A DNA stretch of 63,684 nt, counting the filler, from Octopus bimaculoides (taxonomy: Eukaryota), in the NCBI RefSeq assembly GCF_001194135.2. It is 5 parts of 5 records of this genome, joined end to end, with 100 filler letters (N's around TTAATTAATTAA, not from the genome) between each part and the next. Parts side by side here need not be neighbours in the genome. Positions count along the whole stretch, not along the records: positions 42,186 to 45,200 come from NC_068989.1; 4 more parts are not named here. The stretch is one strand, 5' to 3'. Shown piece after piece: positions 1 to 63,684 of this stretch. Every line of letters starts with the position of its first letter. Within the stretch, counting starts at the first letter, position 1. The notes below the pieces were generated by a model. It was given only the letters and a program-made list of their open reading frames with translations. It was not told the DNA's origin and searched no databases. The translations under genes and the position numbers were made by a program.

Positions 1-1153
1 TCATTGAATCCATAATGGTCGGTTGAGAACTTTAAGATCTCTCAACTGTAACCGCTAACTTTACTCAACTATCTAAGCAGGCCTGCAAAAGGAATCAACA
101 AACATTGTTGCCAGAAACATTTGCAGAAGCAAATCAAAAGTTCCAGTCTATTGCAATAATATCATTGATAATTTCGTTTTTGTATTTAGTTTGCAAGATT
201 CTTGATGTGAATTCGTGTGTTGAAACACGAATTCTTCTTGTGTCTTAGGAGTGTCATTACACCAATAATAATATAACACACACCGGTCCAATATCATTTG
301 TTTATTGTTAGTTAACTGGTTAAATAGCTAAACATCTAACTAAACGGTTGCAACTTCTTCAATATCTTAGCCTCTCTCTTCAACGGCTGCCTTGAATCTG
401 TCCGAGAATTAGTTTTACGCCTTTGTGTAAGTATGCTTGTATGTATGTAGATGTTTTTGCTTAGAAAAGAAGGTAATAGTGAGAGTAAAAAGGGTTTATA
501 TGTATGTGTGTGCAGGTGCGTGTCCATGTGGCTGTGTTACACTCGCATGACTGCTTATATATGTGGGGTGTTTTTGGTGAGGGTGTCTGCATTAGTCATC
601 CGTGACGTTTTACGAGTTCGGCCTTTTGTTCAAGGTTAGTTCGTTTTCAGATTTGCTGGGATTCGCTTGTCATCCCATAAAGATTTATGGGTGTAATTTG
701 TTATGTGAGGAGGCAGAGAAGGATGGGAGGACATGATGTGTGTATGTATATGAGAGAGAGAGAGAGAGAGAGAGAGTGAGCATCTGCGCGCACGCGTGTC
801 TGTGTGCGCGCGTGAGTGTGTGGTGTAGTGTGCATGTTTTTTGGGTAGATGGTTCTGTGAGCGACTGTGTATGTTCGTATGTGTGTATATGCGTGAGTAT
901 TTGCTTATGTGAATGCATTCCAGTAAGTGTGTGTGCGTGTCTGCGTGCTTGCAGAGGTCGCGAATAGCCATGAAAGGTCTTTGACTAACAAACATTCGAC
1001 TGATTGCTTAACCAGCACTTTAAACAAATGTCGATTAGTTAGTTGGTTGGATATTTAACCAATTGACAAATATTAAAGATGTGATATTAAACCAGTGCGT
1101 GTGTAATTATTATTGGCGTAATACTCCTCTCAAGACACAAACAAATTATCGAC

Positions 1154-1364
1154 TTCAAATTTTGGCACAGGGCCAGCAATTTCGGGGGAATGGGTAAGTC
1201 GATTACATCGACCTCAGTTGTTCAGCTGGTACTAATCTTATCAACCCCGAAAGGATGAACGGCAAAGTCAATCTCGGTGGAATTTTTACTCTGAACTTAA
1301 AGATGAAGGAAATGCTAGGCATTTTGCTCGGCGCGATATCGATTCTGCCAGTCTGCCACCTTAA
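1154..1364 (-). mobile_element. tRNA-derived SINE, family A
   Basis: Reverse complement resembles the + copy at 29616 (aaggcggcgagctggcagaa...gagttcaaatt...cctttcatcctttcg..gtcgat); family recurs many times in the window. Confidence 0.85.
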
Positions 1365-1789
1365 GAAAACTATCGATAATAGCCATATTCTTATTTGCTC
1401 ACAAGAGTAACAGAAAACGAGACCTTCGAAGGGCAATTTACAAAAATGATTGATGCAGAATCAATTATTAAAATAAAACAAGCATAGACAACAATAGCTA
1501 CAAATTAAATTAAATGAGAAATTAGGAACAGCCACATATGGACAATAGAAGAACCGATACACCCATTATTACCTTGGTTACCAGAGATTTTCTCTGGTTT
1601 AGAGATGCAAGCTGATAACAGCATATCAACAAAATCACTGGAGGAAAAACTTCTCTCCCCACATTCACTATTCTTTCCAAGTGGAGATTCAAACTGATAG
1701 GTGCTCAGCAAAATGGAAAAGTATGAATACTCTGTTCCTTTAGTCCCATGCATTATACAGCTTTTGGAGATAGCCTTTAAACAGGTAGA

Positions 1790-2440
1790 AAATCTCTCCT
1801 AACCCGACCAAAGGAAAAGAGTAGGGCAAATACTCATTGGTTTCAAATTTTGGTACAAGGTCAGCATCTTCGGGTAGGGTCAAAGTCGATTACATCGATC
1901 CCCAGTATTCAACTGGAATTTATTTTATCGACCCCTGAAGGATGCAAGGTAAAGTTGACCTCACGGAATTTAAACTCAGAACGGGAAGACGGACAAAATG
2001 CTGCCAGGCATTTAGCTTGGCGTGCTTATGATTCTGCCAGCTTGCCGCCTACGTCAAATACATATTAAGAAGAAAAAAAGCCTACCAATTACAGATTAAA
2101 GAGAGAAGCGTGTCTAAGCATAGCATGGATTGATTATGAGAAATCCTTTGACGTGTTTCCTATACATCGATGATGAAAACACAAGTCATGGGTAGCCTTA
2201 ATAAGTAGGTACACGAAGCATATCATAACAAGTGACAAGTAATTCTATAGATAGAAACAAATAAAATACCAAAATATATTATCTCTATAAAGAGGGAATT
2301 TCTATCCATCTTCTTTTACGTAGCATTATACCATTAACCAACACGTTACACCAGACTAGTGTCCGATACACATTCCATAGTAAGATAATCTTTTGTTACA
2401 CGGGCAATCTCATTTGCACGCTACAGGTGAAAAACAACTG
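1790..2440 (+). pseudogene. Degraded RT fragment of an RLE-type (R4/Dong-like) LINE, interrupted by a SINE
   Basis: LSIAWIDYEKSFDVFP near 2115-2160 resembles the RT motif AWIDYKKAFDSVPH; weak downstream similarity to the LSPLLF..ALIPL region; stops and frameshifts. Confidence 0.45.
1836..2051 (-). mobile_element. tRNA-derived SINE, family A
   Basis: Aligns by eye with the copies at 1154, 7935 and 58761. Confidence 0.85.
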
Positions 2441-2868
2441 AAATACTGCTACAGTAGTACACTTGCTGCAAAGATTCATAAAACTCAATGTAGAAAAATA
2501 TGCATGTACGTATGTCATTGTTCAGTTTTATTTCAAAATATCTTGCCAATAGAGAAAGAGCCGGTTCATTAGAATTTCAACATCAACAACAGGGTATTTT
2601 TGTTTGTATGTATGTATGCATGTATGTATGCATATGTACAGATTTGTTTGTTTTGCTTTATGTGTGTATGCTCATGCATATAGTTGCATATCTAGACATG
2701 CTCATATATATCTAAATGATAAACTTCTGGAAAGTTTTACAGATTTTTACAGTTCCAGTGAAGGATTGGATCTGTACGTATGTATTTGCAAATGTGTATC
2801 TATGCTTATTGCTTTCTGTTCGACCTAGAGTCTGTGCAATCTGACTGCAATATCTATACATATGCAAA

Positions 2869-2937
2869 GGAATGGCTGTGCAGTAAGTAGATTGCTTACC
2901 AACCACATGGTTCCGGGTTCAGTCCCACTGCGTGGAG
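2869..2937 (+). mobile_element. tRNA-derived SINE head, family B (cut by gap)
   Basis: ttgcttaccaaccacatggttccgggttcagtcccactgcgtgg; related to 18440, 31315 and 53820. Confidence 0.75.
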
Positions 2938-3731
2938 NNNNNNNNNNNNNNNNNNNNNNNNNNNNNNNNNNNNNNNNNNNNNNNNNNNNNNNNNNNNNNN
3001 NNNNNNNNNNNNNNNNNNNNNNNNNNNNNNNNNNNNNNNNNNNNNNNNNNNNNNNNNNNNNNNNNNNNNNNNNNNNNNNNNNNNNNNNNNNNNNNNNNNN
3101 NNNNNNNNNNNNNNNNNNNNNNNNNNNNNNNNNNNNNNNNNNNNNNNNNNNNNNNNNNNNNNNNNNNNNNNNNNNNNNNNNNNNNNNNNNNNNNNNNNNN
3201 NNNNNNNNNNNNNNNNNNNNNNNNNNNNNNNNNNNNNNNNNNNNNNNNNNNNNNNNNNNNNNNNNNNNNNNNNNNNNNNNNNNNNNNNNNNNNNNNNNNN
3301 NNNNNNNNNNNNNNNNNNNNNNNNNNNNNNNNNNNNNNNNNNNNNNNNNNNNNNNNNNNNNNNNNNNNNNNNNNNNNNNNNNNNNNNNNNNNNNNNNNNN
3401 NNNNNNNNNNNNNNNNNNNNNNNNNNNNNNNNNNNNNNNNNNNNNNNNNNNNNNNNNNNNNNNNNTATGTATGTATGTATGTATGTATGTATGCACGTAT
3501 GTATGTATGCACGTATGTACTTATGTATGTGAGTATTTAAGTAAGTGTGTAGATGTGTCTGCGTGTGTGTACATGTGTATGTACATGTGAACGTATGTTT
3601 ATGTACTGAATTGTGTCTGTTCAAGTTGTATACGTGACTGTTACTTTGTCGAAAGTTGTGTACACACACACACACACGCACACATACACGCACACACACA
3701 CACACACACGCACACAGACACACACACACAC

Positions 3732-3804
<73 letters not shown>

Positions 3805-4599
3805 CGCGTGTGTCCCTCTCACCATCTTCTAACGGTGAATGGATACAATGTCTTAGATACGTTAATGCAAATTTAAACCTACCTATGCATATATACAAGC
3901 ACACACAATCATATAAACACTTATACACACTCACATATATATGTATAATCTTAAGTCATACACACATATTCGCTTATCCATCTACACATATATATGTCAC
4001 TATTTTCGCGGACAACGGTTAAAATTCAAATTAGCTTTTTTCCTCTTTTTTATCCTTTTATTTTTTAAATATTATTCTTATTTACTTANNNNNNNNNNNN
4101 NNNNNNNNNNNNNNNNNNNNNNNNNNNNNNNNNNNNNNNNNNNNNNNNNNNNNNNNNNNNNNNNNNNNNNNNNNNNNNNNNNNNNNNNNNNNNNNNNNNN
4201 NNNNNNNNNNNNNNNNNNNNNNNNNNNNNNNNNNNNNNNNNNNNNNNNNNNNNNNNNNNNNNNNNNNNNNNNNNNNNNNNNNNNNNNNNNNNNNNNNNNN
4301 NNNNNNNNNNNNNNNNNNNNNNNNNNNNNNNNNNNNNNNNNNNNNNNNTATATATATACATATACATATACATATACACACACCCACACACAGCCACACA
4401 TGTACATACAAACACACACACGCACATACACATACACACACACATACATATTCATGTATGCATATATATATTAAAGCTGAAATATATGTGCATAAATATC
4501 TGTACACCATAAATTCATTAATGAACCTTCCCATCTATTATTAGTGTTAATTTAATTTATCCCTATGTTCTAACACCCGATTCGCTTTATTATTAATTA

Positions 4600-6070
4600 T
4601 TGTTTATTTTTTGAGCATTCCTACCCGTTCCTCGGAAGTTTTTTTTTTTTTTGTGACCTTATCACATTTAACTGTTTAGTTTTTACATCCGCCTACCACC
4701 CAAATTGTAACGTAAATTACACTGTTATGTCTTGGAAAAAACTGCCACCCAATCAAATTGGTAAGCTGGGGAGCGGCACCAGACGTCAGTGGATAGTCTA
4801 GCAGTAGGGTCTCGTACTTGTTGTCGGTGAATGGTCAGTCCATTTCTTAAAGTAAGCTTTGTTTGACTTATGCAATCTTCATTACATTCTTGATATTTTA
4901 TAGCGTATATTCAATTCTTCGGAGAATATGTAAAGTGAATTTTTATGGCAAAAATATGTCCTGATTTGAATTTGTGTGTTGTGTTTTCAATAAGGTTGGT
5001 GCAAGTCCCATAAATGGGGCGGCCACACTTTTTGACTGTTGGTGTAGGAACTGTGAAATGAAACTTAGCACTTGTAAGGAATTTTTGAGGGACTCTGATT
5101 GTCTTTTACTTTTGATTATTTTCTGTATTTCGAATACTTGTTTCACTCTCGGGTCTTGCTTTAGTGGTGGGATATTTTGGTGGATAATACTGTAAAACCT
5201 CTATGTTTCTTGGATTGCGTGTTGTAATGTGTCTGGAGCGTTTTATTTTTTCCTTTTCATAGTTCTTGGATATTCATTGTTTTGACACATTCTATTCCAT
5301 TGTCTATTAACATTAATGGATACTGTCTTTTAAGTAGTACTTGTTTTAGTTCCTGGAGTCTTTTAATGCGAGTTTCAGGGTTTTAGATTTTTGGGCAGTT
5401 TCTTCTTGCTATATTAAAGGGAATATTATTCTTCATGTGCTTAAGATGGCATGAGGAGAACGCTAAATATTGTTTAGAATCTGTTCGTTTCTAGTGAATG
5501 TCTGTTTCAATGTTTTTTATCTCTTTTTATGATTATTATATCCAGGAATGGTAGTTGAGTTTTACTGTATCCCACGGTAAAGTTGATATTATTGTTTATG
5601 CTATTTATTAGGTTTTTGAAATCTATAAATTGTTCAAATGTGTGCGTCCATACGATTGGGCAGTCATCTAAGTATTGTTTCCAGTTTTCTAGTAGATATT
5701 TGGGAAAGTTCAAAGCCACATTTTAATTTAGATTGTTCATATATCTAAACCTCTATGTATGTCATGACTAGATTGGCGTAAGTCGGAGCAATTTTTGCCC
5801 CCATCTCAGTCTCAGATATTTGTTTGTAAATATTGCCATCGAAATCAAAAAAGTTGCTTTCGAGGACAAGCTTTAATCCTTCAGAAATAAAACTCTTTTC
5901 AATTCTGTCTGGAATTTCATGAGGGAATTTCTCAGGCCAGAAATATATTGCCTTTAGTCCATATTGGTGTGGGATTGTGGTATAGAGGTTTACCACATCA
6001 TAAGTTATAATAGTGGTTATAAAAAGATATAATTTGGTTGTTTGATAAGTCCATGTCGTCCCTCATAAAA
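4600..6070 (-). mobile_element. Penelope-like retroelement remnant (RT + GIY-YIG endonuclease pseudogene)
   Basis: Minus-strand peptides VNLYTTIPH (RT motif A), MGAKIAPTYANLVM (motif B), QYLDD (motif C), LPFLDIII, TDSKQYL, then CGRPIYGTC and QTKLTLRNGLTIHRQQVRDP (Penelope CCHH linker/GIY-YIG region); many stops and frameshifts. Confidence 0.85.
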
Positions 6071-6239
6071 GTCAGTGCATTTTCAACCTTCTATTTACTT
6101 ATATNNNNNNNNNNNNNNNNNNNNNNNNNNNNNNNNNNNNNNNNNNNNNNNNNNNNNNNNNNNNNNNNNNNNNNNNNNNNNNNNNNNNNNNNNNNNNNNN
6201 NNNNNNNNNNNNNNNNNNNNNNNNNNNNNNNNNNNNNTA

Positions 6240-6320
6240 TATATGCCCCAGCATGATCAAATGGTGGTGCCCCAGCATGGCCACAGCCCATGAGCTGAAA
6301 CTAGATAAAATGAAAAAATG
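6240..6320 (+). mobile_element. SINE 3' segment, family C
   Basis: ggtggtgccccagcatggccacagc...gaaactagataaaa matches the tails of the copies at 37185 and 47150. Confidence 0.65.
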
Positions 6321-7934
6321 AAAAATGAATACATTTGTGTGTGCGTATGTGTGTGTGTGTATACACGTACACACGTATATACACACGTATGACTATGGAT
6401 TATATATAGTTGAAAAGCTTCTACTATTTTGATTATTATGCACATGATTACAAACAATTGTAACGATCACGTAATTATTTCGGCACGAACGACGCTAATA
6501 ATATTTATTCCATGAGCAATTTTAAATTTTGTATATTCGGCAATATTTCGTACAATGATATGTTAAATGTACCCTTGAAATCAAGCTGATAAACCTCGTC
6601 AATCCAATGCATCGGAGAAAGCCTAGAGTAGACTAAATAATTGCCCGTTGTTCTGCGGTAGAACGAGTCTCAATTAGATAGTTACCCTTGTCGGTGGAAT
6701 CTTGCTCTGGCAAATCCATTTATCTGTTACTTCTAACAGCTCTTTAAAGTAACTGAGATTTGACAAGTTATTGTTTGTATCTGCCCATACTGAGAAGATA
6801 CTGCTTCAATTTTTTATTGTTCTTATTTTAATTCTGTGCTATATTATTTGAAGGAAATTTTAGTCGTTATTTCTAGCAAATCCAAATACCGTAAATAGAA
6901 TTCTTTTTTGGCTCTATATCGAAAAATAATTAATTAACTCTTTGTGCTGTATTCAAATCCGAAAACAACTTCAAATCTGCAATAGATTGACTTTATTCTC
7001 CCCTGAAACATATGTTTCAGCATAATTCACCTCAAAATGCAAAGCGTCCTTTTGAGGTATGAGAAGTACACAAAAATATCATTCAAGTTTGAATCGCTCA
7101 ATATTTCCACAATTCACTAGACTATTTGTATACTAGTGCAGGGAACGGAAAATTTTCACTTAGTATATTCGCATAAACATTCTACAAGTGAATGGAATTA
7201 TATTAGAAGGATATGAAATATTTCAAGTCCTATTTAGTTGATTTAATCACATGGACTGGCTAGAAATAAGGGAACACTTTAAAACATCAATTTTCATATC
7301 CCTTATGTGAAGTATATTGAAATATCACATACACACAAACGCATAAAATCAAAGTAACACGCATAAACACTTATATTGATATATTCATGCATGTAAATAT
7401 ATGAGCGCGTATATGAGTGTATGTATAAGTGTATGTATATTGCTTTAGAGATTACAATAGTACACATTGCTGTTAGTTGAATGGTCCCAGTTATCAGTCG
7501 GTGCTGTAACAAACATGGCCATTCATTCCCTTCAAGCATTTGATAGAATTTCATCACCATAGCAGATATTTCCGGAAGGTTACCTAGCAACTAGTTATAT
7601 GAGAATTTATTCACCTCACTTTGTTGTCGCCATCTATTCTTTCTCTTCTATCAATTGAATTTGTGCTCTTTTAAATTTTCTTGGGATATTTAGATGAACA
7701 ACCGTGCGCACTATACAAATCTCGTAATAAAGAAATCTCAACAATACATCTAGACAGAATTATCTCAGACAAAAGTCATTCATCGCTTTACAATAAATAT
7801 TAATATATTTTGCATCATGCATGTTGTAATTGCATTGCTATATTACAAAATTTAATGAAGTTTGGCAAAGTGAGAGCGTCACATGTTCTCGTTTCTCTTA
7901 ATATATTCGAGATGACTCTTGATGCCGGAAACAC

Positions 7935-8132
7935 ATATTGGTTCCAAATTTTAGCACAAGGCCAGCATTTTCGGGGGAGCGGGTAAATCGATTACATCGA
8001 CCCAAGTGTTCACCAAAGGAATGAAGAGCAAAGTCGACTTCGGCGGGATTTAAACGCAGAACGTTTTGTTGGACGAAATACCGCTAAGCATTTTGCCCGG
8101 TGGGTTAACGATTCTGCCAGCTCGCCGCCTTG
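7935..8132 (-). mobile_element. tRNA-derived SINE, family A
   Basis: Ends in attctgccagctcgccgccttg, the reverse complement of the SINE head. Confidence 0.85.
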
Positions 8133-9479
8133 GAGGAAACACGTATTATGAATTGACCATTTAAATCTCTAGCATGATAAAGATTTTAAATGTATATCTA
8201 CGGTGGAGAATCAACTCTACTAAAAACTAACTAAAACGTGGCGAAGTAACTTCAAGCAGAATTTCGAAAACAAATTCGATGAGATACAGAGTCTGGTTTG
8301 TTGCATTGTTTTCCAGAGTTAACTCAAACTGGAGACATCGAGATCACTATTACTTTCTTAGCGAGTGTTCACAATAGTATAGAAAAGAAAATTGAGTACC
8401 ACGATGTGAACATTTCCTTTTGGGCCACTTTATCTAAAATAATGGTGCGAACGGCTTTAATACTTGAATGATATTTTTTATTGACTCTGAAGGAATAAAA
8501 TAAAAAGTCGACTTCAATAGGATTTGATCTCAGAGTGTAGAGAGCCGGAATACATACCTCAAAATATTTAATTGAACAACACTATTCACTCAGCCAATTC
8601 GTCACCTGTCAATTAAATAAGTACCTGTAATATACTGAGGACAATCCTGTCAAATATAACTTCTTGTTTTTCAAAACAAATTTCACAGTATATATGATAC
8701 ATTTGGTATACTAAAGATAGAATAATGCTAACATTTACATTTCTTGGACTGATATTTAAGTCTTTTTATACTTTTTTCTTTTTCTCTAATTAACATCTCA
8801 GTAGCATAGAAAACAGAATATGGAAGAATTGCTTGGATAATGGAAAATTGGGAAAATATATATATCTTGTAGAAAATATATAACGTATTGTATTTTTATG
8901 GATATTCGATTTTAATTAAGTTGGAGTTAATATTATATGATATGAGATTAAATTAAAGATCATTTTAATGAAATTTTATTGCAAAATCATTCAATGATTG
9001 TGAGAAATTAAGGTGCAGTTTTCCAACAAAATTCTTGAAAAACATATACTACAGTTCCTTTCCGAAAACAGCTTTTCCAATACATGTGAAAGCATGTTTG
9101 TACATTGGAATAAGAAACTTAACACAATACCACGTTAAGACATAGTAAATTATGATATAGTCGTTGAATATGTTGAAAGCATGCTCTACTTTCACTATGC
9201 AGCTAGCCTCATTTATATGTAAATTTCTAGTTTAAGCCCAAAGTCGCACATATTAGTGGAGATCCACATTAAATTGAATCAAGCTCGGTATATGATTGCT
9301 GAATGTTATCGATCCCAAAAAGTAAAATGCAAAGTGAATTTTGATGGTTTTTAAAACCAGATCGTAAAGTACTCTTGTTCTTAATTAAAATGAATCAATA
9401 TGATAGCGATATGAGAGTGTGGCATATTAGCAGAAATAGGTGATTGCTGCATCAAATGTTATGTGTTAAATTTTGTAAT

Positions 9480-10600
9480 TCTACAAATTCTCCAGTGTCA
9501 CTTTTCCTTTTCACTTGTCTGAGTCATCAAAGAAGTTAAATGTGAAGAGCTTTATTGTGCATATGTGCAATGAAGTCAAATACTTGATCTTTATGAACCA
9601 CATGGATTCGTGGATTGCTATCAACCCTCTAGACATTAAGGTGTACCAGAATATGAATTATTTTATGTTAACCCATTTAGGACAGTGGTAGTGTGACTAC
9701 AGCCAGAAATTTATTCTGGGCAAATTCTCTTCGACCGACTGTAAGGTACTCAAGATCATGAAGAAAAGGTTTTGTCGTATAATTTTAATAAGTACCGAAA
9801 CTTATTTTTGTTGGTGAATTGTTTTTATGCGAATAGCCAAACTTGTCGCATTATCAGCGTCATATATTATTCTACAGCAAGAATGTTCCAATAATATGAA
9901 TGTGTTGTAAACATAAGTATGCATTCCGAAATTGAACCATTAGTAACTATTCTTTACACCGTTCCAAATATTTGTGCCCACCAATACTCTCTTGATTTTT
10001 TGTAGAATCAAAACCAAACTCAGAGTTTTTTCTATGAGAATTTATAGAATACATTGTATCAATCGCCTCAAAAGCCAAGTTATAAATCAAAGACGTATAT
10101 ATCTGATTAGTTTATTAAGAAGAATAAGGTCTCACTTATATTACTTCTGTTATTTTTCCCTAGATTCTAACACAGATAGCGACAGCTAGTTGCTTGAAAG
10201 AATGAGGCACTGATATATTTGTGGCAACAAAATGTAAAGAAACTATTGTCAGAGAAAAATAATATTCTCTGTGCATTTCTAAATATCATTGCTAAATACT
10301 TCTGAAACTCCAATCAATGGATACTGAGATAATACATGAGCTTATCTGTAAAGTAACCTCCCCTGCCCAACCCGATCAATGCTGACTGTATTGTTAATAC
10401 ATTTACGCTATGTGTGGCAACTGTATAAATCATGTGACAAATCAACGGTCAAATCTCGTGTGTCATTATTGGAAATCGGTCCATTCCATATGTCGCCAAC
10501 AAATAGTAATTCATCCAGACTAGTGTAAAAAGCACTGTAAAAAGTAGAATGGAAGAAATTTTCAAAACCAGAAAAATATTGTTGCGTTATATTATTAATC
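9480..10600 (-). pseudogene. Highly degraded LINE ORF2 remnant (APE endonuclease-like)
   Basis: Minus frame ELLFVGDIWNG resembles the IVGDFN motif; weak KGKV..NYK similarity further 3'; many stops. Confidence 0.35.
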
Positions 10601-11635
10601 CCGACTAAAATCGGTATTCATTAATAATTCTTTTGGTGAATATCAATACTGTTCTTCTACAGAATGCCATTCTGATTTAATATCAGAGTCACTTTATATT
10701 CTAGTAAATTCCAGTCAAATAGAAGAACACTTCTGGTTAATATTTGTATATGTTCCAATAGAGAATAGTTCGGAAATCGATGAAGTTTATCCTATGTTCA
10801 ATTGCTCAAATGCAAATGGACACAGTTGTTAGCTTTTCTAAAGAAAACTGTTCGAAGAAATTTGGCAAAGCTTTTTATTAGAATGTTGTGTTAGGTTTCT
10901 TCTTCCCCGAGGATGACTTAGTAATCACTAATGACAATGTTCTTAGATTAACAGATAAATTATGTATAGAAAGGAAAATGTGACTATCAGCGTATTTAAC
11001 TTGAAGATACTGTGGTGGGATAATTCTGTGAAACTCCGTCCAGGAATTTAGGGATTAGACTTGCCACTTGAGACATAAAATGTGAATACATTTTAATAGT
11101 AATATTGAATATTTGTTTGGAATACGTATAGTTGAATTAAAAGGCACAGTATATTATCAGTATTTATATACCTTTCGCTGCAGATAAATCGACAAAATCT
11201 TACCCATCGGATCGCATAGTAGATAGAGATGTATAATACATAACAATCAAAGTAAGAGATATGATGGCAACAAGATAAAATGTAACTGTGAAAAATATAC
11301 TATAACGTGAAGAAACAACCACCCAATACGGCTTTCAGCTATGTAGCTGATGCAATGTAAACTTTAAACATACTGCTAGAATTTATAGTGTTCTATTATT
11401 GTAGTTCAGAACTGTAAAATATATTTCTGGCAATGTAATTTTGTAATGTAGTAGAAATTTCAACGGGAACTGGACTCATAATGTACATTTTGCTCACTAG
11501 AATACACACCCAGCAGGATTTCGATTACTATAACTGGTTAAATTTGAGAATATTAGTTGTATAAGTGCACAATAATAGAGTTATCCGAATGTTATAAAGA
11601 TATGTTATTAAAAAGTTTGATTATAAAAATGCGGC

Positions 11636-11800
11636 TAAGGCGGTCAGCTGGTAATATCGTCAGCACGTTGGCCAAAATGTCTAGCGGCATTTCGTCCGTC
11701 TTTACGTTCTGAGTTCACCTTCCGGAGAAGTTGACTTTACCTTTCATCCTTTCGGGGTCGATAAAGTAAGTACCTTGTGCCAAAATTCGAAACCAATATT
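11636..11800 (+). mobile_element. tRNA-derived SINE, family A (internally deleted)
   Basis: taaggcggtcagctgg...cctttcatcctttcggggtcgataaag...ccaatatt. Confidence 0.85.
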
Positions 11801-12061
11801 AAAATGCGGGGTGAAATCCTTTAAACCTATTATAAGAGTCACAGTTTTTTTTATCTATGACTTCAACCCCCTTTCTTTCAACTCCTTTCTTTCAACGCCA
11901 CTTTATTGCTTAATAACGTCAGAAACTCAGAGATAGCATAAAGAAGGTCTGGTTATAAAACTTTTCGAGATATCTTATCAAACATATCTCATTAAAAATA
12001 TACTTGTTATCACTCGAGCTACTACTGATGCTATAATAGCAAATCAGAAAGATATGTGTAT

Positions 12062-12096
<35 letters not shown>

Positions 12097-12199
12097 CTGT
12101 CTCCTTATGTAGCACGCTCATATATATACATACACAAACATACACACGCCTTTCGCTCTATCACTGTACCGACACAGTGAGCTTCCGTTCTTCCCTTGA

Positions 12200-12470
12200 T
12201 TGCGCCGTTTTCTTACATTTGAATCCGTTTCTGTTTTTATATTTCTTTGCTGTGTCGTCTTTACCTTGTCTTGGATGTATACCGAGGGATTTCTTCGATA
12301 GCATTCTTCAGTTACACGATTTCATCTTTTGTCTGTGAGCTGTGTGACATGTTAGGAGCAGCAGAACTTGAATTTCTGTATTCCGAAAACACATTGTCAA
12401 CTCCACTCCGTTCTCAAATTACCTCCTTTACGATATGACCCTGCAGTGCTATTCCTAGCATGGAATTTCC
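12200..12470 (-). pseudogene. RTE-clade LINE ORF2 C-terminal remnant
   Basis: SMLGIALQGHIVKEVI*ERSGVDNVFSEYR resembles the RTE pattern MLGISLRDHIRNEVIRERSGV..I..EYR. Confidence 0.6.
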
Positions 12471-12538
12471 CTGGCCTTTTTTCTTTTTATTGTTTTTGTT
12501 ATACGTACATATGCGTAATACAAAATTATGACATCACT

Positions 12539-12760
<222 letters not shown>

Positions 12761-13311
12761 TAACTATACTCAAAGCACCGCTAACGGAGATTTCTTTCAA
12801 TCATAACTATGTATTATTTGTCTACTACTTCAAGATTTGCGTTGATACAGTTGAGCTCCACATGCTTCTAAATAAAATGCCTCAACATCTCATTCTTATG
12901 GCATATTATGCTATTTCTGTATGAAGAGCTAGTATATGTTGTCGTTTTTCTTGAGTAATTGTAACTGTATCAATACCATACTTATTGAATAATACTCTGT
13001 ATTTGTAGTTAGTGGGGAAGTATTTATGAAATATCGCGATTCTGGTTGTAAAATTTTACGTAAACGATGTAAATTAGAGGTAAATCAATTACCCGCGTGA
13101 ACCTCTGAGTTAAATTCTTTAACATGGACAGAATCTGTCAAAAGAAGTAGGCTTGATAATAGTTGATGTAATTTCTTCTTTGGATTACGTCTTTTGAACG
13201 CTAATTTTAATACTGAAGGGTAAAATTCTCTGTACACACACACATACACCCACACAAACACACACACACACACAAACCCACACACATACAAACCCATACA
13301 CACAAACATAT

Positions 13312-13357
<46 letters not shown>

Positions 13358-14137
13358 NNNNNNNNNNNNNNNNNNNNNNNNNNNNNNNNNNNNNNNNNNN
13401 NNNNNNNNNNNNNNNNNNNNNNNNNNNNNNNNNNNNNNNNNNNNNNNNNNNNNNNNNNNNNNNNNNNNNNNNNNNNNNNNNNNNNNNNNNNNNNNNNNNN
13501 NNNNNNNNNNNNNNNNNNNNNNNNNNNNNNNNNNNNNNNNNNNNNNNNNNNNNNNNNNNNNNNNNNNNNNNNNNNNNNNNNNNNNNNNNNNNNNNNNNNN
13601 NNNNNNNNNNNNNNNNNNNNNNNNNNNNNNNNNNNNNNNNNNNNNNNNNNNNNNNNNNNNNNNNNNNNNNNNNNNNNNNNNNNNNNNNNNNNNNNNNNNN
13701 NNNNNNNNNNNNNNNNNNNNNNNNNNNNNNNNNNNNNNNNNNNNNNNNNNNNNNNNNNNNNNNNNNNNNNNNNNNNNNNNNNNNNNNNNNNNNNNNNNNN
13801 NNNNNNNNNNNNNNNNNNNNNNNNNNNNNNNNNNNNNNNNNNNNNNNNNNNNNNNNNNNNNNNNNNNNNNNNNNNNAGCAGATATGCCCGGCGGTGCCCG
13901 GGTTAAAAAGAATAAGGAAATTTAAAAACGCCATCTAGATTTCTCAATTCTCAACTGCTAGTAGCTGAGATACGAACTTCTTGCATTAATAACTCTCCAA
14001 TCCATGCCAGTATGGAACATAGACGTTAAGTGAAATGTTAAAAGAAAGTTTTTGAACTCATATATGTATATACAGTAAATACACGTCATTCAAAAACGTA
14101 GCTTATTTCGTTACCAAAAAAAAACAAGTACAGATTA

Positions 14138-14733
14138 TAAACAATGAAAGGCCAATTTTGGTGATTCATTTGACAGAGGTAGAAGAGAGCCAATCCGATG
14201 ATAAATCTGACCTTGGATCTTGAAAGTTTGCATAAATCCTGGTTCAGTTAAATCTCTTGTGGCTCCAAATGATGCCATCTGTAGTGCAGCATTGTATTGC
14301 CTAATTTTGTTTTGGAAGTGCTTGTAATTTTGGTCAGTTGATGACAACAGTTTCTTCAATGGCTCTGGAGAGTGGGGAACTGCAGGGAGTTTCACCTTTC
14401 CACTACTGCATCACAGTGCAGCTGTCTCTCCAGGCCACTTCCTTGCTTTACAATGAATGCAGTCAGTTGTCGTTGCACTACTGGAATTTCTAGTGTCATG
14501 TGCATAATGAACTAGTGGATTATATTTGAAAGCTGTTTCATAGAAGTTGTTGCAACTGCTCTTCATTCTGCAGTGGAGATCCTATTCCTTGTCAGCCGTG
14601 CATACCTTTGTTCATCACTTTGAGATGCTCTGGCTTTTGTAGTGCACAGTTCGTTCGTTTCTTGGTATGCTTCCCTTTCTGCAGCTGTCCCTCTTTCTCT
14701 GAATAGAGACACTCTTTTGACTGACCTTGACAT
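14138..14733 (-). pseudogene. Helitron Rep-helicase N-terminal fragment
   Basis: CIHCKARKWPGETAAL*CSSGKVKLP zinc-finger-like motif, then IRQYNAALQMASFGA and TFKIQGQIYHRIGSLLP, typical of the Helitron RepHel N-terminus; stops and a frameshift. Confidence 0.88.
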
Positions 14734-14962
14734 TGTAGACTAATTTGACACTTACCTTCTAAGCATGGTTATATACGTATACAGAAATACACGGGTGCAG
14801 AAGATAGTAAACAATGAAAATAACTGGTTAACGGAAATTATATTTCTTAATACGACAGGCAGAACGTAAATAATAAATTTTTACGGAAAATAAAGAATTG
14901 CACGGGCTGAAGCGAAATTTTTCACTCATTGAAACAAAGAGCCAGTATCGAAGGAACCAGTT

Positions 14963-15250
14963 AACAACAGAAAAACACAAAACTGTTGCAAAAGTAAATA
15001 AGAAATTTATAGTGAAATTAACTAAGTGTATGGATTTAAGTGAAATTTTTGAAGTTACCCCTGTCAGCAAATCATGGACGTACTTTTATCAGTAATTCCG
15101 TCAACAACAACAAAAAAAGAAAGCAGAAAACGTTGCAGAAGTAAATAAGAAATTTGTAGGCAAATTTAACGAAGTGTACGAATTGAAGTGACATTTATGA
15201 AGTTACTCATGTCAGTAAATTATGTAAGAAATTATTTTCATCAGTAATTG
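14963..15250. repeat. Imperfect tandem duplication, period ~147 bp
   Basis: gtaaataagaaattt at 14994 and 15141; gaagttac..tgtcag and atcagtaatt are also repeated. Confidence 0.8.
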
Positions 15251-15448
15251 TGAACTTCTTTTTGTCAGTAATTTGTCGTTGTTGCTTGTAAATAGCGATT
15301 GAAAACTTACAGTGAAAACAATAGCAATTGAAGTTAAAGTGAAAACAATTAGCGTCTGAAAAATGAAAATGAAAAAAATAGAGAGTGAAATATATAGAGA
15401 GGAGGCGAGAGTTAGCTAACTAGGGCTGGCTAGTTACACAAATAAGCT

Positions 15449-15449
<1 letters not shown>

Positions 15450-15508
<59 letters not shown>

Positions 15509-15565
15509 ATAGATACATACATACATACATACATACATACATACATACATACATACATACATACC
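15450..15565. repeat. (ATAG)n(ACAT)n compound tetranucleotide microsatellite
   Basis: Directly visible. Confidence 0.97.
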
Positions 15566-17075
15566 TAGAGATAGATAGATATAGAGATAGAGACGGACAT
15601 AGAGATATAGAGAGATAGAGATACGTGTGAAAAGCGAATGCATACACATCTCTATGTAATATATTAGGTGAGACTGTGATAATTTTTTGACCGATGGATG
15701 TAAGGGATACAATCAATTTCTGAAAGTTACTTCACAAAGTTTCCTCTCCTCTCCCAGGAACGGTTATTTTCTGCCCCCAGGGGGTCTGTTACTCATTATG
15801 TGAAAAATTGCAAGAGTCTAAAACCGTCTTTGGAATAAAAGTAATATATTTTCCCAGTTCGGAGAAAATCAGTTGAAAAATAGCACCGATATAATCTTTT
15901 ACTCTCACATACACAACGGCAAAAGGATTTATATTATAGATATATATACATATACAAACACATATACGGATGTATGCGCGTGCGCGTGTTTGTGTGTATG
16001 TATACATTAAAAATCATATTAAACAAGCTTAGAAGCGTTGTGTGGGATGGTATTTACAAAAAACAGTGTAAATTTCGAATGCAGGATAGTTGTAAAAAAA
16101 AACTTGAAAGTTGAGTGGGTACCTTTTTCAGTCTTCTAAATTTGTAAGTTGCTTTCTTTCACAGATATTCTGCATTTGAAATTTTCTATAACATATATAT
16201 ACATATGTATATACATAATCGTTAACTTCTTACAAAATCTTTTAGAAATTTGTAAGCTGCTAGGTCTTTCTATATCGTATTCACCTGAAAATTTAACTAA
16301 CAGTGCTACAAATGTTACTGTTTGATTTTTAAAAGACAAAAAAAAATCATACTTCAAAACGAAGAGCAGCTATCGATATTACATATAAAATTTAGTAGAT
16401 CTCAAATAATACAGACAAAAGTCAGCAATAAAACCTTTTATTGATTGTATTATAATTAAGATTTAAACAGATTTCGTCTAAAGCGTTTTGAAAGTATTCA
16501 AGATATTTCCAATTCAATTTAGCACAATTAGAAGACATTCCTTTCAACAGATTCACACAGGTCGATCGATGAAATCTAATCAAACTAATTTTTTTTCTCA
16601 CGAATNNNNNNNNNNNNNNNNNNNNNNNNNNNNNNNNNNNNNNNNNNNNNNNNNNNNNNNNNNNNNNNNNNNNNNNNNNNNNNNNNNNNNNNNNNNNNNN
16701 NNNNNNNNNNNNNNNNNNNNNNNNNNNNNNNNNNNNNNNNNNNNNNNNNNNNNNNNNNNNNNNNNNNNNNNNNNNNNNNNNNNNNNNNNNNNNNNNNNNN
16801 NNNNNNNNNNNNNNNNNNNNNNNNNNNNNNNNNNNNNNNNNNNNNNNNNNNNNNNNNNNNNNNNNNNNNNNNNNNNNNNNNNNNNNNNNNNNNNNNNNNN
16901 NNNNNNNNNNNNNNNNNNNNNNNNNNNNNNNNNNNNNNNNTGTATATATATATTTAAGTATATACGTATAAGTATATACATTTTTAATACATATATATCT
17001 TTTATATATGTATATATGCTTATGTACGAATATGATTAGATAGGTGGATAGATAGATAGATAGATACATACATAT

Positions 17076-17106
<31 letters not shown>

Positions 17107-17385
17107 CATACATACATATAATCATTCTTATATACATACATATACATATATACAAACATACATACATTCATACATATATACATACATATTAGAAATATGT
17201 ACAAAAGTAATTATAATTTACGTCTTCTTCGCAGTTTCACATATAAGTATACTGACATATACGCACACACATATATTTATGTGTGTGTGTGTATGTACAT
17301 ATGTGTATATATATGCATGTGTTTATGTCTGTATGTCTGTATCTATCTATTTACGTGTCCATCTATATATATATGCATGTATGTA

Positions 17386-17420
<35 letters not shown>

Positions 17421-18439
17421 ATAAACATACATACACACATACAAACATACATACGTACATATATATACATACATACATGCATGCATGCATGCATACATAC
17501 ATACATACATACATACATACATACATACATACATACATACTTACTTACACACANNNNNNNNNNNNNNNNNNNNNNNNNNNNNNNNNNNNNNNNNNNNNNN
17601 NNNNNNNNNNNNNNNNNNNNNNNNNNNNNNNNNNNNNNNNNNNNNNNNNNNNNNNNNNNNNNNNNNNNNNNNNNNNNNNNNNNNNNNNNNNNNNNNNNNN
17701 NNNNNNNNNNNNNNNNNNNNNNNNNNNNNNNNNNNNNNNNNNNNNNNNNNNNNNNNNNNNNNNNNNNNNNNNNNNNNNNNNNNNNNNNNNNNNNNNNNNN
17801 NNNNNNNNNNNNNNNNNNNNNNNNNNNNNNNNNNNNNNNNNNNNTATATATACATACATACATGCATGCATGCATGCATACATACATACATACATACATA
17901 CATACATACATACATACATACATACTTACTTACACACATATTGGAGTGCAGCTTCATAAATCTGTTTCGGACATTTTGGCATCTATGTAATTTGATGAAA
18001 TTCTTGAAGTGGAAAAAAGAAGGTCAAGGAGAATGCGAAAACGTAAGATGAAAGGATTAACAATACTCTTTGTCGAGTAAGTAACCTAATTTGTAAATGT
18101 GACCTTCGAAATCCAAATTTGGGAACAAACCTACCGTTTAGAGTTAGTATCAAGAGACGGAGAGAGAATTTGGAATAGAATGTAATGAATGACTAATATG
18201 AAAGCTAATCGTCCGAAATAATGCAACAACAATAGAAATAGGCTGCATAAATTAAGAGCGAAAATTTGCGAAGCATAGTAATCTAGATTACGATATAAAT
18301 AGGGTCGAAAATGAAGATAGCTGGCAGAATCATTAGAGCATCAGAGAGAAAAATGTTTTTCAGACTATCTTCTGGCTCTTTACAATCCGAGTTCAAACCT
18401 TGTCAAAGTCAACTTTGCCTTCCATCATTACAGGCACAG

Positions 18440-18575
18440 AAGTGTATGTGTGGTTTAGAAACTTGCTTGCTTTGTTGCGACGTAGTTTCGGGTTCAGTTT
18501 CCCTATGTGACACCTTAAGCAAAAATCCTCTAGCATATCCTCAGGTCGACCAATACCCTGTCACTGTATTAGTGA
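18440..18575 (+). mobile_element. SINE family B, degenerate
   Basis: tttcgggttcagtttccctatgtgacaccttaagcaaaaatcctctagca...caggtcgaccaataccc. Confidence 0.6.
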
Positions 18576-18618
18576 ACTGAAGCTGTGTGGAACGTTGTCG
18601 TGTGTGTGTGTATGTGTG

Positions 18619-18650
<32 letters not shown>

Positions 18651-21186
18651 TGCGTGCGAGCGCGCATGTTTGTGTGTGTTTGTGTGTGTGTATCCTTCTG
18701 TTTTTGTTTGTCGTCACACACCACTTGACAAACAGTGTTGGTTTGTTTGCATCCCCGTAATGGTTCGGCAAACGATATCGACAGAAGTACCAGACTTGAG
18801 CCAGCATATGTATATATACACTTTTATTACATATTCCTCTTATTAGAAGTTTTTTACCATTAATATTCTATTATTAGTCTTCAATTATAAAATACTTTAA
18901 TAATATTCTATTACTAGGTATATGTTTTCAATTATTACGTTCTGACTTGTCTCACTCCTTGATATACTGATTTTGGGGGCACTTTAAATTCATAGCCATT
19001 CCCTATACCTTTCGTATAAGACTGCATATATTGTTCTTTTCGGTATATCGCTGTCTTATTCTCTACTATCCTACTTTCTTCTTTTTTCGCAATTCTTTCT
19101 TCTCTCTCTGATCGTTAAAGTTTTTCTTTCAAACTATCCTGAGATGCCCAATCCAGCTGATTTGTGAAACCCTGCGCGACGATATACAATTTTAATACAA
19201 TCTAACCTCATCGAATAGACAACTATCTTAATATACAAGTTAACTGATAAATCTAGCTTCAAAAATGATCTTGTCAATTGATTCAGTAAAACCGTTATCT
19301 TTGCACTTAGTTTCATCCACTTTTCTAACAACCTCCACTTATAAAAATATGAATTCCTCCGACCAAATTGCATGTGTATTTATGTAAGTGAATTCATCGA
19401 TGTTTTACTCGTGTTAAGTTCTTTGTTCTGTCATTATGAAATGATAGTGGTTTTACATTATATAATCAGTATTACATTATCATTTCTCATATTCATGTTT
19501 TCTAAATTTTTAAAGGATTTATTTATCCCATACCTTGTTGAAACAGCTGTAACCCAGGAATTAATGAGGTACCAGCTTCTGTATTCTTTCATACGTTTTA
19601 TACTCAATAACTAAGAAATTTTCATTTTTGGGCGAAACACAGGCTTCTAGTAAAGCATTGATTCAGTCTATACATTACGCACAGTTTCTACTTCTCTTTT
19701 CATTTGATGCGCGTGTGGTATGCATGTGTGTATGGATGAACCGATAGTTCGATGGACGGACATACTGGTGATGAAAATATATGCAAAATAATATTATCTA
19801 AGGAGTACTAAATTTTTATAGTCAACAAGTAGCACATCAATGCTACCCCACAATAGCTAATAGGCTAGTTTCTCGAATTGTGCACAAATAATATTCGGGA
19901 CATGCGTGAACATCTAATAATTATAGTATCACGTTAGTTAATGAGGTTCGATCAACACCTAATCAACTTACACCTAATCAAATATGCAAACTTATCTTCA
20001 GCGTCTCTACCCCTATAAGACTGAGCGGTGGGTGTAGTTGGCCAAGTAGCTTTATATTCAATATTTTTATTAACAAGTCTAAATCGCCCGTAGTAAACTA
20101 GTTAATGATTGAAATGTGCTTCAGATCCAACTTATTTTTATCGTTGTGTTAAAAATATCCGAGTTAATTTTGTTGCTGCTCTACCTAGATTTAAAATGGT
20201 TAGAGTTAGCGCAAATATATGCATGCACTTTGTCTAGTACATGCACATTATATATATGCAATGTCCTTTTCTAAAGCAATGTGCAGCAAGTTGACAAAGG
20301 AGCATATTTTACTCTATTTAATGTGATAGAATAGCCAGGTGTAGTAGAGTTACTGTTATAACTGTGTGTGTCATTACATTGGTTATTAGCTCTCAGTTAT
20401 GTCTTTCTTTAGGTGGTTAGATGTATATGTAGCACTAGAGACCACAGGGGTTATATTGCCGTCAGTCCGCATGGAGGATTAAACCAGACCACAAATTTCT
20501 TTGTCAGTTCGGTTAAGATGAATGTCAAGTGATTAATATTATGATTAGAAACCTCAATTTTAAACTTATTATTATCAATTTCAGGCCTTATCTCACTTAT
20601 TGTATCATAATAGGTATTTATATTGCTATCTTTATGATTGCAATTATCAGAGAAATTAATAGTTTAATTTTTTTACTGGTTACAATGTATAGATTAGTGA
20701 ATAATGTTAATAATAATCTTCCTATTGTTATCATTATCTCTTGTACAACCATCATTATATATATATATATATATATTTACGCACATATACATACATACAT
20801 ATACACATATATATATATCTATATATTTATATATAATATTATATTATATGTATTTATTTTCTCTTAGTTAATAATTAACTCCGACAAAATAAATTGGTTA
20901 ATAGATACCAGGGTAGCAAAGATCACAAAATGACTGTGGTGTTACTCCTGTTTATGAGGTAGACACTCGCTGTTATTTTGGGCATTTGAGTAAATATAAA
21001 AATTTAATAAATGGAGTAATACGCATATGTTAAATGAATTCTTTTATTTCCGACATATGTTTCAAATATTACAAATGGTTCCTTCTAAAGGAATAAGCGA
21101 TGTTGATAAACATGTAATCTTCTCTTCAGGGAAATACATAGGATCCAACTTAACCGTAAGATATTTTAACCGAATGAGGTAACTGT

Positions 21187-21365
21187 CCTCGGAATTTCTA
21201 CGAAGTAATCCCCCTACTCGGAACTTTCCAGGAAGTAATTCACCCCCTCCTCGGAGATTTCCAGGAAGTAATTCCTCCCCCTGCTGGGAATTTTCCAGGA
21301 AGTAATTCCTCCCCATCCTCGGAACTTTCCAGGACGTAATTCCTCCCCCTCCTCGGAACTTTCCA
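21187..21365. repeat. 33-34 bp minisatellite, ~5.4 copies
   Basis: Unit approximately ctcggaactttccaggaagtaattcctccccctc. Confidence 0.9.
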
Positions 21366-22139
21366 TAGCAGCCAAATCTCACTCAAAACTCCCTACTGTA
21401 TTAATGCGACAATTATACGTATTACGTAGTTTGAATGAGAAACTGTAAGGTGTGTGAGCAACTGGTTGCGTTAATGGTCGAAGAAAGGGAAATTGTATTA
21501 GAAAAAGCTTTAATCGCTGTTCTCGGTAAGTATGGGGGCTAGGAAAAATGGAAGAGGCATTAAGAAGTTGACGTTAAGAATTACTTTAACAGGAAAGGAT
21601 GCTGCAAGAATTAACGGGGAAATTGTATGTAAGAATCAATTTAAGAAAAGTGGAGATAAAAGCTAAATGAAGAAATATGGAATAAGTAATTGTTATACGC
21701 TTACAGAAAAACAATTCATATTATAGAATAGATACATACCTGTTGAAGACGAAAATGTATGTGAGAGCTATTATATTGGACGTGTGTATAATCACAGAGA
21801 AAGTGAAAGACATATGAAATAGACGTGTGTGCGTATGTGTGCGTGTGTTTTTTGCAGCTAATTTGGCGGGAATTTTGCAGTCAGCAAGAGATGGTTTGTG
21901 TTTTATCTCTCGATCAATGGCCGGACAAGTGAAAATATTTTTTTAATATGTTTTGGGGAAAGGGGATCTTTTGAAGTGGGCGTCAAATGAAAAGAGACAT
22001 GGACAGTTTTATGACTGAACTTCTTTTGAAGTTGACGTGAGACGGAAGAATTGATGTGCATGCGTATGTCTGTGTGTGTGTGTATGTTTGATGGGATGTA
22101 CGGGACAGAGAGAGTAATGTTGATGGTGCGTGTGTATAT

Positions 22140-22148
22140 GAGAAAGAG

Positions 22149-22207
<59 letters not shown>

Positions 22208-22255
22208 GAGAAAGAAGGAAAGAAAGAAAGAAAGAAAGAAAGAAAGAGAGAAAGA
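22140..22255. repeat. (GAAA)n microsatellite
   Basis: Directly visible. Confidence 0.95.
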
Positions 22256-23153
22256 TATCTGAATTTTTTCTATTCAGTTTTTGTAGTGAGTGAATGTATG
22301 AGTGATTGACAGAGAAAAANNNNNNNNNNNNNNNNNNNNNNNNNNNNNNNNNNNNNNNNNNNNNNNNNNNNNNNNNNNNNNNNNNNNNNNNNNNNNNNNN
22401 NNNNNNNNNNNNNNNNNNNNNNNNNNNNNNNNNNNNNNNNNNNNNNNNNNNNNNNNNNNNNNNNNNNNNNNNNNNNNNNNNNNNNNNNNNNNNNNNNNNN
22501 NNNNNNNNNNNNNNNNNNNNNNNNNNNNNNNNNNNNNNNNNNNNNNNNNNNNNNNNNNNNNNNNNNNNNNNNNNNNNNNNNNNNNNNNNNNNNNNNNNNN
22601 NNNNNNNNNNNNNNNNNNNNNNNNNNNNNNNNNNNNNNNNNNNNNNNNNNNNNNNNNNNNNNNNNNNNNNNNNNNNNNNNNNNNNNNNNNNNNNNNNNNN
22701 NNNNNNNNNNNNNNNNNNNNNNNNNNNNNNNNNNNNNNNNNNNNNNNNNNNNNNNNNNNNNNNNNNNNNNNNNNNNNNNNNNNNNNNNNNNNNNNNNNNN
22801 NNNNNNNNNNNNNNNNNNNNNNNNNNNNNNNNNNNNNNNNNNNNNNNNNNNNNNNNNNNNNNNNNNNNNNNNNNNNNNNNNNNNNNNNNNNNNNNNNNNN
22901 NNNNNNNNNNNNNNNNNNNNNNNNNNNNNNNNNNNNNNNNNNNNNNNNNNNNNNNNNNNNNNNNNNNNNNNNNNNNNNNNNNNNNNNNNNNNNNNNNNNN
23001 NNNNNNNNNNNNNNNNNNNNNNNNNNNNNNNNNNNNNNNNNNNNNNNNNNNNNNNNNNNNNNNNNNNNNNNNNNNNNNNNNNNNNNNNNNNNNNNNNNNN
23101 NNNNNNNNNNNNNNNNNNNNNNNNNNNNNNNNNNNNNNNNNNNNNNNNNNNNN

Positions 23154-23328
23154 ATATACATTAAGTGCCGACTACATAAACAAACGATTCTTCGTTTTAT
23201 TTGCTTTTTTCATTTTAAATTTGCTTTAACCCTAACCCTAACCCTAGGGTTAGGGTTAGGGTTAGAGTTAGGGTTAGGGTTAATTGTTTCAGAATCGTTT
23301 GTTTATGTAGTCGGCACTTAATGTATAT
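23154..23328. mobile_element. Fold-back/MITE-like element with internal inverted telomeric hexamers
   Basis: 23154-23191 is the exact reverse complement of 23291-23328 (38 bp); the centre has (TAACCC)n followed by (TTAGGG)n; the left side is cut by a gap. Confidence 0.8.
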
Positions 23329-23984
23329 CGGCTGAATGGACGTCAGTGATTGGTTGAAATTACAGAAATACGACAACTTTAACATGGAATAATTTATGGA
23401 TTTCTTTTTTTTTTTAAGAAGACTAAGAGAAAAAGATGTTTTATATGACACATTCTACCAGTGTTCCAAGTTTCAAAGTGTTTCGTTAATGAAAAATGTG
23501 GCCCCCGTTTTAAAAAAGATCCGGAGCATCTAACAATACTTAAGATAAGCCCACTGTATTTCATCCCATGTGTATATCTTGGGTTTGCTTCACTACATTA
23601 TAAATATTACAATATAACCAAGACAATTGCAATGAACCTGGGTATTAGTACATCTACATATTTTTTTTTATTTCTACAGTCAATTATACAGCATTATACC
23701 TTTATTTAATTGCCGATTCTCAAGCGATCGTCGTCTCTGAGCAGTTAAACCACGTGTTTATTTTTCCCGATATAAGAATGGGTTTTTTTTTCTTTTTTTT
23801 TTTTACTGGCCTCAGTGGGACGTAGTGATACAACACCAAGGGAAGATTTTATTTTTGTTTTTAACAGCAGGGTTTCATGCCCGACTATTAGCAGTCCATT
23901 AAAATCTCTTAGAATCATTAGTATTTTATTAAAGGGTCCCGAATTGTATTAATTTGGTGGTGATGTGAATGATAGGGGAGCAAA

Positions 23985-24232
23985 TAGAGCTGCTGCTGCT
24001 GCTGCTGATGCTGCTGATGATGATGATGATGATGACGACGATTCAGCTGCAGCTGCTGCTGATACTGATGCTGCTGTTCTGGTAATAGTAATAATATTAA
24101 CAGCACTAACAGCAACATCACTACAGAAAGTAACCATAGTAACAGCAGTGATAAAAGTAATAATATCGAATATCATCATCATCATCATTATGAAAACCAT
24201 CATCATCGACAGTAGTAGTAGTAGTAGTAGTG

Positions 24233-24284
<52 letters not shown>

Positions 24285-24444
24285 AAGCAGCAGCAACAGC
24301 AGAACCAATTGTAGCAGCTAACAGCAACATAACACAAGCAATATACGCTACAGTTAAAAAGCTCGCAGTATCATACGAGCAGCAGTAACAGCTAGGTAGC
24401 AGCGCGCGCAAAGTACTATAGTAGTAGTAGTAGTAGTAGTAGTA

Positions 24445-24490
<46 letters not shown>

Positions 24491-24500
24491 GAGTGGCAGC
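23985..24500. repeat. Compound trinucleotide low-complexity tract (GCT/GAT/CAT/AGT)
   Basis: Directly visible. Confidence 0.9.
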
Positions 24501-24768
24501 GGCATCAGCAGCAGCACAAAACGAAATCTCTTATTACAGCACCTATAGCAACAACTACGAAGTGGTCGCAACATTTATGGTGGTCAGTAGAATTTTCAAA
24601 TACGAAAAAGAAATCTGTAACGCCAAGGAGATCCAATTAATTCATATATGACAGTTTTTGATGGTATACGTGAGCATGAATATATACACATATATATATA
24701 TATATATATGTATGTATATATATANNNNNNNNNNNNNNNNNNNNNNNNNNNNNNNNNNNNNNNNNNNN

Positions 24769-24780
24769 TTAATTAATTAA
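24769..24780. other. Artificial scaffold spacer TTAATTAATTAA inside Ns (also at 42130, 45245 and 47432)
   Basis: The same 12-mer, with stops in all six frames, is flanked by equal N runs in 100-bp blocks four times. Confidence 0.95.
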
Positions 24781-24824
24781 NNNNNNNNNNNNNNNNNNNN
24801 NNNNNNNNNNNNNNNNNNNNNNNN

Positions 24825-25190
24825 TTAAAAGAAATGGAAAAACTTTCAAAATACAAAGACCTGGAAATAGAGATAACTCGAATGTGGAATCTAAAAACAG
24901 AAACAATTCCTATCATAGTAGGTGCCTTAGGTATAATAAAAACATATTCAGACAAATACATAACAAAAACACCAGGACTTACAAATATATAACTTACAGA
25001 AAATTGCACTACTGGGTACTGCATACATTCTACGCAAAACACTTTCAATACAGTAAACATAAGAGCACCACAGCAAACCACAGCACATACCCAAGGCGCA
25101 CAGAGCTGCGCTCGGTAGTGAAGTGAAAGCACGTTATAAAAATAAAACTACTGAATAATAATAATAATAATAATGATAATAATAATAATA
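24825..25190 (+). mobile_element. 3' end of an RLE-type non-LTR retrotransposon (R4/Dong-like) with (AAT)n tail
   Basis: EKLSKYKDLEIEITRMWNLKTETIPIIVGALG, a frameshift, then QKIALLGTAYILRKTLSIQ* (stop at 25054-25056), a 3' UTR and (AAT)n from ~25155. Confidence 0.88.
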
Positions 25191-25721
25191 ACAACAACAA
25201 CAACAGCAACAGCAACAACAACATAAGTGGATACGAGAGAAATGTGTTTCTATTTTGAACGTTTATTTTACAGCAATACTTTACGTACAAAACTAAAAAT
25301 CAACAGCATATTCTGATAAAACCTGGAAGATTAATAACCCAGATGTGGATATATCGATAATCCCCAATAAACTAGCTAACATAAGTAGATATATTCTGAA
25401 AACGAAAAAAAGATATCAGAAATTGAAATCTTAAAGAAAAAAAAAAGTACATCAGAAAAATGCAAATAGCGCTCATGGAAAACTTGGCTGTATTAATACT
25501 GGGAATTTAAACTCGAAGATAACACGTCTGATAAGGCAGGTATCGTTGTAGGCGATCTACCACAAAACAAACTGCATCGAATAAATTTCTGATTAAATAA
25601 TTTGCAAGAAGTAACTGTGTTGTCTTTACACATGTTTTTATTGTGAAAATAGAGCCGAAAAAATTTACTTTGAAATGCGGTTGCCCGATCTCTCTGTCAG
25701 TTTGTTTTCTACTCTGTGCAC

Positions 25722-25761
<40 letters not shown>

Positions 25762-25762
25762 A

Positions 25763-25805
<43 letters not shown>

Positions 25806-28389
25806 GTGTCTGTCTGTCACTTGATCGGTCACACTGAATCTCCTTTAACACCTATATATGTGTGTGTCTGTGTGTGTAAACTCTTCTTTCAAATACACTT
25901 CCATATGATAAAGGTAAATCTTTTCTCCTCTCTGTAACGAAGAAGAACCTTTTATGGGAGAATACTCATGTAAACACTTTAAAAACACGTTTATCGTTAT
26001 AAACATTGGTAAAAACATACGTTTAGTTCCTATAACTTAACCCTAGAATTTATACCTTTGTAATTAGGGTGTATTATCCTTAGCACTTACGTCAGTGTTC
26101 CTACCCTAGTAACTATTCATTTTTTGCTTTTTATTTGAACACATTGAAAACATACACATACATACATCTATATATATATATATATATATACATACACACA
26201 CATATATATNNNNNNNNNNNNNNNNNNNNNNNNNNNNNNNNNNNNNNNNNNNNNNNNNNNNNNNNNNNNNNNNNNNNNNNNNNNNNNNNNNNNNNNNNNN
26301 NNNNNNNNNNNNNNNNNNNNNNNNNNNNNNNNNNNNNNNNNNNNNNNNNNNNNNNNNNNNNNNNNNNNNNNNNNNNNNNNNNNNNNNNNNNNNNNNNNNN
26401 NNNNNNNNNNNNNNNNNNNNNNNNNNNNNNNNNNNNNNNNNNNNNNNNNNNNNNNNNNNNNNNNNNNNNNNNNNNNNNNNNNNNNNNNNNNNNNNNNNNN
26501 NNNNNNNNNNNNNNNNNNNNNNNNNNNNNNNNNNNNNNNNNNNNNNNNNNNNNNNNNNNNNNNNNNNNNNNNNNATATATGTATATATATATATATATAG
26601 TGCGAACACTATATATATATTATGCGAACATGAACATTTGATCATTATAAACGGATCACCCGTATAGTTGACCGGCAAGAATTTGCTAACACACATACGT
26701 AGTCTAATGACGGGAGAGTCCATGACGTATATATGTATATATGTGTGCATGTATGTATGTGTGTGTGTGTGTGTGTGCGTGTGTGCGCGCGCACCTCCTA
26801 TATATACACGTATATCTGTGTGTGTATGCTTTTCATGGAGTAAGCACGATATAAATTTAGAGGATACAAAAATATGATGTGTGTATTTGTTATCAGCTGA
26901 CACCTTTCTTTCAATTCTAACTACAAGTTTTAAGATTTCTATGCTCGTACAATGAAGTGCTGTTTAATAACGGACTGACATGTATGAGTTGAATCCACGT
27001 GTTCAGGATTTTCTGCAGAAATTTGATTGGTCGCCAGAAACGATGTGACAGTTAAGATGGATGTAAATCGTAATTGTCTTGGAGGCCATAAAAAGTTTTG
27101 CGTGAAAATTGGAAATTAAACAAAGCATATCAAAGATACAGGGTAGGTTTTTATTGTTGTTGTTGTTGGTGGTGGTGGTGGTGGTAGTGACGGTGTTGCT
27201 GGTGATGGTAACTTTATATGACTTGAAGGCAATACTTATATGCGAATATTTATTCATTCGGGTATTTGTAAATGAATAAATATATAAACAAGTAAATATC
27301 AGAGCAAATATCGTTGTCATTGATATGAATATATCAATGCAAATATGAAAGAAGAATGTGAAATAAAAATAGAAAAAGAAAAAAAAAACAGGACAGGGCA
27401 GGATGCGAATACAAAGATATCTTTAAAATAATAAGGAAAATGAAATAATAGAAATAATAATAATAATAATGATAATAATAATAGTAAAAATAATGATACT
27501 AATGCATGCAATAAAATAACAATTCAACGAATAGGAGAGTTCAACATGCATACATTCGCATATACACATGTATATATATATATATATATATATATNNNNN
27601 NNNNNNNNNNNNNNNNNNNNNNNNNNNNNNNNNNNNNNNNNNNNNNNNNNNNNNNNNNNNNNNNNNNNNNNNNNNNNNNNNNNNNNNNNNNNNNNNNNNN
27701 NNNNNNNNNNNNNNNNNNNNNNNNNNNNNNNNNNNNNNNNNNNNNNNNNNNNNNNNNNNNNNNNNNNNNNNNNNNNNNNNNNNNNNNNNNNNNNNNNNNN
27801 NNNNNNNNNNNNNNNNNNNNNNNNNNNNNNNNNNNNNNNNNNNNNNNNNNNNNNNNNNNNNNNNNNNNNNNNNNNNNNNNNNNNNNNNNNNNNNNNNNNN
27901 NNNNNNNNNNNNNNNNNNNNNNNNNNNNNNNNNNNNNNNNNNNNNNNNNNNNNNNNNNNATATATATATATATATATAAATATTTCTACACAATTATGAT
28001 AGATTATCAATTGTCATCTCATAAATACATTAATACTCTTTTACTCAGTATTTTAATATTGCAATAATGTATCAATCGGGTAGTTTTCTTGCCAGTCAGT
28101 CATAAAACCTAATCTCTACTAAGAAAGAAATCATACATGCATGCCGCAGGTTCAAGTACGGCAAAGCGTCGTCGATGATTGCCCAATTGATCTATTTCTA
28201 TGTGGTCTCCTTGGTCAGGAGATTATCAACTCAGATAATTTAAATATTGCTTTTGAATAGCCTTGGCTTAATCCTAATCGTGTTCAAGTATAATCAAAAG
28301 CATTCCATCCGTGAACATCTTGTATTTAGACATATTCTACTTTGAACTAGTCCATGCCATCTTCATTAGTCCTTTTTTTTTAAAGCTAG

Positions 28390-28742
28390 ATTATCCCTTA
28401 ATCAGCAAATTTATCATCAAAGTTGTTTCATCGACAGGGTGGGGGGCAGTTAAAGGAGTAAAGAAACCCCCTTCAGTTAGGAATGTCTCCTTCGATGCCT
28501 ACGTCCGGGTAAGATTGTGGAAAACCAGAAGTCGCTCATGCATATCTGTCCTCTCTCCACGCCAAGGGAAAGAGAAGGCTGATACATCAGGGACTTCGCA
28601 ACTCATTTCTACAAGTGAGTGAACTGGAGCAACGTGAAATAAGCTTCTTGTTCAAGAATACAACACACAACCCAGTGCGGGAATCGAACTCACATCCTTT
28701 AGATTGTAAGTCTGACTCTTTAACCACAGTCATATTCCGCCT
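28390..28742 (-). mobile_element. tRNA-headed SINE with CORE-like central domain (family D)
   Basis: Minus strand has gtgagttcgattcccgc (B box) followed by gtgttgtattcttgaacaagaagcttatttcacgttgctccagttcactcac, resembling CORE-like domains. Confidence 0.7.
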
Positions 28743-29615
28743 TTTTGCGTATCAGAGAGTATTATTTTCCATTGTATTTTTTTGTCGAGACGATAAATAG
28801 TGTTTAAATTGAAAGAAATTTGGTTGCTATTTTTAGCAAATCGATGTAGAAGTTCTGTAAGTGGCATACGATGCGGTTTGTAATATATAGTTTTATTTTC
28901 TGCTGGATCTCTTGTTGAGGTTGTTGTTTAACTCCATTTCAGCATTTGGACCGTAAGCATTTTTCTTTATTCAGATTTACTGGATAATGTACTGTATTGT
29001 TCAATGTCGAATGCTGAATGATTCCAACCTGTCCTGAGACACTTGAGTATGATCTGAAGGAGATTTGATTGTTATTTCTGGCAGAGGAAGAGCACGCAGA
29101 TTATCATTTGGTTGGTTAAATGATCTCGGTAATAACCTTGTTGCTTATAAGCGGGGAGCAGATATTAGGAAGAGCTGTGCAAAATAGTGGAGTGATTAAT
29201 ATGTTTGGTGTATTGAGTTTAGTCCAGCCTGAAGATTTAGGTACATAACTACATGCGGCGAGATTTATATTCCATTTATTCGGTTACAGAAATGGAGGTA
29301 TCAGGAATTAGATTGGGAAATGTGGCTGTTGCTGTTGCAGGGATTTCTAACAGTGAAGGAAATATATTAAGAATCCCCAGCAAGGAAATCCATTCTATTA
29401 GAGAATATATAACTTAGCTGTCATTGTTGTAGGCCTGTGGTCTGATTTCGCAGCGCAAAGGACATCACACAAAAAGAATATTGACACACTTTGCATAGAA
29501 ATTTAAAAGGAAGCAATTGACGGAATGATAACAGCAACAATAAGACTATACATTATGTACAACAGAAAGTACACTGTTGTTCAGATTGCTCAGAGATAGC
29601 AGAATAAATATATAT

Positions 29616-29842
29616 TAAGGCGGCGAGCTGGCAGAAGCGTTAGCAAGCCGGGCGAAATGCTTAGCGGTATTTCGTCTGTCTTTACGTTCTGAGTTCAAAT
29701 TCTGCCGAGGTCGGCTTTGCCTTTCATCCTTTCGAGGTCGATAAATAAAGTACCAGTTGTGTAATGGGGTCGATATAATCGGCTGGTCCGTTCCCTTCCC
29801 CTCAAAATTTCGGGCCTTGTACCTAGACTAGAAAAGAATATT
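29616..29842 (+). mobile_element. tRNA-derived SINE, family A (best-preserved copy)
   Basis: taaggcggcgagctggcagaagcgttagc...gagttcaaattctgccgaggtcggctttgcctttcatcctttcg. Confidence 0.9.
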
Positions 29843-29934
29843 CTAATATTCTTTTCTACTTTCGGCGCAAAACGGATCATTATTGACTTCCCCTCGTATC
29901 TGGCTCTGTGTCTGTCTCTCTATCTATGTATCCC

Positions 29935-29967
<33 letters not shown>

Positions 29968-30508
29968 ATCATCATTATTAATGCGGTGAGCTTGTAGAAT
30001 CGTTAGTGCACCAAGAAACAAAACAAAAAAAAAAGCCTTGCGGCATTGATACCAGATATTTTTTGTATATGGTTTACGCATTACTGACGACAAGTAATTA
30101 ATTAGCGACAATATATATATACATACATATTTTGTTTCTTGTATTTAATTATCACTAAATATTAAATAGATTATTAAATACATGAAAGAAAAAATAAATT
30201 TTTTTTTTAACTGCTGAGTCGGAAAGAATGCGCGTTGCCTATGACCTTCATAATCTCTTTTGAAAGAGGAAAGGTTGATGCCATTAATGTTTCGTTTCAA
30301 TTTATTGTGTCTTTAGCCAATTATTCACTCGTCCGTAATAATACGTAAATCCCCTTCACCCCCACACACCCTAACATAATAGAGATAAACACTGGTCCTT
30401 CCCCTATGTTGTTATCGTGTATCCCCCTCACCCGTGCCTTATGACCATTGTAGACAGGATTATTATTACCAGCAGAAATACCGCTCACCGGTTGGTTGTC
30501 AACAAGTA

Positions 30509-30693
30509 CACTAGGGGGTGCTGAAAAGTTACTGGCTTTGTGTAAAAGGAAATACAGGAAGATCAGATAACATATTCCCTTCTCGGGTTCACACACTTAT
30601 TGCAGCATTCCTTCAGTTTTTCTCAGCCCTGTAAAAGAACTCGAACGGTTGGGCCTCGGGACTAAAGACAAAGAACTTTTCAGTACCCTCTTG
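30509..30693. mobile_element. Tc1/mariner-type MITE
   Basis: TIRs (ggggtgctgaaaagtt / aacttttcagtaccc), TA flanks, homologous to 37449-37664. Confidence 0.8.
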
Positions 30694-30739
30694 TACATAA
30701 TCATTTGGATTAAATGGTTGGATAAACCAATATTTGGAT

Positions 30740-30965
30740 AAAAGTCTCAGCTCTGGTGCGCTAAATACTTTTCTGAATTTTCAGAATTGTCTTTATGCTA
30801 GGCCACTGGTTTTAAATTGGTGTTCATTACATTAATATTCAATTTATCACCCTTATTATTATTTAAATTTTAACAATTATGTTCTCTAGTCAGCAACGGT
30901 TACTGCAGTGAATTATCTTTTGCGGAATTGTTTCTGGCATTTAACGCGCCAGAGCTGAGACTTTT
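30740..30965. mobile_element. MITE with ~29-bp TIRs
   Basis: aaaagtctcagctctggtgcgctaaatac versus the reverse complement aaaagtctcagctctggcgcgttaaatgc (3 mismatches). Confidence 0.7.
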
Positions 30966-31119
30966 GAAAATAACTTCAATGTAATTGGTAGAACTGTACA
31001 CATAGGAGATGGATATAGGTCGGCAGTCAAGCCAAGAAAGAAAGATCATGGCTGGCCAGACACCGGTCACGTGGAAGGAGAATAGATGGGTTTTATTCAT
31101 TTGACTACGGCCAAGATGG

Positions 31120-31280
31120 AGCCCCGCCTTTCAGTCGAAAAAAATCGACCTCAGAGCTTATTCTTTGTAAAACTAGTACTTATTCTATCGGATTTTGACC
31201 GAGCCGCTAAGTTACGGGAGACATAAACACACCAATATCGATTGTCAAGCTATGGTGGGCGGACAAACACAGACACAAAG
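31120..31280 (-). mobile_element. SINE segment, family C
   Basis: gccgctaagttacgggagacataaacacacc is the reverse complement of the family C motif at ~37200. Confidence 0.7.
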
Positions 31281-31314
31281 ACATACAAACACACACACAC
31301 ACACATAAATATAT

Positions 31315-31445
31315 ACATGTATACGACGGGCTTCTTTCAGTTCCCGTCTACCTAATCCACTCACAAATAATAGAAGACACTTTCTCAAGGTGCCACGATA
31401 TGGGACTGAACCCGGACCAGCTAGTTGGTCAGGAAGCTACTTACC
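31315..31445 (-). mobile_element. SINE family B
   Basis: gggactgaacccgga is the reverse complement of the head at 2915; also gggcttctttcagttcccgtctacc. Confidence 0.75.
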
Positions 31446-31491
31446 ACACACCAAGAACACACATACGCACACACACACACANNNNNNNNNN

Positions 31492-31524
<33 letters not shown>

Positions 31525-31897
31525 CATACACATACACACATGCATACACACACACATGCATACACACACAGACACAATCACAGACAGATATTCACAAACA
31601 CAAAGTGTGTGTGTGGGTGTATGTGTGTGTTTTTCTGTGTATGTGTGTGGGTGCGTGAATATGTGCGCTGTTTTGTGTGCGTGTGTGTGCGCTTGTGTGT
31701 CCATTCAGCATATATATTCGGAAATAAACTCCATTAATTTTCTCAAATATGTTAAACTAAAAGAATTGACAGTAGCGCTTTTTTCTCTTCTTGTCACATC
31801 TGGGATAGAATTAATGAATCAATGAAATTCTGGTCTGTTAGTCGCTGACAATCAAGCTCTGTATGTAAGCACGTAAACACACGTACATACAATCTAT

Positions 31898-31930
<33 letters not shown>

Positions 31931-32128
31931 CACACATACACATATATATATACATATATACGTGTATGATAGGCATATCTGTTTCTCTCTCCTTCTCTCT
32001 CCCTCTCTCTNNNNNNNNNNNNNNNNNNNNNNNNNNNNNNNNNNNNNNNNNNNNNNNNNNNNNNNNNNNNNNNNNNNNNNNNNNNNNNNNNNNNNNNNNN
32101 NNNNNNNNNNNNNNNNNNNNNNNNNNNN

Positions 32129-32162
<34 letters not shown>

Positions 32163-32570
32163 CCATGCATATATATGCACATAGGTGTATGAGAGTGTGT
32201 ATACCAAGCTATCTGTGTGGTAATATGTGTATATGTAATTGAAGCTCAAAGCGTATATGTACGAATATATTTGGGCATAAATCAGAGGTATATTTCAATG
32301 ATTCATGTCCTGCAATAATTGTCTTTCGTGGTGACGCACTCCTCACACACGAACACGCATGCGCCACACACACACACACATACACATACCCACACATACA
32401 TATACACACATACATACTGATACATAATGTGGTATATGCAAGTGGACTAATTTGTTCGTTCTGCGATAAATATGTGTGTATGCCTGTGCGTGTGTGTGCG
32501 CGCATGTATGCGTATGCGTGCGTGAATATGTGTGTGTGTGCGTGTGTGTATGAGTGTGTAGTCGTATGTG

Positions 32571-32624
<54 letters not shown>

Positions 32625-32680
32625 NNNNNNNNNNNNNNNNNNNNNNNNNNNNNNNNNNNNNNNNNNNNNNNNNNNNNNNN

Positions 32681-32742
<62 letters not shown>

Positions 32743-33010
32743 GTATATATAGATATGTATGTATATACATATACATATACTAATATAAATATATCAATCA
32801 ATCTATATATCTATCGATCGAACTTCAGGTGTATGATGCGTATATATGTGTGTGCATGTCCGTATGTATGCGTGGGTGTGCGTGTGTGTGCGTGTGTGTA
32901 TACGTATCTGTGCGTTTCTCTGCGTATATACACACGTGCTTAGATACATACACGTATGCATATATAGACACATATATATATTTATACATATAAATATATA
33001 ACTAAGTATG

Positions 33011-33052
<42 letters not shown>

Positions 33053-33112
33053 TATAGATATATATAATACATAGATGTGCGTGTGTATATGTATATATAT
33101 CTGTGTGTGTAT

Positions 33113-33158
<46 letters not shown>

Positions 33159-33429
33159 TTTGCTGTGAAGAAGAAAGAGAATATGAGAGAGAAGCATAAC
33201 GAACAGGAGTGAAAAGATGGCGGATGTGTTAAATCACAAAAGTGATGAATTTTCCGTCTTTCATCTCAATGGACAACATCTTTATTCATCTGCTATTGTT
33301 GTTTCTCCCCTCCTCCACTTGACAAATTGTTACAAACAACAGTATGACATATACAATAATAAACGAAAGAAGAAAAAGAGAAATAATAGCGAGTAACTCA
33401 GCGTCAAACAAGAAAGGAATTATTACTGA

Positions 33430-33640
33430 TGATTATGATGATAATGATGATGATGATGATGATGATGATAAGAAGAAAAAGAAGAAGAAGAAGAAGAAGA
33501 AGAAGAAGAAGAAGAAGAAGAAGAAGAAGAAGAAGAAGAAGAAGACGAAGAAGAAGACGAAGAAGAAGGAGAAGAAGTCGAAGAATAATTTGTGGAAGAA
33601 AATGTGTAATAGTAATAATAATAATAATAATAATGATAAT
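33430..33640. repeat. (GAT)n/(GAA)n/(AAT)n compound microsatellite
   Basis: Directly visible. Confidence 0.95.
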
Positions 33641-34084
33641 AATTGCATATATATATGTCTATATATGTATGTGTGCGTATATGTGTGTGTGTGCATGAAT
33701 ATGTATATATATATGTTATATATGGATATATAAATATATACNNNNNNNNNNNNNNNNNNNNNNNNNNNNNNNNNNNNNNNNNNNNNNNNNNNNNNNNNNN
33801 NNNNNNNNNNNNNNNNNNNNNNNNNNNNNNNNNNNNNNNNNNNNNNNNNNNNNNNNNNNNNNNNNNNNNNNNNNNNNNNNNNNNNNNNNNNNNNNNNNNN
33901 NNNNNNNNNNNNNNNNNNNNNNNNNNNNNNNNNNNNNNNNNNNNNNNNNNNNNNNNNNNNNNNNNNNNNNNNNNNNNNNNNNNNNNNNNNNNNNNNNNNN
34001 NNNNNNNNNNNNNNNNNNNNNNNNNNNNNNNNNNNNNNNNNNNNNNNNNNNNNNNNNNNNNNNNNNNNNNNNNNNNNNNNNNNN

Positions 34085-34127
<43 letters not shown>

Positions 34128-34588
34128 TACACCACCTGTCCTCGTCTGTTGTTATTTTTTGTATATTCTCCCATATATATATATATGCATGTATATACAC
34201 ATATAAACACAACCATATACATACGCGCGCGCGTGGTGTGTATTAAACAATTCTAACCAATTAGACATTAGTGCGATTGTGTTTTATTGTGGAATAAATA
34301 TGAAAGAAAGAGAGAGGGAGGAGAGGAGGGTTAGTGAGAGGTGAGAGAATTTGCAGGGAAAGTAATGAATGTTGGACGGAAAGAGAGAGAAGGAGGAAAA
34401 TAAGAGGAAGGTGTGGAATGTTCTGTGAAGCTGGGTGATGTTTGAATTACTGTCCCGTTTAAAACACATTCGCTTGGGACGTGAAAGTATTGACTAAAAA
34501 CAAAAAGACGTATAATATATTACTGTTATCAACGTCACCACCACTTCCACCACCACCACCACCACCAGCATCTTTATATACAATCATT

Positions 34589-34620
<32 letters not shown>

Positions 34621-35667
34621 TATACTCGTCAACTGTCGTTATGTCAAACTCAATTATATACGAAATCATCACTATAGCCAATTCCAGCATATTAGTACTC
34701 GTTGTCCTTTTTCTCCTACATCTCCTCCTCCTCCTCCTCCTCCTCCTCCTACACCTCCCCCTCCTCCTACACCTCCTCCTCCCCTCCTCCTACACCTCCT
34801 CCTCCCCCTCCTCTTACACCTCNNNNNNNNNNNNNNNNNNNNNNNNNNNNNNNNNNNNNNNNNNNNNNNNNNNNNNNNNNNNNNNNNNNNNNNNNNNNNN
34901 NNNNNNNNNNNNNNNNNNNNNNNNNNNNNNNNNNNNNNNNNNNNNNNNNNNNNNNNNNNNNNNNNNNNNNNNNNNNNNNNNNNNNNNNNNNNNNNNNNNN
35001 NNNNNNNNNNNNNNNNNNNNNNNNNNNNNNNNNNNNNNNNNNNNNNNNNNNNNNNNNNNNNNNNNNNNNNNNNNNNNNNNNNNNNNNNNNNNNNNNNNNN
35101 NNNNNNNNNNNNNNNNNNNNNNNNNNNNNNNNNNNNNNNNNNNNNNNNNNNNNNNNNNNNNNNNNNNNNNNNNNNNNNNNNNNNNNNNNNNNNNNNNNNN
35201 NNNNNNNNNNNNNNNNNNNNNNNNNNNNNNNNNNNNNNNNNNNNNNNNNNNNNNNNNNNNNNNNNNNNNNNNNNNNNNNNNNNNNNNNNNNNNNNNNNNN
35301 NNNNNNNNNNNNNNNNNNNNNNNNNNNNNNNNNNNNNNNNNNNNNNNNNNNNNNNNNNNNNNNNNNNNNNNNNNNNNNNNNNNNNNNNNNNNNNNNNNNN
35401 NNNNNNNNNNNNNNNNNNNNNNNNNNNNNNNNNNNNNNNNNNNNNNNNNNNNNNNNNNNNNNNNNNNNNNNNNNNNNNNNNNNNNNNNNNNNNNNNNNNN
35501 NNNNNNNNNNNNNNNNNNNNNNNNNNNNNNNNNNNNNNNNNNNNCACCACCACCACCACCACCACCACTCTCACCTCTACCAATTCCATCAACACCATTA
35601 TCTATCATAGGAACAATTATCATATGGAGACAAAATACAATTTCCAAGTTTTGATATTTTCAGCCAC

Positions 35668-35847
35668 CTGGCAGAATCGTCAATACGCCGGGCAAAATGC
35701 ATACTGACATTTGTTCCGTCTCTTTGTTCTGCGTTCAAATTCCACGGAGGTCCATTTTGTTTTTCATCCTTTCGGGGTGATGGGGTCGATCTAATCGGTT
35801 TCGACCCCCTCCTCGGTAATTCTTGTGCCAAATTTTGAATCCAATAT
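35668..35847 (+). mobile_element. tRNA-derived SINE, family A
   Basis: ctggcagaatcgtcaatacgccgggcaaaatgc...ttttcatcctttcggggt...ccaatatt. Confidence 0.85.
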
Positions 35848-36724
35848 TTTCAGATTTGGAGGATTTTCGTTTCGTTTTCCAATTGAAACATATCTATTGT
35901 ATATGCTCTCACACACACATGAAAATGGGCTATATGCATGGGATCCCTTGCAGCATTTTGCGGAAGTCTCTTATAGTGTAGCCTAATCTTCAGAAAAAGA
36001 CAATATAGATACCCCTAATATATCCGTTGATGTATTTGATAAATTTACCCCTTCGGGTATCAAGAAATTTGAACCTCGTGAATCCTTTGAATCAGGATGT
36101 ATATTCAGGCAATAGGGTTTTTCATGGATCGATTTATGCCCTGTGAATAAATTTCGCTAAATATAATGTAATGGATGACCTGTAGATTAAATTCAAGAGA
36201 TAAAAATTCCTGACACATAAGGACCCTCCTAGATTGACATATAATCATTTGTAAGTACCAGCCTGAAGAATATCGAGTCACTTAAACTAGATAAATACAT
36301 TTAAATGTGTGTAAGATTTCATACGATAATCGAGTTTTAGAGGGAAGCGAAGGCGGAGGGGCTTTCTCCGCCTATGCCACGAGTTGATCTGGTATCGTAG
36401 TACTTTTAGGATTAAGCACATGCGAGTCTATAAAAATAGAATAACATAATAGCTATTTTATGTTATCGTATGACATAAAATAGCTATAATGTTGGTATCT
36501 AATCAAACTTACTTCAAAATGCAACCATAAAGTAAAGATTACATACAAGCGCTTGCATTACGGCAATATGAGTAAATTACTTCACAACATAAGCAGAATA
36601 TGCAAGCTGTGTTAAGCAAAAATATTTATTGTAAAATCCAATTTGAATTCAATAACAATGGAAGATAGAGGTCGGAAGAGATCGAATTTTGCAAGGCGGA
36701 AACAGTTTGACAGTACGTCGTATG

Positions 36725-36766
<42 letters not shown>

Positions 36767-37087
36767 NNNNNNNNNNNNNNNNNNNNNNNNNNNNNNNNNN
36801 NNNNNNNNNNNNNNNNNNNNNNNNNNNNNNNNNNNNNNNNNNNNNNNNNNNNNNNNNNNNNNNNNNNNNNNNNNNNNNNNNNNNNNNNNNNNNNNNNNNN
36901 NNNNNNNNNNNNNNNNNNNNNNNNNNNNNNNNNNNNNNNNNNNNNNNNNNNNNNNNNNNNNNNNNNNNNNNNNNNNNNNNNNNNNNNNNNNNNNNNNNNN
37001 NNNNNNNNNNNNNNNNNNNNNNNNNNNNNNNNNNNNNNNNNNNNNNNNNNNNNNNNNNNNNNNNNNNNNNNNNNNNNNNNNNNNNNN

Positions 37088-37164
<77 letters not shown>

Positions 37165-37184
37165 GTGTGTGTGTATGTTTGTGT

Positions 37185-37355
37185 GTCAAACGATGCTGGT
37201 GTGTTTACGTCCCTGTAACTTAGCGGTTTGGCAGAAAGGTCGGATAGAATAAGTAATAGTCTTACACAGAATCAGTCCTTGGGTCGATTTGCACGATGAA
37301 AGGCGGTGCTCCAGCATGACCGCACTCAAATGTCTGAAACAAGTAAAGGAGTAAA
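37185..37355 (+). mobile_element. SINE segment, family C
   Basis: gtgtttacgtccctgtaacttagcggtttggc...aaggcggtgctccagcatgaccgcactcaaatgtctgaaacaag. Confidence 0.8.
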
Positions 37356-37448
37356 AGAGAATATATATGTGTGTGTGTCTGTGTGTGCGCCTGTGTGTGT
37401 GTGTGCGTCTGTGTGTGTGTAAGAGAAAGAGAAAGAGATTGATAGATA

Positions 37449-37664
37449 TGAGAGGGTGCTGAAAAGTTCCTGACTTTGGGTAAAAGAAAATAGCGAAAAT
37501 AGTTAATTATGAATTTATTCAACATATTCCCCTCTCAGATTCGCGCACGTTTTTGCAGCAGTACTACAGCTTTTTCGAAGCCCTCTAAAACAACTGGAAA
37601 TTTTTAGCCTGCAGCCAAGCCTTTGACAATATCCTTAAACCAGGAACTTTTCAGTAACCCCTCG
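37449..37664. mobile_element. Tc1/mariner-type MITE with TA target-site duplication
   Basis: TA at 37447-48 and 37665-66; TIRs gagggtgctgaaaagttcctg / caggaacttttcagtaacccctc. Confidence 0.88.
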
Positions 37665-38480
37665 TATATTCTTCTACTTTTTCTTTTACTTGTTTCAGTC
37701 CGATTTGTATTTGCGATGGAGATCATCGCTTCCATCTCTAGCCTTACGTCTTTAGCAAATGGAGGAGTACAAGTTCAATTAACAATATACCTGACTTAGA
37801 TTAACCAGTGTCAGCTAGAACAAAAGATATGAATTAATTTTACTAAATACAAGACAGATTAAATTAAGATGATTTAAATATATTTTCGAAAAGTTTCTTT
37901 TGTAGATTTCCATCAAATACCCGTTTGAGTTGGTGAACAGAAATAGCAAAGTTTCGGTAGAAGTATCACGAAATTTCTGAACTAAGGTTTTTTCGGGTCA
38001 ATGTATTAATTTAGATATCAAATAGTACTGGATAAATAAAAAGTTTTCGGGGGGCGGGGGGAGAAAAAGCCTCCCGAAGCACAAATACCAGCTGTATAGC
38101 TCAAGAGTCTTTCAATGTGACTTAACAATTTTACCAACAAATGTAATAGGTTTCTCTATTCAAGAACTCAGCATTCAGCTAATGGTGCAGTCTAGGTAGA
38201 ACTAAAGATAAGAGAACACAGTTTTCATTTCTCACTTAAAATATACACTTTACATTTTATAACATTCAATGTTCTAACAACATTTCGAGTGAAAACAGTT
38301 ACGCATAAAATCCTATAGAAAAATCTTCTAAGTTCCATGATTACTCTGCATGTTTCCCTCCATCTAGCAACTTACATTTGATTCACTTCAAAAGCATATT
38401 TAAAAGGAATAAAAAAAAAAAACATCTGTATAAATCTCTTATACAATTTAAAAAGAAAAAAAATTACTTCAAACCAAACA

Positions 38481-38530
38481 AATACATACTGATGAACGGT
38501 AACATATTCTGAAACGGTGGTCTGTATACG
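38481..38530 (+). ncRNA. Possible degenerate minimal hammerhead ribozyme
   Basis: CUGAUGA (38489-95), GAAA (38511-14) and GUC (38520-22) are all present; stems I and II are imperfect and stem III has only 2 bp. Confidence 0.3.
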
Positions 38531-39547
38531 TTGAGAAGACGAATATCCATGTATATGATTTACAAAGCGCGACAACAGCATATCTACACATATATGCATA
38601 CACGCAGGAACACGCACGCACACAAACACGCATACATACAAAAAAAAACACATACACATTCATACACACAATTTCTATACACGTNNNNNNNNNNNNNNNN
38701 NNNNNNNNNNNNNNNNNNNNNNNNNNNNNNNNNNNNNNNNNNNNNNNNNNNNNNNNNNNNNNNNNNNNNNNNNNNNNNNNNNNNNNNNNNNNNNNNNNNN
38801 NNNNNNNNNNNNNNNNNNNNNNNNNNNNNNNNNNNNNNNNNNNNNNNNNNNNNNNNNNNNNNNNNNNNNNNNNNNNNNNNNNNNNNNNNNNNNNNNNNNN
38901 NNNNNNNNNNNNNNNNNNNNNNNNNNNNNNNNNNNNNNNNNNNNNNNNNNNNNNNNNNNNNNNNNNNNNNNNNNNNNNNNNNNNNNNNNNNNNNNNNNNN
39001 NNNNNNNNNNNNNNNNNNNNNNNNNNNNNNNNNNNNNNNNNNNNNNNNNNNNNNNNNNNNNNNNNNNNNNNNNNNNNNNNNNNNNNNNNNNNNNNNNNGA
39101 TATAGTTTTTAGCGGTTAAGTGCACTGCTCCACATCCTCCATCTTCCATAGTTCGTTTGCTGGAATTTTGCTGCTCACTACGACTAGCATAGTAAAAAGA
39201 TTACTAGAAGCCCCACCAATCCCACCTCGATGTTTTGGGGGAAAAGGTAGACGCATGCATTGATCTCAGATGGCCCTCAAGTATGCTGGGGGAGCTGATT
39301 CTGGAAAACTGAGAGGGATTAAAACAGAAAGTGTCTGAAATGTCGGCGGCAGTTGGAGATTAAAACCGCATTTCGTTGTCCCTGAAAGGATGAAAGGTTA
39401 AAAGTGGGCCCCGGAGGAATTTGAACTGAAATTCGAAAAAGCCGAAATAATTTCTTGAAGACATTTCTACAACACAGCAACGATTCTGTAACAAAGTATT
39501 ACACATGTGTATGCATACAAGCGTGTGGACATATGTATTATGCACAT

Positions 39548-39596
<49 letters not shown>

Positions 39597-39783
39597 TACT
39601 CACATTTAATATGTGGGTAGATAGCTACGATACACATACACGTATAGAGATAAACACCTACACATATACTAACGCAAAGATACGCTTTTCTATAATTACT
39701 TTCATTTCATATGTATGTCTGTATGCATAATATACATACATACATACACACATACATATATATATAACATTTATACATGCATG

Positions 39784-39843
<60 letters not shown>

Positions 39844-39848
39844 TGCAT

Positions 39849-39881
<33 letters not shown>

Positions 39882-40342
39882 CATATATATATAACATTTA
39901 TACATGCATGTATATACATATATATATATAATTTATATGCACTGTCTCATACATATGTATATCCTAACATAGACGTTGTGATTTATCTACTGTTGTCATA
40001 GTTGCACTGATGGTGACGTTGACAACATTCGCAAAAGCTGTGATTAGATCAAAGACCAGCTGGATCAATATATGGCAATCAGTCACATACAGTTGTCACC
40101 GACATACACGCAACACATGCATGCATACACATTTACGTGTACATTTCCACATACATAGATATAGAGACATACGGACACATACGCACACATACGCACGCGC
40201 ACATCACCATATATGAATATATATATATACCAATGTATAGAGGCCGTACATCTACGCGTACGTGTCTGACTGTATGTATGAGAGTTTGGAAGGGAGAATG
40301 CTTGTACTTATAGAACGTATGTATATGCGTATATGTGTGTAT

Positions 40343-40373
<31 letters not shown>

Positions 40374-40985
40374 CACACACATATATATTATATGTATATG
40401 TATATATAATACGTATAAATATATCTTTGTATGCATATTTATATTTGTATATATGCGTATATATTTGTATATATATATATATATATATANNNNNNNNNNN
40501 NNNNNNNNNNNNNNNNNNNNNNNNNNNNNNNNNNNNNNNNNNNNNNNNNNNNNNNNNNNNNNNNNNNNNNNNNNNNNNNNNNNNNNNNNNNNNNNNNNNN
40601 NNNNNNNNNNNNNNNNNNNNNNNNNNNNNNNNNNNNNNNNNNNNNNNNNNNNNNNNNNNNNNNNNNNNNNNNNNNNNNNNNNNNNNNNNNNNNNNNNNNN
40701 NNNNNNNNNNNNNNNNNNNNNNNNNNNNNNNNNNNNNNNNNNNNNNNNNNNNNNNNNNNNNNNNNNNNNNNNNNNNNNNNNNNNNNNNNNNNNNNNNNNN
40801 NNNNNNNNNNNNNNNNNNNNNNNNNNNNNNNNNNNNNNNNNNNNNNNNNNNNNNNNNNNNNNNNNNNNNNNNNNNNNNNNNNNNNNNCGCACAAATATGC
40901 TTCCAAACACACGCACATACATGTGTAGAAATATATAATCAATGCCCGTACACACATACCTACAGACACACATGCATACATATAG

Positions 40986-41043
<58 letters not shown>

Positions 41044-41402
41044 ATATTCTCACGTATACATGTATAGGATCTGTAGGTGAACGTTCTAACGTCATTTGTG
41101 TTTTCATATTTATTTTCTTTGTTATTTCTTCATTCTGTGAAAATGGCCAACATCAAAAGTGTTTTTCTTCCGTGGTGGTGGTCGTTGTCGAGTTGGTATT
41201 GTACAGTTGGTAGTTGAGTGACTGTAATGTGTTTATTGCCCAATGGTGGAAATGTTACTGATAGTGGTCATGATTTAGCTTACGCTAGTTATACTAGTTT
41301 TATTAGTTGTTGCTGTAGTAGTATTAACTTTAGTCCCGAAAGGTGAGGAACCTGTTGTACATCTCAATACATTATTATTATTATTATTATTANNNNNNNN
41401 NN

Positions 41403-41463
<61 letters not shown>

Positions 41464-42494
41464 CATTATTAAGGATCGAAAAATATAGGTATCTTTTGCA
41501 TACTTGGGTCGATATAATCGACTGCTACGCTCCCGCCAAATTTCAGGCCTTGTGCCTATAGTGGAAAGATTTATTATTGTCATTATTATTATTAGTAGTA
41601 GCAGTATTAGTAGTTGTAGTAGGAGCAGCAGCAATGGTCTGCTTCTTCGACGGTTGTTACCCGCAGCAGAAAACATCTGTGTTGGTAATGTTCTTTTACC
41701 AGTCGTGTAGATGGACAGTTACTCGTAGCTGGCGGCGTAGTGATCGCCATCGTCGTAGTTGTAAGAATTGTAACAGTATCAGAAGCAGCGATAGAAATAG
41801 AACATCGAGATGGTGATGGTGATGCCGACGATGATGATCGGGATCACGATCATGACTACAATAACGATGACGACGACTGCTAAAGCGGTGACGACAACGG
41901 TGATCATGATGACGATGACGATAATGTGACCTGCATTATCTGAGTGTGTGAACTGTCTTCACGGCCAACAGGCTGAGAGCAATGGCTGTCTCAGAGCCTT
42001 TGCATTTAAAACCACACACAGACAGCTACAGAGACCAAAACGCATTATATGTATACATACATATACACATAGTAATATATATATANNNNNNNNNNNNNNN
42101 NNNNNNNNNNNNNNNNNNNNNNNNNNNNNTTAATTAATTAANNNNNNNNNNNNNNNNNNNNNNNNNNNNNNNNNNNNNNNNNNNNTGTATGCGTAATTAT
42201 TCAATATATGTACTTACTATTTTGTTCCATTTCTTTTTTTTATATAGTTTGTAAACTTTCCGGTGTTGGTTTTGCGTGTGTGATCGCACGTGTTTCATTG
42301 AGACATCGTGCATAGGAGGTCCTGTGCTTTGTATTGCAGTGAAATTTCATTTTTTAAGAATAAAAAATATTCTTAAAAAAATTATCTTCGTTAAAAGACC
42401 GCTTCCTTCAAATCTTCCACCGGTTCTTTTGGCTAATTCCATCGATGTTATTGGATTAGATATGTTTTTGTATAGGGAGCCCGGTGTAGCACAT

Positions 42495-42564
42495 CCATGT
42501 TGTTATTCAGCCATGTTGTTATTCAGCCCGGTTGTTATTCAGCCATGTTGTTATTCAGCCCGGT
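42495..42564. repeat. 16-bp tandem repeat, four full copies plus a partial
   Basis: ccatgttgttattcag / cccggttgttattcag units. Confidence 0.9.
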
Positions 42565-42591
42565 GCTATTATTATTATTATTATTATTATT

Positions 42592-42649
<58 letters not shown>

Positions 42650-43597
42650 TTATCATTATCATCATAGCTTTTACCCTAAACCTGTTCGTATTTCACGCTT
42701 GATTCAAATTCACTCAATTCTCTGTAAATACTGACATCCTTATTTTTAACCATCGATTCAGGTCAACTGTGTGAGTCGATGAAGCGGCTTATATCTTGTT
42801 TATTTTTAAACGTTGGTTCAGCTAAAAAATCTCCTATATCGGTTTATATTTCTGTTGCTTAGATTTCTTTTCTATTGAACTCTTTATCATTCATTCAAGC
42901 CAATACTATTGGATCGACATATCTGTAAAAATAAAACAAATAATTTTTCTGGTTCTCTCTTCCAATATCGGAAACAATTGTACTTGTTGTAGTTGTTTCT
43001 GCTACTGTTGTTGTTGTTGTTGTTGATGTTGATGATGGTGCTGTGAGACAATTATGTGATTAGATTTAAAATAATGGCGGTGGATAATAGAGTAAGTAGA
43101 ACAACAGACATTAGGGCGGTGAAAGATAAACTTTATAAAACGACAGATTTGTATCTTGCAATGTTGCATTATGTTCCTTTTACGTATTAAATCTAGCCCT
43201 CATCATTGTGAATTTTGTTTTCAGTCCTCGAGAGGAGATGGCTAGATGCCGAGAGAAATCAACAACTACAACCATACCGCAAAAAAAAAGTGTTGTTTTA
43301 TAAAGGATGTACACCCCGTCTATTTCTTTACCTAACTATCAGTCTGTCTGTCAATTTATCTTTATATTATTCTCTTTCTCTGTGTATATATATATGTACA
43401 TGTATCCGCATTCACACTCTCTCTGCCTTTCTCTCTCTCTCACGCACATACATACACACACATTTATATATACATGCATACATACATGCATACATACATA
43501 CATACATACATACATACATACATACATACATACATACATACGTACATACATACATACGTACATATATATTATATTATATTATATTATATTATATTAT

Positions 43598-44069
43598 ATG
43601 GGTGGCTAATTCGCAACCTTACAACCTAAAGGCAGAGATATATACTAAAATGAACAAGGGTACTAATCAGTACTTGTATTGCTAGAAATAACAGTCGAAA
43701 CAGCTCAGTAACCACAAAAGCCCTATCTTAATCAGCTGACAAGGGAGGCAAACTCCTTACGGTCGCAGTTAGAACCAGATCACCGATGATTTCGTATTTT
43801 GATGCTTGGCACATCTTAATGCTCATCAGTGGCTCTTATTGCGCCTAAGGTTAAACTCATCTCAGCTTATAAAATTTTCGGTGAAATCAGACGTTAATTT
43901 CATAAACGGTAAAAATGAAAATTATAAATAATATGGGTGGCTAATTCGAAATTTTACAACTTAAAGGCAGAAATATATGTCACTAAAGTGAACAAGGGCA
44001 CTAATTTGCACCAGTATTGCTAGAAATAAGAGTTAAAACAACTCAATAGTCACAAAAGCACTACTTAAT
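43598..44069 (-). mobile_element. Retrozyme-like element: ~335-bp unit plus ~135-bp terminal direct repeat around a hammerhead
   Basis: 43598-43732 and 43933-44069 are direct repeats (~80% by eye, offset 335 bp) flanking a complete hammerhead. Confidence 0.65.
43755..43850 (-). ncRNA. Type I hammerhead ribozyme with extended stem I
   Basis: Minus strand reads ccuua-gg-cgca-aua-agagcca CUGAUGA g[cauuaa-gaugu-gccaa-gcauc-aaaaua]c GAAA uca-ucgg-uga UC ugguucu-aac-ugcg-a-cc-g-uaagg. It has an intact core, 7-bp proximal stem I, 4-bp stem III, G-C closure of stem II and an AUC cleavage triplet. Confidence 0.88.
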
Positions 44070-44159
44070 GAATAAAAGTATGTATACCTTTATGTAACGT
44101 CATATATGTACACATACACTGATATATACACATACAGGCATACATACATAAATACATGC

Positions 44160-44361
44160 ATATTTATATAAGAGCATTACTATAGAATAATGACACACAC
44201 TAGACTTCCAAAATAAACACATTTTTACCGAATTCGAGAAAAAGCAACTCTTAAAAAAAAACTACCTTTTTAAAACCTTTTCCTCGAATTCGGTAAAAAT
44301 GTGTTTATTTTGGAAGTCTAGTGTGTGGCATTATTCTGTAGTAATGCCCTTATATAAATAT
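44160..44361. repeat. Long inverted repeat / fold-back (~85-bp arms, ~32-nt spacer)
   Basis: 44160-44244 versus the reverse complement of 44277-44361, with about 4 mismatches. Confidence 0.9.
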
Positions 44362-45169
44362 AAATGAATAAATATATTCTTGGGAATAAAAAAATGATGG
44401 GTTTTTTTTCCCTTATGAATTTTTTACACACTAGCTTCCTGATAAAATTCTTATAAAAGATTTTTATTCCATTATTGAATTAAATACATGCATACGTAGA
44501 GACAAATACCGATATATCAGATGCTACACAGCAAACATTTTTGTCTTATTAAAATTATCTTCTCCTCTAATGAATGTATCATAATTACTAAATGTTATTA
44601 AAGCCTTCCGCCAATCGAGAATTCTCCAAAACTGACATACCTTTCAGGAAAAGGACAGGTTTATGGTCTGGAGAGATGAAATCGGACAATTGTCCTTCCG
44701 ATGAAAACTACTGAGCCAGAAACACGTGTCCACTACTGTCTTGTTATCTCTTGTCTCTTTCCTTCAACGCATATCAATTTTGGAGAAATTCTTTGGTTTT
44801 TGAGATTTCCACTTTATAAATGAAACTGGTTTTTAATTACAAATTTGTAATTGTGACATACGGTCCAGAGACAGAAATAATTGTAATGAGTCAAGAATTT
44901 CTTGTATGACATTCCAAATATCTGTATTTATGTATGATATTCAAATACATGCCTCTGGCCATATCAAGTCATAATTCTTAAATCAAGCGCGCCTAAATTA
45001 TGTGTGTGTTTGTGTCTGTGTGTGAGTGCGTGTGTGTATGTTTATCTTTGTATATGTCATGTATCTATGTCTATATCTGAACAATAAAATTGCCCCTCCT
45101 GTTTTTTCCCAGGATAGCTTGTATTTCTATTGTATGTAAAAGCACTCCCATATACAAACTTTTAGACAT

Positions 45170-45200
<31 letters not shown>

Positions 45201-45300
45201 NNNNNNNNNNNNNNNNNNNNNNNNNNNNNNNNNNNNNNNNNNNNTTAATTAATTAANNNNNNNNNNNNNNNNNNNNNNNNNNNNNNNNNNNNNNNNNNNN

Positions 45301-46470
45301 TTCTCCATTTCGTTGTACAGCTGCTTGACCAGTTGTGCATATGACGGTGTGGGCAGTAATGCTGTTTTTTTCTTGTGTTTCTGGTTTTTTTGTGGTTGTT
45401 GTTGTCTTTCTTGGTATTGTTGACGTTGTTGTTGCCTTTGCTCCTGGGCTACTGGGCATGTGTTTCGAAGGTGAGTTTTGCTACTACAAACGTAGCAAAC
45501 TGGCCTTCTGCCTTCGACGGAAACATGGAAACTTGAATCCTCAGTTAATATGATTCTGTGTGGAATTTTGTCATAATTTGCTGGATCAACTTGTACCAGG
45601 AGTTGAAATTCCTGGCCAATCCAGTTTTCATTGTACACGGCAGATGCTTCTAAAATGTTTATTTCCTCCTCTATGCCGAGACATATGGCAGATCCGAGCC
45701 ATTCTTCTTCAATTTCAGGAGGCACATTCGAAATCTTTACCTTCGTAACCCTACGACCAAGTTACGTAGGGATCATGAGCAGGTTCTCGTGTTGTAATGA
45801 CTTTGTGGAGAGGTCCTTGGCTCGCTGCTCGCTGCTCGCTGTCGAGTCTTACTTCTATTGTTGCGAACTTCGTTCCTCTCGTTATATAAGTTTTATAAGA
45901 CCTAGGGGCCTTAGGCACTTCTCAACTTTTTCTTGAGTGAATTTTTCCGGAGTCTTTGTCTTTATATTTATGGCTCTGTAGATGATAGTTTTTTTTTCTA
46001 TGTTTATTTTAAAGTCCGCAGGTGTTTGAAGATGGACTGTAATGTCCTTTTTACTTAGCATGCTTTGCATGCGAGTAATTTCTCTTTCGATATATTCAAT
46101 ATTCTTTTTCTGGGCTTCAAAGCCTCGGCAAAGTTCGTGTTTGTTGTGGTGGTGGTGGCGACAGTGGTTTCGTTAGCAAGGACATTTGTGTCCTTGTTGT
46201 TGCTGTTGTTGCTGTTGTTGTTGTTGTTGTTGTTGCTGCTGTTGTTTTTGTTATTGTTGTTGTTGTTTTCACTGGTGACTGTGGCAGGCAAGACTGCTGT
46301 AGCAGCAGAGTTTTACACGTGATGGTGGTAGTGATGGTGGTTGAGGCAGCAGCAGCAGATTCAGAATCATTGCTCTTCTCCACCACCTGTCTGCGTTAAT
46401 GCGGAACGGCATTAAATTCTTTCGCCTCTGGCATTAGAGGCGGGAAATCGGCCTTGTTGTATACCATAGC
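45301..46470 (-). pseudogene. Non-LTR retrotransposon ORF1 (L1/Tx1-like, zinc knuckle) remnant
   Basis: FHVSVEGRRPVCYVCSSKTHLRNTCP (CCHC knuckle) preceded by the PPEIEEEWL...NWIGQEFQLLVQ region; broken by stops and frameshifts; cut by a gap. Confidence 0.75.
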
Positions 46471-46706
46471 CATATTTGCTTTACAGCATATGGCTAGGAT
46501 AGAGGAAGATGTTTTTGAATTTCTGGAGATAAAGCTCTAAATAGAGCTATTTCCGATTTGAAAAATATATATTCACGAAGTATTTTGTGTTATACACAAC
46601 TTATACAAAATTTTAAAACAAAATAGGTCTTTTAAGAGGTGAAAAATGCAACATGGGAGCCGATGTGTCTACCGTCCGTCCATGATGATAGATAGATAGA
46701 TCGATC

Positions 46707-46761
<55 letters not shown>

Positions 46762-47149
46762 TGATCCGGTCCTTGGGATATTCCAAACGAGAATGTGTGC
46801 TGCAAGTAATTAAACAAAACGTAATGAACCACTCTGGCGTAGACGAATTTGTGAGAAACAAATTAAAAAAAGATATTTAAGACAAGTTAATAGATTGAGT
46901 AGAGGGGAATTGCAGAACAAAAATATGAGAATAATGGTGGAAAAAAAGAAAAAGGGAAAGAGGAAAAGAGAGGAAAGTGGAAGTAGAACAGAAAATTGGT
47001 GGAGGGAAGACGAGTTAAAGAGGAAGAGCCACGGACAAATTATAATGATTTACAATTAAGGTACAAATTGGCGTATTCCGATTGAAGAAGAAAATATTAG
47101 CCGATGGTAGAAAGCATTCCATGAATTCGTGTCCGTTTGTCGTCCTACT

Positions 47150-47330
47150 ATCTTTTGACAACACATGTTGGTGTGTTTACGCCCCCGTAATTTAGCAGTT
47201 CCATAAATGACACCGATAAAATAAGCACTAGGGCTATAATGAATAAGTTCTAGGGTTGATGTATTCGGCTAAAGCAGTGCTCCAGCATGGCCGCTGTCAA
47301 ATGACTAAAACAGATAAAATATAAAACGAT
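47150..47330 (+). mobile_element. SINE segment, family C
   Basis: gtgtttacgcccccgtaatttagcagttc...gcagtgctccagcatggccgctgtcaaatgactaaaacag. Confidence 0.8.
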
Positions 47331-47487
47331 ATTTTTTTTATTTGTTTCAGTTACTTGACTGCGGTCATGCTAGTGCACTGCCTTTATNNNNNNNNNNNNN
47401 NNNNNNNNNNNNNNNNNNNNNNNNNNNNNNNTTAATTAATTAANNNNNNNNNNNNNNNNNNNNNNNNNNNNNNNNNNNNNNNNNNNN

Positions 47488-47539
<52 letters not shown>

Positions 47540-50127
47540 TGTGTATCTGTGTGTCTGTATGTTTGTGCTCGCGCACATAGTGTGTGGGACAACATAATTT
47601 TGCGAATCTAATTTTAGATATTTTCTTGTAAGGCAGCCTATCTGTTGTGTGCTTTCATGTGATTTTCTCGAACCATTATGCAATATGTATAGCAACAATG
47701 TCTTATCGGTCCCTTGATTCAAAGAGAACTTCAATAAATATTTATAATCAGAGATTAACGACAATAAAATTTTAGATAGGGAAATTAGAAATCGCTTTGT
47801 TTACTGAGTTCTGAGTATAACCCATTAATGGCAACTATTTATAGTTCGAACTGTTAAAATCGTACAGAGCAGAAAGGGAACAACAAAGTTATATACTCTA
47901 ATTTGAGTATGTAGATGATATTTTGCAGTTGATATTTTTGTGAATCTGAAAATTTTCCCTTGTTATGCTATACTACATGGTAGAGCTTCATATAGTGTTG
48001 AAGTCTTCTGGGCGCCATTGCACTGTGCAGAAAATCTTGCGCATAATGTGCACAAGTTGCAGCCAAATAAATCCCATAAAGATCGCGAGGAAGATACAAC
48101 GAAATAAACGATGAGAGACATTATCTTTAGTACACAATTGGTATTTTATTTTTCGACCCTGCAATAATAAGAGGCGAACATGTCCTCAGTGGTATTTTGA
48201 ATCAGAATGCAAAAAGCCTCATCAAGAACAACAAGTAATCTATAGGAAGACCTTACGATTCTGTAATTTGGACAGCTTCGAAATTACTATATAAAACTGG
48301 AAAAACTGTAGACTTTACCTTAGGTTATCTGAGGAAAGTTTATTTTATTATACTAAACTATGGTTTATCTTCGTCTAATTAAAATCATAACTGAACTGTA
48401 ATGCATTGAATAACCAACTTAAATATAATATATTTTGTAATATTAGGGCATTTACAATCCAGTTGTAGCTCATCGATAATGAATATTCTGTTCATAGGCA
48501 TTTTATGAAGAGTATACAATTAGAGTGTTTCGAATAGTTTGTTATTTAAACCTGAAAATAAAACCTGTGTACGTCTCTCATTATTGTTTATCAGTACCTT
48601 CTGAACAGGTCAGCCAGTTAATACAATACTATTTTACTTTCAGGCATAACGTATCTATGGCTATATCAACTATTTTGTCGTTCGCTTTCAACACAGTAGG
48701 TTTGAGGTAGATTTAGCTGCAATTTGGTGCAGATTGAACCTAATGCTTATAGGATTCTCTTTTTGCTCGAGCGATTCCGTTAAATACTTATATTGTTGGC
48801 ACAAACGGCATAATGGAAAGTTTGATATAAAGGAGACACCGCATATTTAGTCTAAATGCTTCACGCTGTTTTACTGTTTTCAGTACAAACCTTCCAGGAT
48901 CGATATTAGAGTATCTTACAAAAGAAACTAATAGAATTGGCACAACTCCAATACTTGTGTTGATTCATCCGGATTAATTCCATTTCCTATTAAATTCATC
49001 TTCGTATTATTGACCTGATGCAAAGTCTATTTATTTTAAGGGAAGTAATAGTGGAAGTTGTGACATTCATAGCATTACTAAACTTATTAGCATCATAAGT
49101 GAAATAAAATGGCTTCAACTGGAATTCAATGTTTACGTGTTGTTGTCAACTCAGCTGTGTCTCTTCTTTTACATTGCTGCACTTAATATATTATTAGCGA
49201 TGTGACACAAATTTTTTCCCAGTCAGTTATTTCCACCGAAGATAAGTTGTGGCAGATAAGATGTGAGTTCTGGAGGGACAAAAGGCATTGCAGTTCCTGC
49301 TATTTCAAACATATAAATGACATACTTGACGAAGAACGTTACGATATCAGGGTCATATTGAAAACTTCAGGCATTCAAACAATAGTATTCGCTATTGATT
49401 CCAGCAAAATTGAAACTGGAATAGGAAGGCTCGTATATCTTCAATTGCAATATTTAAGTTCAATTTCTTTCATTATTGGCAAAAAATAGGAATCTAGTTG
49501 ATTAAGCACAAATAATTAATCGAATTGATTAAGTACAAATAATTAAATAATTAAGCACAAATAATTATTGGTCTAAATTGTTGGTCTAAATTTTGTCACA
49601 CACGTTTTGTTTTTTACTAGAATATGATAAGTACGTTATTGTTGCCAAGGATCTTCTTCAATAACGAACTGCCTTTCCACATCTCTTCTACGCTATTACA
49701 TCGCTATAACAACTACTATTTGATAATACATTTACTCAAAAAAATGTTGTTACAAGATTTCAACCAAGTTTGATCGTTTTAATTTTTACAAATGTCTCTG
49801 CTTTTACGCGACCTTTTAGAATCACGACTGTATTTTAAAGGAATAGGTATGACTCACTGAACTGATTATGGCAGAAAACAAGAAATTATAGTCACGATTG
49901 ACACTGCTTTTTTTTTTTAGGCATGCAAGATTTGGATAAAAACGAAACAATCTAATGAAGAAGGCGTATAAAAATAGTTTAGCGATACACATAGCGGTAA
50001 GATTCCATTATTAAAAATAGATTTCCCCGTGAGAAAAAATTTCGCAAATAATACCCTATTTCAGATTTTTAAGAGAAGTGATTAAGTTATTTATATTTGA
50101 CGGATATTTGTCCTCATCTTCTTTCTT

Positions 50128-50180
50128 GTTGAAACAAAGATTCGGCTGATATACCCACCAGCATTCATCAGATACCGGGG
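50128..50180 (-). ncRNA. Degenerate minimal hammerhead (Penelope-type)
   Basis: Minus strand: CUGAUGA-au-gcug-gugggua uau-cagc-c-GAAU; GAAA appears as GAAU, and stems I and III are eroded. Confidence 0.5.
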
Positions 50181-50239
50181 TTAAATTTCGAATCTGGGTT
50201 TTCATTCATAAGGTATTTTCGATGTTACTATCATTATTC

Positions 50240-50313
50240 AGGTCGCTGCCTGGAATCGAACTCGGAATCTTGGTGTTAGTAGCCCGCGCTCTTGACCAAT
50301 ACGCCATATGCCT
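50240..50313 (-). other. tRNA-like Pol III promoter segment (left arm)
   Basis: Reverse complement has an A-box-like tggcgtattgg and B box gagttcgattcc. Confidence 0.7.
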
Positions 50314-50786
50314 GTGCGTAATTATGGAGTGAATTTTAGGGCTTATAAATCTAATACTTTTCTATCCTTCCTTAATACCGGTTCCCATATGCTGCTCATA
50401 TCTGCACTCGGTCTGCTTAAGAGGTTTTTGTGTCCTAGCATATGTGCTGCTTCTTTTCGTTTTCGTATTTTCCAGTGGTGTTTTCTGTCTAATATTTTAG
50501 CTTCATTCCACAGGAGGAGGTGGTCTCCATATTTCCATACTTGATCATACATAGCTTATCATGTATGGAAAAATGGAGACCACCTCTCCCTGTAGGATGA
50601 AGTTAAAACAATAGACAGATAACACTGGAAAATAGGAAAACTAAAATAAGCAGCACATATGCTAGAACACAACAACCTACTAAACAGACCGAGTGCAGAT
50701 ATGAATAGCATATAGGAACCGGTATTAAGGAAGGATAGGAAAATATTAGATTTATAAGCCCTAAAATACACTTCATAATTGCTCAC

Positions 50787-50860
50787 GGGCATATGCCGTA
50801 GTGGTTAAGTGCGCGGGCTACTAACCCCATGATTCCGAGTTCGATTCCAGGCAGTGACCT
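50787..50860 (+). other. tRNA-like Pol III promoter segment (right arm); not a functional tRNA
   Basis: A-box-like tgccgtagtgg, anticodon-like arm ggg-ctactaa-ccc, B box gagttcgattcc; no good acceptor stem. Confidence 0.7.
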
Positions 50861-53819
50861 GAATAATAGTAATAATATAGGAAAATGCCTTAGGAAATTT
50901 CCCCAAGACATAATGTACACAATTCCTCATCTCTTAAATATAGAAGAGACTTAGTTGTTGGTAGAAACCTACCAATCACACATTATTACAATTGACGTAA
51001 TTACTGCTTAACTTTAAATATATATATATATATTCTGGATCTCGCTAGAAATGATTACAGGCGGGATTTGGAGGTAAGGTGATGGTATGTATGATAAGAA
51101 AAGACACGCATACAGTATGGGTGGCTAATAGGTAATGGGTGGCTAATAGTTCACACGAATGGAGATGCTTTTATTAACGTGGGAAAATATATCATAATGA
51201 AAACTTATCTATAAAAATGATGACTCTTATGCACTTGTAGCTGTGTACCTAGAAATGTTTTGATTTTTTTCAAAAAAGTTACGAATGATATGAATCTACT
51301 CTATCAGTATGAGCCAATATCACACTGCAGTGAGAAACAAATATTTCGTCTTTTTAGAATATGAACAGTTTGAAGAGCATGATATATGCTCCCACCACGG
51401 TGGATTTGCAACATAAGAGCCCGAAATAATTTGAAAATGCATGCACTAATTGTAAATATAGGGAAGAGAATATAGCCTAGTAAACAAGGATATAGATCCT
51501 CCAAGCACATTAGAAAAATAAAGAATAAAACCATACCTAATATATTTTCTATAAATATTAGTTTAAGATGATTATAGTAGAAAGGTAGCACGCTTCACCA
51601 TTGTCTTCTACGTTACAATTTGAATTATTACTGAGTACAATGTATGTCAGAAGTCAGAAAGTCCTGGATAAGTGCTTTGAAATACACATTTCTTTTAAAA
51701 TTAAATCCCATCGACGTCATGTTTCAGTTTCTACCTCCAATAATATACAAGTTTGATTTATCCGAATCCATTAATCCCGACAAATTGATGAAATTGTGAC
51801 AATGTTATTCCGACTTAAATTCAGTAATTATAACACACCCGTGCAAAAGTTGTTTTTAATATTTCATTATTCTTTTTCATATAAACGTTTAAATCTCATA
51901 TCTTGGATTAGTGTGCAGTCTTTATTGAACCATTTATAATTTGATTCGGGATTAAAATCCATTATTTGAAAATTGCGTATTTTTAAGCCATGTATTTCTC
52001 TTGGTTTGGTATTCCTCCATAAACGAATTTAATTATCTTAATTATCATGTTGGATGCGAAAAGCTCTTTTATTTTCAGTAAATTATGGTTCTTTCAGAAG
52101 CTCTGCCTTGCATTATATGAAGGAAAATGTACCTGTTATCTTAATGCAAATGTTGTTCTAGAAACAACCACTTCCCACAATCATTTCATCAAAATTAACC
52201 TAGATTATAAGATTACTTCCAGCCTTTCACGATAATCATTTAAAGAATTTTAATATCCAACCCCAATATATTATGCAATTACAGTACTTAAGTTGTTAGC
52301 TGACTATAATTTTGGCATTTTCCAAATCATCGTTATAAAGTCTTACTGAATACCGCTTAATTTATGCCTTCGTTTATTGTCATCCGTTTATTCAAACCAA
52401 AGACACAGATTCGAATCTATTTATTTTCTAATTACGACTAAGATCCAGATAAACGGTGATAAATCCTCTGGATAATATGTTCTCCTTTCTGTTTCTTTTT
52501 CCCTTTCTCCATTAGTGTTAATTGTATTGTTCTTTAAGATCTATAAACTAAGTGCCCCATATCAAAGTGTTGTAACATTGCATAATGAATTTCTCCAACT
52601 GAAAATATTTTGTAAGAGAATGTTTCATACTCCAGTTACTTACTAGGATGGATTTACTGCAGAATAGTTGTGAAAACCTTTATTACATGAAGGGCACAGA
52701 CAACAGTGGTTAGATCTCCTGAAGTTTATAACAATTTCACTATAATATATTTCGATGGAATACTGATTTCAAATTTAGTCAAAATACCATCAATAAACGG
52801 GGGAAGGGGTAAAATAATTGCATTGACCCTGCTGCTCTTGTTATCGAAACCAAAAAATGGAATACAGAATTTTTTTCAAAAGTTAAAGACGGACGTAATG
52901 CCGCTAAGTATTTTGCCGGGCGTGCTTACGTTTCTTTCAGCTCGCCATCACAGATTTCGTTAAAATTCTCTTCTGCTCATGGTCACAAATCTGTTGGTGT
53001 TGAAAGTATGTGACTTTCATATCTTTCTCAAGGTGTTTGAGGGAAAGTAAATAAAGCTTTTGATCAGATGTTGAAGCCTTTAATACGCACTCGGTTCACC
53101 AGTTTAATTTTTAGTGTTCCGCAGCACTTGTTCCGCTTTACCCGTTATATCTGCAGTTATGTGAAAGCAACATTATATTTTCTGTCGTATAAAATCACTG
53201 AAAGTGCATTTGTTGCATGTATACATGACATTAGGAACGGATATGATAACTTCACTTATCTTTCTGATCAGATGGAAGCCATACTATGATAATCATGCTG
53301 ACTAAACATGGAATATGCCTTACGGTTTTGTTCTGTTCGAAAATATTGATTTTTCACGACCTAAAAATTACATTCTCTGCATGCATTGCAAAATTGGTAA
53401 CATTTGTGTCAAACAGAAAGTTTGTTCTACCGTCTCAGGCTAATTTTCTTTGTTCTCTTTTTACAGTTGCTGTTTAATACTAATTGTGATATAGGTATAA
53501 TTTTCTATCAGAATTTTAATTTTTTTTTACAGTGGCAACTATCATGTTTACGAGATAGTGTAGGTTGATTCGTTTCTAAAAAGCAAGTGTGACTGAGATA
53601 ATTATCTAAAATTGTAATGCAAAAGTGTCTGAGTGTTCCGGTGCATATTGATAATAATCCACTCGGAAAATATAATTGTTATAGCTGAAAAGTAATTACT
53701 GGCTATACATGAGTTACACACAGAGAAATTAATGTATGCGTAAGAAATTTGATAAATATATATACACCAGTGCATTCCCATATGGGGAGCCATCCACATA
53801 TGCACATGTTTATAGACAT

Positions 53820-53990
53820 AGCAGCAGACATGATTATGTGGTATGGAATTTTCTTCCCAACAATATGGCTCTCCGTTTGGTTCCGAGTTCAGCGTAGCAC
53901 ACTGGGGAAATGTCTTCTACTATAGCCTCGGGCTGACCAAAGCCATGTGAGTGGATTCCGTAGACGGACACTGAAAGAAAGATGTTGTGT
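53820..53990 (+). mobile_element. SINE family B
   Basis: gtcttctactatagcctcgggctgaccaaagccatgtgagtggattccgtagacggacactgaaagaa. Confidence 0.75.
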
Positions 53991-55116
53991 ACATACACTT
54001 ACAATACATGTTTCTCTGCGCTTGCATGGCTGTGGCACAAAAAGTTCCAGTCTCTGGCTCTTGATCATAATGCTAGAAACTCGATTCCAGTTCCAGACAT
54101 TTTGTTGTGGCGTTGAGCAAGGTGCATCGCCCCACTAAACACCTTTCTAAACAGCTCAAAATAACTACACACTGAATGCTAGTGCCGTTCATTTATTCTC
54201 TCTGTTTCCCGTTTCTATCGGAATTAAATCAAAGCGACTGCTAGTGGACTTGGAGAAGCATGTCATTGACCACGTATAATCACCAAATACATTCTTGGCT
54301 GAAGAGGGACTCCACTCAACTCCATCACCAAATTGTGAAAAAAATTCAATCTTTTAATGAAATTGGTTTTTAATTAATTTTATTAGTAGATTAATTTTAG
54401 AGTTCAGAAATGAAACATATGTCACAGAAATATATATATATAAATGATTTAAGTATCAAAGAAGCAGAGTATTGAATATTTACTTATATCAATACAATCT
54501 AACGTAAATTTACTCGAATACTTCCCGTTACATATTTAAATGTTTTGCAACTATAACTATCATCTACGAAGGAAGAGTATAAACAAGCAACAGATAAACA
54601 TGAAAAAAGACGCTGTAATATCTTAAGGAAGAGTTTTGAGGATGTGTCTTTTTGTTACTATGTAGCAATGTCACATTACCTGTCGTAATTTCGTGGTCGG
54701 ACCGAAAATATAATCAATGATTTGTAGGGACGCGGCAATTCGTTATGCAAACATGACTATAAAGTATATTGAACGTTTTTTTTTATAAGTCAATACCGTG
54801 TTTTACTGTGTTAGCAATGCGATTTACCTCACTTGTCAAGGTTATCTCCAAAGATATTCTATAGAAATTATGGAAATTATATAGAAATCAGTATTGGTTA
54901 TAATTTTCTTCAAATATTTGTAGAGATAACCTTAACAATCGAAAATATAATACAACAGTTCAGTATTAGAATCCATTAACTTTTGTCTGTTTGTCGGTGT
55001 AAACCGTTGCCTTGACATCACATTAAGTTTATAAACGAACATAACCCCCGTATAGGCGTAGCAAATTTGTCCGGCTCTAGAGCACTTGCGTCAACAACTT
55101 CCTTGTGACATTACAG

Positions 55117-55157
<41 letters not shown>

Positions 55158-56354
55158 GTATGGTGCTGATAATGAAAAGGAGGAGGATAATGATGCTCTC
55201 TAAATGCGTCGAATACACGGTTTAAACGGCGAGAACGCCAACTATTCAGGAAGTTTGTTTTGCCTTTATGATTCGCTGTCTACATCACACTACATGGTGT
55301 TGTAGTCAATTTCTTTTCTTATTCAGATCGAGCGACGTCTTCTGATTGAAATTGGGTTGGCAGAATTTATTTAACGAGTAGGAATTTCATCAACTGAATG
55401 CACGTCATCGAAAACGACGGAGGATCTCGGATCATCACTTTTTAATGTAATAAGAACTACATCATCACATATGTCACATATATGTGTGAATTCATGTGCC
55501 TCCTTCTCTTCATACGTCAACAAGTTTTCGTTTCGCATAAAAGATTTTTTTTTTCTATTCTTTTGCTGAAATTTCAAATAACCAATGGAATGCGAAATAT
55601 TATTGTCTCCATTTCAATAATTCTGCCATCACTCCGAAGAATAAAGAAGATAATATATGAAAAAATATGCAAAAGTACTTAGAAAGCATAGAAATACGGC
55701 ACAAAGACAGGAGGCTGGGTTTTGAAACAATATTTCTTTTATATGATTATATATTAATTGATAATATCACTATCTGAGCAGCTGTTACCATCTAAAATAA
55801 CTGCTACAACGCCATTAGCTTGCTTTGATAAAGTAAGATTCGATATGAAATCATTCTGTTTCTACTCTTTTAATAAATAGCTTAGAGCGCTTTAATTCCC
55901 CTCTTCTCATCATACACACAGACACACACTCCGGTGGATTTTTGTTCATTTATTAAAAGTGGTCTTTGTTGATGAAATCCTTTCAATAATCATGCAAGCG
56001 CAACTTTTACTTTATTTTTGTTTCTTCAAGTGTTAGTACTTTTATAGAAATCTCCTCCCATTTCTCGACTGCATTCTATTCTATTCTCTTTTTTTTTTAT
56101 TCCTTTCTCATGTATTCTCTTGAATTCCAGTCTATCAATGCTCGCTCGTGGGTTAAATTATCTGGTGTTTCCTAGTAACACGATCAATGATAGCACTTCA
56201 GTTATATTCTTTTTGCAGAATACCAGCTGGATCGCAGATAACTAGGAAGGAAAATTTCCTTGCTTGCTTTTCTCATTTAATTTGTTTTTGACGATGAATC
56301 GTTCTCGCGTATTAGATACAAAATTCCAATTTATTTTTCTCTTTATATGAATTT

Positions 56355-56364
56355 ATTATTATCG

Positions 56365-56417
<53 letters not shown>

Positions 56418-56432
56418 GTTATTATTATTATT

Positions 56433-56467
<35 letters not shown>

Positions 56468-56562
56468 CGTCGTCGCCGTTGTTGTCAATATTTTTGCTTT
56501 TGCTGTTGTTAGTATTACTGTTGTAATTATTGGTATTGTTTTTGGTATTATTATTATTATTA

Positions 56563-56623
<61 letters not shown>

Positions 56624-56670
56624 CATTATTATTGTTGTGGTTGTTGTTGCTGTTGTTGTTATTATTATTA
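56355..56670. repeat. (ATT)n/(GTT)n compound microsatellite
   Basis: Directly visible. Confidence 0.95.
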
Positions 56671-58760
56671 TTTTCTATTTTCACCGCTGTCAATGCTATA
56701 ATCATTAATGCCACGCCTCTAATAGGAGATTGCCACAACCTGCACCATAACGACATTTACTTCCGATTCACATTCAGTATCAGAGCCTTAACTTAATTTT
56801 CGTTGTAGTCATCAAATCAAACAGCTCTTGAATGTCCTGGAAATGGTTGCAGTTACACGAAATGCATTCCATCATGTTTACATATTTTGTTTCTAATGAT
56901 ACCAGTGAATCATCGTTTCTTAAAGGTTTCGCTACACATCAGGCCCAATAATTACAGACACTACAGCATATTTATTAAATAATAAAATAAACTCCGAAAA
57001 TAGTAAATTATTGTTATAAATAGCAAGATTCAATTAACTTAATTTACGAGTTATGAGCTCTTTGGATTAATAGGCTATAACATGATAGATATTGTGTTTT
57101 TTTATGTAATTAATATTTTCAAAGTAAACACATTTTACGAAGATTAATAATTATATTTAAAGTAATGAAACAAGGTCGAGCATTTGTTTAATCGACACCC
57201 CAGCCGTGCTCGAGTGGTGCTTTTGTTATAGGTTTGAAAACTATAAAAGTCAAAGTCTAATGTGGAATATTTTGAAATCAGAAATGTAAAAGGACATAAA
57301 AATATGCCATGGATAATATCATTTTCCATCCGAACTATACTATCCAATTACGCCAAATTTATAAAGGCGATTAATAGTATATCATATTGTGCACTTCACT
57401 AAAGACTTATAATCCAACAAGGCATTTTAGCTTTAAATTTTGAAACCAAAATTTTTCTCAAACCTCAGGGTTTAGTTCATAAATTTAAAATATATACATT
57501 GAATAACGCTTACCTTGTATTACAAAAGTGAAATTATCACAGAAGTAATACTTTTCATTATAGTTCTCCTACATCAGAATTGATTTCGCTCTTCATTCTG
57601 AGATTCAGTCCATTTACTTCTAAATACTTAAAACATACGATCATTATAGTCTCATGCAAAAGATGACATCGCTTTAAAAATGCGTTCCATTTACTTGAAA
57701 TGGCAAATTTAATATTATTTTTAAAATATCTCTATCATAACGGAATGCATTGTATGTGTGCAATGCTGTTAGTTTGATATTACCTAGCAGCTGTAGTTAG
57801 AATACCTACAGATATGCTGGCAGAACAAACGCGTAACCTTATTAATTTTAAATGAAAAGTTTGGAAGGTCTATAGAGAGTTAACAGAGTTTCCACGACGA
57901 GAATGCGACACAGGCGAATCCCCAAACACCCAAAACTACTTTATATGAACATCAATTGCAATAAATTGAATTGTATACGCAGGAAAAGATTATAGATAGC
58001 ATTATGTTAACATATCATTAGCATCTTCAGAAATTAACTATTAAACCGAGCCAACGTGAAATACTATACTTGATTCCGGAAGATGTCACAAATAATGACT
58101 ATGCCTCCCTTAAATTATACTCCACATTCGCGAAAAAGACAGCAGGAACACACTGGAAATTTCATCTAAGATATATAAGGATGAATACATGATGTAAGTT
58201 GTTTGATCATATCTCGTTTCTCTCTGAATTTATTTGAAGCAAAGCATTATGTATAAATACGAACTCAAACGACAAACTCTGATGATTTACAAAGACAAGA
58301 AAGTCAAATCTCCGCATATTCATTTTCTATCAAAATAACATGCTTCATGATGACACAAATGAGAGAGGCTGGTCCGTGGTGGGTCATTCAGTTACATATA
58401 GTTATCAACTCTTGCTGAAATTACACCCTACCAACTCGAATGACATTAAATATTGTAATCCCATATATTTTGCAGTATGGGAACAAAAAATTGGACAGAA
58501 CGGTCCTAACTCGGATGCTTTTGAACTTTTGGTCATAAAATGACGTTAGTGGTGGTTTAAAGCTAAGCAGAATCACTGAGGTTGATTATTGTTCTACTCG
58601 TACAATTGATCATTTCATTACTGACCGAAGGATAAAACCCGTAAAAAAATATGAACAATTCAATCAGCAACTACATATGTTTGATAAAACGGAGGTTCAT
58701 TTGCAATGTTAAATTTACACTATATTTGCTGTCAAAATACCATCATTCATACGATAGGAA

Positions 58761-58978
58761 TAATGATTTTAAATTTTGCCACAAAGGCAGTAGTTTTGGG
58801 GAGGGCGCGGAGTCGATTTCATCGACCCCAGTGTACAACTTTGACTTATTTTATCGACCTCAAAAGGATAAATGGTAAAGTCGACCTCGGCGAAATTTGA
58901 AATCAGAACGTAGCGACGGGAAAAATGTCGCTAAGCGTTCGTCTAGTGCGCTAACGATTCTCCCAGCTCACCGTCTTA
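58761..58978 (-). mobile_element. tRNA-derived SINE, family A
   Basis: aagtcgacctcggcgaaatttgaaatcagaacgta...ctaacgattctcccagctcaccgtctta. Confidence 0.85.
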
Positions 58979-59594
58979 AACGATAAGCATAACAGCATCG
59001 ACATATTATATTAACAACATCCATTCTCTAATAGGAAATAGTTTCTCCTCAATATACCCAAAGCTTGCCTTATCAATAACTTCACATATTCGGCGTTTCA
59101 ATAAATTATTTAAATTCATGATGTTAGCTGTCTTTTGTAGTATTCTAGACTATTGCATTTCAAACTACTGTTTAAATAAAGACAATATCTACGTCTGAAT
59201 GCGCACATACACACACGCGCACACATACATATATATATATATATATGCAAGTATATATGTATATCTATCTATCCATATATATATATATATATATATANNN
59301 NNNNNNNNNNNNNNNNNNNNNNNNNNNNNNNNNNNNNNNNNNNNNNNNNNNNNNNNNNNNNNNNNNNNNNNNNNNNNNNNNNNNNNNNNNNNNNNNNNNN
59401 NNNNNNNNNNNNNNNNNNNNNTATGTATGTATTTATACATATATATATATATATATAGGCATGTATGCATATATATATATATATTTACAAATGTATATAC
59501 ATATATATATGCATATCTATATCTACATATATATATGTGTGTGTATGTGAGTGTGAGTGTATATGTGTGTATGTATGTGCATATATACATTCAT

Positions 59595-59656
<62 letters not shown>

Positions 59657-59657
59657 G

Positions 59658-59701
<44 letters not shown>

Positions 59702-59763
59702 TAGAGAGAGTGAGACAGATTTACATTTCTACAAGTCATATTCATATAGATAAGCAAAGAAGT

Positions 59764-59930
59764 CATGAATTTGTGGGTGAAATCCAGGCCATGATTGACA
59801 ATAATCCCTTCAAGTTAATCAGGTCCACCGCCAGAGACATGGGAGTGCTTTAATTTCTTATCAGGTAGGTAGTGCATGACGTCATTTGGTATTCCTCATA
59901 CAAGATGAGAAAGGACCAATTTTTATCCCT
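59764..59930 (+). pseudogene. Tc1/mariner-family transposase N-terminal HTH fragment
   Basis: EFVGEIQAMIDNNPFKLIRSTARDMGVL*FLIR*VVHDVIWYSSYKMRKDQFLS resembles the IR.IARE.G.S...VR..V..DL...SYK...Q.L pattern. Confidence 0.7.
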
Positions 59931-59988
59931 TTGCTATATATATATACATACATATGTATTTNNNNNNNNNNTGTGTGTGTGTGTGTGT

Positions 59989-60036
<48 letters not shown>

Positions 60037-60519
60037 ACAACAAGAAATATTATTTGTCTCTTTTTATAGAAACAAAAGGGTTTATACGACTGCAAAAGAA
60101 GTGCTCAAATATAAATCAGACGAAGATAAAAAAAAAAGCATTGGTTATAGAAGAAGCATTAAATTTAGGTCAACGACTTTACATACAACACCACCCCTCT
60201 AACATTTAATCATATAAAAAAAATCACCATAGTTCACAAACACATAAAAATAATGCATACACATAAAATCCCAGAAGATAAAAATATATAATCGAATAAA
60301 ATACAAATAGAACAGCCTATGAAAAAGTTAGATATGTACGACTAAAAATTCATAAACTACCAAAAAACCTAATAGACAAATATGAAATTAAGATAAAAAT
60401 AAAATAATATAAATGTTTTATCAGACAATTAAAATATGATTTTTATTTTTTTAAATTTTTTTAAAAATATTCGAAGAAAGTCTTGAAGCAGCGAGGGATT
60501 CTACTCTCCACCCATACAC

Positions 60520-60900
60520 TCAATACCGCTTCACCTATAGTTATGGTCTCTACCATTTTTCTAAATATTCTCTAGTGCTCTGAATTATAACTTCAAGAGT
60601 CTTACCTCACCAGTTCGTGTCCTCTGTCTCTGTGGCCTAGATAACTGTTGCTTCTTCTTCGCTTCCCAGAAGCATTGCTGCCGCCACCAAAGCCAAGTCT
60701 ATTTCCGGAGGAGGGTTTCCTCCACCATGACTCTGGCAGTCCTTCTTCCTGGGTACATTGGTAGGAGGGCCACTTTGTCCGTCTTCAGTGGTGACACCGA
60801 TTGTTCCCTTGCTTTATCCGTACTTCTAAAACGAACGTGTACAGATCCGAAACTGCTTCTTTTAGCGAGATAAGTTATATCTCACCAAATTGGCGTCAGT
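60520..60900 (-). pseudogene. Second, diverged LINE ORF1 remnant related to 45301-46470
   Basis: FGSVHVRF...LLPMYPGRRTARVMV / PPEIDLALVAAAMLLGSEEEATVI*..TNW*GKTLEVIIQ parallels FATIEVRL...LGRRVTKVKI / PPEIEEEWLGSAICLGIEEEINIL..NWIGQEFQLLVQ. Confidence 0.65.
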
Positions 60901-61482
60901 GCTCTCTCCTGTTTGATAGATAACGAGACTACGTAAGTTAATCTGCTGCTGAGGATCTGTGGTGCAAAAGATAGTACACGTCTTACTACATGTAACTCCC
61001 ATAGCTAAATCATGTTAGTCAACATTATGTGTGTTGAGGTGTGAACCGTGCTACAATACTACGAAATTGGTGTTTAATCTCACGCAATTCTCTCGAAAAA
61101 TATGTATGTAATGAGAATGCTGCGGTGTATCAAAAAAGATCTGTCTTCACGAATTAAAGTGACTATTGTACTTTTATTTAGGGACAAGTTCGCCCGAAAA
61201 TAGTTCACTTTATAACATTAATACATTTCTTACACGTTATTCTATACCATGTTACGACTAAATTTCTTCCAGGCAAAATAAAATGTTATATATATGCGGA
61301 TAACTATAAAGTACTATTGTATAAATGAAGACATTGTATTCTCGGAAGAATTAAGTCATGAACACAATGTCTAAATACAGAGATATTTACAAATAAACAC
61401 AAGGACAGACACATTCACACGCTCTCACTTATACACACACGCATACAGAATCACATGCACATGCAGACACGCACTTACAGAC

Positions 61483-61540
<58 letters not shown>

Positions 61541-63641
61541 CCACATGTGTGTGTTTGTATATTCTTAAATCTTCACTACATTTATTTTTTTAATTGAAAC
61601 TTACACACAGAAAAACCCACCTGGTAAAATATGTAGATAACTGATTTACGATCTTCTTTAATAGTTTTAGAATAGACAAGGCGATTAAAGAGCAAATACA
61701 AAATGTTGTCTTTGGTGTCAAACAGTAAGACAAAAACAAAAATATAACCATAACTTAGATTTTATAAATATTTTTTTCAGAAAATAGTCAGACAAAAACA
61801 AACAAAAAACATCGTGAAATACTCCATAATGTTTATGGAAGAAAATTATTTGACGCCATCGCTGAAAGTATACTTTATGAAAATCTTGTCGAATGAATGA
61901 ATGAATCGGGATGACACAAGAACACTAAAGATACCAGCCATTTTAAATAAAAGCGTCATCGTTATTTTCTTGAAGAGATGGAGCAATAAAATTAGAAAAA
62001 CAAAGCAGACAAATATTTAAAGTACTTTTATTGAAATAAATAAAAATAGGAAATACTCTAACTAAACAATACTTGTGGGCAAAAATCTCAAGAGACTTCG
62101 ACTTCCGAATCCTGTGTATAATGGAAGATGTTATTAGCAATAACCAGAAATACCAATATACTTGTTTCAACAACCTAAAGGAAACATTGCAAATAGCAAT
62201 CTAACGGAAACCACCACATTTAATATATGCCAAAGCACGAGTGGTAACGACCATAGTACAATGTAAACGATTCAAGAATACGGGGAACAACAAATGTAAA
62301 GAAGACAAATAAGATGAATGGAAATACACACATAAAAAATAAATAAAACAAATATACTACTCAAAGTAAAAGAGACAGAAACTATAAAGCGAGACATTCG
62401 AATGAATATAGAAGCAGGAGAAAAGAAAAACATACAAGAAAAGCATAGCCAGCTATAAAAACGATAGAGTGAGGGAGAGAAAGAATACTAAACTACGCAG
62501 CAAAGAGATGAAATGAAATAACAAATAAAAGTATATTGGCAAAATGTTATAAAGAACATTCGTTTTGGGTGTGGACGATGGCACAGACTATAAAAGTGGG
62601 AAAATAGTACCAAAGTCTAAGATATCTACAAACAAAATTAAGAATAGAATATAAATTTGCAGAAGCGGACAGAGAAATCCGAAGATATACAGAAACTTTG
62701 CAAACCATGTTAAATAAAACATTAGTTCTAGTTGAGAAGGAGAAACGCATCTGAATTTAAAATTCCACCGAGGAAAGCATTAAATCAGTAAATAAGTAGA
62801 AAGCTGCACTGTTGGATCAGATCTTGCGAATATCTACTAAAACAGTATGCTTTGCTGCATAGCATGAATTTCATCCAAATATTGGGCCACGATAAAAAGA
62901 TTATGTGGAATATGGCTATTAAAGGCAGGAAAACAATTCGTAGTTTCAAATACTTAGTACATGCATAATGTTAAACATTTCAGCACATAAACATACGTTC
63001 ATGCACAAAGACACAAACAAACTTACAAGAATACATGCATATATTTGTAAAGCAAATCCTATCAATGTCGCTCGGAAGTAATTACAAAAACAAAAAATAT
63101 ATACACTTAGAGTTATATGGACACATGTGTGTGTGCGCAAGTGGCTGTGTGTGTGCGCGCGCGCTGTGGGTAGATAGATATACAGAGAGATAAATAAATA
63201 GATAGATAGACAGACATACATACATACACACAGACAGATAGATAGATAGATAGATAGATAGATACATACATACATACATACATACATACATACAAACATA
63301 CATGCATAGTTTGCTAAGACTTCTTAAAGATCAGTTGTTACATAAACAGTGTATGTATTTTAGAGAACACAATTTAGCCTCGGTATTGAGGAAAATGTAT
63401 AACTGGTCCTTAATGAAAGGCTAAAAGTCACAGAAACGAATTGATTGTCCAAGTTTTCTGGTTGTTCACAGAAAAACATGGGGTCTAACATGAGAATCTA
63501 CTTTCAGAGTAATGCAAGATACGTGTGTGTGTATCAAAAAGAACATTCACGTCCTTCACAACTTTTCTTGCTCCAGTCTATCTTTGTCTCCCACGTAGTC
63601 TCTCTTTCTCTCCCTCTATGCAACTACTTCTGCGTACATAC

Positions 63642-63684
<43 letters not shown>

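What the first reader, a model, noticed from the sequence alone, without database searches (positions are those of the whole stretch)
43598..44069. Candidate cephalopod retrozyme: 335-bp hammerhead unit with terminal direct repeat
Seen: ~135-bp direct repeats offset by 335 bp (about 1.4 units) bracket the hammerhead, there is no ORF, and the element sits in microsatellite DNA. Established: metazoan non-LTR retrozymes are few-hundred-bp type I hammerhead repeats that self-process to monomers and circular RNAs and are copied by a borrowed RT. Inference: this is a more-than-unit-length cDNA of a ~335-nt circular RNA, i.e. a ribozyme-based non-autonomous retroelement family. I cannot confirm whether it is already described in this lineage.
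Basis: partly seen in the sequence, partly recalled or inferred. Interest (0 to 1): 0.92.

Follow-up and report, generated by a model that had tools for sequence, protein, structure and literature searches.

The report
Decayed solo hammerhead-ribozyme repeat copy
A genuine self-cleaving hammerhead ribozyme sits on the minus strand inside a non-coding 335-bp unit present as 1.4 copies; it looks like an old, dead-end copy of a "retrozyme"-type mobile repeat, a kind already known in many animals, but neither its copy number nor its source organism could be checked here.

Summary
43590-43732 repeats at 43925-44069 (offset 335-338 bp, 82% identity, E=1e-38). Between the arms, on the minus strand, lies a complete type I hammerhead (43843-43764; cleavage between 43778 and 43777). 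No shuffle in 20,000 gave a motif as good. Rfam scores it only 17.6 bits (gathering score 52) because helix II is enlarged. The element has no ORF over 42 codons, is 37% G+C and is flanked by microsatellites.

The retrozyme reading is the best fit but only partly supported. Unit size, composition, hammerhead type and a 5'-truncated 1.4-mer in ribozyme sense all match published metazoan non-LTR retrozymes. The ends do not coincide with the cleavage site.

Against it, the locus has one hammerhead, so it cannot release a monomer itself. It fails the published criterion of at least two ribozyme-bearing units. The arms differ by K2P 0.18, so the copy is old or came from unlike units.

Genome-wide copy number, permuted ends, circular RNA and the cephalopod attribution were untestable: every DNA and protein collection scan returned nothing. 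No reverse transcriptase or endonuclease remnant lies within 3 kb, and the hammerhead is not inside the repeats, which argues against a Penelope pLTR.

Verdict: probably a new member of a known kind, of modest interest.

The parts
43596..43930 (-). One full 335-nt repeat unit, read in ribozyme sense. G+C is 37% and there is no ORF.
   Evidence: Unit length follows from the repeat offset. The longest stop-free stretch is 42 codons.
43931..44069 (-). Partial unit of 139 nt, homologous to 43596-43732. In ribozyme sense it is the upstream, 5'-truncated copy. It ends about 30 nt short of where its own hammerhead would start.
   Evidence: blastn of the unit against the piece: 83% identity over 140 columns, E=6e-37. 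Alignment A1.
43596..43732 (-). Repeat arm within the full unit (the 3' part of the unit in ribozyme sense).
   Evidence: K2P distance to the other arm is 0.177, with 15 transitions and 7 transversions.
43764..43843 (-). Type I hammerhead ribozyme. Helix I runs 43836-43830 with 43777-43771 (7 bp), plus an outer stem 43843-43840 with 43767-43764. CUGAUGA is at 43829-43823. Helix II spans 43822-43794: G-C, a C/A mismatch, 3 bp, an AA/AA internal loop, then 4 bp closed by a 7-nt loop. GAAA is at 43793-43790. Helix III is 43790-43787 with 43782-43779, with loop UCGG. C17 is at 43778.
   Evidence: Pair-by-pair listing. Rfam HH9 alignment, 17.6 bits. Descriptor hit with helices 7/4/4 and 0 of 20,000 shuffles as good.
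43777..43778 (-). Predicted self-cleavage site, 3' of C17 (43778). It is the only one in the locus.
   Evidence: Position is inferred from the hammerhead numbering. Cleavage itself was not tested.
43446..43599 (.). Left flank: (ACAT)31 then (TATAT)7, abutting the 3' end of the element in ribozyme sense.
   Evidence: Tandem Repeats Finder.
44109..44162 (.). Right flank: a degenerate ACAT-type microsatellite starting about 40 nt beyond the element's end.
   Evidence: Tandem Repeats Finder and repeat families D1 and D2.

Best explanation
This is an old, decayed, 5'-truncated 1.4-unit insertion of a non-autonomous hammerhead-bearing short repeat of the metazoan 'non-LTR retrozyme' type.

Proposed mechanism, with shown and inferred steps marked:
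1. Elsewhere in the genome a master array of ~335-bp units, each with a type I hammerhead, is transcribed on the ribozyme strand (inferred).
2. Hammerheads in consecutive units cut the transcript into ~335-nt monomers, which a host ligase circularises (inferred from PMC7229834).
3. A reverse transcriptase borrowed from an autonomous element, most plausibly a Penelope-like element, primes on a nicked AT-rich microsatellite target and copies the circle or an uncut multimer for more than one turn. It stops early, leaving [3' 139 nt of a unit][full unit] in ribozyme sense (inferred from the anatomy, which is shown).
4. The copy has since accumulated about 9% substitutions per arm (shown, if the arms were identical at insertion).

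Because only one hammerhead was captured, this locus cannot itself yield a monomer or circle. It is a dead-end 'solo' copy.
For: - The hammerhead is complete and non-random: the core is intact, helices are 7/4+/4, and 0 of 20,000 shuffles are as good. Its helices I and III are at least as well formed as those of the experimentally validated mussel (6/4/2) and coral (6/4/3) retrozyme hammerheads found by the same descriptor.
- The unit is 335 bp, 37% G+C and non-coding. The published ranges are 150-450 bp and G+C below 45-50%, and the mussel units are 350-390 bp (PMC7229834).
- The locus is longer than one unit, and its ends (43596, 44069) lie 182 and 153 unit positions from the cleavage site. 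The template was therefore not a linear cleaved monomer.
- The truncated unit is the 5' one only when read on the hammerhead strand, as reverse transcription from the 3' end predicts.
- There is no tRNA, 5S or 7SL head, no LTR, and no RT or endonuclease remnant in 3 kb.
- Microsatellite flanks fit the reported microsatellite insertion bias of Penelope-like elements (PMC8557442).
- Solo 'monomer' copies are a recognised, common product of retrozyme families (preprint 10.64898/2026.07.22.740005).
Against: - Only one locus was seen, and no second copy could be found anywhere. Those collections almost certainly lack the source genome, so this is absence of data, not evidence of a single copy.
- The locus has one hammerhead in 1.4 units, so the defining tandem arrangement of ribozyme-bearing units is not met here. 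Tandem Repeats Finder does not call a 335-bp array.
- The arms are only 82% identical.
- The Rfam score is far below the gathering score. Helix II has a C/A mismatch next to the closing G-C pair and is atypically long.
- A non-hammerhead fold is 7-11 kcal/mol more stable in isolation.
- The circular fold of the unit is no more stable than shuffles (z=-0.92). The validated mussel retrozyme gives the same value (z=-0.99), so this test does not discriminate.
- There is no sequence similarity to coral, mussel or axolotl retrozymes beyond CACTGATGAG.
Confidence: 0.6

Rival explanations
1. It is a fragment of, or a short internally deleted derivative of, a Penelope-like element (PLE). In this reading the repeat is a pseudo-LTR-type partial tandem made by the PLE's own integration mechanism, not by copying a ribozyme-processed circle.
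For: - PLE insertions are typically 5'-truncated partial tandems with an upstream partial copy, which is exactly the [partial][full] order seen here in ribozyme sense (PMC8557442).
- PLEs carry type I hammerheads with an enlarged helix II (7-8 bp) (PMC4209133), and this helix II is enlarged too.
- Most PLE-type hammerheads occur as single dispersed motifs from truncated copies.
- PLEs favour microsatellite targets.
- The 2026 preprint derives retrozymes from PLE pLTRs, so the two classes grade into each other.
Against: - The repeat offset is 335 bp, not about 3 kb.
- No RT or GIY-YIG remnant appears in any frame within 1.4 kb on one side and 1.1 kb on the other.
- The hammerhead lies between the repeats, not inside both of them as in PLE pLTRs.
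- Helix I (7 bp) and helix III (4 bp plus a tetraloop) are canonical rather than 'minimal'.
Confidence: 0.17
2. It is the eroded remnant of a local satellite array, or a DNA-level duplication by unequal crossing-over or replication slippage, of a hammerhead-bearing sequence. No circular RNA or reverse transcription was involved at this locus.
For: - Hammerhead repeats were first described as satellite DNA: newt satellite 2 at about 330 bp, schistosome and cave-cricket repeats (PMC7229834).
- 18% divergence between arms is typical of old array remnants.
- The microsatellite-rich surroundings are recombination- and slippage-prone.
- The preprint itself invokes unequal crossover for array growth.
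Against: - A single tandem duplication gives exactly two units, not 1.4, so a further deletion would be needed.
- The truncation polarity matches the ribozyme strand.
- This rival concerns only how this locus arose. It would still be the same kind of repeat.
Confidence: 0.18
3. The hammerhead is a chance motif inside an unrelated segmental duplication.
For: - Rfam does not reach its gathering score.
- Helix II is imperfect, and the minimum-free-energy fold is not the hammerhead.
Against: - 0 of 20,000 dinucleotide shuffles of the 3-kb piece give helices as good, and only 7 of 20,000 pass even the loose descriptor.
- All 13 core positions, the G10.1-C11.1 pair and a C at the cleavage position are present.
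Confidence: 0.03

Closest known systems
Metazoan non-LTR retrozymes (Cervera & de la Pena 2020, PMC7229834), in particular the Mytilus galloprovincialis retrozyme of 350-390 bp
   Same: - Type I hammerhead with a complete core.
- A non-coding unit of a few hundred bp with low G+C: 37% in both this unit and the mussel Mg353 clone.
- A stable helix III, as in invertebrate retrozyme hammerheads.
- No clear loop 1 / loop 2 tertiary-contact nucleotides, as reported for mussel.
- The circular-fold z-score is equally unremarkable (-0.92 against -0.99).
   Different: - Only 1.4 units and one hammerhead, rather than dimers to multimers.
- Helix II is far longer: about 5 layers, an AA/AA internal loop, then a 4-bp hairpin, against 3-4 bp in mussel.
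- No sequence similarity beyond CACTGATGAG.
- Copy number and circular RNA are unknown.
Penelope-like element pLTR 'minimal' hammerheads (Cervera & de la Pena 2014, PMC4209133)
   Same: - Type I topology and an enlarged helix II.
- Frequent occurrence as single dispersed motifs.
- Partial-tandem insertion architecture and microsatellite targets.
   Different: - It has a real 4-bp helix III and a 7-bp helix I, whereas min-HHRs lack helix III and have a 4-5 bp helix I.
- The hammerhead is not within the terminal repeats.
- The repeat spacing is 335 bp with no RT-EN ORF.
Classical hammerhead satellites and SINE-like repeats: newt satellite 2 (~330 bp) and Schistosoma Sm-alpha (as recalled, ~335 bp with pol III boxes)
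   Same: Unit length of about 330-335 bp carrying one type I hammerhead per unit.
   Different: - No tRNA-like or pol III head was detected.
- It is not in a long array.
- Newt hammerheads have a 1-bp helix III and act as dimers, whereas this one has 4 bp.
- The Sm-alpha comparison rests on memory and was not tested.

Membership tests
Metazoan non-LTR retrozyme | Type I hammerhead with a complete catalytic core (CUGANGA / GAAA / UH) and three helices | tested here: met
   The core is intact and helices I, II and III are 7, 4+ and 4 bp. 0 of 20,000 shuffles are as good. The same descriptor finds the validated mussel and coral hammerheads.
Metazoan non-LTR retrozyme | The hammerhead lies in a short (150-450 bp) non-coding repeat unit with G+C below 45-50%, and there is no LTR, PBS or PPT | tested here: met
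   The unit is 335 bp with 37% G+C. The longest stop-free stretch is 42 codons. No tRNA or other RNA family was found.
Metazoan non-LTR retrozyme | Tandem arrangement of at least 2 consecutive units, each with a complete hammerhead (the operational criterion of 10.64898/2026.07.22.740005) | tested here: not met
   The locus has 1.41 units and a single hammerhead. The second arm stops about 30 nt before the ribozyme position. Tandem Repeats Finder reports no 335-bp array. Under that paper's scheme the locus would be classed as a 'monomer' or solo copy.
Metazoan non-LTR retrozyme | A multi-copy family in the genome, with arrays of varying length | not testable with these tools
   Scans of viral, metagenome and prokaryote-genome contigs, phage records and the protein collection all returned nothing related. 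No eukaryote genome is available here.
Metazoan non-LTR retrozyme | The monomer RNA is predicted to be highly self-paired as a circle | tested here: inconclusive
   This unit gives z=-0.92 with 63% of bases paired. The positive controls range from z=-0.99 (mussel) to -3.2 (coral), so the test does not discriminate for AT-rich units.
Metazoan non-LTR retrozyme | Self-cleavage, and accumulation of monomeric circular RNA in vivo | not testable with these tools
   This needs in vitro transcription and northern blots or RNase R RT-PCR. No transcriptome is available.
Penelope-like element pLTR | Hammerheads inside both flanking direct repeats, with an RT-GIY-YIG ORF (~3 kb) between them | tested here: not met
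   The hammerhead is in the unique segment between the repeats. The spacing is 335 bp. There is no Pfam RT or endonuclease hit in six frames of the 3-kb piece.
Penelope-like element pLTR | Minimal hammerhead architecture: no or 1-bp helix III, helix I of 4-5 bp, helix II of 7-8 bp | tested here: not met
   Helix III is 4 bp plus UCGG, and helix I is 7 bp plus an extension. Only the enlarged helix II matches (against PMC4209133).
Rfam hammerhead families (clan CL00010) | The covariance-model score reaches the family's gathering threshold | tested here: not met
   The best hit is HH9 at 17.6 bits against a gathering score of 52. The alignment shows the loss is due to a 19-nt insertion in helix II, while the core columns match.
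tRNA/5S/7SL-derived SINE | A small-RNA-derived head with a pol III promoter | tested here: not met
   ARAGORN finds no tRNA. Rfam at E<=1 finds no tRNA, 5S or SRP match.

The most novel reading that the evidence does not exclude
The locus is a fossil of an undescribed retrozyme family whose hammerhead carries a hairpin-extended helix II/loop 2. That feature drops it far below Rfam thresholds, so such families are systematically missed by standard annotation. If the source really is a cephalopod, it would be the first retrozyme family reported for that class, because none appears in the literature searchable here.
Probability: 0.35. Interest if true: 0.5.

Novelty: new member of a known kind. 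Interest (0 to 1): 0.3.

Why it matters
If the unit proves to be multi-copy, it adds one more lineage and one more hammerhead variant to the retrozyme class of ribozyme-processed circular-RNA retroelements. The variant is an insertion-bearing helix II combined with a stable helix III. It would also show that Rfam gathering thresholds miss real hammerheads of this architecture. The giant-squid genome paper counted only 235 Hammerhead_1 hits (PMC6962438), which could therefore be an undercount. It would not change the concept, since such repeats are already described as widespread across invertebrate phyla, including molluscs. This particular locus is a non-functional solo copy.

Tried and rejected
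1. Rfam on the whole piece at E<=1 gave no ribozyme. The hits to mir-297, mir-1277 and mir-466 are (ACAT)n artefacts. The hits to WsnRNA46, mir-9457 and MIR1888 come from the 234-bp hairpin at 44144-44377.

2. DNA pattern scans for other copies:
- Viral contigs gave two hits. Both were chance matches inside GC-rich coding DNA with no helices.
- Metagenome contigs, twice, found nothing.
- GTDB genome contigs, twice, found nothing.
- blastn against phage records found nothing.

3. Protein-collection routes into eukaryote assemblies:
- Exact look-up of 10 ORFs of the piece found none on record.
- Homology searches with concatenated stop-free translations of the unit and of the flanks gave no hit at E<=1. 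The organism therefore remains unidentified.

4. The circular-RNA stability z-score was rejected as a criterion, because the validated mussel retrozyme scored the same as this unit.

5. Homology to published coral, mussel and axolotl retrozyme clones was limited to the 10-nt core.

6. A SINE head (tRNA, 5S or 7SL) was not found.

7. A Penelope coding remnant was not found. The lone Gti1_Pac2 hit is below its cut-off and falls in low-complexity translation.

8. Target-site duplication: ACGTACATATAT (43556-43569) resembles ACGTCATATATGT (44097-44109), each about 27-30 nt outside the element. In ACAT/TA-rich flanks this cannot be told apart from chance, so I make no claim.

9. A second ribozyme on the plus strand: none was found by the descriptor or by Rfam.

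Full report
**Observation**

The piece (42186-45200, 32% G+C) contains a direct repeat at 43590-43732 and 43925-44069. The two arms are 82% identical over 146 columns, with two gaps (3 nt and 1 nt), at blastn E=1e-38. The offset is 335 bp, rising to 338 bp after the 3-nt indel. This makes one full 335-bp unit (43596-43930) plus 139 bp, or 1.41 units.

No reading frame stays open for more than 42 codons. (ACAT)31 and (TATAT)7 abut the left end, and a degenerate ACAT tract lies just to the right.

**The hammerhead**

Rfam found no ribozyme in the 3 kb at E<=1. On a 151-nt slice it reports a sub-threshold HH9 match on the minus strand: 17.6 bits against a gathering score of 52, E=0.042. Listing the pairs by hand shows a complete type I hammerhead:
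- **Helix I:** AGAGCCA/UGGUUCU, 7 bp, continued by an A/A and A/C internal loop and a 4-bp outer stem.
- **Core:** CUGAUGA, GAAA, and the A15.1-U16.1 pair.
- **Helix II:** it opens with the canonical G10.1-C11.1 pair, then a C/A mismatch, three A-U pairs, an AA/AA internal loop and a GAUG/CAUC stem with a 7-nt loop.
- **Helix III:** AUCA/UGAU, closed by UCGG.
- **Cleavage position:** C17 at 43778.

The oversized helix II explains the low covariance-model score, since the Rfam alignment shows a 19-nt insertion there.

I wrote a descriptor and ran it on published clones (PMC7229834 supplement). It recovers the mussel hammerhead (helices 6/4/2) and the coral hammerhead (6/4/3). On dinucleotide shuffles of the piece it hits 7 of 20,000 at loose thresholds and 0 of 20,000 at the observed 7/4/4. 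The motif is therefore real.

In isolation the hammerhead fold scores -13 to -17.5 kcal/mol. A fold pairing CACUGAUGA with UCAUCGGUG scores -24.1 kcal/mol. Activity of this particular copy is thus uncertain.

**Anatomy in ribozyme sense**

Read on the minus strand, the locus is [3' 139 nt of a unit][complete unit]. The hammerhead occupies unit positions 88-167 and cleaves after position 153, while the upstream partial copy starts at position 199. Three things follow.
1. The hammerhead lies between the repeats, not in them, so there is only one cleavage site. The locus cannot release a monomer.
2. The element's ends are far from the cleavage site. The template was therefore a circle or an uncut multimer, not a cleaved linear monomer.
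3. The partial copy is 5'-truncated only on the hammerhead strand, which is the polarity expected from reverse transcription.

The arms differ by K2P 0.177, with 15 transitions and 7 transversions. Either the insertion is old (about 9% per arm) or two unlike units were copied. At that divergence an intact 13-nt core is not evidence of selection; the expected number of hits is about 1.2.

**What it is**

Published metazoan non-LTR retrozymes have these features (PMC7229834; PMC7761336):
- type I hammerheads in 150-450-bp tandem units;
- G+C below 45-50%;
- no LTR, PBS or PPT;
- processing to 170-400-nt circular RNAs;
- presumed copying by a borrowed reverse transcriptase into cDNAs longer than one unit.

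Mussel units are 350-390 bp, and mussel hammerheads lack the usual loop-loop contact nucleotides. The present unit matches in size, composition, ribozyme type and stable helix III.

It fails the operational criterion of at least two consecutive ribozyme-bearing units (preprint 10.64898/2026.07.22.740005). It corresponds instead to that study's 'monomer' class, interpreted there as non-mobile offspring.

The self-paired-circle test was inconclusive. This unit scores z=-0.92, and the validated mussel clone scores z=-0.99. There is no sequence similarity to coral, mussel or axolotl clones beyond the core, as expected for species-specific families.

**Rivals**

*Penelope-like pLTR.* This is disfavoured. 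The spacing is 335 bp, not about 3 kb. No RT or GIY-YIG remnant appears in six frames. The hammerhead is outside the repeats, and helices I and III are canonical rather than minimal (PMC4209133). However, the enlarged helix II, the partial-tandem order and the microsatellite target are Penelope-like traits (PMC8557442). The 2026 preprint argues that retrozymes derive from pLTRs, so a Penelope-derived non-autonomous element remains a close neighbour of the main explanation.

*Local satellite remnant.* This cannot be excluded from one locus.

*Chance motif.* This is excluded statistically.

*SINE head.* None is present.

**What could not be tested**

Copy number, permuted ends, circular RNA and the source organism could not be tested. 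Every scan of viral, metagenome and prokaryote contigs, phage records and the protein collection was empty. 'Cephalopod' is therefore unverified.

In the searchable literature no cephalopod retrozyme is described. The giant-squid genome paper only lists 235 Rfam Hammerhead_1 hits (PMC6962438).

**Verdict**

Most likely (0.6) this is a decayed, dead-end 1.4-mer copy of a retrozyme-type hammerhead repeat. That makes it a new member of a known kind, of modest interest (0.3). Its one unusual point is a hammerhead architecture that escapes Rfam thresholds.

Noticed in passing
window 44144-44377: A near-perfect inverted repeat with 101-nt arms, 90% complementary, and a 32-nt spacer. It folds into a single hairpin of -121 kcal/mol and looks like a MITE or foldback element. 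It is unrelated in sequence to the hammerhead unit, and it causes the spurious Rfam hits to WsnRNA46, mir-9457 and MIR1888.
   Followed up: partly
window 43762-43846, minus strand: The hammerhead competes with an alternative fold in which CACUGAUGA (helix I/core) pairs with UCAUCGGUG (helix III strand plus loop). That fold scores -24.1 kcal/mol against -13 to -17.5 for the catalytic fold. It could be decay, or a built-in switch that keeps monomers uncleaved. One copy cannot decide.
   Followed up: partly
window 43556-43569 and 44097-44109: ACGTACATATAT and ACGTCATATATGT lie about 27-30 nt outside the two ends of the element. They are a possible target-site duplication, with short extra 'tails' like those described for Penelope-like insertions. 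In these low-complexity flanks this is not distinguishable from chance.
   Followed up: no
window 42495-42659: A 16-nt minisatellite (CCATGTTGTTATTCAG, about 4 copies, alternating CCAT/CCCG variants as a 32-nt period) is directly followed by (TAT)31.
   Followed up: no
window 43442-43570, 44065-44161, 45006-45087: Rfam sub-threshold hits to mir-297, mir-1277, mir-466, mir-3149 and others all fall on (ACAT)n/(TG)n microsatellites. They are artefacts of self-complementary simple repeats.
   Followed up: yes
window 44622-44657 / 44752-44787 and 42740-42766 / 42800-42826: There is a 36-nt inverted repeat (78% complementary, 94 nt apart) and a 27-nt direct repeat (78% identical, 60 nt apart). Their significance is unknown.
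   Followed up: no

What the first reader, a model, noticed from the sequence alone, without database searches (positions are those of the whole stretch)
43755..43850. Complete type I hammerhead ribozyme with extended stem I
Seen on the minus strand: CUGAUGA (43823-29), GAAA (43790-93) and an AUC triplet with predicted cleavage between 43778 and 43777. Stem III is A-U/U-A/C-G/A-U with a UCGG loop. Proximal stem I is agagcca/ugguucu, followed by an aua/aac internal loop and distal cgca/ugcg and ccuua/uaagg helices. Stem II is G-C closed with an apical gaugu/gcauc helix; its middle is partly mismatched. Established: the stem I internal loop with loop II is the tertiary contact that lets natural type I hammerheads cleave fast at low Mg2+. 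This is a full ribozyme rather than the minimal Penelope type.
Basis: partly seen in the sequence, partly recalled or inferred. Interest (0 to 1): 0.88.

Follow-up and report, generated by a model that had tools for sequence, protein, structure and literature searches.

The report
Hammerhead ribozyme in a retrozyme-like repeat
The hammerhead ribozyme motif is really there and is not chance, but it sits in one worn, 1.4-unit copy of a ~335-bp repeat, the setting long known for animal "retrozyme" elements, so it is an ordinary member of a known class whose activity is untested.

Summary
These are CUGAUGA, G10.1/C11.1, GAAA, a 4-bp stem III with a UCGG loop, C17 with cleavage between 43778 and 43777, a 7-bp stem I, an internal loop and an 11-bp distal helix.

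Chance is excluded. A descriptor search of 1.2 Gb of random sequence gave no match of this quality. None of 23 core-plus-stem-III matches in 596 Gb of prokaryotic DNA had a stem I longer than 4 bp.

Rfam does not accept it. The best hammerhead-clan hit is Hammerhead_HH9 at 17.6 bits, against a gathering score of 52. Stem II is atypical: 29 nt with C·A and A·A mismatches, where published retrozyme hammerheads have 4 bp plus a 5-6-nt loop.

The ribozyme lies in a ~335-bp AT-rich direct repeat present as 1.4 units. The second, 5'-truncated unit is 83% identical, with mostly transitions. The insert sits among microsatellites in non-coding eukaryotic DNA. This fits a decaying insertion of an animal non-LTR retrozyme. 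With a single ribozyme, the locus cannot release a unit-length RNA.

No other copy could be reached, so conservation, covariation and activity remain untested.

The parts
43755..43850 (-). Type I hammerhead motif including the extended stem I (96 nt)
   Evidence: Sequence read. My descriptor matches it. It gives a sub-threshold Rfam HH9 alignment over 43755-43846. Fold energy is -31.6 kcal/mol, z -4.2.
43823..43829 (-). Core box C3-A9 (CUGAUGA)
43794..43822 (-). Stem II, 29 nt: G10.1-C11.1, C·A, three A-U/U-A pairs, an A·A/A·A internal loop, a 5-bp apical helix GAUGU/GCAUC and loop GCCAA
   Evidence: constrained fold. It is much longer than the 4 bp plus 5-6-nt loop of the published coral, mussel and axolotl retrozyme hammerheads.
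43790..43793 (-). G12 A13 A14 A15.1 (GAAA)
43779..43790 (-). Stem III hairpin: AUCA/UGAU, loop UCGG
43777..43778 (-). Predicted scissile bond, 3' of C17 (43778) and 5' of U1.1 (43777)
   Evidence: Position follows from hammerhead numbering applied. Cleavage itself was not tested.
43830..43836 (-). Proximal stem I, 5' strand AGAGCCA (pairs with 43771-43777)
43771..43777 (-). Proximal stem I, 3' strand UGGUUCU
43840..43850 (-). Distal stem I helix, 5' strand. It lies beyond the internal loop AUA (43837-43839) / AAC (43768-43770) and pairs with 43755-43767.
   Evidence: The helix appears in the MFE fold and in the constrained fold.
43598..43932 (-). Full repeat unit (~335 bp, 37.5% G+C) that contains the hammerhead
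   Evidence: Direct repeats D5 and D6 have start-to-start spacing of 335 and 338.
43933..44069 (-). Partial second unit. It lies upstream in RNA sense, is 5'-truncated and lacks the hammerhead part. Identity to 43598-43732 is 83%.
   Evidence: Differences are 17 transitions and 6 transversions.
43565..43599 (.). (TATAT)7 simple repeat abutting the 3' end (RNA sense) of the element; possibly a tail
   Evidence: The interpretation as a tail is inference.
43446..43568 (.). (ACAT)n microsatellite on the left flank. A similar ~50-bp stretch lies on the right flank at 44121-44170. This may be a split microsatellite or a long target duplication.
   Evidence: Inconclusive because the sequence is low-complexity.

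Best explanation
This is a genuine hammerhead-ribozyme sequence of type I topology. It is carried on the minus strand by one old insertion of a ~335-bp, AT-rich, non-coding repeat in a eukaryotic, most likely animal, genome. That is the setting described for metazoan non-LTR retrozymes.

The life cycle of the family is taken from the literature and was not shown here:
1. Tandem units are transcribed.
2. Each hammerhead folds (stems I, II and III around the CUGAUGA/GAAA core) and cuts its own chain 3' of C17. This leaves a 2',3'-cyclic phosphate and a 5'-OH.
3. The unit-length linear RNA is circularised, mainly by an RtcB-type tRNA ligase.
4. The circle is copied by a reverse transcriptase borrowed from autonomous elements, probably Penelope-like. 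The cDNA, longer than one unit, is integrated.

The locus here holds 1.4 units: a 5'-truncated partial unit followed by a full one. This is what integration of a longer-than-unit cDNA would leave.

The locus has only one ribozyme. At most it could cut a read-through transcript once, between 43778 and 43777. It cannot release a monomer or a circle. The two units have diverged by 17%, mostly by transitions. The copy is therefore most likely a decaying, non-propagating descendant. The mismatches in its stem II may be decay, or a family-specific long stem II.

Shown here: the motif, its non-chance status, the repeat, and the non-coding context.
Inferred: the retrozyme life cycle, the age of the insertion, and whether this copy is active.
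For: - Motif and coordinates are confirmed.
- Chance is excluded. No random match of equal quality occurred in 1.2 Gb. None of 23 core matches in 596 Gb of real DNA had a stem I over 4 bp.
- The 96-nt segment folds far better than shuffles (z -4.2). The stem I helices persist in both the free and the constrained fold.
- Repeat context: a ~335-bp unit is present as 1.4 copies at 83% identity, with 17 transitions and 6 transversions. The unit has 37.5% G+C.
- Published definition: type I hammerheads of animals lie in 150-450-bp, low-GC tandem repeats that lack LTR, PBS and PPT. Mussel units are 350-390 bp; newt and axolotl units are 330-350 bp (PMC7229834).
- Monomeric copies are common and are read as non-transposing offspring (bioRxiv 10.64898/2026.07.22.740005).
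- The junction '..CA-CUGAUGA.. H|UG..' is shared with the cloned, active coral, mussel and axolotl ribozymes.
- The alternative helix that hides the core costs 7.9 kcal/mol. The proven-active mussel ribozyme pays a similar 7.4.
- A mismatch at the base of helix II has a precedent in axolotl HHR_Amex2, which still cleaves.
- The surroundings are non-coding: no Pfam hits, no tRNA, many microsatellites.
Against: - No second copy from any other locus or genome could be retrieved. Family size, consensus, conservation of the ribozyme above background, and covariation are all untested.
- Rfam places it far below threshold: 17.6 bits against 52. Scaled linearly to a single family over a 1-Gb genome, that score alone would be expected about 60 times by chance.
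- Stem II is irregular and unlike the canonical type I.
- There is only one ribozyme and only 1.4 units, not a tandem array.
- The unit folded as a circle is not more structured than shuffles (z -1.06, 63% paired). Published retrozyme circles are described as highly self-paired.
- The source organism is unknown.
Confidence: 0.7

Rival explanations
1. The hammerhead belongs to another kind of retroelement rather than to a free-standing non-LTR retrozyme. Candidates are the terminal repeat (pLTR) of a Penelope-like element, or a SINE-like element of the Schistosoma Sm-alpha type. The ribozyme would trim the element's transcript.
For: - Retrozymes and PLE terminal repeats are reported to be homologous, and monomeric derivatives are frequent.
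- The element ends, in RNA sense, in a simple-repeat tail and is 5'-truncated, like products of target-primed reverse transcription.
- Sm-alpha is also about 335 bp (from my own knowledge, not tested here).
Against: - There is no reverse-transcriptase or endonuclease coding remnant within the 3-kb piece.
- PLE hammerheads are described as minimal variants; from my own knowledge their helix III is near-absent. This one has 4 bp plus a tetraloop.
- A type I hammerhead lies upstream of its cut. A once-cut linear RNA would therefore lose the ribozyme. The head-to-tail junction at 43932/43933 shows the template was longer than one unit.
Confidence: 0.17
2. The hammerhead is a host-domesticated ribozyme, for example an intronic or UTR processing element like the amniote HH9/RECK hammerhead. 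It would be kept by selection at this locus.
For: - The best Rfam alignment is to HH9 and reproduces the same stem I layout: 6-7 bp, an internal loop and a distal helix.
- The catalytic core is intact although the neighbouring repeat sequence has diverged 17% between copies.
Against: - The score is far below the HH9 threshold.
- The motif is embedded in a decaying repeat among microsatellites, with no exon nearby.
- An intact 16-nt core is not surprising under neutral decay. At about 8% change per site the chance is roughly 0.3 (inference).
- No orthologous sequences were available to test conservation.
Confidence: 0.05
3. The motif is a chance resemblance in AT-rich repetitive DNA.
For: - There is no Rfam hit at threshold.
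- The thermodynamically best fold is not the hammerhead fold.
Against: - Random and real-DNA nulls give an expectation well below one per gigabase for this quality.
- The distal stem I helix and the stem II hairpin come on top of that.
- The repeat context is the one in which such ribozymes are known to occur.
- Proven ribozymes show the same kind of misfold penalty.
Confidence: 0.03

Closest known systems
Metazoan non-LTR retrozymes with type I hammerheads (Cervera & de la Pena 2020, PMC7229834), e.g. Mytilus galloprovincialis 350-390-bp units, Acropora millepora 220-240-bp units, axolotl 330/350-bp units
   Same: - The hammerhead is type I, with the CA-CUGAUGA...H|UG junction.
- The unit length (~335 bp) lies within the 150-450 bp range.
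- G+C is low.
- There is no LTR, PBS, PPT or coding capacity.
- Units are arranged head to tail.
- Stem I has an internal loop and a distal helix.
   Different: - Only 1.4 units and one ribozyme are present here.
- Stem II is 29 nt with mismatches, not 4 bp plus a 5-6-nt loop.
- Stem III is longer (4 bp) than in the mussel, coral or axolotl ribozymes.
- There is no sequence similarity outside the core to the published clones.
- The predicted circle is not unusually self-paired.
- Expression and circularity are unknown.
Rfam Hammerhead_HH9 (RF02275), the amniote intronic type I hammerhead
   Same: The core is the same. The stem I architecture also matches: a proximal helix, a 3-4-nt internal loop and a 5-bp distal helix, aligned end to end.
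   Different: It scores 17.6 bits against a gathering score of 52. Stem II does not align (19 nt are treated as an insertion). The genomic setting is a repeat, not a conserved intron.
Schistosoma Sm-alpha and newt satellite 2 hammerheads (classical type I ribozymes in ~330-bp repeats)
   Same: The repeat size is ~330-335 bp, the DNA is AT-rich and repetitive, and the topology is type I with a loop in stem I (reviewed in PMC6155905).
   Different: - Those ribozymes have a short stem II whose apical loop docks on the stem I loop. Here the apical loop is too far from the core.
- Newt stem III is very short and works as a dimer. Here stem III is stable.
- Sequence comparison with these two was not run. 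The resemblance rests on the review and on my own knowledge.
Minimal hammerheads of Penelope-like elements
   Same: They are type I, animal, retroelement-borne and possibly ancestral to retrozymes.
   Different: PLE motifs are minimal variants; from my own knowledge they have a near-absent helix III and no loop-loop contact. This motif has full-length helices. No PLE coding sequence is nearby.

Membership tests
Hammerhead ribozyme, type I | Invariant catalytic core: C3 U4 G5 A6 N7 G8 A9, G12 A13 A14, A15.1-U16.1, H17 (the CUGANGA / GAAAY / RUH rule) | tested here: met
   The sequence reads CUGAUGA, GAAAU and AUC at the right places. The rule is quoted.
Hammerhead ribozyme, type I | Three helices around the core, with helix I open-ended and helices II and III closed by loops | tested here: met
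   Stem I is 7 bp plus an 11-bp distal helix. Stem III is 4 bp plus UCGG. Stem II is closed by G-C and capped, but has 3 mismatched layers out of 12.
Hammerhead ribozyme, type I | Match to a curated covariance model at its gathering score (Rfam clan CL00010) | tested here: not met
   There is no hammerhead hit at E<=10 in the 3-kb piece. The best clan member in a 161-nt sub-window is HH9, at 17.6 bits against 52 (E 0.045).
Hammerhead ribozyme, type I | Loop 1 / loop 2 tertiary contact of natural fast-cleaving forms | tested here: inconclusive
   The stem I internal loop AUA/AAC lies 7 bp from the core. The apical loop of stem II is 12 layers out. Only the A·A/A·A internal loop (layers 6-7) is at a matching distance. 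No three-dimensional or covariation test was possible.
Hammerhead ribozyme, type I | Site-specific self-cleavage 3' of position 17 | not testable with these tools
   This needs in vitro transcription or mapping of RNA ends. The thermodynamic penalty of the active fold (7.9 kcal/mol) is within the range of proven ribozymes (2.9-7.4), so it does not decide.
Metazoan non-LTR retrozyme | Type I hammerhead inside a head-to-tail repeat of 150-450 bp | tested here: met
   The unit is ~335 bp with a head-to-tail junction at 43932/43933. Only 1.4 units are present.
Metazoan non-LTR retrozyme | Two or more ribozymes in tandem, so that a unit-length RNA can be excised | tested here: not met
   There is one hammerhead in the piece. 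The partial unit lacks the ribozyme part. This is a property of the locus, not necessarily of the family. Monomers are common.
Metazoan non-LTR retrozyme | Low G+C, non-coding, no LTR/PBS/PPT | tested here: met
   The unit has 37.5% G+C. It holds only short ORFs without Pfam hits. There is no terminal repeat structure beyond the unit itself.
Metazoan non-LTR retrozyme | Many dispersed or tandem copies in the genome, with the ribozyme as the best-conserved part | not testable with these tools
   No eukaryotic genome collection was available. Protein-word, exact-ORF and DNA-pattern routes all returned nothing.
Metazoan non-LTR retrozyme | Highly self-paired circular RNA | tested here: not met
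   The circular fold of the unit has energy -70.9 kcal/mol, z -1.06 against shuffles, and 63% of bases paired. Decay of this copy could explain it. Existence of the RNA was not testable.
Penelope-like element minimal hammerhead | Minimal motif with a one-base-pair helix III, in tandem pairs next to RT/GIY-YIG coding sequence | tested here: not met
   Helix III is 4 bp plus a tetraloop. There is a single motif and no coding remnant.

The most novel reading that the evidence does not exclude
The long stem II is not decay but the family's design. This would be a type I hammerhead subclass in which the stabilising tertiary contact is made between two internal loops: A·A/A·A in an extended stem II and AUA/AAC in stem I. 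In the classical type the apical loop 2 docks on the stem I loop. The 8-bp alternative helix that hides the CUGAUGA box could then act as a built-in switch that keeps the ligated circle from re-cleaving.
Probability: 0.12. Interest if true: 0.5.

Novelty: new member of a known kind. Interest (0 to 1): 0.28.

Why it matters
Type I hammerheads in short animal repeats have been known since 1987. Since 2020 they have been understood as retrozymes that make abundant circular RNAs. One more copy adds little by itself.

It would matter modestly in two cases. First, the family might prove large and active in its host, giving a new source of ribozyme-made circRNA and a marker for Penelope-like activity. 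Second, the unusually long, internally looped stem II might prove to be a conserved, functional variant of the loop-loop contact.

As it stands, the locus is best annotated as a retrozyme-derived repeat with a probably relict ribozyme.

Tried and rejected
**Attempts to reach other copies (all empty)**
- Exact look-up of six ORFs of the piece in the assembly index found nothing.
- A protein search used a 370-aa concatenation of all stop-free six-frame segments of the repeat. It gave 2500 word candidates, none at E<=10.
- DNA-pattern scans of metagenome contigs found nothing, with a hammerhead-specific pattern and with a repeat-block pattern.
- Scans of viral contigs found nothing.
- A scan of prokaryotic genome contigs with the repeat-block pattern found nothing.
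- The relaxed hammerhead pattern found 23 prokaryotic sites. All lack stem I and look like chance matches. I used them as an empirical null, not as relatives.

**Literature**
- A full-text search for six sequence words found only unrelated primers.

**Ideas considered and rejected**
- I considered that the 8-bp alternative helix (ACUGAUGA with UCAUCGGU) argues against activity. I rejected this after the control on proven ribozymes gave similar penalties.
- I considered a tRNA-derived SINE head. ARAGORN finds nothing, and the B-box resemblance is too weak to claim.
- I looked for remnants of further units elsewhere in the piece. There are none.
- I considered building my own covariance model from the four published clones. 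I did not: MAFFT put one of them out of register, and three sequences would add little to the Rfam test.
- The mir-297, mir-1277, WsnRNA46 and similar Rfam rows are artefacts of microsatellites and of a long hairpin element.

Full report
**1. The observation**

| Element | Coordinates (minus strand) |
|---|---|
| CUGAUGA | 43829-43823 |
| G10.1 / C11.1 | 43822 / 43794 |
| GAAA | 43793-43790 |
| Stem III | AUCA 43790-43787 with UGAU 43782-43779, loop UCGG |
| C17 | 43778; the scissile bond would lie between 43778 and 43777 |
| Proximal stem I | AGAGCCA 43836-43830 with UGGUUCU 43777-43771 (7 bp, one G-U) |
| Internal loop | AUA / AAC |
| Distal helix | 43850-43840 with 43767-43755 (11 bp, two single-base bulges) |

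The distal helix appears in both the free and the constrained folds. Stem II spans 29 nt. Its layers are G-C, C·A, A-U, U-A, U-A, A·A, A·A, then a 5-bp helix GAUGU/GCAUC with loop GCCAA.

**2. Is it more than chance?**

It is the only CTGANGA...GAAA site in the window. I wrote a descriptor requiring the core, the G10.1/C11.1 pair, stem III of at least 3 bp, U16.1, H17 and stem I of at least 5 bp. I ran it on 1.2 Gb of random sequence with the composition of the piece. It gave two matches at the relaxed setting. It gave none at the quality seen here, stem I of 7 bp and stem III of 4 bp.

As a null from real DNA, I scanned 596 Gb of prokaryotic genomes with the pattern CTGATGAGN{15,40}CGAAATCANNNNTGATC. 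It has 23 matches. Their longest stem I is 4 bp, and most have 0-1 bp. The distal helix and the stem II hairpin come on top of this. The 96-nt segment also folds much better than its shuffles (z -4.2). Chance can be set aside.

**3. The formal family test fails**

Scanning the whole 3-kb piece against Rfam at E<=10 gives no hammerhead family. With laxer filters on a 161-nt sub-window, the best member of the hammerhead clan is Hammerhead_HH9. It scores 17.6 bits against a gathering score of 52, E 0.045.

The HH9 alignment matches the core and the whole stem I architecture. It treats 19 nt of stem II as an insertion. By linear scaling, 17.6 bits for one family over a 1-Gb genome would be expected about 60 times by chance. 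The covariance-model score alone would therefore not carry the call. The descriptor nulls and the context carry it.

**4.

The hammerhead lies inside a direct repeat with a start-to-start spacing of 335-338 bp (families D5 and D6).

- The full unit is 43598-43932.
- A second, partial unit at 43933-44069 aligns with 43598-43732 at 83% identity.
- The differences are 17 transitions and 6 transversions. This is the spectrum of neutral decay.

In RNA sense (minus strand) the order is a partial unit truncated at its 5' end, then the full unit, then a (TATAT)7 simple repeat. The partial unit does not include the ribozyme part, and no further remnants exist in the piece.

The insert is embedded among microsatellites. 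An (ACAT)n-like stretch of about 50 bp lies on both sides: 43522-43573 and 44121-44170. It may be a split microsatellite or a long target duplication. Low complexity makes this undecidable.

The rest of the piece is non-coding. It has only short ORFs without Pfam hits, no tRNA, several microsatellites, and a 178-bp hairpin element with an 8-bp target duplication. The piece has 32% G+C and the unit has 37.5%. This is eukaryotic, probably animal, repetitive DNA (inference).

**5. What it is**

The published description fits. Most classical type I hammerheads of animals lie in 150-450-bp, low-GC tandem repeats without LTR, PBS or PPT, called non-LTR retrozymes. These are transcribed, self-cleaved, circularised mainly by an RtcB-type tRNA ligase, and presumably retrotransposed (PMC7229834). 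Units are 350-390 bp in mussel, 330-350 bp in axolotl and newts, and 220-240 bp in coral.

A 2026 preprint relates these elements to the terminal repeats of Penelope-like elements. It reports that monomeric derivatives are frequent and probably cannot transpose.

The cloned, active coral, mussel and axolotl ribozymes share the junction CA-CUGAUGA ... H|UG with this one. Their stem II is 4 bp with a 5-6-nt loop, and there is no similarity outside the core.

The head-to-tail junction shows that the template of this insertion was longer than one unit. That would be expected from a multimeric or circular RNA template.

**6. Can this copy work?**

Points for activity:
- The core is intact.
- Stems I and III are sound. 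Stem III is more stable than in the mussel or axolotl ribozymes.

Points against or unclear:
- Stem II has a C·A mismatch next to the closing pair. There is a precedent in axolotl HHR_Amex2, which has a U·U mismatch at the base of helix II and still cleaves, though slowly.
- The minimum-energy fold is not the hammerhead. ACUGAUGA pairs with UCAUCGGU, giving -31.6 kcal/mol against -23.7 for the enforced hammerhead fold.

I first read the alternative fold as evidence against activity. I then ran the same calculation on proven ribozymes.

| Ribozyme | Penalty of the active fold (kcal/mol) |
|---|---|
| Coral | 3.6 |
| Mussel | 7.4 |
| Axolotl Ax353 | 2.9 |
| Axolotl Ax330 | 6.4 |
| This candidate | 7.9 |

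The argument therefore does not discriminate.

The apical loop of stem II is 12 layers from the core, and the stem I loop is 7 bp away. If there is a contact, the A-rich internal loop of stem II is the better-placed partner (inference).

Folded as a circle, the unit is not unusually structured (z -1.06, 63% paired; I used a 333-nt permutation, two bases short of the unit). This fits a decayed copy, but it is also a point against a typical retrozyme RNA.

My estimate that this copy cleaves measurably in vitro is about one half. In any case, one ribozyme cannot excise a unit.

**7. What could not be done**

No collection of eukaryotic genomes was available. I tried four routes:
- exact look-ups of six ORFs;
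- a protein search with concatenated six-frame segments of the unit;
- five DNA-pattern scans of metagenomic, viral and prokaryotic collections;
- a full-text search for sequence words.

None retrieved a relative. Copy number, consensus, conservation, covariation, host species and expression therefore remain open.

**8. Verdict**

It is a real type I hammerhead sequence with an intact core and an extended stem I. It is not a curated-model member, its stem II is atypical, and its activity and tertiary contact are untested.

The better description is a relict 1.4-unit copy of a retrozyme-like repeat. It is a new member of a known kind. Interest is low to moderate, and would rise only if the long, internally looped stem II proves to be a conserved functional variant.

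Noticed in passing
window 44164-44357: A 178-bp hairpin element lies at 44172-44349. Its long near-perfect terminal inverted repeats fold at -105.6 kcal/mol. It is flanked by an 8-bp direct repeat, TTATATAA, at 44164-44171 and 44350-44357. This looks like a MITE with a hAT-type target duplication. The sub-threshold Rfam rows WsnRNA46, mir-9457, MIR1888 and rox1 all fall on it and are artefacts of the hairpin.
   Followed up: partly
window 43446-43568, 44109-44162, 45150-45200: These are (ACAT)n microsatellites. The sub-threshold mir-297, mir-1277, mir-3149 and mir-466 Rfam matches fall on them and are low-complexity artefacts.
   Followed up: partly
window 42495-42659: A 16-bp minisatellite, CCATGTTGTTATTCAG, is repeated 4.1 times. 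It is directly followed by (TAT)31.
   Followed up: no
window 42984-43037 and 45001-45041: There are (TTG)n/(TGTTGA)n and (TG)n simple repeats. About a tenth of the 3-kb piece is simple sequence, which points to a microsatellite-rich eukaryotic genome.
   Followed up: no
window 44622-44657 / 44752-44787: A 36-nt inverted repeat, 78% complementary, has arms 94 nt apart (I2). Its meaning is unknown.
   Followed up: no
window 43780-43830 (minus strand): The 5' strand of stem III plus its loop (UCAUCGGU) is complementary to ACUGAUGA. This gives an 8-bp helix that stacks on stem I and hides the catalytic box in the lowest-energy fold. It could be an accident of stem III ending in UGAU, or a conformational switch.
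   Followed up: partly
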